Shown here: piece after piece, positions 1-56,599 of the stretch
How the letters are laid out: each line of letters opens with the position of its first letter
Numbering within the stretch: the stretch's first letter is position 1
Assembly: GCF_001194135.2 (NCBI RefSeq)
Contig: NC_068982.1
Location: 53,130,940-53,187,538, forward strand
Origin: Octopus bimaculoides
Lineage: Eukaryota
Direction: 5' to 3'
DNA length: 56,599 nt
The notes under the pieces: model-generated
Seen by the model: only the letters and a program-made list of their open reading frames with translations
Told to the model about the DNA's origin: nothing
The model's database searches: none
Translations under genes and position numbers: made by a program

Positions 1-43
<43 letters not shown>

Positions 44-60
44 TATATGTATATATATAT
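1..60. repeat. (AC)n/(AT)n microsatellite
   Basis: Direct reading of the sequence. Confidence 0.95.
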
Positions 61-870
61 CAAATAATAAACTAAAGGACGGCATAAACTATTGTTGACA
101 GTCCATAATTTCTTACATATATTAGAACTCGGAAGTTCATTGTTGGTTTAATGTGTGTGATTTTGGGTCTCTGCGCACCTTCGTGTGTGTGTGTGTGTCT
201 GCGCGCCTTCGTGTGTGTGTGTGTGTGTGAGTCTGTATTTGTTTGTTGGTATGCCAGCCATTTTTGTTTCCCCATGAGCAATGTTATATTAACGACGCTT
301 TCGTCTTTCCTTTGTGTGTAGAAGACGAGACTGTCTTATTAACTGATTAGTCGTGGAATATCTTCGTCGCCGTTTGATCTTTTTGTCCAAGCAATCTGTT
401 TTACAGACATCAACTACATTACTACAAAAGCCATTAACAATGTCTTAACCAATCAAATCGTCCCTATGTTTGTTTTTGTTGTTTATTACTTTTACTATCG
501 TTAATTACTTTTCGGTATTTTTTGCCATCTGTATTTCTTTATATTTGCTTTTTAGGGTTTTTACAGGGTAAAATTTGTTATTGGTGTTGTATTTTTGTCG
601 GGATGAAAGTAACATTTCTATGTTCTTTACGATTGATTATTGTTGCTGTTAGTTCTGGTGGTGATAGTGGTGATGGTCGAGGTAGTTGAGTCGTGTTGGT
701 GACAGTAGGGCTTCTGTAGGGAATGAAGAAAATGTGTTGGTAGTAGCGATAGTAGTGATGGTAGAATCAATAAAATCTTGGCAGTGCAGAGATGAGAGAT
801 CTCTTCTGTTTGGCTGCATCTGTGGAAATTTCAAAGTTTAGTGAAAATTTTAAAATTTGGTGGATCGATG

Positions 871-1612
871 GGATCTTTCTGATTTGGCGGACACCATTTG
901 TTTTCTAACGAAACACTTTCAAACTTGGGATACTGGTAGAATGTGTTATATAAAACATCTTTTTCTCTTAGCCTTGTTAAAAAAAGTTTCTATATTCCAA
1001 GTTATTTCATGTTAAAAGTTATCGTATTTCGGTAATTTCAACCACTCACTGACGTCTATTGAGGTGAAATCAATTACTGCTGTGGTTTGTCAACAACACG
1101 TTCTGGCGATGTAATGGGATCTTTTCCCTTGAATAAAATTACTGCCGTTGTTTGTCAACAACAATTATCGGCGGTATTGTTATTCATGACATCGTTCGTG
1201 CGTTTGTACTGGTTTTAGCTTTAGGGTTAGGGTGATGAGTATTTTTGCCAAATTTGGTGAAAAATTTGTGGCAGTGTATTGAACAGATTTTCACCAAATT
1301 TGGTAAAAATACTCATAACCTTAACCCTAACCCTAACCCTAAAACCCTAACCCTAACCCTAAAACCCTAAAGCTAAAACCAGTACAAACGCACGAACGAT
1401 GTCATGAATAACAGTAACGGCAGTTATTTTATTCAAGGGAAAAGATCCCATTACACCGCCAGAACGTGTTGTTGACAAACTACAGCAGTAATTGTTTTCA
1501 CCTCAATATACGTCAGTGATTGGTTGAAATTACCGAAATGCGACAACTTTTAACATGAAATAACTTCGAATATAAAATTTTTTCTCTGTTCTATAAGACA
1601 AAATATACAAGC
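871..1612. mobile_element. Fold-back (palindromic) non-autonomous DNA element with internal TTAGGG/CCCTAA tracts, copy 1
   Basis: About 986-1263 is the near reverse complement of about 1288-1575. TTAGGG x2 at 1221-1232, CCCTAA-type run at about 1317-1370. The left terminus GGATCTTT (871) is the reverse complement of the right terminus of copy 2 (AAAGATCC, 3731-3738). Confidence 0.8.
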
Positions 1613-1690
1613 AGGTGTATTAGTTTTAACAGTGAGGAAAAATGGAAAAGTCTTTGACGTTTCAGGCCAACTCTCATCGACAAAAAGGGA
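1613..1690 (-). mobile_element. Penelope-like terminal fragment
   Basis: Minus strand reads GATGAGAGTTGGCCTGAAACGTCAAAGAC, similar to the segments at 25360-25425 and 10620-10660. GAAACGTC is the typical PLE terminal/minimal-hammerhead motif. Confidence 0.4.
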
Positions 1691-1729
1691 TGAGAGGGAA
1701 AAAATGGAGATGGAGACCAAAAAACGTGT

Positions 1730-2075
1730 GTGTGTGTGGTAAAAAACTTGCTTCCCAATCACATGGCTACGGGTTCAGTCCCACTGTGTGGCACCTTGGG
1801 CAAGTGTCTTCTACTATAGCTTCGGGCCGATCAAAGCCTTCTGATCGTGTGTGTGTGTGTGTATATGTGTTTGTGTGTCTGTGTTTGTACTCCCACCATC
1901 GCTTGACAACCAGTGTTGGTGTGTTTACGTCCCCGTAAACTAGCGGTTCAGCATAAGGGACTGATAGAATAAGTACTAGGCTTACAAAGAATACGTCCTG
2001 GGGTCGATTTGTTCGACTAACGGCGGTGCTCCAGCATGGCCACAGTCAAATGACTGAAACAAATAAAAGAGTAAA
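1730..2075 (+). mobile_element. tRNA-derived SINE family 1
   Basis: B-box-like GGTTCAGTCCC head, internal (GT)n, tail CCAGCATGGCCACAGTCAAATGACTGAAAC; homologous to 5633-6056 and 26395-26926. Confidence 0.85.
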
Positions 2076-2415
2076 AAAATAAAAGAATTTATATACAGTA
2101 TATATATATGTGTGCGTGTGTGTATAAATGTGTGTGTGTGTGTGAATGTATGCATATGAGATGAGTGTGTGTGTGTGTGTGTGCATAACGGTGTGCGTGT
2201 GAGTGATATTTTCTTGTTTCAATCTCAATGGCTTCAGAAGTGTGTTTGTTTTGAATTTCGAACAATCAGATTTCTCTCTTATCTGCTTTACTTCAACTTT
2301 GTTACTAACCTTGCAGCTATCTGGACGTTAGCATGTTTGAAGGAAAAGAAAACAAATAAAAAACAAAATTACATTCTTACGAATTGCTTTATCTAACTTC
2401 TTTACTGACCTTCCC

Positions 2416-2472
2416 GCCGCCGCCGCCGCCACGATGACGGCGACCACGACGACCACGACCATGATCACCACA

Positions 2473-2503
<31 letters not shown>

Positions 2504-2610
2504 ATAATAATAATAATGATGATGATGATAATAATAATAATACCACCACCATCACTACACTCCTCAACATAACACCCACCAAAACCACCACACCTAACAT
2601 CACCACGTAC
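2416..2610. repeat. Compound trinucleotide repeat (GCC/ACG/ACT/AAT/GAT/ACC)
   Basis: Direct reading; explains the poly-Thr and poly-Val ORFs. Confidence 0.9.
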
Positions 2611-2699
2611 ACCATTTCCGTTTATGTGTAGCTCCTACAGCAAGTTTATTCTAGACTAATGAGGATGGAACAAAGCACAATCCCCATAACTTTTGTTGA

Positions 2700-3010
2700 T
2701 CCTCTGAGGCCGGTAGGAGTAGTTCCGTCAATGTCCCGCTTAAATCACTGCACGTTGCTGGTTGCTGATAAGAAATGAGCAAGTTTTGTGTGAGAAAAGG
2801 GATGGGTGCAGTGGTCGGAGCGAGACCTGACGGACGGACAGAACAGGAATGATAAGAAGATGAGCGATGAAAGTGTCAGGACTTCATGAGTGAAGGAGGC
2901 ACATGAGCAGCCAACCTCAAGAAACAGAGGCCATTATAGTAGCGGTAGAAAAGTGTATCAGGAGAGATCTCTAATACGCTGGCTGGACCGGGTCGGTGAG
3001 TGATTTTATA
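2700..3010 (-). mobile_element. Decayed 3' end of an L2/CR1/Jockey-group LINE ORF2
   Basis: Manual minus-strand translation with frameshifts gives LFYRYYNGLC...RSRSDHCTHPF...NVQ*FKRDI, resembling the C-terminus of this LINE group. Confidence 0.5.
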
Positions 3011-3051
3011 CCATTTAGTAGTGTGGTCTTTCTCTGAATGCTGTCAATTCT

Positions 3052-3738
3052 GTAATTTCAACCAATCACTGACGTCTATTCAGCTGAATACAGTCAGTGC
3101 TCTTTCGTAAGCAATAAATTTCCGCCGGTGTTAAGTGTGTTATTCCCTGTGACATATTTCATCCAGTTTAATCGTCGGGTTCTAGAGTTAGGGTTAGTTT
3201 TAGGGTTACGGTTAGGGTTATGATTATTTTTGCCATAACCTCACTCATAACCCTAACCCTAACCCTAACCCTAACCCTAACCCTAACCCCAACCCTAACC
3301 CTAACTCTAAAACCCGAACCCTAACCCTAAACTAGAGTTTGATTTGAAGAAGATTTGGCTGCTATTTCTAGGAGATGAAGCACTTGGTGGAAGTGCATTA
3401 ATAATTCTGGTAGCTCCAATAACAAGTGCAAGCAATATTCAAGTATTTTGATGGCTTTTTCCCCTTTGTTTACGAACAGTCTAGTTAATCGGAAATGTCA
3501 GAACTAACGGGGATTAATACCATATACACCGTCACAGCACTAACTGTATTCAACTGAATAGACGTCAGTGATTAGTTGAAATTATCGAAATAAGACAATT
3601 TTAACGTGAAATAACTGCGGATACAAACATTTTTATCTGTTCTATACCACAAAATATACAAGTATACGAAGTTTGAAAGTGTTTCGGTACCAAAAACACT
3701 ACATAAAAAAAATGTTGCCCGTCAAACCCTAAAGATCC
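3052..3738. mobile_element. Fold-back element with telomeric tracts, copy 2 (left end truncated)
   Basis: TAATTTCAACCAATCACTGACGTCTATTCAG (about 3054) is inverted at about 3550-3585. TTAGGG-like run at 3188-3220, CCCTAA run at 3248-3330. Arms are homologous to 871-1612. Confidence 0.75.
3248..3330 (-). repeat. Interstitial telomeric repeat (CCCTAA)n
   Basis: About nine near-perfect CCCTAA units followed by degenerate units. Confidence 0.9.
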
Positions 3739-4399
3739 GTGTGTACATATGTATGCCTTATTTTGCCATTTCATTTGCATAAATTTATGTATTATTTATT
3801 TATATATTAATATTTCTGCATATGCGCCTGTACCTTAGCTAAAACGATCTATTCATTTACATTAACACATACGTTATAAACTCTGCCTCCCACCCTTTCT
3901 TTCACTACCTGCCTATCTATAAGCCTCTTTTACTATCTCACACTCAGTGTTTCATTATTTCTCTCCCAATCAGCCTTTCCTTCTTTCTTTCTTCCGTTAT
4001 CGCTCACTCAGCCAGCCTCTCTTTCCCCCATTCCTTTCTCCCCCTCCTCCCTCTCTCTCTCTCTCTCTCTCTCGTGGCAGAAATATTCCTTTTTCAAAAT
4101 GCCGTATTGACATGAAGATTTATGGGAGCATGCCTACCTACATTGACTTAAAATTCTTCAGATTTAGCGCTTAGCGCTTTCCTCGCTCTACTAGCTAACA
4201 TAATACTAAAGATACAACATAAACAGCCTTAGCACTACAATAGAGCCGCACTTTTTTTCTTCTTAACTTAACACGAAATCCACACTCCTCATACAGACTC
4301 CTTGAAAAACCGGCATCTGGTCTTGATCAACGCTAAATTACACCACCCCCTATACTCGCTCACTGTTTCTTTTTTTTTTTTTTTCGCATGCCCGCATAG

Positions 4400-4450
<51 letters not shown>

Positions 4451-4984
4451 CGCGCACACACACACACACACGCAGGAACACAGATACACTGCACACGTAC
4501 ACACTCATATACGAACTTATTCACAGATACGCACGCACGCGTAGATAATCACACGAAGACGTTTATACACATGCGTATAATAGGCACGTCAACAAGCACG
4601 CTCGTGCGGGTTTTTCCCACCAATCTACAGGCGAACGTGAAGTTATCTAAATGTGTGCTGAATGCAACATCGCTGCCTCACCTACTTTCTTTTACTAATT
4701 AAAACAAAGACGGACATGCTAGATAACTTTCACACAGGCGCGCGCGCGCACTTACATCCGCGCGCGCGCGCACACATATGCGTTTATATATTCATACCTA
4801 TTTGTGTGCGTATGTATATACATATGCATATACATACATAGATGCATACATACATGCATACATACAGATAGATACCCACATACAAATGTGTGTGTATGTG
4901 ATTCTGTGTGTTCGTGCGTGTGTGTATGTGAGTCTGTGTGTTTTGCGTGTGTGTGTGTATATTCATACTTTTATTGGGGTGTGC

Positions 4985-5019
<35 letters not shown>

Positions 5020-5538
5020 NNNNNNNNNNNNNNNNNNNNNNNNNNNNNNNNNNNNNNNNNNNNNNNNNNNNNNNNNNNNNNNNNNNNNNNNNNNNNNNNN
5101 NNNNNNNNNNNNNNNNNNNNNNNNNNNNNNNNNNNNNNNNNNNNNNNNNNNNNNNNNNNNNNNNNNNNNNNNNNNNNNNNNNNNNNNNNNNNNNNNNNNN
5201 NNNNNNNNNNNNNNNNNNNNNNNNNNNNNNNNNNNNNNNNNNNNNNNNNNNNNNNNNNNNNNNNNNNNNNNNNNNNNNNNNNNNNNNNNNNNNNNNNNNN
5301 NNNNNNNNNNNNNNNNNNNNNNNNNNNNNNNNNNNNNNNNNNNNNNNNNNNNNNNNNNNNNNNNNNNNNNNNNNNNNNNNNNNNNNNNNNNNNNNNNNNN
5401 NNNNNNNNNNNNNNNNNNNNNNNNNNNNNNNNNNNNNNNNNNNNNNNNNNNNNNNNNNNNNNNNNNNNNNNNNNNNNNNNNNNNNNNNNNNNNNNNNNNN
5501 NNNNNNNNNNNNNNNNNNNNNNNNNNNNNNNNNNNNNN
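5020..5538. other. Assembly gap (example; about 15 N runs in the window)
   Basis: N run flanked by (AT)n. Confidence 0.99.
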
Positions 5539-5596
5539 TATATATATATATATATATATATGTACACACACACATTTATGTGTATATATTCATATG

Positions 5597-5632
<36 letters not shown>

Positions 5633-5633
<1 letters not shown>

Positions 5634-6056
5634 GGCGCAGGCGTGATTGTGTGGTATGAAACTTGCGCCCCAACCACATGGCTCCGGGTTCAGTCCCGCT
5701 GCGTGGCACTTTGGGTAAGTGCCTTCTACTATAGCTTCAGACCGACCAAAGCCTTGTGAATGGATTTGGTAGACGGAAACTGAAAGAAGCCCGTCGCATA
5801 TATGTATATATGCAGTATGTATGTATCTATGTTTGTCAATCTTTGTGCCTGTGTTTGTTCCTCCATCACCGCTTGACAACCGGTGTTGATGTGTTTACAT
5901 CACCGTAACATAGCGGTTCGGCAAAGAGACCAATAGACTAAGTACCAGGTTTAAGATAATAAATCCTGGGATCGATTTGTTCAGCTAAAACCCGCCAAGG
6001 TGGTGCTCCAGCATAGCCGCAGTCAAATGACTGAAACAAGTAAAAGAATAAAAGAA
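5633..6056 (+). mobile_element. SINE family 1, full length
   Basis: Head AGGCGCAGG...GGTTCAGTCCC, body and AAAAGA tail shared with other copies. Confidence 0.85.
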
Positions 6057-6306
6057 TGTGTGTGTGTCTGCGTGTGTGTGCACGTGCGCATTTAATATAA
6101 GTTTTTCCGTCCGTTTGTTTATTACTATACGTGTTTGTCTTCTGAATATATATATATATATAAATGTAAGAACTTACTGTAGTCAAGTCTGCGTGGCGTT
6201 CGATTATGAATAAATAAAATGTAAAATACACATTGTGTACAGGACATCACCAGCGAGTGAAAAATATGTAAATAAACGAGAGTATAAAGTACAAGACAAA
6301 ATACCA

Positions 6307-6590
6307 AGAGAGAGAGAAAGAGAGAGACTGACAGAAAGAGTGAAAGAGAGTAAGAGCGAGAAAGAGAGAGACAGAGAAAGAGAGACAGGCAGAAAGAGAA
6401 AGTGAGAGAAAAAGAAAGAGGGAGACAGAAAGAGAAAGAGAGAAGAAGAGAGAAAGAGAGAGAGGGGGAGAGAAAGAAAGAAAGAGAGAAAGAAAGAAAG
6501 AGAGAAAGATATATATATATATAGAGAGAGAGAGAGAGGGAGAGGGAGAGAGAGAGGGGAGAGAGAGAGGGTGAGACAGACAGAGAGAGG
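6307..6590. repeat. AG-rich polypurine microsatellite
   Basis: Direct reading. Confidence 0.9.
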
Positions 6591-7000
6591 GGAAAAAGAT
6601 AAGTTTACAATTTCTTAAAATCAATTATTGAATTCATCGAAACAAACTTATGCAGGGAGCGTTCGAAAGAAGTGCTTATATGTATATAGAATACAAGAAA
6701 ATGAGAAGGAGTGAAAACCTGTCAGCGGGAAGACGTTGAGAGATTGGCAGTAAGAAAGAGATAGAGTAAATTTTGTAAAAAGAACCGTTAAAGTATTTTC
6801 TTTCATGAAAGGTTCGGGGACATATCAGTAACTTGTTGTGATGAGCGCTAAAGAAATGTTGATTTATAAGAAAGGAATGTAACTCATAGAAAAAGACAAA
6901 ACCTTATTTACACTGTGTTTAGCAAGATCCCGAAGTTATCAAGCGGTGGAGTGGAGGCAAACACACACACACACACACACTCATATATATATGTATATAT

Positions 7001-7147
7001 GACAGGCTTCTTTCAGTTACCGTCTACCATATACACTCAAAAAGCTTTGGTCGTCCCGAGGGTATAGTAGTAGACACAAACTCAAAGTGCCGCACAGTGG
7101 AACTGAACCCAGAACCATGCAGTTGGGACGCAAGCTTCTTACCACGC
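7001..7147 (-). mobile_element. SINE family 1, 5' half
   Basis: Reverse complement matches the head of 26395-26560. Confidence 0.75.
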
Positions 7148-7509
7148 TCCACGACGGCGCGTATTGTGAAAAAATATTAAGAAATTTTATAATAATGAAC
7201 AGAGATAAAAGAAAAAGTAATATCAATGCAAAAAGTACAAAAAGTAATATAACAACGATAAAATAACAAGAAGCAAATATTTTCAAGCTTACATAAAATA
7301 CATAGATATGTATACTGAGACACAAAAGGAAGCATATATAACTGGGTGAAATTGTATGTAACAAAAGTTATGATTCTCATGCCAATGCCCTCGTCACGCT
7401 AACATATGCATCGATGTGAAAATTTACTTTTCTCGTCAACACATATACACATACAGGTATACAATATCACATTCAAACATAGTACATATAAACATATACA
7501 TATAAGCAA

Positions 7510-7907
7510 ACAAGCAGAAGTGCCCGGCGTTGCTCGGGTCTTAATTGCTTTAAAGTACTCTTAATGATTCTACTCAATTATGATTACTGAGGCAAAGATT
7601 GATATAAGTTTACGCCCAACTAATCGATTTGCGACTAGATAGAAAGCCCTGCAAAGAGCATTGCAACACTCTCAGAAGTGGGTAACAATAGAATGTGACA
7701 TGGTCCTGAAAAGGCTGTGTTATCGTTCTCACAATTGTAACAATTTGGTAGGTAGTCCTGGAAGGGTGTGTAAAACGTTCGCAGGTGAATACGGCGCCTT
7801 TAGAATATTAATTCCGATTTTTTCATCCACTAAATTTGGAATTGTGTAAATGTATAAATTTTAAACATGCATACACACAGAGAAAATCTGCCTTTTATAG
7901 ATAAGAT
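7510..7907 (+). mobile_element. Helentron-associated non-autonomous element (HINE/DINE-1-like)
   Basis: 5' ACAAGCAGAAGTGCCCGGCGTTGCTCGGG with subterminal inverted motif; 3' end ACAGAG...CCTTTTATAGATAAGAT. Same layout as 47702-49023. Confidence 0.6.
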
Positions 7908-8074
7908 ATATGTACATACATACATACATACATACATACATACATACAGTGATTTGAGATAGAGAAAAAAAATGTGTACAGTTGTGGAAATCAGCTGCCC
8001 AGCAGATGTTAACATAAAGCTAAAGATCCCCTGCAGAGGAAGATGATGGGCTTATGAAACACATTGTGGGTTAG

Positions 8075-8660
8075 GAAACCAGCTGGATCTGGCTCAAACA
8101 TTGTCAGATTTTTACCTTAATGTGATTAGCCTGGTGCGCTGTTGATCAGGTGTCAGAAGACGTGGCTACCAGCGAGCTGAAACCTTCGTCATGCTGAGTT
8201 CATTGTGCAGAATATTCCCAACTCACTCACGGAATATGCTAATAGCATTGGCTATTTGATTTATACTCAATCGCCTGTCATCTATCATCATGTGGTGAAC
8301 GCAATCAATGTTTTCCTCCGTGGCAGTTTCAGGAGGTCGAAATTTTGGGCCATCTTCAAGACAGTCCTTTCCCCTCTTAAATTCAGTTGCCCACGTTTGC
8401 ACTGTTGATAGAGCTGGAGCTTCATCCCCTGATGTAGCAATCATGTCAGCATGAATGTCCTCCTTTTTCAGTAGGTACTTGATAACACAACGATATCAAA
8501 TTTTGTCCACTTTCAAGAAAAATCGCAACCAGCTCCTTCTGATGTCTTCTTTGTGCAGTCAAATGTCAGTTTATCTGGAAAGAAAAAAATGCAGTTATTA
8601 ATAAGAAGAGATGAAATTAATGCATGCAAGATTTCACAGCCCTAGCATCACTCCTTCATA
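8075..8660 (-). pseudogene. Mariner transposase 5' fragment (HTH region)
   Basis: TWATEFKRGKDCLEDGPKFRPPETATEENIDCVHHMMIDDRRLSINQIA followed by KVSARW*PRLLTPDQ (WVPxxLT motif); internal stops; no catalytic domain. Confidence 0.85.
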
Positions 8661-9312
8661 GTCGGTCGTATATTGTGTTTTTAACACAAGAAGACGTCTA
8701 TAACGGGATTTTCCCGCAGAAAACCTTGCACCTACAAGCATTTCCACGATTTACATATGTAAAATATATCACATAAATAATGCAATACGGTTTTTTTTTG
8801 TTAACTCACTTCTTGTAAGCAGCAGGTGAACGCATCGCAATTTTTGCTGAACAACCTGCACAGGTGATTTTCTTATAGTGATCAAGTGTTTCTGCTGTAT
8901 ATTAGCAAACACCCGTCATTAAATTGATATTGCCTATGTAGGTGCACGATGTGCCTCACATCAGGTGTCGAAGTAGTCACAGAGCAAGGAAAAATGAAAT
9001 GATTTACTCGAGAACATAACGCTCATCCCAGAAATTGAAACCGCTATCTTACACTCGTGAGTGGAACACCTTAACTACCAGACCACGCACCTTCAATGTA
9101 GTATATGATATAACATATATAAAAAATACTACGGTTACCATCTTCGGAAACAAGGATGACTCGTTAGCATCTATTATGTTTTCATTAATTGATTATAGGT
9201 AATCATAATAGTTCGAGCAAATAGAGAAATTCTGTTTATCCTTCCACCTTTGTCTCAAGTGATAATCCAAAAGGTTTGTATTTTCTTCATCGAACCTGAT
9301 ATTCCCACTCTG

Positions 9313-9349
<37 letters not shown>

Positions 9350-9350
<1 letters not shown>

Positions 9351-10130
9351 TAAAGTAAACAACAGGTTGTATGGAGCGCCGCATTGATAAATCAAAGGTA
9401 GAACAGAAAGAACACAACAAACGGAAGCCAACAAAACATGCGGAAAAATAGACGATAGCATGACAAACGGCAAACAGGGTAAAAACAAGATAGATGGATC
9501 ATTTGCAGCCGATTTCCTCATCAGTCGGAGTCCGGAAAGTCCTTGTGGTTTCGTTCCCTTATCTCAGATACTACTCGAATCCAGCGGGTGCCAGAGACTT
9601 ACGCAAAAAGCATTAAGCCTCTGGGAAAGGCAAACGAATCTATACAAGAACAAAAACAGGAACAGAAACAAAAACGAGAAAGCTGGAATTATATACGTAC
9701 AACAGAATGCCTTTCGGCTATACAATAGAAGGGGGAAAATGTGCACATATACGAAAACTTCTTGTACATATTTTGTACATATACGAGATAAGTAAAGAAC
9801 AGAAAGGGTCTTTCGACCACCGGACGAACATAATGGTATGAAATAATAATGCAAGTGCAACAGAAAAAGAATTATGCATATACAATGGACAAACGCCTTT
9901 CGGCTATACAGCAAAAGGAAAATAATTGTACAATTACAACATGAATAAATAACAAAAAGGGTCTTTCAACTATCAGACGAGCGTAGTAAGCTGATGTAAA
10001 GGAAAAACAGAAAAATGGAAAATCTTAACAGACCGGGTGGGAGGACAGACGGACGCGACCCACCTGAAAGGCGGTTGGTCGAAAAAGGACGACAATGCCT
10101 TAACCGGACAGCGATCACGTGGTAGGAGAG
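9350..10130 (-). repeat. Unclassified repeat with an internal duplicated unit and palindromic GAAA hairpins, possibly PLE terminal repeats
   Basis: GCCTTTCGGCTATAC at 9709 and 9895; GGTCTTTC(G/A)AC at 9807 and 9960; TCATCAG (CUGAUGA on minus) near 9519. Confidence 0.4.
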
Positions 10131-10529
10131 AGAAGGAGATGAAGAGGGCAGAGGGACTAAGGAATAGGAGAGAAAGGAAAGAAATCAGAGGGTTTAAAGA
10201 ATGAAAGGGAAGGGGGATAGAGGAAAAGAGAGGGAACAAGGTACGAGGGAAGCAAGTGAGGAAGGAAAGCAAAGGGATTGAAAGACAAGAGGGAGAGGGA
10301 AGGGATTAGGGAATACGAGAGAAAGAAAATGAAATCAAAGGGACTGAGGAATGTGGGGGAAGGGAAGAGAGAGAGACAGAAAGAGAGAGAAAGGAGAGAG
10401 AGAAAGAAAGAGACCAATAGAATTAATACTAGGCTAACAAGTCCTGGGGTCGATTTGTTCGACAAAAAGGCGGTGTTGCAGCATGGCTGCAGTCAAATGA
10501 CTGATAAAAGAATACATATATATATATAG

Positions 10530-10788
10530 TTAAAAAAAACACAAAGAACCATAACAAAATACAACAAAGTGAGGACGTGATACAGATAGTGTTATTGGAC
10601 GCTCGGGAAAGGAAGGAGAGAGAGTATGACGTTTCGGGCGGAGCCCTTCGTTGGAAAGACAGAAAGTTCGGAGAATGGAAAAACGGAGGAAGAGGAAAAT
10701 GGCACCGATGCCCACGAGGTTATATATATATATATACATGGTTTATTTAAAAGCAGCAGAAATATAACAAAAAACTGTTACTCGGAGT
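10530..10788 (-). mobile_element. Penelope-like terminal fragment
   Basis: Minus strand has ACGAAGGGCTCCGCCCGAAACGTCA; related to 25330-25425. Confidence 0.4.
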
Positions 10789-11072
10789 NNNNNNNNNNNN
10801 NNNNNNNNNNNNNNNNNNNNNNNNNNNNNNNNNNNNNNNNNNNNNNNNNNNNNNNNNNNNNNNNNNNNNNNNNNNNNNNNNNNNNNNNNNNNNNNNNNNN
10901 NNNNNNNNNNNNNNNNNNNNNNNNNNNNNNNNNNNNNNNNNNNNNNNNNNNNNNNNNNNNNNNNNNNNNNNNNNNNNNNNNNNNNNNNNNNNNNNNNNNN
11001 NNNNNNNNNNNNNNNNNNNNNNNNNNNNNNNNNNNNNNNNNNNNNNNNNNNNNNNNNNNNNNNNNNNNNNNN

Positions 11073-11116
<44 letters not shown>

Positions 11117-11912
11117 AAAGAAAACAAAAAAATGGAACAGGAGCGTAGCAGGCGACAACAAAACATCCAGACAGTTAGACGATACAGAAAAAGAACAGGA
11201 AAAAACAAGAACGCGTCATTCGGAGCTTTCTATCCTCAGTCAAGTTCTAGATTATCTCAGAAAATTCGGCCGACGCAAGTTTATATATACATATATGCAT
11301 ATATGCATATGTGAATGTATGTATGTATGTATGTATGAATGTATGTATGTATTCACGTATGTAGGTATTTATGCGCGCGCGTGTGTATGCGCGTATAGGT
11401 ATGCATTTAACAATTGTATCTCGATGAATCGTTGACACAACGTAAATAACTGAATGTGTTCTAGTCAATGTTAAAATATGTGAAATAATTGCTTGTAACT
11501 CTATACGTTCCATAGAAGAAGTTTTATTGAATACAAATACGTTGAATAACTTTAGAAAATGCTGTTCATACGCTTGCGCATAAGCACAATTATTTGCTCA
11601 CTCTAACACAATCGCTGACAAGGATAAGCTTAAGTAATTTTTCTTGTAATTCTTTAGAGTTTGCTTGTATTCATTTTAGTATTCTTTTCAAGGTTTTAAA
11701 GCTAAATGTTGATGTTCTCGTGGTCGTTAAATTAAATGTTGTTATTACACTTATAAAGTAAATTATATTTATGTTTATAATAACACACATACCATTAAAT
11801 ACAGCTATGTTGCAGAGAAAGAAATATCATATAGATACTTAGAATATATGTTATTTTAAATTCGAATTATGCAATAGAAGCAGCTCCATTATAAAAATAT
11901 CATCAACACAAT

Positions 11913-12014
11913 ATACTTAATGTATGCGTGTTATTTAATCGCCAGAAGCTGCGGTTTTCCGCCCGGGAAAAATGTATTTAAAGACGTATTCTGCTAAAAA
12001 CAAACCCAGTATAT

Positions 12015-12061
<47 letters not shown>

Positions 12062-12143
12062 CAACACCACACGTGTTTAAAGAGTTTTCCTGGACGAAAA
12101 TCTGCAGCTTCTGGTGTTTAGGGAATACACATACATTAAGTAT
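11913..12143. mobile_element. MITE with about 70-bp imperfect TIRs
   Basis: ATACTTAATGTATG...CCAGAAGCTGC is inverted as GCAGCTTCTGG...CATACATTAAGTAT. Confidence 0.7.
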
Positions 12144-13130
12144 GTAGCATTGATAATATATTATTTTGCTTAACCCTAGGTTAAAGCTGATCTAAGAGGA
12201 GTATGATCACAGATATTCTAAACATTGCCGTCCAGTGTTTTGTATATTCAGAACAACATTCTCCAGTGTGTTCATTATTTCAATAAGTCGATACTTTGGG
12301 TGAGATTTAAATGAGACTCGACAGCTACTTCTAACAGGTCGTGTAATCGCATAGAGGCTCAATCGTTGGTTTGTAATTAGAATATATAGACATGATAAAT
12401 GAGTTGAATAAACTTTAGTGAAAATGTTTATGAGATTAAACTAAGCTGCGGTTACTAGGTCAAAAGTAAAATTACACTGCACATAAGTGGTTTCTTTATA
12501 ATATTTCTGTATTTAACATTGAAAACTTCTACTTTAAATATATTCTCCACAATATGACTGTTGATGTTGTTGCTTTCACCCTATCGAGAAACCAAAGACT
12601 AAAGGCGTTAAAGGCGTTCCAATCGTGATCGTCCTGTCCTTTTGAGGCGTCCCTAGCTACTTCATGTAATATACCCTTTTTGAAAACAGCATCGCTTAAG
12701 GTAAGAGTGGGGAAACTCTCGCATGCATTCAAGTTTGGAAGTTAATTGCCGACGTAGTTTCTAAGATCCCATTTTAATAGAAATTTTAAACTGGAAAGCG
12801 GCAGAAACGATGTAAGCCAAGCAATAATTTACTATGAATTGCATAATAATGCATTTATAAATTTCAACATTCCTTATATTTTTCTACGCAACTACGACAT
12901 ATATCTCTTCTGATATACGCTTGTAATCTGATCTCGATATTGGAAAAGTTCCGCAACATCGACATGGAGGCTGAAGAAGTTAAAAGTCTGTGGTTTGTGC
13001 AAAAAACAACGAATGTTATCCATAAACCAGAGAAAGAAATGAAAGCGGTTAGGTAAGGGAAGAGAGATAGGGGAGAAGTAGGAGGAGGAAAGTGTGTGTG
13101 TATGCGTGTGTGTGTGTGTGTGTGTGTATG

Positions 13131-13169
<39 letters not shown>

Positions 13170-13913
13170 TGTGGTCTAAGACTTGGAAAAGAAGAGCTAA
13201 CGCAGAAATGAGGTGAGGTAGAATTCGAAAGATGGAATGCTTTTGAATAGTAAACCGCTTTCCCCGGTTTCTTGTGATTGTGGTGGTGGCAACAACGATG
13301 AAGATGATGATTGTAGTTATTGTGGTATGTCGGAAATGGTAATATAGGGTAAAATAATATCATACTGAGAGCATGAAATAAACAAACAAATATGTAAGTA
13401 AATAAACAAACGAACAAACAATAAATACATAAGCGTAAGAGAAGCTTTTGTGCACGTGGAGTTTTGATAGCGTAAATGAGCGAAGTCAAAAGCGAATCGT
13501 GGACAGGGATGGTAAATTATTGAGGGGATATGCGCCGATGTTTTGGTATGCGGTTGTAAGACGTATGTAAAACACGAGCCTTCTGTTAGAGGTAAGAGAA
13601 AAAAAAGGAAAAAAATGAAACGCAAGAAAGAATGGGTAGGAAAAGGGTACGGGAGTAGTTGAAAGTGAAACAGCGGGAGGGTGTTCCGGAAGACAAAGGG
13701 TGGGATGGTAATTGGATGATTAGACAGAAAGGACAATTATTAGGAGAGATTCTGTAACAGAATTTCTGCGTGAACGTAAGATAAGTATGCGTACGTCTGG
13801 CAAGACTGAATGGTTAAGAAATTTACGTCGCAATCATGGGATCATAAGTTCAGTCCTACCTCAAGATAACTTTGGAGAAATATATTTTACATAGCTTTTT
13901 CTTTTGTATCGCA

Positions 13914-14193
13914 GGAAGGTCGTTATGCCAATAAAAAGCACACGTATTGGTTCTATTACACTTCTTTTGTTATTATATGCTAGTTGGTTAACTATTTAAC
14001 CAATTAACTCATCAGTTATGTGATCACTAGTTTAGTTAATCAATCAGTCAACTAGGTTTATGAAAATACTTTTATCGCCATTTGCGGCCTCAACAATGAT
14101 ATGCTCTGTCTAAGGGCATATCACTGACTGATAATAAAAAGAAAAGTGAAATAAAACCAATGTGTGCGTTTATTATTGGCATAATGACCGTCC
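13914..14193. mobile_element. MITE with about 39-bp TIRs
   Basis: GGAAGGTCGTTATGCCAATAAAAAGCACACGTATTGGTT (13914-13952) is inverted at 14155-14193. Confidence 0.65.
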
Positions 14194-14728
14194 CAATACA
14201 CAACAAAATATAGTTCAACATGCGAGTTCATATCAAGAATCTTGTTAACCAAATGCAGGAACGAAATATCATTTACATAGCTTAGGGATATCCGAAATCT
14301 AGTGAGTAAAAGAAAAAAAGTTAGTTGGTAACTAACTGAAAGTCCTGCGGACAGACTCTACCAGAGTTTAAAAGAGACAGACATGTCACAGTCTGCCAGC
14401 CTCATAATACGCAGAATCTGCGTTAGAAATGCATTAAAAATATGTTCTGTGAAATATTCCGCCACTTAAACTATGACATACATCACATTTATACACTGAA
14501 CATATACATACATACATACATACATAAAAATGTAGGCAGTGTGAACGTGACTTAGGGAAGGCAGAAATAGAATAGAGTTGTTAAAATAAAGAACTACTAA
14601 GGATATATTCTATCTTGAGTTCGACCCAGTTGCTATCCTGACATTAAAATTGTACAAGGATGTTTGTATAAAACGTGCACAAGTACTCAAGCTTACACTT
14701 TCAGACCTTAGTAATCACTAGTTTTTCC

Positions 14729-14789
14729 GAGGTGTGTCAATAAGCTTTTCCCATCAATCAGCTGATGGGAAAACTTATTGATACACCTC
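14729..14789. repeat. 61-bp hairpin, possible TIR-only mini-MITE
   Basis: GAGGTGTGTCAATAAGCTTTTCCCATCA, 6-nt loop, TGATGGGAAAACTTATTGATACACCTC. Confidence 0.75.
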
Positions 14790-14909
14790 ACGGTACGGAA
14801 CATCAAGTTTGCAAAACATTCCATAACGCGAAATTTTTGCAACACGAAACTTATTGTCCATTGATTTTTCATGTTTATAAATTGACATACATTTCGAAAG
14901 ATATTTTTC

Positions 14910-14945
<36 letters not shown>

Positions 14946-15429
14946 CAAAAAAAGAAAACTTATAGTAATGAAAAGAGCAACCACTTTTACGCTTGAAATA
15001 TCTTTAAACAGAAGTACAATATGTATACTTAAAAGCAAGAATAATACACAAGAGAATAAGTAAGAATGTAGTGACATCGTATTCGCCATGAAACATGTTG
15101 ACTGCGGCATAATTAGAGATAGTGATAAAGTGAGCTACTTGGAGTGGGGGCGGAGGGCTCTATTTTTCTATCCTGTAAATTATTATTATCAGTATTTACG
15201 GCAGCAGTGAAGAAGTTATCTAGAGTAGTTTGTCGTTTGCAGAGTATCACCTTTTTACACAGCTCAGTCTAGAAACTGATCTCAGTGTGAACTCCTCTCG
15301 TAATTAGCCATATTCTTTGCAGTCACCTGAAGTGGAGAAGCTGAAACTTCTATCGGACTTTCAGATAAATCTGTTAGTTTCTTTTTCTCCATATATTTTA
15401 ATCCCTATTTTTTCAGCAATGATTTTTAA

Positions 15430-18400
15430 GTGTCGTTACACGACTCAGAGTATGGAAGTTTGACGCAGTTTTGTCGAGACCTAAACTACCAAAACTCAGT
15501 AAAATCGTGCTATAACTGCAGTATTATATATTTTGTGTCGCATATTTATAAATTCTCGAAAATACTCTATTATCTCGAAAATGTCAATTTTTCGAAAAGT
15601 TACAATGTTTTCTTTAAATCTCTAAGGTATCTCACCAGTTTTCCTATATTTAACTTTTAAATAAGATATTTTGCTCTTTATCTTTGCATCAGTTGGATAC
15701 GTGGATATATCATCGTGTGGAAGATGTCTTTGTTGGAACAATCCCCATGCCCTGCATGGTGTAATATTAGGATCTTCTTGAAATATTTCCAGCACTGTTA
15801 ACTTGAATGGCTCATGAATCCCACAGCTAGCACTATACAATGTTGATTGTCCCTTTCTTTTCTTTGTCATCAAGGATGAAATAGCAGTTTTAATTTCTGT
15901 TTCCCATGGTAAATCCAAACGCCCAAGATATTTACATTTAAGTTCCATTAACACTTTACATGGACCTTGTTTCATAGCTTCGTTTTCATTATCCAAATTA
16001 AACATATCAATAATTTCTTGTTTAATCCACATACTTTCGACCATACTTATTACCGTGCTTTCTTGTTCTTGCTCATCCTGTTTCAAATCCATAACACTCA
16101 TTATTATGCTGGATCGCTTCATGAATGGGATCAAACATCTTAAGTTCTTCAACATTTGAACTAGTATTAATCACCTCAAATTGATGCTGTTCATATATAT
16201 CTTTAGCATAAACAATAGCTTGACTGATTAAATCCTGTTGTCCTAAGGCTCCCTTGCAATTATGGATTTCCATTTCGTAGGCAGTTGCAAATTCCCTACG
16301 ACGTAAATTACATTGAAGAGGATTTTCATCGTCTGATTCCATATCCAAATCATTAATATTTGATGCTACAGCAATTCCAATACTATGCTTCTCTGGGATA
16401 TTCCCCATAACACCATAAACAATACATTTTGTTAAGCTGCCTCTACCTTTCTCTACAACACCAATATCTTCAACAGTGTCTGTATCAAAAATTTCATTTT
16501 CAGTGGAAGCACAATCTTCTTCATCGGATTCGCTTTCACAATTTCCTTCATTTACGTCGTTCGTAGTACCATTGATAAGGTTGTATGTTGCTGTCAATGG
16601 TAAGTTTGAATTTTCATAAACTGAAGCGGAATTTCTTATCGAATCAAACTGTACTTCCATATGATCACCTATGTTTTGTAATTTTCCAATTATCTCCAAG
16701 TTTTCCTCTTCAAACTGTTCAACAGTAGGCCTATTAATACCAACCAATTCTACCACTGTATTACTTACACCGCCATAAGTATTTAAAGCATCAACTAATT
16801 CAACAGGTTATAACATCTGAACCCTTATTACAATGCATATACACATGCCTCATAGCTGCAGAAAAAAATGAGCGTCGATACTGCCTTTACCATCTTGTAC
16901 ACCAGTGTGTACAAAAGTACAAAGTTTAAGGTTGTATCTATCTGCAATTTTATATAATGTAAATAACAGTTTCCCTTATAACATCTTGCGCTGTTAGATT
17001 GTACATAAAGATTTCGAATGTATGGAAATTTGGTCGATATTTGTTTACATACTGCATCAAAATAGGATATAACAGCCACATAGTCTTGCTTGCTATCCCC
17101 GGTAGAAATGTGATCGAAGTAAGTGATACGATAATCCTTTGAATTTTCAGTATTACGCCGTTCTTCATCGGTGTATCTTGTATACATCATGATTCATGCC
17201 ACGACGACCCTTTCTTACTGTAAAAATCTGTAGTTTTTTCCCTATAGTAGATAGCTTTGAATTTCATTTTGAAATCCATAACAACCATAGCATCTTCTAA
17301 CTGTAAATTGAACATTATTTCATCAATCCTATTGCGTTGATTAAGTACTCTCACACGATACCAAATAAAAGATATAATTTTTCCATAGCATCATTCAATA
17401 GAATTTCATGTTCTGGGCTTACATGCCATTTAATGTATTGTATTACATAGTTGGGGAAGCAACAAACACCACATTGTTTCATTTCCGCTCATTAAGACAA
17501 CCTATGAGGGACACATTTCTACATGTAGTGTAACAGATAAAGAAAACTGTTTATCTGTGACACTATATGTAGAAATGTGGCCCTCATAGGTTGTCTTAAT
17601 GTAAGCTTTTAAACCATTAACAATAGCATTCAAAGATTCTGGTTCGGCACTGGTAGCAACAACAGTCTTCAAACATGCAAAATTATCATACATTAATACT
17701 ACCGACACATAATCGACCGCTTGTTTGTTTGATCCTTGGTAGTTAACGTTTTCACTATCTTCTGGAATGATGTTGAGCCTAATTGTTTAATTTGAGGTAT
17801 GGTTTCTTTGTAATCACGTAGCATTATAGTTGTATTCTTTTTCCTAATCAGCTTGGGGAGATGTATTTCTTCGCCATTAATCGTAAATGTTTTGGTGCCC
17901 CATGAGATTCAGCATACATTAGCATCCGACAAAACAAACTCCACTGCAGCTTCCATTTGATCTCGATCGTATCGTATAATTGATCTATTGGAAGGTGTAA
18001 GCTGCCTTCCACTTGCCATATGTTTATACTTTCGTCTGAATGAAGCTATTTTCTTCATACCAATACCAAAACGATCTTTCAAAACACTTGAAACTAAGGA
18101 TACCGCTAATGGAGCTGTAACATTATCAGCTTGTACAACATTTCTCGGCAATGCATCTCGTACTTTAATGTTATTTTCCGCTAATTTGCCTTCATCGATG
18201 ACACCGTCTCCTTCGTTTTTAACAACCTCTGTCGTAAGGCCTTCGGCATCGTACGCACTAATGATAGAGCATACTTATTTCATTATGGTACTAGTTAGTT
18301 TCACTAATCGCTTTTTAACTGCTTCGTCAAAGTCTTCCATTCTGGTACTTTCACGTTTAGCTTTCCCGGTAATGATGATACTGATTTTAAACCAAATGCT

Positions 18401-18834
18401 TCATACAATGCCCCCACTGTTGAAACAATTCGTGATGGATCGCTAACTTCTGGTTCAGAATCCTCTTGTTCCGTATACACACTACGTTTTCTTGTATTCA
18501 TATTTGTTTTACGTGTGCCGACAACTCTCATAAGTCGTATTCTCTTTGTGACACGTGTGTTTACATTTTCGTTGCGTTTATTATCTCCACGACATGTACA
18601 TCCACATCTGTAACATCCTTGACAACTAATACATCTACCTTTTTTTGCAAGTACATGATAATTCTGACATAACTGCCGATTGGGTGATGCAAAATCAAAA
18701 TCCAGACTAGCTATGTGGTTTTTTTTATATATTAATTTTAACCAATCAAATTGCCCCGTTTATTTTTCAGTTTGCGACAATTCAATATTTTTAAGTTCTA
18801 CAAAAAGTGAATACTCTGACCCGCGTAGCGACTC
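15430..18834 (-). mobile_element. Sola3-like DNA transposon, full-length but decayed (3405 bp)
   Basis: TTAA on both sides (15426-15429, 18835-18838). 24-bp TIRs GTGTCGTTACACGACTCAGAGTAT vs revcomp GAGTCGCTACGCGGGTCAGAGTAT (19/24). GAG...CTC termini with a TTAA TSD are the described Sola3 signature. Confidence 0.8.
15622..18670 (-). pseudogene. Sola3-type DDD transposase pseudogene (about 1000 codons, many frameshifts/stops)
   Basis: Joined frames: N-terminal Cys cluster CTCKKGRCISCQGCYRCGCTC; SWGTKTFTINGEEIHLPKLIRK; MDFKMKFKAIYYREKTTDFYSKKGSSWH (D1 at 17274-17276); QSNSARCY (D2 position now N, 16993-16995); HTGVQDGKGSIDAHF (D3 at 16874-16876); C-terminal G*ARTRKHGNKYGRKY...IIDMFN...YLGRLDLPWETEIKTAISSL. 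Confidence 0.8.
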
Positions 18835-18842
18835 TTAAAAAT

Positions 18843-19742
18843 CAATCAATAATATATTCTCCTTTTCCGCTTTATTGTTCACAACATCTTACCAACGTCA
18901 CACTAGCTTGTCAATGCTTTGACATTAGAAACCGCAGAGTCTTAACTAGAAGAATCCGAGCCATGTTTTCAATTCCATGTCGTTGTTGATCGAAACACTT
19001 TGCAGACTATTTGAGAGCAACCGAAAAAGGAGATGATCTGAAGGCGCTGTATCAGGAGAATACCATGGATGCAGCTGAACTTTCCAATCGAGCTCTTGAA
19101 TAGCCTTTCTGGTAAAATTAGCGGTGTGAGAGCTGTTGTCATTTTGAAGAAATACGCTGCATCGTCGTTCGGGTAGTTTCAGTTGGATTGGCTCATTGAA
19201 CTTGTTCATTTGCAGAACATAAATCTCTGCATTGGCCCAGTGGTTGTTATCAAGCATTCTGTAGTGCATTAGCCCTTCCCAGTACCACCAAACGAAGATC
19301 ATTGTCTTGCAGTGAGCGGGGGGAGATCTTGCTTGGTTCGAAGTATTGCTTGCTTGTCGGAGTTTAGACATTCTTTACTCCTTCTTCATAATTACGCAAG
19401 ACACAGTTTTCATCTGGTAATGATGTTGTAAAGAAATCTCTATTTGAGACCATGTGTAGCCTAGTGTCGAACGAGCGAACTAGAGTAATAGAGAAGCGCT
19501 GGAATTTGTTTCATTCGCCCAGGGCGTGTGGCACCCGTGCACCAAACTTTTGAACGTGCATAGTCTGTGAAGTCGAATTCCCCCACCTTGAATCGTGACA
19601 AATAATTTCTGTGCTGTTCTTTCAGTAATAGCGCCGTCTTTATTGTTCTATTATCTGGAGTGGCTTTGGCAGCTTTGAAACCTTGATTGAAAGCGAAAAG
19701 CAAGTGTCGAACATGCTCATGCTCATCATTTCTACTTCTCAC
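18843..19742 (-). pseudogene. Mariner transposase pseudogene
   Basis: EHVRHLLFAFNQG, RFKVGEFDFTD, MIFVWW, FLQNDNSSH, HPWYSPDTAPSDHLLFRLLSNSL, ending KGEYIID*; frameshifts and an internal deletion. Confidence 0.9.
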
Positions 19743-20549
19743 TTCGTTGCTATTTAACAGAAAAGAGGTAAAATGTATTCAAATCTTAAAAACGATGAAC
19801 AAAAGTTTTAGAGAAAGAATAGAGGTACAAAATCTCTACAAAAATTCTAAGTTTACAATAAAAATAGTTTTCGGGTTAATTCAAATAATATTTGAAAGAA
19901 ATAACCGTATTTATCTGACAGCGTAATATATTCTCCTTTCGCTCTGCTGCTTACTCTCATTCTATGAGACCATAACAAGTCAACCGTATCATCTACTATT
20001 CTTCCAAACCCTGTATCCTTTGCGTAAGCTGCAATATCCTGTTAAACGTAATGTAGAAATTCTGCTGGTGGAAACCCTTTGCAGTCAGGGATAGTTTAGC
20101 CCTATGTTTTTAGAAACACCATTAATTGCTAAAGCTTCCGTTCATCCTATAAGTCTGGTACGTTAGCCTCTACATTCATAATGTTACACGTTTAGAAGAA
20201 GTCTCTTACTGCAGGTTTATCCTCTCCCATCAATCAGTACTTTGAATTGTTTCCAAATCCTTAGAGTAATATACTTTGAAATTAATTGTTGCACCTTAAT
20301 TCATAGGTTAGAGAAAAAAGGTTGTGTTCTTGAGGGTGTATTACACTCTCACATTATCAAGAAGATCTCTAATTTCACTGAGTGGCTTTAGAGCATTGCC
20401 TAAAAGCAGTAATGCTTCGTTGGAAATGTTACACGCCACAGTGTGGCTTTCTACACCTAGATTCTAAAATTGTAAATAGTTTTAGAAAAGCCTGCAGTCA
20501 TTTGAGTCTTCTTCAGTAAAAGCTGAATCATAAGTACTTTAAATTTAGA

Positions 20550-20970
20550 GTGACGGTAGTTATTTTGAAGTGGTCGGTATTTGGTTATGAAAGTTGTTTG
20601 TTGATACGTTGTTCTTGTGTTATGTAATCGCTGAATTGATATTGGGGAAAATCGTAAAGTTTGGTTGATTATTACCCGCTCATGTTTCTATAAGTGTACT
20701 AAGTCCTATTTATCTCTATTCCTGTAATTTTATTTGTGATCTATGCAGACTTCAGGACCGTCCAATTTGTCCGATATAATTTTCTTCACATTCCTATAAT
20801 AGAATAAGCTTTCTGATGAGAAGGTGAAATTATTTTTTTATTGTAAAGCCTTGTCCTTGTTTAAAACGAATTTTCGATCATTCTGTCAGAATATAACATT
20901 TATCACAGTTGGATCTTCCGCATTTTTTACTATTGGACCTGTTGTTATTGTGTAAAGTTTAGTCTTAGTA
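20550..20970 (-). pseudogene. Penelope-like element GIY-YIG endonuclease relic
   Basis: Manual translation: KKCGRSNCDKC...KQGQGFTIKNNFTFSSESLFY...CEENYIGQIGRS...PNFTIFP...FITKYRPLQN (YIGQ at 20778-20767). CTGAAGA lies just downstream (20516-20510). Confidence 0.7.
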
Positions 20971-21430
20971 TCTTAGTACCTTTTGCCTTTTATGATTACA
21001 TATTTATTTGGATTATGATTTTTATGATGGCATATTTATTTGGATTAGCCTGTAGCATGGCCGCAGTCAAATGACTGAAACAAATAAAAGAGTAAAGAGT
21101 ATTGCAGAGACTTATGGATAGTTTAGAAACTTCAAAAGAGAAAAGAAGCCGTCAGATTTTGAGGGAACTAAAAATACATTTGTGTCTTGGAGATCTGGTT
21201 GAAAAATAAGATTTGTTGTTTTTAAGGTTGAGTTCTATGACACCGGCATATCTGATAATACGGTACTACCAAAACTGCTGGATTAGCTGAACTGTGATTC
21301 TTATAAAGAGAAATAATTTGTGTGAAAAAGAGAAGTTAGTAAATTGCGTTTGCTTCTCATTTCAATTTATTTTTTGGTTGTTTCCATATTTTGTCTTTGC
21401 ACGTTTCCTTAATTCTTTAATCTCTCTTAG

Positions 21431-21503
<73 letters not shown>

Positions 21504-21689
21504 NNNNNNNNNNNNNNNNNNNNNNNNNNNNNNNNNNNNNNNNNNNNNNNNNNNNNNNNNNNNNNNNNNNNNNNNNNNNNNNNNNNNNNNNNNNNNNNNN
21601 NNNNNNNNNNNNNNNNNNNNNNNNNNNNNNNNNNNNNNNNNNNNNNNNNNNNNNNNNNNNNNNNNNNNNNNNNNNNNNNNNNNNNNNNN

Positions 21690-21761
<72 letters not shown>

Positions 21762-23067
21762 AGCGAGGGACAGAGAAAAGGAAAGAATGAAAACTAGAGT
21801 AGATTTAATTTCATAACCTTTAACTAAGTAAAAAGAAAATAACAGTCGCCCCCTCATTTTTTTTATCCTTCTTCAATTCCTTTTACCTCTTGTCTCCTTT
21901 TTTTTTCCATCTTCCATTTCTAATCCGGTTTGTTCTGATCCTTCCTCCCACCACCACCACCACTTCTGCTTTTAACTAACTTTGCCCAGCCTTGCTTTTT
22001 TTTCCAACTCGACTGACTATAGTTACTCTTGCAATCATTCCAAGTGTTGCGGACGTAATTAGATGGCTTACAAATGTGGTCATAGCAATGAGCCACTGCG
22101 CATGTGTGTGTGTGTATATATATATATGTGTGTGTGTGCGTGTGTGTGCGCGCGCGCGTATGCTCACATTACTATATTCTGTGGCTGCAGTCACTGGATG
22201 TAGTGTACACGTGTTTGTAATTTCCGCGTCGTCCTTTGAATGTGCTTTCTTGAAGGCTCGTTTAATATGTACACGTGCGTTTGACTAAAAATGTTGTTTT
22301 AGTTCTATGTCAACCCTGATCGAGCAGACTTAGGATCAAAGGCATTGCAGCCGTGCCCATCCAGCATTTTGGAAGTGTCTCTTCTCCCCCCACCCACTTC
22401 TTAAGCTGGAAATGTGTGATTAGGATGTGGGGGGGGACGAAAAATATGGCTACTATTTTAGCGTGGGTCAAATGACGACGTAGAAACTCATTCGTTGGCA
22501 CGAGCTGTATATATGTATGTATGTATGTGNNNNNNNNNNNNNNNNNNNNNNNNNNNNNNNNNNNNNNNNNNNNNNNNNNNNNNNNNNNNNNNNNNNNNNN
22601 NNNNNNNNNNNNNNNNNNNNNNNNNNNNNNNNNNNNNNNNNNNNNNNNNNNNNNNNNNNNNNNNNNNNNNNNNNNNNNNNNNNNNNNNNNNNNNNNNNNN
22701 NNNNNNNNNNNNNNNNNNNNNNNNNNNNNNNNNNNNNNNNNNNNNNNNNNNNNNNNNNNNNNNNNNNNNNNNNNNNNNNNNNNNNNNNNNNNNNNNNNNN
22801 NNNNNNNNNNNNNNNNNNNNNNNNNNNNNNNNNNNNNNNNNNNNNNNNNNNNNNNNNNNNNNNNNNNNNNNNNNNNNNNNNNNNNNNNNNNNNNNNNNNN
22901 NNNNNNNNNNNNNNNNNNNNNNNNNNNNNNNNNNNNNNNNNNNNNNNNNNNNNNNNNNNNNNNNNNNNNNNNNNNNNNNNNNNNNNNNNNNNNNNNNNNN
23001 NNNNNNNNNNNNNNNNNNNNNNNNNNNNNNNNNNNNNNNNNNNNNNNNNNNNNNNNNNNNNNNNNNN

Positions 23068-23111
<44 letters not shown>

Positions 23112-23425
23112 CGCGTGTGTGTGTGTGTGTGTGTGTGTGTATGCATGTTTGTATGTATGCGTGAATGTGTGCATGTGCATTCATCTACGTATGTATGTGC
23201 GTATGTACATGTTCGTGTTTATGAATAAGTGCGCGTGCATTTGTTCATAAACTTTGTATGTGTGTAATTATTTGTGCGGTTGTCGGTTACTATGATTCTG
23301 TATGTAACGCGTTAATTTGGCTTTATATTTTCGTTTTGATGCATGAATGCAAATTAATGTTTGTCACATTAGTTTACGGATATGTATGTAGCTGACATCC
23401 TGAAAATATTATTTTTTTCTGCTGT

Positions 23426-23432
23426 TCGTCAA

Positions 23433-23475
<43 letters not shown>

Positions 23476-23526
23476 ATATCATCCCCATCCCCACCATTAT
23501 CACCATCATCACGGTAATCATCGTCG

Positions 23527-23557
<31 letters not shown>

Positions 23558-23635
23558 AATCATCATCATCATCATCATCATCAATATCATCCCCATCCCC
23601 ACCATTATCACCATCATCAAGGTAATCATCGTCGT

Positions 23636-23684
<49 letters not shown>

Positions 23685-23835
23685 AAGGTAATAAACATTA
23701 CCACCACCACCAACAACAACAACAACAACAAAAACAACAACACCTCCATTACCCACTACCAACACCACCTCTATTACCATCACCATCATCACCATCATCG
23801 TCATCACCATCATCACTATCATTGTTGTCATCGTT
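23426..23835. repeat. (ATC)n/(AGC)n/(AAC)n compound microsatellite with an internal duplication of about 110 bp
   Basis: ATCAATATCATCCCCATCCCCACCATTATCACC occurs twice; explains the poly-Ile/Asp/Met ORFs. Confidence 0.9.
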
Positions 23836-24099
23836 GTCAATTTTTTTTTCTGTCTTGTCTCATTCTTCAAGGTTATTAAGTACGTTTGATGTCACGAAGA
23901 TTATCCTGGTAAAGTTGTCGGTATATTTTAATTGTGTTGCCTATAAGTTGAATTTGAATTATTATTTATTTTTATGCAACATGTGAGTGACTTCTTTGAG
24001 AATCTCAAACATATGGTTACTTAAATCTGTTGATACAATCTGTTATCTTACAAACTGGAAATACTTGAGTCGACACCCAAAGAGATAACTTTTAGAGCC

Positions 24100-24220
24100 C
24101 ATAGTCTTTGCCTTTCATCTTTCCGGAGTCAATAAAGTAAGGGCCAGTTGAGCACTGAGTTCGATGTAATTGACTTAACCCTACCCTGAAATTGCTGGCA
24201 TTGCGCCAAAATTTGAAACC
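24100..24220 (+). mobile_element. SINE family 2, 3' part
   Basis: GCCTTTCATC...GTCAATAAA...CCAGTTGAGCACTG core shared with other copies. Confidence 0.7.
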
Positions 24221-24284
24221 AATATTAATTACATTATTTACATTATTTACATTTAAAAGCTCAGGGAGATGAACTAAAGTGGAA

Positions 24285-24437
24285 AGGAGACGGGTACTAG
24301 AAAATGGGAAACTTCCCAAACCAAACATCACTAAGGAAGAAAAGTTCGCTATCAAAAGACTACAGAGTGACAATTCCATCATAATACTTCCAGCGGACAA
24401 GGAAAATGCTACAGTCGTAATGAACAAGTCTGACTAA
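24285..24437 (+). pseudogene. Penelope-like reverse transcriptase N-terminal fragment
   Basis: RRVLENGKLPKPNITKEEKFAIKRLQSDNSIIILPADKENATVVMNKSD* matches the NLTxEE...ADKG...VVM motif that precedes PLE RT domains. Confidence 0.75.
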
Positions 24438-24489
24438 AAATAATGTAAATAATGTACATAATTCCTCATCTCTTAAATATAGAACTTCA

Positions 24490-24800
24490 ATATTAATTAG
24501 ACTTAGCCTGTATTTGAACTCAGAACGTAAAGACGGAAGAAATGCTGCTAAGTATGTGATTTGGTAGGTGCAGGCGTGACTGTGTGGTAAGAGCCTTCCT
24601 TCCCAACCACATGGTTCCGGGTTCAGTCCCATTACGTGGCACCATGGGTAAATGCCTTCTATTTTAGCCTCGGCGTGCCAACAATTCTACCTGCTCGCTG
24701 CCTTAAGTCTAATTAGCACGTCGGACAAAATACATAGCGGCATTTCTTTCGGCTTTACGTGCTCCGTTCAGATTCCGCAGAGTTCGACTTTGCCTTCCAT
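24490..24800. mobile_element. Composite of SINE family 2 pieces with an embedded 121-bp SINE1-derived segment
   Basis: A minus-strand SINE2 head is split by 24553-24673; a plus-strand SINE2 piece follows at about 24710-24800. Confidence 0.65.
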
Positions 24801-25270
24801 CGTTGTACCTATAACAGAAATAAAAAAATAACTATTGCAACATTAAATTTGTGAGATCTACTTAATTTGTCGAAAGGGTCCATGCTACGTAGTCCTTAGG
24901 ACCTAGACCTGACAGAAATAGTGACCACATCTCTCTCTTATTCTGTTCTACAGTCTTAATATGAGGAGGATAATGTTGAAAGATATAAATTTGGATGTAA
25001 TTGTTCTGTAAAGAGAGAAAGTGCGATGACGATGGCTAGAGTTGCCTTTGATCTTATGCCTGCAAGATCAGGATTGACTTGGGGAGAAGCAACGGACGGA
25101 AACAACAACGAAAGATTCATTGGTGAAATTTTCGATATTTACAGGTTTACGTTTTAAGTTGTGAAATCTACGATTACTGCTTAGACTGTACAATACAACC
25201 TAAAAACAGAACGATACAATTCTAGAAACAATAACTCAATGACAAAATGAGTTGGGTGGCTTTTAAGCTA

Positions 25271-25299
<29 letters not shown>

Positions 25300-25304
<5 letters not shown>

Positions 25305-25860
25305 GAGAATTTACGGAAAAAAACAACAGACGAAGACGGGTGGTATAAACAACAAATGGATGTATTAGTTTAACGCTCAGGAATAGAGAAAGTCTTTGAC
25401 GTTTCGAGCCTACGCTCTTCAACTGAAAAGAACACAGAAAGAAATAAGGAGAGAAACAAGGAGAAAATATATATAAATGTACTGGTCAGCGATCTATCAT
25501 GGCGAAATGCATATTTCTCCCAGCGTTCACTGTTTTCCTCTCGTTCTGGTCTAATGACCTTTCATGTTTGTTTTCGTTCGGTTTCCTTCTATGTCTCTAC
25601 TGTCCTATTTTTGTTCTCAACTTTGACCCTCCATGAATCCAAAATTTTATTTTAGAATTTATGGGACCAACTGTCTTTGAAGACTCATATTGTCGTTGAA
25701 TGCTCGAAATGAGGAGTAGATAGACAGCCGACAACTGATGAAGGGTCGTTTCTCTATGTTTACTTGTCCTGTTTTCCATTTTTCTCTCGTTGTTTATGTA
25801 TTTAACTCGTTAGTCTATGTATTTCATGTTGTTTACGCAGTTAGGGACGTCCTGTGTCCA
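25300..25860. mobile_element. Penelope-like terminal sequences
   Basis: Minus-strand TTGAAGAGCGTAGGCTCGAAACGTCAAAGAC at about 25385-25415; plus-strand CAACTGATGAAGGG near 25735. Confidence 0.45.
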
Positions 25861-25864
25861 TATA

Positions 25865-25932
<68 letters not shown>

Positions 25933-25935
<3 letters not shown>

Positions 25936-26100
25936 GACAGGCTTGTTTCAGTTTCCTTCTACCAAATTCACTTACAAGGCTTTGGTTGACCCGAGGCTAA
26001 AGTAGAAGGCATTTGCCCAAGGTGCCTCGTAATGAGACTGAACCCGGAACCATGTCGTTGGGAAGCAAGGCTCTTACCACACAGTCACGCCTGCGCCTAC
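25933..26100 (-). mobile_element. SINE family 1, 5' half
   Basis: Reverse complement of the family-1 head. Confidence 0.8.
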
Positions 26101-26394
26101 CAAATCACATAAATTTATAAATCTTATGTTAAAACCTTATTGAGATTTTTCAACATGTACTCTGTCTTCCTACAAATTTCAAATGATTCCTTAGCGTTGC
26201 GAAACACATTTTGAAGCATTTTAGGTGTTATCTCCTGCATTGCTAACTGAATGCATTTTTAAAGTCAAACTATTGCTCCATCCTGATGATGGAAGTAGAG
26301 AAAATGATTGTAGCCAAATTGAAAGCGGTATCCAACATGAATAAATATAAAATTATAGAAAGAATTATAAAAATAATGAAATTATAAACAAAAT

Positions 26395-26639
26395 AGGCGC
26401 AGGAGTGGCTGTGTGGTAAGTAGCTTGCTTACCAACCACATGGTTCCGGGTTCAGTCCCACTGCGTGGCACCTTAGGCAAGTGTCTTCTACTATAGCCTC
26501 GGGCCGACCAAAGCCTTGTGAGTGGATTTGGTAGACGGAAACTGAAAGAAGCCCGTCGTCCAGATATGCACCTATATATACAGGTAGACGTAGGTATGCA
26601 CATACCTGTACGTAAATATGCATATACTCATTTATTATT

Positions 26640-26698
<59 letters not shown>

Positions 26699-26926
26699 GT
26701 GTGTGTGTGTGTGTGTGTGCGTGTGTGTATATGTTTGTGTGTCTGTGTTTGTCCCCCAGCGTCGCTTGACAACCGATGCTGGTGTGTTTACGTCCCCGTA
26801 ACATAGCGGTTCGGCAAAATAGACCGATAGAATAAGTCCTGGGGTCGATTTGCTCGACTAAAAGGCGGTGCTCCAGCATGGCCGCAGTCAAATGACTGAA
26901 ACATGTAAAAGAGTAAAAGAGTAAAA
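26395..26926 (+). mobile_element. SINE family 1, full length with internal (AT)n(GT)n
   Basis: Head, body and tail intact; used here as the family reference. Confidence 0.9.
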
Positions 26927-27283
26927 TTAAAAATTTATTTACTTTTAACACATGTTACAAATGATAAACAGCAACAAAAATGAGTTTTAAAAAATTGTCC
27001 GATTTCACTGAAATAGTCAATTCTGAGACATCCTATATTTTAAAGGACTGTGAAAAAATTTTGCTTTAGATGTATTCAATGCAAAAAGCAGTTAGGTTTC
27101 TTTCTGTAATGTTTTACATAGTTCAACATGTTTCTGGCAACTGATACATGTTCGCTTAGAGAATTCTATTGCAAACCTATATAAGTTGAGAAGTATCTAT
27201 ATACGTTGAGAAGTATCTATATATAACTAGCTTTTGAACACTAAATGGCTATGGGGGTCCACCAGATGTCCACCAGAATAAAA

Positions 27284-27800
27284 TACAGCAATGCCTCGGT
27301 ATGCGAGTTAATTTGTTCCTGGAGGCTACTCGTAAAGTGCAAACTCGTAAACCAGAGCAATAATTTCCCATAATAGCAATCATAATTCGTTCCCAGAAAA
27401 TATTTTACCTATAAAATTTATAATACTTGTAAATAAATGGCAATGAAACAACAGTAGAATTTTAAGAATATTTCATGTAAAGTAAAAAGAATGTCAAAAT
27501 CATTTATAATAAAAAATATTATTGTTATTATAATTGCTTTCTGAATCACTTTCACTCGCAATAGACTCGTGCACACCATCACTTGTAGACACGATCGTCG
27601 ATTCACAAGCACCCGTAGACAGACCGTTGCTTAGAAGGAGCTTTTTTTTTTTTTCTTCGCTCTCTATAAATTTCTCGGTAACATGCAGAAGCATATGATA
27701 TGGTAGTAGAAACTTTTGCGCTTCGTTCAAAATTTGGATATTGTGCTCGTAAAATAAAGCTCGTAAACCCAGGATCTCGTAAAGTGAGTCCAAGTAAAGT
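27284..27800. mobile_element. Tigger/pogo-like MITE
   Basis: Starts TA-CAGCAATGCCTCGGTATGCGAG; repeated CTCGTAAA subterminal motifs at both ends. Confidence 0.55.
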
Positions 27801-28137
27801 GACGTAGATGAAAAAATGGCCGAGAACCATTGCTATAAGCTTTCAAACTGCCTGTGATGGTGAATGATGTTAAAATGTCTTATTTTATTTATGTTTTCTT
27901 TTCTTTTTTCCTTTTTTTCACCACTCCCTTTCTGTCTACCTGCAGGCTGACTTGCTTGACGGCTGCTTGTCGGCTGCCTTGTCTGGCAGGCTTTATAACA
28001 GTGATCATCCGATCCCTTTATTTATTTATATTTTCAAATCCCTCTTAAGTTATTACATGCTTAGTGTTGTAATTTAATTCTCAAAAAACCTTTCTTTCTT
28101 TCTTCCTTCCTTCCTTCCTTCCTTTCTTCCTTTCTTC

Positions 28138-28187
<50 letters not shown>

Positions 28188-28597
28188 CTCCTTCCTTTGT
28201 ATTTTCTTTGTTTCCTCGTTTAAAATCTTTATTTCTCTGTGTTTTTTCTCCTTTATATTTTCTCAATTTTAATAAACCCCACCACCTCTCAAACATTAAA
28301 AAAAAAAGTCTCGGGAAATGCCACTGACTTCGTTCTAAGATGTACGAGTGTTATCAATACTTTTATGCTGTCAGGCCCCAACACTTTCCTTCTTCCAAAT
28401 TTCTTTATCGACTCTGTCCTATCTCTGCCATCTGTTGCATCAAGCGGCCGTTTGAAGACGCGCGTTAAATTTAATACCGCATGAAACTGTATATGGCAGG
28501 ATCGACAATATGATTGGAGGAATAAACATTTTGTTTTCCTTTTTTTCTAAGTTTTCAAGGTTTACTGGTGACTCCCTGGGTTATATACTCTCTCTCT

Positions 28598-28838
28598 CTT
28601 TACTCTTTTACTTGTTTCAGTCATTTGACTGCGGCCATGCTGGAGACCGCCTTTAGTCGAGCAAATCGACCCCAGGACTTATTCTTNNNNNNNNNNACTA
28701 CGGGCTTCTTTCAGTTTCCGTCTTCCAAATCCACTCACAAGGCTTTGGTCGGCCCGAGGCTATTGTAGAAGACACTTGACCAAAGTGCTACCATTTGGTT
28801 GGCAAGCAAGCTACTTACCACACAGCCACTCCTGCGCC
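28598..28838 (-). mobile_element. SINE family 1 (collapsed across a 10-N gap)
   Basis: Reverse complement of both the tail and the head of family 1. Confidence 0.8.
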
Positions 28839-29304
28839 TATAATGTAAAACATTAAAAAATTCTTCTGTACTTGGATTGAAAGTTATTTATATTCTTCTA
28901 CATTTTACTTATTTCAAGCATTGGACTGTGGCTACGGTGGAGCGCTACCATTAGAGAGTTAGTTGAACGAATCGTCCCCATTACTTAATCACTCGGTTAT
29001 TTTTGCAAGGCCACTATGTAACGAGGATGTAAATAAGCCAACACCTGCTGTCAATCAGCAGGTGTGTGGGGGAGGGGTTGACAAGCACAAAGACGCACGC
29101 ACACACACAAGCACTCATACGCACGCATATCTGTATAAACACGAAAGGCTTCCCCGCAGCTTTCGTCAAACAAATTCACTCACAATGTATTGCTCGGCCC
29201 AAGACACCGTATAGTAGGACTGAACCTGTAAGTATGGGGTTACGAAGTGAGCATCATAACCACGTAGCCATGCCCGCATACTCTTACTTTTATTTTAGTG
29301 TACA

Positions 29305-29316
29305 TGCATACATACA

Positions 29317-29350
<34 letters not shown>

Positions 29351-29355
29351 CATAT

Positions 29356-29386
<31 letters not shown>

Positions 29387-29396
29387 CATACATACA

Positions 29397-29430
<34 letters not shown>

Positions 29431-29770
29431 CATACATACATACATATATACATACATACATGCACATACATAAAGCATATACGCATACATAATTACATAC
29501 TTATACGCACATACATAAATACACTCGTACACATACATACATAATTACATATATACACACACACATACATATATGTATACAAACATTTAATATACTTTAT
29601 AGTATAAATACATGCATACATTCGTACACATACATACATGCATATATACATACACGCATACATATGTACGTACATATATAAACAGACATGCATACATAAT
29701 TACATACATACACATATATACATTCGTACACATATATACATTCGTACACATATATACATACATAATTACA
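29305..29770. repeat. (ATAC)n microsatellite field
   Basis: Direct reading. Confidence 0.9.
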
Positions 29771-30019
29771 AATGACTTGTAGGCACGTGTTATGCATAAT
29801 ATATTATAAAGTATATTAAATGGTTTTAATGAGGGAACACCACGTTCTACTGCGTTAGCAGTGCTCTTTGCATTACTTTGTTCAGGTTATTCCTACAGAA
29901 ATTATCGAGATGTCAGACGTAAACAAACAATGAAATCGGAAACAAAAATGGGTAATGAGTGAATATGCCATATTTCGGGGGCTTTTGTTTATATATCCAC
30001 CGCATACAGCGGTGTTAAT

Positions 30020-30438
30020 ACGACAAGACTTGTCAACCATCAGTTAAGACAAATAAGCAAATACAATCATTCATCAACAGGTGCTTGCGTAGTATACTTA
30101 AAATCAGATGGCCCGAACGCATAAGCAATATGGAGTTATGGCAAAGAACGAATCAAGTTTCGATTAGGGAGCAAATATTTAAGAAAAAGTGGAAGTGGAT
30201 TGGTAGCACAATTAAAAAGGACACACCAAATGTAGCGAAAAGTGCTTTACAGTGGAATCCGGATGGATATAGAAAGAGGGGTAGGCCTAAGAACTTGTCG
30301 CGTAGATCAACACAAAAGGAACTAGAGAAACGGGGACATTCATGGCAGAGTATAAGTACAGAAGCGAAAAATTATGCGACATGGAATTCAATTATAAGTG
30401 GCCTATACTCCGCGTTGAAGGGTTAAAGGCAAGAAAGA
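30020..30438 (+). mobile_element. 5'-truncated RTE-clade LINE
   Basis: RCLRSILKIRWPERISNMELWQRTNQ...KWKWIG...ALQWNPDGYRKRGRPK matches the RTE C-terminus; perfect 16-bp TSD ATACAGCGGTGTTAAT (30004-30019, 30439-30454). Confidence 0.9.
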
Positions 30439-30761
30439 ATACAGCGGTGTTAATTTATTGGATATACTAATTTACTTATTAAACGCATTCCTAATGCTGG
30501 CATGTAAATATTAATGACTTGTAGGCACGGCTGACTATAACATCTGTAGAAATAACCTTAACAAAGTAATGTAAAGAGCACTGCTAACGCAGTAGAACGT
30601 GGTGTTCACTCATAAAAGCATTTAATATACTTTATAGTATATAACGGTTGCGTAACGAAATACCACGTGCCTGCAAGTCATTAACGCAAATTGGTATATC
30701 CAATAACTTAACACCGCTGCATGCGGTGGTTATATAAGTAATATATTCGGAGACAAGAGTG

Positions 30762-30820
30762 GGTTAGATGGGTGCTGATGAAGGAGCAAATTCCCCGAAA
30801 TATGGCATTTAAGACCTATT
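30762..30820 (+). ncRNA. Type I hammerhead ribozyme relic
   Basis: ATGGGTG-CTGATGA (30775-30781)-AGGAGCAAATTCCCC-GAAA (30797-30800)-TATGGCAT. The 3' strand of stem I is degraded here but intact in the sister copy (29948-29982, minus). Confidence 0.6.
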
Positions 30821-31992
30821 TTTCTCTGCGATCTCATTGTTTGTTTACATCTGACGTCTCGATACGAAACGTTGTAGCAAAAAAATCATTGCTGGCTATA
30901 ATTTCTGTAGAAATAATTACATACATTCACACACATACATACATATCTATATGAAAATGTATTGTTTTCGTTGTTATTTCTTGTTATCTCTTTCTTTACA
31001 ATAACAATTATGGATGCTGTTCCTTATCACTTGCGTGTTTTTAAGACGAAGTCAAATATTCATTCACACACTCACCAATCATAGTCACCCGTAGATGCTT
31101 CTTGCCCTATTCTCTCTCTCCCATACTCTTAAGCAGTCAACAGATGTTGCTTGACAAGCTCTTCTCTCTTGCTCAAACTTTGTATTCTTTTGTTTCTTGT
31201 ATTTAATTATTTTTCTCTTCTAAAAATAATATGAGCATATGTTAGAAGGGAGAAATTTCCTTATCTTCATGTTCCATCTTTTCCAGTAAATCCACCTGCT
31301 CCATCAAATCTACATATTCATCCATTTTTAGAAAACAGCCAACAATGCCGTTGTCATGCGATTAAAAAATTATCAGTTAGTGTTCAATTCGCATTAACGT
31401 GTTTGCTTTAAAGAGTCTATATATTCTAAAAGAAAAAGGATGTTAATATTAAAGAAAAACGTATTGCTGGTACTACTGCCTTTCTACAGTGCATTTCATA
31501 AAGGGTACGCATGTCCCACCATATTTTATTATACATGCATACATATATACATGCATACATATATACATGCATGCACGTATGTATGTATGTACGTATGTAT
31601 GTATGTATTTATTTATGTATGTATGTATGTATGTATGTATGTATGTATGTATGCATGCTTGTATGTATGTTATGTGCTGTGTGCTTAACCCCAGGTCAAC
31701 ACGATTCCAATCATGCTCTATCCGTCTTTTTCCGTATCATGTTATTCAGTGTTCTTTTCAAAAACATTATGATGGTATTTAATGGTGACTTCATACTTTT
31801 GACCTGTATGTAGTTATTCTGTCCTCTGTATTACCACAAAAGTTTCTGACAGCTAGTCCCAGCACTTCATACCTAAGCTGATGTAATTTCAGAAACCTTT
31901 TCACAGAATCAGTTGGATTCCATACTTTCTTCAGATTCTCAACTAGAAAGATTGTCATCGCCACAACACAGCACAATATTTCAGCCTGGTAT

Positions 31993-32181
31993 AAGGCGGT
32001 GAGCTGGCAGAATCGTTAGCACGCCGGACAAAATGCTTAGCAATATTACGTCTGTCTTTATGTTGTATGTTCAAATTCCGCGTAGGTCAACTTTGCCTTT
32101 CACACTTTCGGGGTCGATGAAATTAGTACCAATTGAGCACTCTGGTCGATATAATCAACTCCCAACCCCCAAATTTGAAAT
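31993..32181 (+). mobile_element. SINE family 2 with TSD
   Basis: AAGGCGGTGAGCTGGCAGAATCG head; CAATATTTCAG repeated at 31974-31984 and 32182-32192. Confidence 0.85.
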
Positions 32182-34141
32182 CAATATTTCAGTCCGCTAC
32201 TTCTTGTTTTCTTTTGCGCTTATTTTTCCTTTCAGCGGGAGAAGATTCTTTACATAGAAAATTCAGATTCAGCAAAGAATACCCGCAGTCTGGATTTTGT
32301 TAATGAGTTTTCATTTTCTTCTGCTTTTTCTCTGTCATTAAAGTTATGTTGACATCGGTTTGACATCTAAGCACAATAAAAGTAATAAAATGCACCCCTT
32401 GATGGACTGTGCAATCGTCACTTAGTCAAATGCTGTTCGCCATTGTCGTGGATTGAGTAAAACATTAAAGTTTTGAGATAACGACAATTCCCATTCAGTT
32501 TACCTTAACTGGTTGACAACGGAGACAAGATTCTGGCTTGGATTCAGAGACATTTTTGTTTTTACATATAACTAACTTTAACAAAAGAACGCATGCATTT
32601 TCTCGGTGAGAAACCACACGGTTGAGTCTAGATGATATAATGGCATTTCACAGCCCATGTCCAAAGTATTAGCTCCGAGAGGTGGGATATAATGACGCAT
32701 CACCTTCACTATCTGGCTGCGATATGTGAGAGATTTTATTGCAGATGAAATTAAGAGAATGGATGGTTCTATGGAAAGGAGAAACACTGGTTTCTTCATT
32801 ATTTGCTTTTATGTATTTCATTCAAGAAGCCAAGAAAACAATGAAATGTATTATGATTTCAAAAATGCAGTAATGTTTTTGTCTTGATTTTTTTGAAACC
32901 ATACTCGTCAGGAATACGAAACTACCGAATTTTCTGAGACGTACTGAATCTTTTGTGTGAGAATGTAATCAGAAAAGAAGTCAGAACTAAAAAAAATAGT
33001 GTAAAAATATGGTTATTCAGCCTAGAATATGGTGATCAATCATTCTCAAGAAGGCTTTTAATTTTAAAACTTTTCATTAAACTAAGAGGATCAGAGTGAT
33101 TTTAATCATTATTCATCCTTATGGAAGGCTCCCCATCGCGAAAAAGCCCTAGATATTCTTGTTCCTAATTACATCTGCTAATGATTGTATTTGAAATTAC
33201 ACACTTGGGTTAGGTTTACACCATTACATCGTGCATAATATCTAACTTAATAGATTCCATTGGTCGCCAAGATGACAAAACAGAAGGCTTTGAAAATATA
33301 CAAAATCAAATATATAAAGTCCTATGTATCAGATGTACATTCAAGACAGAAAAAAAAAAAAAAAAAAAAAANNNNNNNNNNNNNNNNNNNNNNNNNNNNN
33401 NNNNNNNNNNNNNNNNNNNNNNNNNNNNNNNNNNNNNNNNNNNNNNNNNNNNNNNNNNNNNNNNNNNNNNNNNNNNNNNNNNNNNNNNNNNNNNNNNNNN
33501 NNNNNNNNNNNNNNNNNNNNNNNNNNNNNNNNNNNNNNNNNNNNNNNNNNNNNNNNNNNNNNNNNNNNNNNNNNNNNNNNNNNNNNNNNNNNNNNNNNNN
33601 NNNNNNNNNNNNNNNNNNNNNNNNNNNNNNNNNNNNNNNNNNNNNNNNNNNNNNNNNNNNNNNNNNNNNNNNNNNNNNNNNNNNNNNNNNNNNNNNNNNN
33701 NNNNNNNNNNNNNNNNNNNNNNNNNNNNNNNNNNNNNNTGTGTGTGTGTGTGTGTGTGTGTGTATGTACAGAGAGACAGAGACAGAGAGAGAGAGGAACT
33801 CTAACGTGTTGAATGGCAGTTGTTTTTAAAATAAAACTACAATAAAAACAAACGGACTTTTCTCCTTGGTACGAAAATGATGTAAGGCGAGCGAGATAGA
33901 TGAAGTCTATTTTATTAGTTATTGTGGTCAATACAAAACTAGTTTCACGATTAATGTACGAACTAAATAAATCAATTTTAAAAAAATTAACTTAATTTAG
34001 AAACAAATTTTTCGGTCTTCAGTTGTATGTACCATATTTTAAGAAAAAATGTAATAACTATAAAATATATTTACCTTCATTTATCCACATCAATTCGTAA
34101 CCTAAGGTATTCAGTATATTGAAAAAAGTAAGAGAGGGAGA

Positions 34142-34238
34142 AGAAACATACTTCTTCATCCACATTCAAACACGCTTTCTAATCTGTCGCTTAGACATTA
34201 GAAAGCGTGTTCGAATGTGGATGAAGAAGTATATTTCT
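34142..34238. repeat. 97-nt near-perfect hairpin
   Basis: Arms 34142-34183 and 34197-34238 match 40/42; 13-nt loop; abuts an N gap. Confidence 0.9.
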
Positions 34239-34734
34239 NNNNNNNNNNNNNNNNNNNNNNNNNNNNNNNNNNNNNNNNNNNNNNNNNNNNNNNNNNNNNN
34301 NNNNNNNNNNNNNNNNNNNNNNNNNNNNNNNNNNNNNNNNNNNNNNNNNNNNNNNNNNNNNNNNNNNNNNNNNNNNNNNNNNNNNNNNNNNNNNNNNNNN
34401 NNNNNNNNNNNNNNNNNNNNNNNNNNNNNNNNNNNNNNNNNNNNNNNNNNNNNNNNNNNNNNNNNNNNNNNNNNNNNNNNNNNNNNNNNNNNNNNNNNNN
34501 NNNNNNNNNNNNNNNNNNNNNNNNNNNNNNNNNNNNNNNNNNNNNNNNNNNNNNNNNNNNNNNNNNNNNNNNNNNNNNNNNNNNNNNNNNNNNNNNNNNN
34601 NNNNNNNNNNNNNNNNNNNNNNNNNNNNNNNNNNNNNNNNNNNNNNNNNNNNNNNNNNNNNNNNNNNNNNNNNNNNNNNNNNNNNNNNNNNNNNNNNNNN
34701 NNNNNNNNNNNNNNNNNNNNNNNNNNNNNNNNNN

Positions 34735-34772
<38 letters not shown>

Positions 34773-36789
34773 GTAACCACATGTGAATCATTGGCGACTT
34801 TCTTCCTCCGTCTTCCTTTCTATTGGACTTTCCTCCGTTTCTGAAGAAGAGCGTTGCCTCGAAACATAAAACCATCTTTATTTCCTTCCCTGAGCATCTG
34901 CCAATACTTTACATGTACCACGTTCTCGTGTTGTTTTTTTTTTTTTTTGGTGTTTGTCCTTCTTTTTGGGGGATTTACGATATATATATATACTGGTCCT
35001 GTCAAATCGCTAGATGTTAAGGGTTCGCTCCTCTGCTCGCAATATATTGGACACAGGTTGTGTCGTTAACCAGCTGGAGAATATATTCTCCTGGTGTTAA
35101 CATGCTTTAATTTCTCGAAAGCATATTGAATATATCAAACATACCAAAAATATATAGATATATAAAAATATATAGAGTAATCAATACATATAGAGTAATC
35201 AATACATACACTTTAAAAAAAAAGTAAGAGATGATTTTCAGGATAAAAATTGTTAAAAAAAGCTTCTACTCATGTAAATTGATTACTATTGTTTGAATAG
35301 TTCCAATTAAACAAGTCCAGAAGTTAGGTTAAATATATATACATGCATAAGTACTGTGAATTCCCATTCTACAAAATGGCAAACAATTTCATGAACACTT
35401 TACCGGACAACGCTGGGTAGTAAGTCTAGTAATAACTATAATTTCCTTTTGAATGGTGCAGAGTACAGTTAAAGGATTTAATTACCTACACTAGATGATC
35501 CATACTTATTTTATTGACCCTAGGAAGGTAAACGACCAAATTCAACCAGGCCATTATTTTGAACTTAAACTAGCTCAAATAAAATCCCGCAAGTCCAAGT
35601 CGTTTTGTCCTCTGGTCTCCGAAATCGGTCTTACTCTGCCAATCTGTTTAAATAACATCATCGGGACGTGTAAACCAAACATGATTATCATTATAGTTGT
35701 TGTTGTTGTTACTGTCATCGCCCGTATGGTTTAGTATCATGGCTATTGTCTCAGTTTCATTTGCCATTGCAACTAACGCCTTTTGTGTAATTTGTTATAA
35801 TCTTTATCAACGCTTTTGTCGTCTTCGACGTTACTATTGTTGTTATTATTAATATAAGACGTAGTAGCCTAACTATGGCTTTCCAAAATCAACATGTTTG
35901 CTTTTAGATATATTAATCACAACCGGAAGCTATTGAGGCGACGTTGGGAATTTGGGCAGGGTTTGCACTTATTGACTTAACTTCCATCGGCAGTTTTTTT
36001 TTTTCTCATCAGAACATTAACAGCATCNNNNNNNNNNNNNNNNNNNNNNNNNNNNNNNNNNNNNNNNNNNNNNNNNNNNNNNNNNNNNNNNNNNNNNNNN
36101 NNNNNNNNNNNNNNNNNNNNNNNNNNNNNNNNNNNNNNNNNNNNNNNNNNNNNNNNNNNNNNNNNNNNNNNNNNNNNNNNNNNNNNNNNNNNNNNNNNNN
36201 NNNNNNNNNNNNNNNNNNNNNNNNNNNNNNNNNNNNNNNNNNNCACGCACGCACACACACACACACATATTGATATATTTACATATTCACATACGCGCAC
36301 GCGCGCACGCACTCACACACAAACACACACACACATACATAGTCACAGATGTGTATGCATAATATGTTTGTGTGCGTGCGTGTATGTGTGCGTGAGGGTG
36401 TGCGTGCGGAAAAAATATGTTGATGTTTGGGAGTTTCTACATAAATCAGAACCGTTTATGATTTTATTTGATATCAAAATATCTTTTTGAATTCCAAACC
36501 TAAGTGCAAAGCTATTTATGAAGAATCTATGTTGCAAAGGCCAACACGTGCACAGACAAACAAGCATATCGTACAAGTAGATGGTAATATTGAAGAATTA
36601 AAAGGAAGATTACAGTCTGGTAGAGTACATTAAAGAGAATGAGATTAGCTAAGAGTCAGTTTTTGTGCGATAAGGGTGTAGACGACTGCATATAATATAT
36701 CATTAATATATTGCGGGTATTTATTTAATCATCAGTAGGATGTTGAGGCTAGCAGAAATTTTAGCCGAAAGCCATGTTAATCCGGCACT

Positions 36790-37210
36790 GGGCTGTATAA
36801 TGATTTTCTGGGTCGAATATTGGTTTCAAATCTTGGCACAAGAACAGTAACTTCGGGAGAGGGGGTGAGACGATTTCATCGACCCCGCTCTCTAGTACTC
36901 AACTGATATTTATTTTATCGACTCCGAAATGATGAAGGGTAAAGTCGACCTCGGTGGAATTTGAACTCAGAACGTAGAGGGACGAAATGCCACTAAGTGT
37001 GTTGCCCAGTAGGCTTACGATTCTGCCTGCTCAATGTCTGCTTTTTTTTTTCTTTGAATATTCGTTTCAGATTTTGACCATCAGGTTCGGAGGAGGAGGT
37101 AAGTCGATCACATTGACTCCAGAAAGTAAAAACGGATGAAATGCCGCTAAGCACTTTGTCCGGCGCGGTAACAATTCTGCCAGCTCGTCCACCGTATTTG
37201 ATTGAAGTGA
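36790..37210 (-). mobile_element. Cluster of SINE family 2 fragments
   Basis: Reverse complements of the GTCGACTTT...TTCATC core and of the GAGCTGGCAGAA head. Confidence 0.6.
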
Positions 37211-38155
37211 CATAAGCATGTAACAACATGTAACAATATATTAGTATCTGTATAAATATCAACATCAACATTATCAATATTGTCATGCAACACCATCACA
37301 ACCATGATCATATCATTAATAAGGCCATTCAGCAGGAATCCTCTACGACCTCAAAGCATAATATTGTCATCAATGTAGAACGTGTGAATAAGAATGGTCA
37401 CAGTTGGAATGCATCAGATTTAGGTGTTTCCGAACCTGGAATTACGGAGTAGCAGAATCGTTGAGGTATTTCTTTCGGCTTTTCTACATTCTGAGTTCAA
37501 ATCTTACTGATGTTAATTTTGCCCTTTGTCCTTCTGGTGTAAATAAATAAACTTTTCTATCAAGTCCTGGGATTGATGTAGTTGACTCACTCTCATTGAC
37601 CAAAATTGTTGGCCTTATACTTGAATTAAAATCAATTATGTACAAAAAAACGTTTTGAAAAACAGCCCCTTTAATTAAAAGGTTTTGGCGCAGGCTGTTT
37701 GGCACTTGAGGGTTTTCTTTTCCTCTTCTGTTCTCAATCATCTTTTGCTTATGAACCATTTTGATCCCTATTTTACTCGGATGGACTCTTATAGTCATTG
37801 GATGTTTTAAAAAAATCCTATTATGTTTTTTATACTTAAATATTATAAGGATTTATATAAAAAATTGTTAAAATTTTTGGGGTATTGTAGAAGTGTAATC
37901 GATTTATTACACATAAATTTTAATAACAAAATCTTATACGGACCCTTAAGTGCTATATGGACCCCAGTCGAGAAGCACTGATCTAGCTCCTATGACGTTC
38001 CTGCTTTCTTTCAAGAACATCGTCGATATTTAAGAAATATCCACAACAAGAACTCGGATGTGGTTTGTGTATTCCATTTGTAGTGTGCGTTCATATTTTT
38101 ATAGAATATTTTAACTCTCACTTTCACTGTCCATTTACTTCAACAGTGTGTAGTA

Positions 38156-38194
<39 letters not shown>

Positions 38195-38410
38195 NNNNNN
38201 NNNNNNNNNNNNNNNNNNNNNNNNNNNNNNNNNNNNNNNNNNNNNNNNNNNNNNNNNNNNNNNNNNNNNNNNNNNNNNNNNNNNNNNNNNNNNNNNNNNN
38301 NNNNNNNNNNNNNNNNNNNNNNNNNNNNNNNNNNNNNNNNNATTTATGATGGAGTGAAAGATTAAACAGACAAACATCAGGTATCGAGTCTGATTATGAC
38401 GTATTTATCG

Positions 38411-38873
38411 TGGCACTCCGTCGGTTACGACGACGAGGGTTCCAGTTGATCCGATCAATGGAACAGCCTGCTCGTGAAATTAACGTGCAAGTGGCTGAGC
38501 ATTCCACAGATACGTGTACACTTAACGTAGTTCCCGGGGGAGATTCAGCATGACACAGAGTGTGACAAGGCTGGCCCTTTGAAATACAGGTTCAAGAGAA
38601 ACAGGAAGAAAGAGTGAGAGAAAGTTGTGGTGAAAGAGTACAGCAGGGTTCGACACCGCCAGTCCCTGCCGAAGCCTCGTAAAGATTTAGGTGCTTTCGC
38701 TNNNNNNNNNNGAAAGAGTACAGCAGGGTTCGACACCGCCAGTCCCTGCCGAAGCCTCGTAAAGATTTAGGTGCTTTCGCTCAATAAATACTCATATCGC
38801 CCGGTCTGGGAATCGAGACCACGACCCTATGACGGCGAGTCCGCTGCCCTAACCACTGGGCCATTGCGCCTCC
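38411..38873 (-). mobile_element. SINE family 3 with TSD
   Basis: Reverse complement of 41771-42102; 13-bp TSD ATGACGTATTTAT at 38396-38408 and 38876-38888. Confidence 0.85.
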
Positions 38874-39240
38874 ACATGACGTATTTATATTAAAACAGCA
38901 TATAAGGAAATGCAACTATATAAATGTTTTTATATATATCACAGGAGGTCAGTAAAAATTCCCCTATCGGAGGAACCTAATAGTTGCGTTATAAATAGAC
39001 GGACTACAGGAAGAGGCTCAAAATGAAACAACTGTAAGGATCAATTTACACACCGTTTGTTTCTTGTCTTTCAATAACAAAGTTTTACTGGTGATAACTT
39101 TCTTCTAACTACCTAGTTATGTCATCAATACCATGGACTTACTTTCTGCTTTGTCTTGGAGCCTATCTGTGTACATCGCAAGTATTATGATCATCCCATA
39201 GTAGAACTTTTACTTATTTTCAGTTATTTATTCTCTTAAA

Positions 39241-39510
39241 AGCACTGGGGGGTCAATGTAATTGACTTAATCCCTTTGTCTGTCCTTGTTTGTCCCTTCA
39301 ATGTTTAGCCCCTTGTGGGCAATAAAGAAATAAGAAACGTTAGCACGCCGGGCGAAATGCTTAGCAGTATTTCGTCTGTCTTTATGTTCTGAGTTCAAAT
39401 TCCACCGAGGTTGACTTTGCCTTTCATCCTTTCGGGGGTCGATAAATTAAATACCAGGGACTGGCCCCCTTCTCCAAAATTTCGGGCCTTGTGCCTAAAG
39501 TAGAAAAAAT
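39241..39510 (+). mobile_element. Dimeric SINE family 2 derivative
   Basis: Tail ...GGGCAATAAAGAAATAAGAA is fused to a headless SINE2; the same junction occurs at 46264-46543. Confidence 0.65.
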
Positions 39511-40310
39511 ACTGTTTGTGTGTGTGTGTGTATGCATAAACACACACACTAATATATATTCATATGCATATACACGTATGTATCTCTGTCTGTCTGTCTG
39601 TCTGTCTGTCTCACTATTTGTATATATCTATATATATATACCCTTTCAGATCTAGTCTGCTGTATCGGTCATAGCCACCATCTTCCTACGTGTTCTAATT
39701 AAATGCAAATGAGTATAAGTAAAAATATACACACTATAATAAATAGAGAAAAAGAGAATCAAATGTCTGTTTAGATTAAAACTTGAACACAGAGGTTAAT
39801 GGCCCGGTTCGTGCTAGATCGTTCTGCACTATTTTTCCCCACTCTGTTGTTAATTTTATTTAGGTGTTTGTCACCTGTTAGTGATTGTTTTTGTCGTATG
39901 AACATAGCTGTTCTCTTGCGACTATGTTCTGAAATATAAGAAGTGGTGTGCACTTTTTTTTTATTAAATTGTATTAATAAAAAAAAACAACATTTTTTAG
40001 CATACACCAACAATTATTAATTTGCCATTATTCTTTGAAACATAAAACCGAGTGAAGCAAAATGCCAACATTGTGATTTCATGTACGGTGTGACACATAT
40101 TCAAATTGTTCTTTAAAAGCAAAAATATAATAAATATATGCAGCCTGCCCTACGCTTTGAGATATCTGTCAGCGTACCTATCGGGCTGCACACCAGTACC
40201 AAGCCGCAGACCAATACCAGTACCTGGCCATACAGAGAAAATATACTTTAAAATTTTATTCGCTTTTATTGACTAACGCAGTCTGCAATATGTTTTTGCA
40301 TTATATATAT

Positions 40311-40500
40311 GAGAGCTGGAAAGAATTGGTAGCACGCCGGGGAAAATGTTTAGCAGCGTTTCTTCGGGCTTTACGCTTTGAGTTCAAAATTCCTCCGAGG
40401 TCTACTTTGCTTTTCGGGGTCGATAAAATAAGTACTAGCGGAGTGTTGGGATCGATGTAAGCGGTTAGCCCCTTTCCTCAAAATGTCTGCCCTTGTACCT
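40311..40500 (+). mobile_element. SINE family 2
   Basis: GAGCTGGAAAGAATTGGTAGCACGCCGG head and GGGGTCGATAAAATAAGTAC core. Confidence 0.75.
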
Positions 40501-40552
40501 ATATACGTGGTTCACACACACACACACACATGTATAAAGAAGTAATATATAC

Positions 40553-40601
<49 letters not shown>

Positions 40602-41263
40602 CAAGTATGTGAGAAATGATATATATTATGCACTTAGCTTTGCTTTGCTATGCGCGTGATCTTTCAGTCCGTGGTGCAAAAAGGGTGGGTGGGTGCAGCT
40701 CTGCTTAGATCACTGGTGAACTGTAATAATTTAAGCCGAGAATCGAACCTTGATCGCAAACTCGGATTTTTAAGAGCTCTTTGCCTACGGGCGCGGTATC
40801 TCATATAACGTGTATCTGTTAATACTCAATAAAAATAAGGATATCAGGTGTAAATATGATGGCTTTTTAATGAAATGTGGATATGTTAGTTCGGCTCTAT
40901 CCGTTTACATTTCTTAAGTAGCCTACCTATTCTGTTTATCATTCTGAAGCTATCAGTTATATTCGTTTGTATTTTCTTTCAGTCACTCCTTCATTTTATT
41001 TATTTTATTTTGTTTTGTTTTCGCCGGCAAACATATGACCATATGTTTTATGCAGTGTATTTGTTAGTATTTCTCCATATGTGTGCCTCTGTGTGTGTGT
41101 GTGTGTGTGTGTGATTTTGTGTGTGTGAGAGAAGAATGTATGTGTGTGTATAATAAGCATACAGACACAAACACGCATAATTACATATACAGGGATATAT
41201 GTGTGTGTATATAAAAAGGAAACAAAGGGATTTAAAAAATCCAGGCATATATATATATATATG

Positions 41264-41359
<96 letters not shown>

Positions 41360-41770
41360 CAGACATATATTTTAGACACGCACATACAGAAACACACATA
41401 TGTATTTGCTTGAGGAAGGGTGTTTTTTTTGTGATTTTATGTGTACGCGTGCCTGCTTGCGTGTATATATATGTGTGTGTATATATGAGTGTGCGAGTGT
41501 GTGTGTGTGTGTGTGTATGCACGCATATCTGCGTGTGCCACGTATGTGTGTGTGCGTGCGTGTTTATAAGTGTCTTGTAGTTTGTCTGACAGCCTGTCAT
41601 ATTTTATGTACAATGTAAATGAGCAGTACTGATTAAAGATGGTATAGTATTTAGTGTAATCTCATATGCGACTATGTCAAAAGCTAGTTCAATGAAGACA
41701 ACTTTCCACATTCAATGAATGTCGTCAAATTGATAATATTGTAATAATGTTATGTATATTACGAAACAGC

Positions 41771-42102
41771 GGAGGCGCAATGGCCCAGTGGTTGTGGCAG
41801 CGGATTCGTGGTCGTAGGATCGCGGTTTCGATTTTCAGACCGGGCGTTGTGAGTGCTCCACGAGGCTCCGGCAAGGGGTGTTGTGGCGAACCCTGCCGTA
41901 TTCTTTCACCAGAACTTTCTCTCACTCTTTCTTTCTTCCTGTTTCTGTTGTACCTGTATTTCAAAGGGGCTAGCTTTGTCACACTCTATGTCACGCTGAA
42001 TCTCCCCGAGAACTAAGTTAAGGGTACACGTGTCTGTGGAGTGCTCAGCCACTTGCACGTTAATTTCACGAGCAGGCTGTTCCGTTGATCGACGGAGTGC
42101 CA
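41771..42102 (+). mobile_element. SINE family 3
   Basis: tRNA-like head GGAGGCGCAATGGCCCAGTGG...GGTTTCGATT; tail GACGGAGTGCCAACAAC. Confidence 0.85.
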
Positions 42103-42426
42103 ACAACAACAAAATTACGAAACAGCTTGACTTAACTATCCCCAGCAACACACATGACACGTTCGGTGGACGAATGGAATGTTCAACAAATTTTTTAAAA
42201 ATTGCTGTTTCATCTTAATTTTATATTTGAAACCTCATTTTTATCCATACAAAAAATTAGAGCTTAATTAACACAATTTCGCATCGAAATTTATGTTGGA
42301 TGGTCGGTGATAAAAAAGCGAGGGGTGAATACAGCGGATTGCAAGTGTTGTAGAGACAAATACCCGCTGAAGAAAATGAAATCTATAAACTAGTTATAAA
42401 AAAAAGTTCCGGAGCCCGGATCAGGC

Positions 42427-42938
42427 GATTCTCGCCTGCCAACGATATACCCATGTGTGCTTTAATATCCCGTGCCTTCTTATGAGAGATCCTCTCAAGA
42501 TAAATAACGCAATATCTAGCGTCCTAACAATACATCCACGTTAAGTTAGATATAAAGATGGGCTTTGTGTATTAATACTGTTTCTGTCGCAAATAATAAT
42601 TTTCGACAAGTCAACTGATTATGTGCGACATCAGTGCCTGAAAAGACACTGAAATTCTGTATATTGTTGGCAGTGAGATTCCGCTGGCATACGGCTACCG
42701 GACGTCTGCCAGTGAGGAGGTCGGATAGGTCGAGATCACGTGACCTGGAAATTTTGGCACCCGCAGCAGAAGATTCTCGCCTGCCAACGATATAAATATG
42801 TGTGCTTTTATGCACTCTGCATCCATATGAGAGGTACTATCAAGGTAAATTACGCAGTAGTCAGCGTTCTAAAAAAAAAACAAGCACGTTAAGTTGGATA
42901 TAAAGATTGCCTTTTGGTACTGATATTGTTTCTGTCGC
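42427..42938. repeat. Diverged ~165-bp direct repeat, period 345
   Basis: GATTCTCGCCTGCCAACGATATA...TTTCTGTCGC at 42427-42590 and 42772-42938. Confidence 0.8.
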
Positions 42939-43847
42939 TAACAATAAAAATAAATTCCAATTGTCATCGTGTTTTAAAACATCAATAGTTATTACACTCT
43001 AATAGCATTCAGATTTGTAAATAATTCACTTACAAAAAAATATGAAGCTAAAACATCAATATTCTTTGGAAAATTTTAAACGGTTTTTGTGTTAAGTTTG
43101 TAAAATGTCGAATATCCACTTCCTGCACCGAACGCATCATGTGATCGTATATTCATTTCAGTGTTCTTACGAATCCTTCTCTTTTTATTATTTATTTCTT
43201 CCTCTCTTTATCGTTTGTTCTTTCAACGTACATTTGTATACGGTTTTCTATATGATTGATGTAAGTCAGGCGATGATCTAAATAAACTAATTTTGGTTAC
43301 TCTAGAGACTAAACTTATTGCATGTTGTTACTTCTTTGAATGATGGTAGAATATAGGAAGCCTTTTATTTTGGTAAGCCGTAATAATATGGTGACATTCT
43401 TTGAATGTGGAAAGAGGAATTTGCAAATCTCAACGGGAAATTAAAATGACCGTTGCAGGTGCAAGGAAGTATTACCCTCCCCCCCCCAAAAAAAAGAAAA
43501 TTAGCTACCACTACAACCACTACTATAAGCCAACCGTCTGTGTATAACAGGTGCAGATCTGCAGTGTTTTTGAAGCTACAAGTAAGAAATATGCGTTAGC
43601 TTTAGTGTCAACTGTGATACAGGATAGCTTAACTGGTATACCTGCTGTTGCAGCGTCTTCTTATGTTGTGTGTAGTTGGGCCAAGTAGATCAGCTGTAAC
43701 ATGATACATCGTGTCAGCACTGGCGTCTTTCCTTTCCAGGTGACTAGCCATTTGCTGGAAGTTAATAGCCCCTGCCGCCTGATGCCTGAAGGAGTTTGCT
43801 TGGTGATGATTACACAAAGATACCTCAACGCTCACTCGCACGCACAC

Positions 43848-43879
<32 letters not shown>

Positions 43880-44684
43880 GAGCATATATATATATATATG
43901 TAGATGCGACTATATGAATGCCTGTATGTGTGATTATATCTATACGAATGTGTGAGGAACTACATGTAAGTGTATGTATGCGCGTATGTGTGTGGTGTAT
44001 GTTTGCGTTTGCAAGGGTTTACAAATACATGCACAGATGCTAAGGCTCTTCGTTCGTTCATGTAAGAACTTAACGGAGATCTAATATTACATTACTAAAC
44101 AGGCGAAATACAATCATAAGACTGGGGGTAAGGTTACATTATTTTATTATACAAACTAACCCCGAGGGATGAGAAGATATGATAGGTTATTCTAATGTTT
44201 TACACAAAGGAACACAAAAGGAAATCCTAAATATAAAGAAGAGAATATCGAATTCTTATCTTTCAATATGGTGAATCGGCAGGATCATTAGAACGTTGGA
44301 AAAATGTCATGCAATATTTGTTCTGAGTTCAAATCCCGCATCCCGCTGAGACGAATTTATCTTTCATCCTTTTTTGGGGGGGGGGGAGGATCAATAAAAT
44401 AAGTACAAGTCAAATAGTAAGATCAGTGTAATCGATTATACCACTCTCCTCAAATTTTTGGCCTGTGACTATAATTAAACGATTAAGGGTCAGTGGATTA
44501 GCAGAATTGCTAGAGCGTCAGTATTTCTTACGCCTCAAGTTCAAATTCCGCCAATGTCATCTTTGTCTTTCATCGATCCAGAGTAGTTTAACTGCATCAA
44601 TCATAGATGTAAACATGTTTTTGACAAAAAAGAAAAAAAGAATAAAAGATAAAAAGCCGAATATATATATGAATCTAGGACATT

Positions 44685-44845
44685 GATCCCCATGGACAAT
44701 AACCCCACCAAGGACAACAGATGACTATTTAAAACTTATTAATATATTGGAGAGGGGGTAATTAACCAAGTGTGGGGGGATAGTTGTGGTCGGGGGAATT
44801 ATCCTATGGGGAGGTAATTGTCCTAGGGGGTAATTGTCCTGATAT
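44685..44845. mobile_element. Small MITE with GGACAATTACCCCC-type repeats
   Basis: GGACAATAACCCCACCAAGGACAA is inverted as TTGTCCTAGGGGGTAATTGTCC. Confidence 0.55.
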
Positions 44846-45419
44846 GATATATATATATATATATATATATANNNNNNNNNNNNNNNNNNNNNNNNNNNNN
44901 NNNNNNNNNNNNNNNNNNNNNNNNNNNNNNNNNNNNNNNNNNNNNNNNNNNNNNNNNNNNNNNNNNNNNNNNNNNNNNNNNNNNNNNNNNNNNNNNNNNN
45001 NNNNNNNNNNNNNNNNNNNNNNNNNNNNNNNNNNNNNNNNNNNNNNNNNNNNNNNNNNNNNNNNNNNNNNNNNNNNNNNNNNNNNNNNNNNNNNNNNNNN
45101 NNNNNNNNNNNNNNNNNNNNNNNNNNNNNNNNNNNNNNNNNNNNNNNNNNNNNNNNNNNNNNNNNNNNNNNNNNNNNNNNNNNNNNNNNNNNNNNNNNNN
45201 NNNNNNNNNNNNNNNNNNNNNNNNNNNNNNNNNNNNNNNNNNNNNNNNNNNNNNNNNNNNNNNNNNNNNNNNNNNNNNNNNNNNNNNNNNNNNNNNNNNN
45301 NNNNNNNNNNNNNNNNNNNNNNNNNNNNNNNNNNNNNNNNNNNNTAATATCATTAAAAGTAAGAGAAATTTATTTTAACTCAAATCTTGAAATATTCTAA
45401 GTTCAGAGTTTAGGAAAAA

Positions 45420-45420
<1 letters not shown>

Positions 45421-45496
<76 letters not shown>

Positions 45497-46541
45497 GTGA
45501 GGCAGAGAGCTAGCAGAATCGTTAACACGCCAGACAAAATGCTTAACCGTATTTCGTCCGGTTTTACGTTGTGCTCAAATTTTCCCGAGGTCGACCTCGC
45601 CTTTCATCCTTTCGGGATCGATAAAATAAGTATCAGTTGAAGTCTGGATCGATGTAATCGACTTACCCCTTACCCCAAAACATTGCAGCCATGTGCCTAT
45701 AGTAGAAAGTATTATTATTATTATCATAACACGGCGAGCTGGCAGAATCGCTAGCACGCCGAACTAAAAACTTAGCTGCATTTTGTCCGTCCTTACGTTC
45801 TAACTTCAAATTCCGTCGAGGTGACTTTGATTTTCATCCTTTCGGGGACGAAGGAATAAATACAACTTAAGTTCTAGGGTCGATGTAATCGACTAGCCAC
45901 TCCATCAAAATGTTAGGCCTTGTGTCGATAGTAAGAATGATTATTATTATTATTATTATTATCTATATTTTTAAGGCAGCGAGCTGGAAGAGTCGTTAGC
46001 TCGCCGGGCGAAATGCTTAGCCGCATTTCGTCTGTCGCTACGTTTTGAGTTCAAATTTCGCTGAAGCCGACTTTGCCTTTCATTCTTTCAAAGTTGATAA
46101 ATTAAATATCAGTTGAGTACTGAGGTCGATATAATCGATTCACCCCTCCTCCANNNNNNNNNNNNNNNNNNNNNNNNNNNNNNNNNNNNNNNNNNNNNNN
46201 NNNNNNNNNNNNNNNNNNNNNNNNNNNNNNNNNNNNNNNNNNNNNNNNNNNNNNNNNNNNNNNTACCAGTTACGCACGGGGGTTTATGTAATCGACTTAA
46301 TCCCTTTGTCTGTCCTTGTTTGTCCGCTCTATGTTTAGCTCCTTGTGGGCAATAAAGAAATAAGAATCATTAGCCCGCTAGACAAAAAGCTTCGCGGTAT
46401 TTTGCCCGTCGTTACATTCTGAGTTCAAATTCCGCCGAGGTCGACTTTGCCTTTCATCTTTTAGTACTAGTGAATTAAGTACTAGTGAAACATTGGGGCC
46501 GATTTAATCCTCTCACCGAAATTTCAGACCTTGTAGAAAGG

Positions 46542-46607
<66 letters not shown>

Positions 46608-46620
46608 GTTGTTGTTGTTG
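45421..46620 (+). mobile_element. Head-to-tail array of SINE family 2 copies separated by (ATT)n
   Basis: Units start at about 45498, 45730, 45973 and 46366; (ATT)n at 45421-45497, about 45715, about 45940 and 46544-46610. Confidence 0.8.
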
Positions 46621-47701
46621 TTTTGGCTGTGGTTAAAGATTAAACGGAAATAGACTAGAGTCTCACAGAAATCCCATAGTTTTGAAATTATGAATATGAG
46701 CATGTCTGTTAATATTATTCTAGCTCCAGTTTCTTTGTAGCAGGTATCTCAAACTGTATTTACGTCTTTTGTAGCAGATATCTCGAACTGTATTTACTTG
46801 CGCCGGGCATTTTCCCTTCTAATCTCTCTTCTAATAGCTAACACACGAAGCAATCCACCTGTGTAAAATAACATGGCCATGGTATAGGCTTTCTCTCTGT
46901 AGAATTCACTTCCTGTACATGTTTCTTTTCTTTAATATCTCGCCTGTACAAATGTAAAAACAATGTTAGCGGCAAAAAGAACTAATTTAGTCCAACAACT
47001 TTGAGCCATTTTTCGCTCCAGGCGGTCCTTTATGGACTATTGACCAAGCTCCTCTTTTACATGAATGGTTTGTAGAAAAAACGTCATCCTTTACAGATGT
47101 TTTATGCAAAAATGACTACACAGAAACGTTTACATGTCTTTCCCTTAGTAAATACATAAGGGATATTAGCAAGACGGGTCGAAACGACCGCTGTACAAAA
47201 TAAAGATTAATACCAAATCCGTCTTCTGGTTACTTAAGAAATTATTATCATCTCAACTAACACTGCGGAGTTCTTGAAGTAGATCCAACGGTAATATACC
47301 TCGACAACGGATCACACCAGATAGCCCAAACTGTGCCAGTGCTCTACTCAACACTTCAACACACTAGTCCAAAATAATAAAGATATATGTATGGTAAATG
47401 AAAGACGGAAGATGGACGATACGGGAATTTTTATTAATCACAATTGTTTCGACACATCTACCATCGATCCTTCACGGGTGGGATACTTAACTATTGCAGG
47501 AGCATCCGACGGTGCAGATGTGTCTTTTCGGGTGATAAATAGATATAACACGTTAAAATAATAGTTCCGTAATGTATCTTCTTATTTCGTGTAAAGAAAA
47601 GCAGCAAAACAAAGGATATATCTTCATTTATATAGATCAAAAATAAAATAACAGATGCAAAAATGAAACGAACACGCAATACAAAGAGAAAAGTATTAAG
47701 A

Positions 47702-48961
47702 ACTAGCAGAAATACCCGGCTTTGCCCGGGTTAAAGAGAATAATGAAATCTAAAAACGCCGTCTAGACTACGCAACCCTCAACTGTTAGTAGCTACGATA
47801 CCATATTTCTACATTAATAACTCTCCAATCCATGCCAGCATGGAACATAGACATTAAGTGGAATGCCAGTCTCTCATCTAGGAGGGCCTTGAAATCAATG
47901 TTACCAACTGGGTACTATGTGTGTCGTAGTGATAATAAAAAGACCCAAAGGAGGTCTGCAACGAAATAATTTTACTCAACACTTTGCAAGTGAATCAGTG
48001 GAGGCAAAGATGCGTCTCATTTACTTGACAATTTATGCACCACATTGCAGAAATCACNNNNNNNNNNNNNNNNNNNNNNNNNNNNNNNNNNNNNNNNNNN
48101 NNNNNNNNNNNNNNNNNNNNNNNNNNNNNNNNNNNNNNNNNNNNNNNNNNNNNNNNNNNNNNNNNNNNNNNNNNNNNNNNNNNNNNNNNNNNNNNNNNNN
48201 NNNNNNNNNNNNNNNNNNNNNNNNNNNNNNNNNNNNNNNNNNNNNNNNNNNNNNNNNNNNNNNNNNNNNNNNNNNNNNNNNNNNNNNNNNNNNNNNNNNN
48301 NNNNNNNNNNNNNNNNNNNNNNNNNNNNNNNNNNNNNNNNNNNNNNNNNNNNNNNNNNNNNNNNNNNNNNNNNNNNNNNNNNNNNNNNNNNNNNNNNNNN
48401 NNNNNNNNNNNNNNNNNNNNNNNNNNNNNNNNNNNNNNNNNNNNNNNNNNNNNNNNNNNNNNNNNNNNNNNNNNNNNNNNNNNNNNNNNNNNNNNNNNNN
48501 NNNNNNNNNNNNNNNNNNNNNNNNNNNNNNNNNNNNNNNNNNNNNNNNNNNNNNNNNNNNNNNNNNNNNNNNNNNNNNNNNNNNNNNNNNNNNNNNNNNN
48601 NNNNNNNNNNNNNNNNNNNNNNNNNNNNNNNNNNNNNNNNNNNNNNNNNNNNNNNNNNNNNNNNNNNNNNNNNNNNNNNNNNNNNNNNNNNNNNNNNNNN
48701 NNNNNNNNNNNNNNNNNNNNNNNNNNNNNNNNTTAGTAGAATAGTTTCATTTTTAAAGTGAAAGTATTTGACATGAGTGTTTTTGTTTCACTTTTGACAC
48801 GTAATACTTAAATAGTGTAGGAGATATTATGTTGCTGTGGGCTCGAACTCTGGAAGAAGTTAAAATTTTTTTTTTACTAAAACACAACTGGAACCCTAAG
48901 TAAGGCATCTGTAAAATTTGAATGAAATTGGTTGCGTAGTTCTCGAGTTTTAGGGATTCAC

Positions 48962-48992
<31 letters not shown>

Positions 48993-49023
48993 CACACACA
49001 TTCTCATTTTTATATATATAGAT
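47702..49023 (+). mobile_element. Helentron-associated element (HINE/DINE-1-like) spanning a gap
   Basis: 5' ACTAGCAGAAATACCCGGCTTTGCCCGGG; 3' AAATTTGAATGAAATTGG...(ACAG)n...TTTTATATATATAGAT. That the two ends belong to one element across the gap is assumed. Confidence 0.7.
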
Positions 49024-50139
49024 AACCGTTAGCAGATAAGGATGTGTAAACGTTCTCGCGCAAGTTTGGTGCGCATGTACACTCGTTCATACAAGCATAC
49101 ACGAAGGTGTAAGCAAACGCACACGTGTGGTTTGGTGCACACACGTTCACATAACGAATTAAAAAGTTACACACGTGCATGTGTATATATATATATATAC
49201 ATTATCCAAGAGCACGTATGTCTGAAAAGATTAATTGAATGCGCTCACACACAATAATAAAAAAAAACTTCTTCCAGAAAGGTTAGTGACATTGGGTTAA
49301 AAGATTTTATAACTGATTTAAAAAAATATTCCCTTTATACTTAAAAAACTGTATTGACTAATTTTCACAAAGACTTTCAAATAAATACATGCATATANNN
49401 NNNNNNNNNNNNNNNNNNNNNNNNNNNNNNNNNNNNNNNNNNNNNNNNNNNNNNNNNNNNNNNNNNNNNNNNNNNNNNNNNNNNNNNNNNNNNNNNNNNN
49501 NNNNNNNNNNNNNNNNNNNNNNNNNNNNNNNNNNNNNNNNNNNNNNNNNNNNNNNNNNNNNNNNNNNNNNNNNNNNNNNNNNNTATATATATATATATAT
49601 GAACAGGATAATGGCTACTACGTAATTTGTGAAATTCGAAAATGTAATTATTCTGAATTTAATTACCGAATGAAGTTGCATATTTTAGCAAATTAGTATG
49701 GCTAATTCTGTGTGTAAACATCAACTATAAATAATTCCACGCTTCGGCGATAACGCTAAATTTCGAGCTGATTCAGAATCTAAATCACTTGACTGGAAGC
49801 TCCGTTAAGTCTCATTTAATAATTATGCTTCTTTATTTCCTTATTGGAAGATACCTCGCGTGAGCTTCCGTTTTCATGGTAAACGCTCTCAGTCTCAATG
49901 AGAGCGCCAAATAAAGTCGCTTATATACCGTATTTCCTGAACTTTCCATTCTCTATAGCCTGCAATTTAAAATAGAATACACATAGAATTAAATAACCAG
50001 ATAAAATAAAGCAAGACCTTTTTCAAATAACAATTGCTCTATTCACTTCTTATGTAAACTGCATAACGGTTGTATAACGATTCTTTGAACCTTTTTTTTT
50101 ATCGTTTTCTTGTCTTTTTAGGAATATGAAATTACTAGG

Positions 50140-50415
50140 AAGAGTGGATTCCCAATTCCTTCGCTTCCACCCCTTTTAGTCGCCTCTTACACCACGCAGA
50201 GAATTCGGCAACTGTATTCTACCGATCCCCACCCCACCCCAGTCGCAGCGGGGTTTGCTAGTTAACCCATACCTGGGACCGTTACAGGTGCTACCACTCC
50301 GGGCCAGAGTAGAACTGGGAACAATAGTGGCTTAGATGTGGTTCCACACTCCACAAACCCTGAAACCAGGGCCCCAGGGTCCCACTACCGGATGTTGTTT
50401 ATAGTTATACCCAGG
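50140..50415. mobile_element. Retroposon tail fragments, RTE-like
   Basis: CCCTTTTAGTCGCCTCTTAC motif typical of RTE 3' ends. Confidence 0.4.
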
Positions 50416-50594
50416 ACTTTCAATAGTTGCTCATGTTTATTATAATATAATTAGAATTCAAAGCATACAAAAGCATAACACTTGGATTCCAAGAAGAGTG
50501 AATGCTTAAGCTAAGGTTCATGGATAGGTAACAGATAGAGTCAACTTTATTTGGCACTTTCCAAAAAGGGTCGTTCTATTCCTTCCAGCACCAT

Positions 50595-50757
50595 AGGTGC
50601 AGGCATAGCTGTGTGGTCAAGATGCAATTCTCCACCTCACATCTATAACCACGTCATTTTGGGGTCAGTCCCATCTTAAGCAAATCTACTATGGACTAAA
50701 TCAACGCTTTGTGGATGAATCTGGTTGACGGAAACTGTGTGGAAGCCTGTCATTTAT

Positions 50758-50834
<77 letters not shown>

Positions 50835-50837
50835 TAC

Positions 50838-50871
<34 letters not shown>

Positions 50872-51061
50872 CAATATGCGTGTTTTTCCCTTGTTTCTCT
50901 ACTGCTTAGCAGCCGGTATTCGTTTGCTTACGTCCCCGAAGCTAGCGGTTCGGCAAAAGAAGAAAAATTATCAGGCTTCAAATAAGTACTGGGATCGATC
51001 TGTACGATGAAAAACTCTTCAAGGCTGTGCCCCAGCATGGCTACTGTTCTGTGACTGAAAC
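50595..51061 (+). mobile_element. Degenerate SINE family 1
   Basis: Recognisable head, ACGGAAACTG body and CCAGCATGGC...GACTGAAAC tail. Confidence 0.7.
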
Positions 51062-52492
51062 ACTATTACCTATGCATCCTTAAATTCACTACTTAATCGA
51101 TTTGGTTATTACGCATTTGAATCAAACGCAATAAATTTTCCCTTCTGGACCTTTGCGAAATCGCTCATTTTGCTATTGTGTATATTATACATCTGGCTCT
51201 TTCTTGCTATGAGTTTTTCGAACTATACCAGTTCAAATGAATTTTCTCAATAATCTCCACACATCCCATTTTTTTGCAGTCGTTGACTTTATTATACGTG
51301 AGAACGATAACAAATTTCCCTCCTTCTCAGATAGAGAAATAATAATTTTTTTATTCATTAAAATCTTAGTTTCTTTTACAATAAGAGATATCACAAATTA
51401 GAGTATAATCTAACTGTAATAATCAATCATGAATATATAAACATGTATTTAAAATCTTCCATCAAACTTTCATATAAATTTATTTTCCAAACATCAACTC
51501 GATAACGACAAAGTTATCCTATAATTTTTTAATTATTTTCAAAATTAATTGAAACAAAAACAGTGCTGTGTTTACAGAAATATAGTAACAAAAGGGTTAA
51601 TGGACCTCCTTTATAATTTTGGGGTTCTCTTTGTGAAGAATATTCCTGCAACCATTTCTTATCTGTTTTCTGGATACTCTTTAATTATTTCTCTTTACTT
51701 TATCTGCTCTATATTTTTTTCTTTTTCTTATGTTCACGGGCCATTGTCTGTGTTACGACAGCCGTTTGCGGCTTCAAAAAAAAAAAAAATTCGTTGAATT
51801 CTTCAAGACTTGGGAAAATTCGGATTTATAAATAGCTCACCACAAAAGTATATCTAGTTTTAGCTGGTTATTTGATAGCTTTCTCCTTGCCACTTCCAAC
51901 AAAGAGTTTTGCGGGAATGTACTCATCAATCACTTTTTCGAATAATTATCCTGTCTACATCAGCTTCAAAAGGATTTCAATTTGTCTTCAGTGGTATCAC
52001 TTATAGAAAAAAAAAAAAATTCTGGATATCTTTTTTTACTTTAAATCCGATATTGGATAACTTCTTAACCATTTCTTCACAGCCCCATTTTACTCCACCT
52101 GATGGGCCACAGGGAGGAATGACGAAGCAAAGTAGAGAGAGGGAGGCGAGACTAATATATTATTTATTTATCTATTTTGTAGTTAGTTAAAAGCTGAATG
52201 CCTATTTTCCTTGAATGGAAATTTTATGGGCAATTGATGAGCAAAACACCGTAGCTCGAGAAAAAGCAATGTCACTCGAGGTTGACTTTTAAGTGGGTAA
52301 TTAATCAATTTTTTTACATACGAGAGCACGTTCTAAATGTTTGGATCATAGAATGAAACCTGAGCATTTGAATTAGTGACAATATTGTATCAGAACTCCT
52401 CTATGCTGAAAATAGGTAACAACTTATTCCAAGCTCTATGTTTCATAGATTCAAGAATGTCTTGGCAGTTTTTGAATTATTAGGAATTGAGA

Positions 52493-53806
52493 TATAAATT
52501 GGAATCAAAGCGTTCTCGGACTAGCTATGATTGATAAAAAATAACGTATTTGCCTTAGTTTTAGCATCATCTTTTTCGAAATAGGTACCTTGCACAGCAA
52601 TGCATCGCTCCTAGCGAGCGTTCCTGCCACTTGTCGAATCTGGCCTGGAAGCTGTTTTCCATAAGCGAGTCGATGACCTTCTGTGATTAGATCTGGATTT
52701 CGACGTCGGTGTTAAAACGGTAACCTTTGAGCTGCAGTTTCATGTTGCGGAAGAGATGGAAGTCCGCAAGTGCTAAACCTGGGCAATAGTGCGGGTGCGG
52801 ATACGATACCATGTTGTTTTGATGAGAAACTCACGAGTGTGGAGAGCTCGATGACAGGAGGCATTGTCGTCGTGAAGAATCCAATTCTTCGCGCTCCACA
52901 GATCCGGTCGCTTCCACCAAATGTCCTCCTTCAAACGCTTCAAAACGCCGCAGTAGAACTCTTGATTGACGGTCTGGCCTTGGGGAACGAATTCTCGATG
53001 CACAATACCAGGGATGTCGTAAAAAAGGATGAGTATGCTCTTGATTGGACTGCAGCTGTGTATGCCTTCTTTGGTCGTGGAGATGAAGGGCTCTTCCACT
53101 GTGATGACTGCTGGTTCGTCTTAGGGTTGTACCCGCAGACCCAACTCTCGTCATCGGGGATGATCCTCGACATGAAGCATGGGTCATCAGCGGCACGATG
53201 ACGGATATCTTGATAGACTTTGTCGAGATGTTCTTTCTGCTCAGTGGCCAGCAGGCGGAGCACAAACTTGGCAGAGACACGTTGCATGTTCAACTCAGGC
53301 GTCAGGATTACCTGCACGGACCTATACGTCACATCAACAACATCAGTAATGTCACTGATTGTCCTCCGACGACCCTCATGCACAAGCTGATGAATTTTCT
53401 CCACATTTACAGAGGTAACGCTCGTGGTAGGTCTTCCAGATCGCACATCGTGTTCCAGAGACGTTCTTCCGCTTTTGAAACGTCCGTGCCACTCGAAACA
53501 TTGCCGCATCATCGTAACTTGACGAAGCATGTTCAATGTCTCCGTAGCAGACTTCCCAAGTTTAACGCAAAATTTCACGTTGACTCTTTGTTCACCTTCC
53601 TGTCCATGACAAATTCGTAGACTACAGCGTACACATGAACTCAAAATCACAAATTTCACTACTTGCAAACTAAACACAGCAATGTCACTCGGCATACTGC
53701 TTCATGGAGGTCACTGCTAGCTCTCACTGCGCACGCAACGGTGTGTTACCATCTGTCGGCGCGCTACAGAACTAGTCTAAGAACCTTTTGATATCAGAGA
53801 AATTTA
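52493..53806 (-). mobile_element. Full-length decayed mariner (about 1.3 kb)
   Basis: TIRs GGAATCAAAGCGTTCTCGGACTAG (52501-52524) and CTAGTCTAAGAACCTTTTGATATC (53772-53795). Confidence 0.85.
52560..53607 (-). pseudogene. Mariner transposase pseudogene
   Basis: EQRVNVKFCVKLGKSATETLNML, RFKSGRTSLEHDVRSGRP, DDESWVCGYNP, ILHDDNASCH, HPHYCPGLALADF (SPDL motif mutated); frameshifts. Confidence 0.9.
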
Positions 53807-54021
53807 GTTTTTGTAATAAAATCAATATTTGTTGTGTTTTTTTTTGTCAGCTAGATTTCTGATTGAGCTGATAATTAAGAATGTTTTAATATTACATTTT
53901 ACAATGTGCACATAGACATCGGGCCAGTACTTAATTTATCAACACTGAAGGTATGGAGTTCTTAATTATTCTCAAAATTTATTGAAATAACAACAGTGGC
54001 ACCTTATGGTAACATAGGGAT

Positions 54022-54210
54022 AAGTTAGCGAGCTGGCAGAATCGTTACTGCGCCATGCAAAATGCTTAGCATCATTCCCTCTGTCTTTATGTTCTGAGTT
54101 CAAATTCCGTCGGTGTCGACTTTGCCTTCCATCATTTCGGGGTCGACTTTACCGTTCATCATTTCCGGGTCGATAAAATAAGTACCAGTTTACCACTGGG
54201 ATCGACGTAA
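54022..54210 (+). mobile_element. SINE family 2 with an internal duplication of about 25 bp
   Basis: CATCATTTC(G/C)GGGTCGA occurs twice in tandem. Confidence 0.8.
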
Positions 54211-56289
54211 TTTGAAATTAATATAGTAACATAAAGAATAATCCAGCTCTGTTATAGTTTTACTATTCTCCTTGTCAAATGTATGACTTGTGAGCAGGTA
54301 TGAATTTAAGCTCAAAATGTAGTGAAATGAGCCTAAATAATATAAGGCTCTTTAATCTGGCGTTCAAACATTTCTTTCTTTTCGACACTAATGATATCTT
54401 TAACACGGGATTAGAAGAGCTGACTTTGTAGTTAAAACGCTAAGCTCTCAATAAGTTTGCTCCGAAATGTTATTGGCTTTGCTTTCGGACTTAAAATTCC
54501 TCACTTGCACTAATACATTAGTAAGGAAGTTCACTTCTCTTCCGATAGTAATAGCATTACGAACAGCAAAGCACAACATTCGGCTGTCACATTAGAAATC
54601 ACTCTTCAAAAATATAAGGAAGTGTCTGTAACACACACACACACACACACAAATAGAGGGTAAAGTCGACTTAATGACAGTTCAGTATTAGCTTGAGCAT
54701 TGCAAAATCTAAGGAGAGAAAACGAACATGTTTTCACTGAGAGTGCACCATATATCAAAATGAAGATTTGAGGAAACTATTGAAAGAATCAGCATTATTT
54801 GGTTATTGAATGTAATTAACCTTAACATGAATGTTCGCTTGAAGTATCTTCTTATAAGGAAATACGGAGATCTAGATACTAAGAAGCATTTAACAGAGAT
54901 CAATCAACTATGTGAGAACCCACCCTAAACTACATATCATGTATATTTTGAGTCATAAATTGACTAGCATTCCTGTTAATGGAGTAATCGATTTGGAAAG
55001 GAAGAACCAACAAACTTTAATAATTTACGGGATAACTTAGAAAAATGTCACAAGAATTCATCCTGAAATAATTACATAATCCTATACACACACATGTGCG
55101 CGCTCACACACACACGTGTACATATGTATGTACATATATAAACATAATAAAATAACAATGTAAAAGCTTTTATTTTTCATTCCTTTTGAAGCTTGCTCTT
55201 AAATGTGGTTTTGGTCGTTTCAACTACTTCTTATATCTTGTAAAAACTGCCTGTTGAAGGCAGTTTTGTCTTGTGTTTAAACGTACATTATTTTATATTG
55301 AGAATATGTTGTCTATTGAATTTTTATACATGCTAGGCCACTGGCAGTGAAATTTCTAAAAAAACTCACTACCCTATATATTTTACATATATATATATAT
55401 ATATATATATATANNNNNNNNNNNNNNNNNNNNNNNNNNNNNNNNNNNNNNNNNNNNNNNNNNNNNNNNNNNNNNNNNNNNNNNNNNNNNNNNNNNNNNN
55501 NNNNNNNNNNNNNNNNNNNNNNNNNNNNNNNNNNNNNNNNNNNNNNNNNNNNNNNNNNNNNNNNNNNNNNNNNNNNNNNNNNNNNNNNNNNNNNNNNNNN
55601 NNNNNNNNNNNNNNNNNNNNNNNNNNNNNNNNNNNNNNNNNNNNNNNNNNNNNNNNNNNNNNNNNNNNNNNNNNNNNNNNNNNNNNNNNNNNNNNNNNNN
55701 NNNNNNNNNNNNNNNNNNNNNNNNNNNNNNNNNNNNNNNNNNTGTATGTGTATCGATCCTGCTCTCAGGGCTTTCAGCTCAAATCCAACAAAGGTTAAAT
55801 TTGCCTTTCATCATTTCGGGGTTTGTTAAATAAAGTACCAGCCCTACAATGAGATCCACTTTCTCTAAATCTTTTATTCTGTCTGTCTCATTCTTTCCTT
55901 CTTGGAGCAATCCACTTTGGTCAGATCCTGCATACGGATGGGCCCAACGAGGCCCACATAAAACATACATAAAACACGTAGTATGTCACAACAGCACTTC
56001 TCTGACTATCAAATAGTTAAGAGTTCTTGTTATGGCATGTGTGCGTGTGTGGATGGGGGCGTGTGTGCGAGTGCGTGTGCGTGTGAGTGTGCAAGCACTC
56101 TAATTTACGTTAAGTGTTAAGGCGATTCTAACGTGTGTCAATGAAAACGTCAGTAATTAACTGTCGCTTGCATTAATTGGGTGCGGTATCATCTGTGCAC
56201 CGGAGATCAATGAATGATATAGTTTTGGTCTTTGTTCTGCCAGGGTTTGAATAGCGCACCATCTGTGCGGTATGAGATCTCGACGCCAT

Positions 56290-56580
56290 ATGGGCGTTTG
56301 GCCATTGTAAACGCCTGCAAAGCTGAGAAGATGGAAAAGAGAGTAGCGGGAATTTTCGCTTCCATGTCTTAATCTAGTTCTCACTTCAAACTAACCTTTA
56401 TATATATAATATATAAATATCTGCATAATATATATATATACACATACATACACATACATGCATACAATGGGCGTTTGCCCATTGTAAACGCGTGCAAAGC
56501 TGAGAAGATGGAAAAGAGTTGTGGGAATTTTCGCATCCATGTCTTAATCTAGTTCTCACTTCAAACTAAGCTTTATATAT
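56290..56580. repeat. Tandem duplication of a ~113-bp unit, period 177
   Basis: ATGGGCGTTTG...CTTCAAACTAA at 56290 and 56467, separated by AT/ATAC microsatellite. Confidence 0.9.
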
Positions 56581-56599
56581 ATATATATATATATATATA

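Follow-up and report, generated by a model that had tools for sequence, protein, structure and literature searches.

A probable Sola3-type DNA transposon relic with short terminal inverted repeats in the genome of Octopus bimaculoides

The element at positions 15430–18834 of the analysed stretch of Octopus bimaculoides DNA (56,599 nucleotides, hereafter the window) is very probably one copy of an autonomous cut-and-paste DDD DNA transposon of the Sola3 type that retains its complete structure but is dead. It is 3405 bp in length, is flanked on either side by TTAA, and is part of an old multi-copy Octopus family and of a large short-repeat Sola3 branch that is represented mostly in marine protist and metagenome data. 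The ancestral element would have been around 3.4 kb long, with terminal inverted repeats (TIRs) of about 25–30 bp and a single gene, free of introns, that would have encoded a transposase of about 1000 amino acids. From the N-terminus to the C-terminus, this transposase would have comprised a cysteine cluster, a helical pre-catalytic module, an RNase H-like core with its aspartates in MDFKMKF, QSDNARCY and GKG.IDAHF, a disordered acidic linker, a C2HC-like zinc finger and a helical tail, a layout that is seen partly in the window copy and partly in a model of the relative P0001. By analogy with the superfamily, binding of the transposase to the repeats would have been followed by excision of the element and its insertion at TTAA, with duplication of the four bases. 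The window copy would have been inserted into the tail of an older mariner-like element and would then have decayed neutrally, which would account for its 11 frameshifts, three stops, the change of the second catalytic aspartate to asparagine, an inverted internal duplication and TIRs that agree at 19 of 24 positions.

Boundaries and reading frame of the element

The TTAA target-site duplication described in the earlier note is present at both flanks (Table 1), and joining of the flanks gives the palindromic empty site TGATTTTTAAAAATCA. The same note described TIRs of 24 bp ending in CTC. A pair of 24 nt is indeed found and its right terminus reads ...GACTC immediately before TTAA, whereas the left TIR begins with GTG, so that its second base is mismatched. 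The pair is imperfect, with 19 of 24 positions identical between GTGTCGTTACACGACTCAGAGTAT and the reverse complement of 18811–18834, GAGTCGCTACGCGGGTCAGAGTAT. A degenerate TIR pattern has only two sites in 56.6 kb, both of them at the ends of the element, with none expected from 100 shuffles, and tblastn found one copy only of the element within the window. The left boundary is independently supported at a different locus by a paralogue from Octopus vulgaris (L006), which has the same end as the left TIR (GAATCGTTACACGACTCAGAGTAT) and in which the similarity ends exactly at the tip of the TIR and TTA(G). The corresponding end of the O. vulgaris paralogue has the same base at four of the five mismatched positions, so that the imperfection of the TIRs is at least in part older than the window copy.

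Table 1. Features of the element and its insertion site, in window coordinates.
Feature	Position	Strand	Sequence, basis or conservation
TTAA target-site duplication, left copy	15426..15429		Read directly
Terminal inverted repeat, 3' end in coding orientation	15430..15453	+	GTGTCGTTACACGACTCAGAGTAT; repeat finder
Transposase reading-frame remnant, ~1016 codons	15622..18670	-	Frameshift-aware alignment, tblastn, multiple alignment
C2HC/C2H2-like zinc finger remnant, second Cys gone	16250..16321	-	PLQCNLRRREFATAYEMEIHNCKG; pattern in relatives LQC..C..KF.......H.C.G
Third catalytic Asp, D of GKGSIDAHF	16874..16876	-	D in 124/133 relatives, E in 5
Second catalytic position, Asn here (QSNSARCY vs QSDNARCY)	16993..16995	-	D in 132/138 relatives and in both published Sola3 cores
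First catalytic Asp, D of VMDFKMKF	17274..17276	-	D in 126/128 relatives and in both published Sola3 cores
Private inverted duplication of coding sequence, breaks the frame	17490..17601		Repeat finder, tblastn
N-terminal cysteine cluster, putative zinc-binding DNA-recognition motif	18592..18655	-	CTCKKGRCISCQGCYRCGCTC; spacing common to P0005 and P0009
Terminal inverted repeat, 5' end of element	18811..18834	-	GAGTCGCTACGCGGGTCAGAGTAT on coding strand; repeat finder
TTAA target-site duplication, right copy	18835..18838		Read directly

The earlier note had also reported a broken open reading frame of about 1000 codons and had suggested its frameshift-aware reconstruction. Carried out here, this reconstruction gave an intronless minus-strand frame of about 1016 codons, which runs from an ATG at 18670–18668 to a terminal stop at 15624–15622 and, once the frameshifts and stops are bridged, is collinear from end to end with intact relatives of 993–1026 aa. 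Alignment to an intact 993-aa relative (P0005) placed the 11 frameshifts near 18646, 18369, 17728, 17522, 17484, 17359, 17189, 16968, 16867, 16805 and 16024, and the three in-frame stops lie at 18277, 17911 and 16075. Most of the indels are private to the window copy, since the O. vulgaris paralogue lacks them.

The inverted duplication within the frame has two arms of 52 nt (17490–17541 and 17550–17601) that are 94% complementary. Translated on the plus strand, the arm at 17490–17541 yields the peptide that the coding arm encodes on the minus strand, and the extra 37 and 19 nt brought by the duplication are absent from the O. vulgaris paralogue. A MITE insertion was considered for this 52-nt internal hairpin and was rejected, since the arms repeat, in inverted orientation, coding sequence of the element itself.

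Catalytic core and superfamily assignment

Among the motifs listed in the earlier note, VMDFKMKF, YYREK and GKGSIDAHF are found as given, whereas those listed as KRG.SWH and QSDNARCY read KKGSSWH and QSNSARCY in the window. The note also claimed three acidic catalytic positions; since the second aspartate is replaced by asparagine, two of the three are acidic in the window copy, in which the triad is D, N, D. The O. vulgaris paralogue retains SDNARCY at the second position, and across about 130 relatives the family triad D342, D437 and D478 (P0001 numbering) is conserved at 93–98%. An AlphaFold2 model of P0001, with a pLDDT of 85–95 over the core, has the topology β1-β2-β3-α-β4-α-β5-α with the aspartates at canonical sites: D342, the first catalytic position, on strand β1, D437 after β4, and D478, the third, in the first turn of the helix after β5. 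As modelled, the family carries a DDD catalytic triad on an RNase H-like fold. A Foldseek search of the PDB returned no solved structure with significant similarity to the P0001 model (best E = 0.026), and the structural neighbours, all of them weak, are all RNase H-like nucleases, namely the Mos1 transposase, Argonaute PIWI domains and the herpesvirus terminase nuclease.

The cysteine cluster, with the spacing C-x-C-x4-C-x2-C-x2-C-x2-C-x-C-x-C, is also N-terminal in P0005 and P0009. It has no Pfam match and is a putative zinc-binding DNA-recognition motif. At the other end of the protein, the O. vulgaris fragment P0191, which spans the zinc-finger stretch, carries the UniRef label C2H2-type domain-containing protein.

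Sola3 is one group of the eukaryotic Sola transposon superfamily. The Sola3-like character put forward in the earlier note is borne out by a family profile built from three intact relatives. This profile matches the core of Caenorhabditis remanei CRE_08425 (38.5 bits, E = 2e-11) and that of Hydra Sola3-1_HM (19.9 bits, E = 8e-6), the Sola3 reference cores of clade E.13 in the classification of the RNase H-like superfamily by Majorek et al. 2014 (PMC3985635), and the cores of Sola1-1_AP and Sola2-1_HM scored no higher than 1000 shuffled decoys (decoy maximum 2.8 bits). In its catalytic core the family is homologous to these two published Sola3 cores, with no such relation to the cores of Sola1 or Sola2; a Sola3-type assignment of the element is supported at the sequence level, with membership resting on two published core sequences. 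The 4-bp TTAA duplication is found around the window element and around five relatives. TTAA is said to have been described as the Sola3 target by Bao and co-workers in 2009.

Octopus copies, marine relatives and rival explanations

The DNA sequence nearest to the window copy is an O. vulgaris paralogue. The window copy and an O. vulgaris copy share 92.8% DNA identity, with indels that are mostly private. Eight protein fragments from O. vulgaris, located on at least five chromosome-scale records, show 60–94% aa identity to the window copy, and this abundance of decayed copies, with its range of identities and number of records, indicates that the family is old and multi-copy in O. vulgaris.

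A homologue search with the stitched window protein returned four clusters only and missed an O. vulgaris fragment of 88% identity, and an exhaustive profile search was therefore used, which found 3860 representatives of the clade at E ≤ 1e-3 in a library of 1.84 billion proteins. Against the family profile, the top 150 representatives in the database reach 165 bits or more. The consensus of the sub-lineage is D.KMKFE..RE.T..GK[RK]G.SWHG / QSDNA.CY / QDGK...DAHFA, and sequence comparison supports its clear separation from the Hydra and Caenorhabditis Sola3 references. Five relatives (L001, L005, L008, L010 and L012) have TTAA flanks and TIRs of 27–31 bp, with intact ORFs in three of the five, and such a TTAA/TIR pair was found in 0 of 200 shuffled loci; since these relatives also carry TTAA duplications and 27–31-bp repeats, short ends characterise the branch. 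The distinct lineage suggested in the earlier note is upheld by this separation and by the short TIRs and TTAA of the five independent relatives. Its association of DFKMKF motifs and short TIRs with oomycete or protist members holds for the protists: the named relatives outside Octopus, with names obtained from cluster look-ups for a few proteins only, are all protist (the diatoms Ditylum brightwellii and Seminavis robusta, the red alga Rhodosorus marinus and MMETSP culture transcripts, among them Transcript_11454 of IMG 3300017265), whereas no oomycete is among them. Marine protist cultures and metagenomes are the source of the nearest relatives that have been sequenced; the samples IMG 3300001843 and ENA ERZ2944672 carry the closest, L010 and L011, and relatives also occur in the assemblies GCA_047291915.1 and GCA_014466275.1. 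Peptide patterns specific to octopus matched nothing when metagenomes were scanned with them, and a scan with alignment A2 gave five loci, with TIRs at one.

A TTAA duplication together with short TIRs is also a feature of piggyBac and Kolobok, and on these ends the element might be placed in either of these TTAA-targeting superfamilies instead of Sola3. Such a placement is highly improbable: the window protein and the intact P0005 and P0009 have no Pfam match at E ≤ 1 beyond sub-threshold chance ones, and neither the piggyBac DDD transposase domain (DDE_Tnp_1_7) nor the THAP zinc finger, the one part of Kolobok that was compared, is found in any of the three; the termini of the element are GAG/GTG..., as opposed to CCC...GGG, and the family profile specifically matches the published Sola3 cores. 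Least probable of all is that a host gene, functional or domesticated, or a still-competent transposase lies here. Although several 'hypothetical protein' models in the annotation of O. vulgaris are made up of fragments of this kind, and one beta-hexosaminidase gene model there takes in a piece of the element, the window frame is broken by 11 frameshifts, three stops and the internal inverted duplication, has lost the second catalytic aspartate and has no unbroken piece longer than 227 aa, and the disabling indels are private to the window copy.

With a dead Sola3-type transposon as the preferred reading, it is possible, if unlikely, that cephalopods or octopods obtained the family horizontally, the donor being a marine protist or some other organism outside the molluscs. 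Neighbour joining on 251 columns of the core places the octopus copy with P0005 (an MMETSP protist-culture transcript), P0178 (a marine metagenome fragment) and P0171 (a protein from assembly GCA_047291915.1), with a bootstrap value of 96.5%. The metagenomic elements L010 and L011 share with the octopus family the terminus TTAA followed by GAG.CG and a 5' untranslated region that can be aligned in blocks; the named non-octopus relatives are the protists listed above, with Ditylum brightwellii at 52–53%, and other animals are absent from the named matches. Among 36 molluscs surveyed, two of them cephalopods, Sola elements with ORFs were confined to bivalves (PMC10294476). The similarity is not, however, in excess of host divergence, as transfer would demand: the best relatives outside Octopus reach 54–60% aa identity over the N-terminal half (L010 and L011) and 45% over the full length (the MMETSP transcript), and on this side the possible horizontal origin raised in the earlier note is not sustained. 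Moreover, hosts are named for a minority of the relatives only, contaminants are possible in culture transcriptomes, and the octopus family is old and diversified, with 7% DNA divergence between two copies and 60–94% aa identity among fragments. Animal transposons are usually masked prior to gene prediction, and since the searched collections also consist mostly of microbes and metagenomes and hold few transposon proteins from animals, the missing animal matches weigh little. A fuller proposal, in which the octopus family stems from a transfer between a marine protist (a diatom-like host) and a cephalopod ancestor, and the short-TIR TTAA 'DFKMKF' branch is an essentially undescribed major sub-superfamily of Sola3 with some members that may be active and may serve as a piggyBac-like tool, is speculative and rather improbable. 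The branch in question has environmental representatives in the thousands, and several of its elements, with perfect TIRs, seem to be intact.

Significance and comparison with known transposons

In conclusion, the window copy is ordinary as a genome feature, being for the octopus genome one further dead transposon, nested inside another and with no sign of function, and the branch of short-ended Sola3 to which it belongs is little described. This study places a Sola3 lineage in cephalopods, where a mollusc-wide survey had found intact Sola ORFs in bivalves only (PMC10294476), and brings to light a large clade that has no Pfam model and no solved structure. Relatives that are intact, have perfect TIRs and target TTAA are candidates for new transposon tools, and gene models of O. 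vulgaris, including that of the beta-hexosaminidase, are flagged for fragments of the element.

The window family resembles Kolobok in its TTAA duplication and short TIRs and differs from it in that no THAP domain was detected and that the profile matches Sola3 cores. With piggyBac it shares the TTAA duplication and short TIRs, and also a catalytic core of the RNase H-like type and a putative DNA-binding motif that is rich in cysteines. However, the cysteine cluster is N-terminal in the window family and C-terminal in piggyBac, and the window family has a protein of about 1000 aa with an additional C2HC-like finger, other termini and no match to the piggyBac transposase Pfam domain. The Sola3 references are themselves distant from the window clade, scoring 20–38 bits as compared with at least 165 bits inside the clade, and the clade differs from them in the signatures K344, W367, an extra near-invariant D397 (Y[FY]DH) and H480-F481; its TIRs are short, at 24–31 bp, where the earlier note gives very long ones as usual for animal Sola3 elements. 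Nevertheless, the core motifs of Sola3 can be aligned in the window family, with D on β1, ..RE....[FY][FY]GK.G.S.H, SDNA..Y and GK followed by D, and the two have in common the 4-bp duplication, a single large transposase gene and, probably, DDD chemistry.

Boundaries and decay of the octopus element

The only Sola3-type copy in the window is a real, well-delimited and dead transposon, the coordinates of which are collected in the table together with those of the other features. The TTAA target-site duplication and the 24-bp terminal inverted repeats (TIRs) described in the earlier note were both borne out, although the TIRs are imperfect: the left repeat, GTGTCGTTACACGACTCAGAGTAT, and the right one, which reads GAGTCGCTACGCGGGTCAGAGTAT after reverse complementation, are identical at 19 of 24 positions. 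The degenerate TIR pattern occurs at only two places in the 56.6-kb window, both of them element ends, with no match expected from 100 dinucleotide-preserving shuffles, and joining the flanks yields a palindromic empty site, TGATTTTTAAAAATCA. The left-end boundary is independently supported by an Octopus vulgaris paralogue (L006, OX597814.1), which aligns with window positions 18114–15424, because its similarity ends exactly past the TIR tip and TTA(G). Four of the five TIR differences are shared with the matching end of this paralogue, and thus the source element already had imperfect TIRs. With the flanks joined, the frame of a decayed mariner-like remnant runs on across the insertion site toward 15429, up to the Sola3 insertion point, which places the element within the 3' tail of an older mariner. 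Many of the long six-frame ORFs in the window overlie simple repeats.

Coordinates of the Sola3-type element and of other features in the window
Feature	Position	Strand	Details
Sola3-type element	15430–18834	- (coding)
TTAA target-site duplication	15426–15429 and 18835–18838		Directly outside both ends; read from sequence
Transposase frame	ATG 18670 to stop 15622	-	About 1016 codons
Hairpin	17490–17601		52-nt arms, 94% complementary; duplicates coding sequence of the element in inverted orientation
Mariner-like transposase remnant	18946–19371	-	Pfam Transposase_1, E = 1.5e-9
Interstitial telomere-like array	3248–3330		(TAACCC) x 13.5, 87% matches
Microsatellite	6307–6589		(AGAG) x 71
Microsatellite	23435–23655		(CAT) x 74
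Microsatellite	29301–29764		(TACA) x 118
Very AT-rich 2-kb stretch	48001–50000		GC 0.19

Frameshift-aware alignment to an intact 993-aa MMETSP relative (P0005) recovered a collinear frame with no sign of introns, in agreement with the broken ORF of roughly 1000 codons proposed earlier; the frame is interrupted by 11 frameshifts and three in-frame stops. A foreign insert was rejected as the source of the hairpin, the arms of which duplicate coding sequence of the element itself. This duplication is private to the window copy, its additional 37 + 19 nt being missing in the O. vulgaris paralogue, as are the majority of the frameshifting indels, from which we infer that the window copy was probably intact at the time of insertion and then decayed in place. 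All of the motifs listed in the earlier note were found, but with KKGSSWH for KRG.SWH and QSNSARCY for QSDNARCY; the second of the three catalytic positions taken to be acidic is therefore Asn here, whereas the paralogue retains SDNARCY.

Family assignment and the short-TIR branch

No Pfam model fits the window protein. A family profile built from three intact relatives was scored against 1000 shuffled decoys and the published core sequences of Sola3-1_HM, the C. remanei Sola3 protein, Sola2-1_HM and Sola1-1_AP (Majorek et al. 2014, supplement; PMC3985635). The profile matched the C. remanei Sola3 core (38.5 bits, E = 2e-11) and the Sola3-1_HM core (19.9 bits, E = 8e-6), with a best decoy score of 2.8 bits, while the Sola1 and Sola2 cores scored no higher than the decoys; in the alignments to the Sola3 cores, the MDFK aspartate and the SDNA..Y and GK blocks all line up. 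By these profile comparisons the window protein is a Sola3-type transposase, as the earlier note had called it, distant from the C. remanei and Hydra references. In a library of 1.84 billion representative proteins, searched exhaustively with a profile, 3860 relatives score at E <= 1e-3, of which 309 reach E <= 1e-30; each of the top 150 has at least 165 bits. The clade consensus of a 50-sequence alignment, D.KMKFE..RE.T..GK[RK]G.SWHG, QSDNA.CY and QDGK...DAHFA, reproduces the motif set given in that note.

Five independent elements, drawn from metagenomes and from one NCBI assembly, also have TTAA flanks and short TIRs, with TIR matches of 31/31 (L001 and L005), 31/34 including 29 perfect (L008), 30/32 (L010) and 27/30 (L012), and such a pair occurred in 0/200 shuffled loci. 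Short TIRs with TTAA are thus a trait of the branch rather than a peculiarity of the octopus copy, which supports the proposal of a distinct short-TIR lineage. L001, L005 and L008 are about 3.4–3.6 kb in size; L001 and L008 each carry a single intact intronless ORF (984–1026 aa), and the gene call for L005 consists of two ORFs (614 and 353 aa). In the protist-culture element L004 (an MMETSP-derived transcript, IMG 3300017265), inverted copies of CACGAGTGAAGGTACCCAAAATT lie close to both contig ends, so that transcription of this element apparently spans its terminal repeats.

Distribution in Octopus and origin

At aligned bases, the window copy matches the O. vulgaris paralogue with 92.8% identity; 64% of the 187 mismatches are transitions. 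An octopus-specific alignment search found eight O. vulgaris protein fragments on at least five chromosome-scale records, with 60–94% identity to the window copy. In addition, two beta-hexosaminidase gene models, P0002 (UniParc UPI00078A67FB) and P0202 (O. vulgaris beta-hexosaminidase subunit beta-like), carry a 74–84% identical transposon-protein stretch fused to glycosyl-hydrolase 20 domains, representing a chimeric annotation or else an insertion that became exonised in the gene. Judged from these copies, the family in Octopus is multi-copy, old and diversified. A mollusc survey including two cephalopods reported ORF-bearing Sola elements in bivalves only (PMC10294476), which agrees with the presence of only decayed copies in octopus.

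A horizontal origin of the octopus family, as suggested in the earlier note, is rather unlikely. The non-Octopus relatives with a taxon name are all protists (Ditylum brightwellii, with 52–53% identity over about 200 aa, Seminavis robusta, Rhodosorus marinus and two MMETSP culture transcripts), fitting the protist-like impression of that note, but they are a minority of the relatives. Neighbour-joining analysis of 251 core columns places the octopus copy together with P0005, a fragment from a metagenome and a GCA_047291915.1 protein (bootstrap 96.5%). However, identities to non-octopus relatives are low: the closest sequences, L010 and L011, which come from two metagenomes unrelated to each other, show 54–60% over the N-terminal half, and P0005 shows 45% over the full length. 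Moreover, the collections searched under-represent animal transposons, and the mollusc genomic DNA compared was one O. vulgaris locus. Given these low identities, few named hosts and collections poor in animal transposons, the protist-like grouping is not evidence of transfer. The octopus element shares the terminus TTAA|GAG.CG with L010 and L011, and several blocks of the 5' untranslated region are alignable with them. The L010 (IMG 3300001843; 980–1447 and nearby) and L011 (ENA ERZ2944672) copies have in-frame stops where relatives have Arg, and are also decaying, in an AT-rich (33–34% GC) host.

Predicted transposase architecture

The relative P0001 was modelled with AlphaFold2 from a 20-sequence alignment (mean pLDDT 75.9; 85–95 for residues 330–560). 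A Foldseek search of this model against the PDB gave nothing significant (best E = 0.026); the leading matches are weak, and all of them are RNase H-like nucleases (Mos1 transposase, Argonaute PIWI domains and a herpesvirus terminase nuclease). Several features recur among the relatives outside the core: a cluster of cysteines at the N terminus, a pre-catalytic helical module bearing a conserved C..C pair, an acidic linker that is disordered, a C2HC-like finger and a helical tail. By analogy with the superfamily, these non-core parts would recognize the terminal repeats, and the transposase would cut the element out and paste it into TTAA. In another locus (L007, GCA_014466275.1, JACKZZ010012789.1, 4198–5808), a 536-aa ORF adjoins a full Sola3-type gene; Pfam NDC10_II matches the N-terminal part of this ORF (E = 9e-15), and its C-terminal 230 aa resemble the Sola3 pre-catalytic module (38% identity, E = 2e-44), the similarity ending just short of the catalytic core. 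This arrangement may reflect domain shuffling between mobile elements.

The predicted core of P0001 follows the order beta1-beta2-beta3-alpha-beta4-alpha-beta5-alpha, which is typical of RNase H-like transposases, with D342 on beta-1, D437 directly following beta-4 and D478 where the helix past beta-5 begins; Asp is found at these positions in 126/128, 132/138 and 124/133 relatives, respectively. The Hydra and Caenorhabditis Sola3 cores lack D397, whereas this fourth Asp is nearly invariant in the clade of the window copy.
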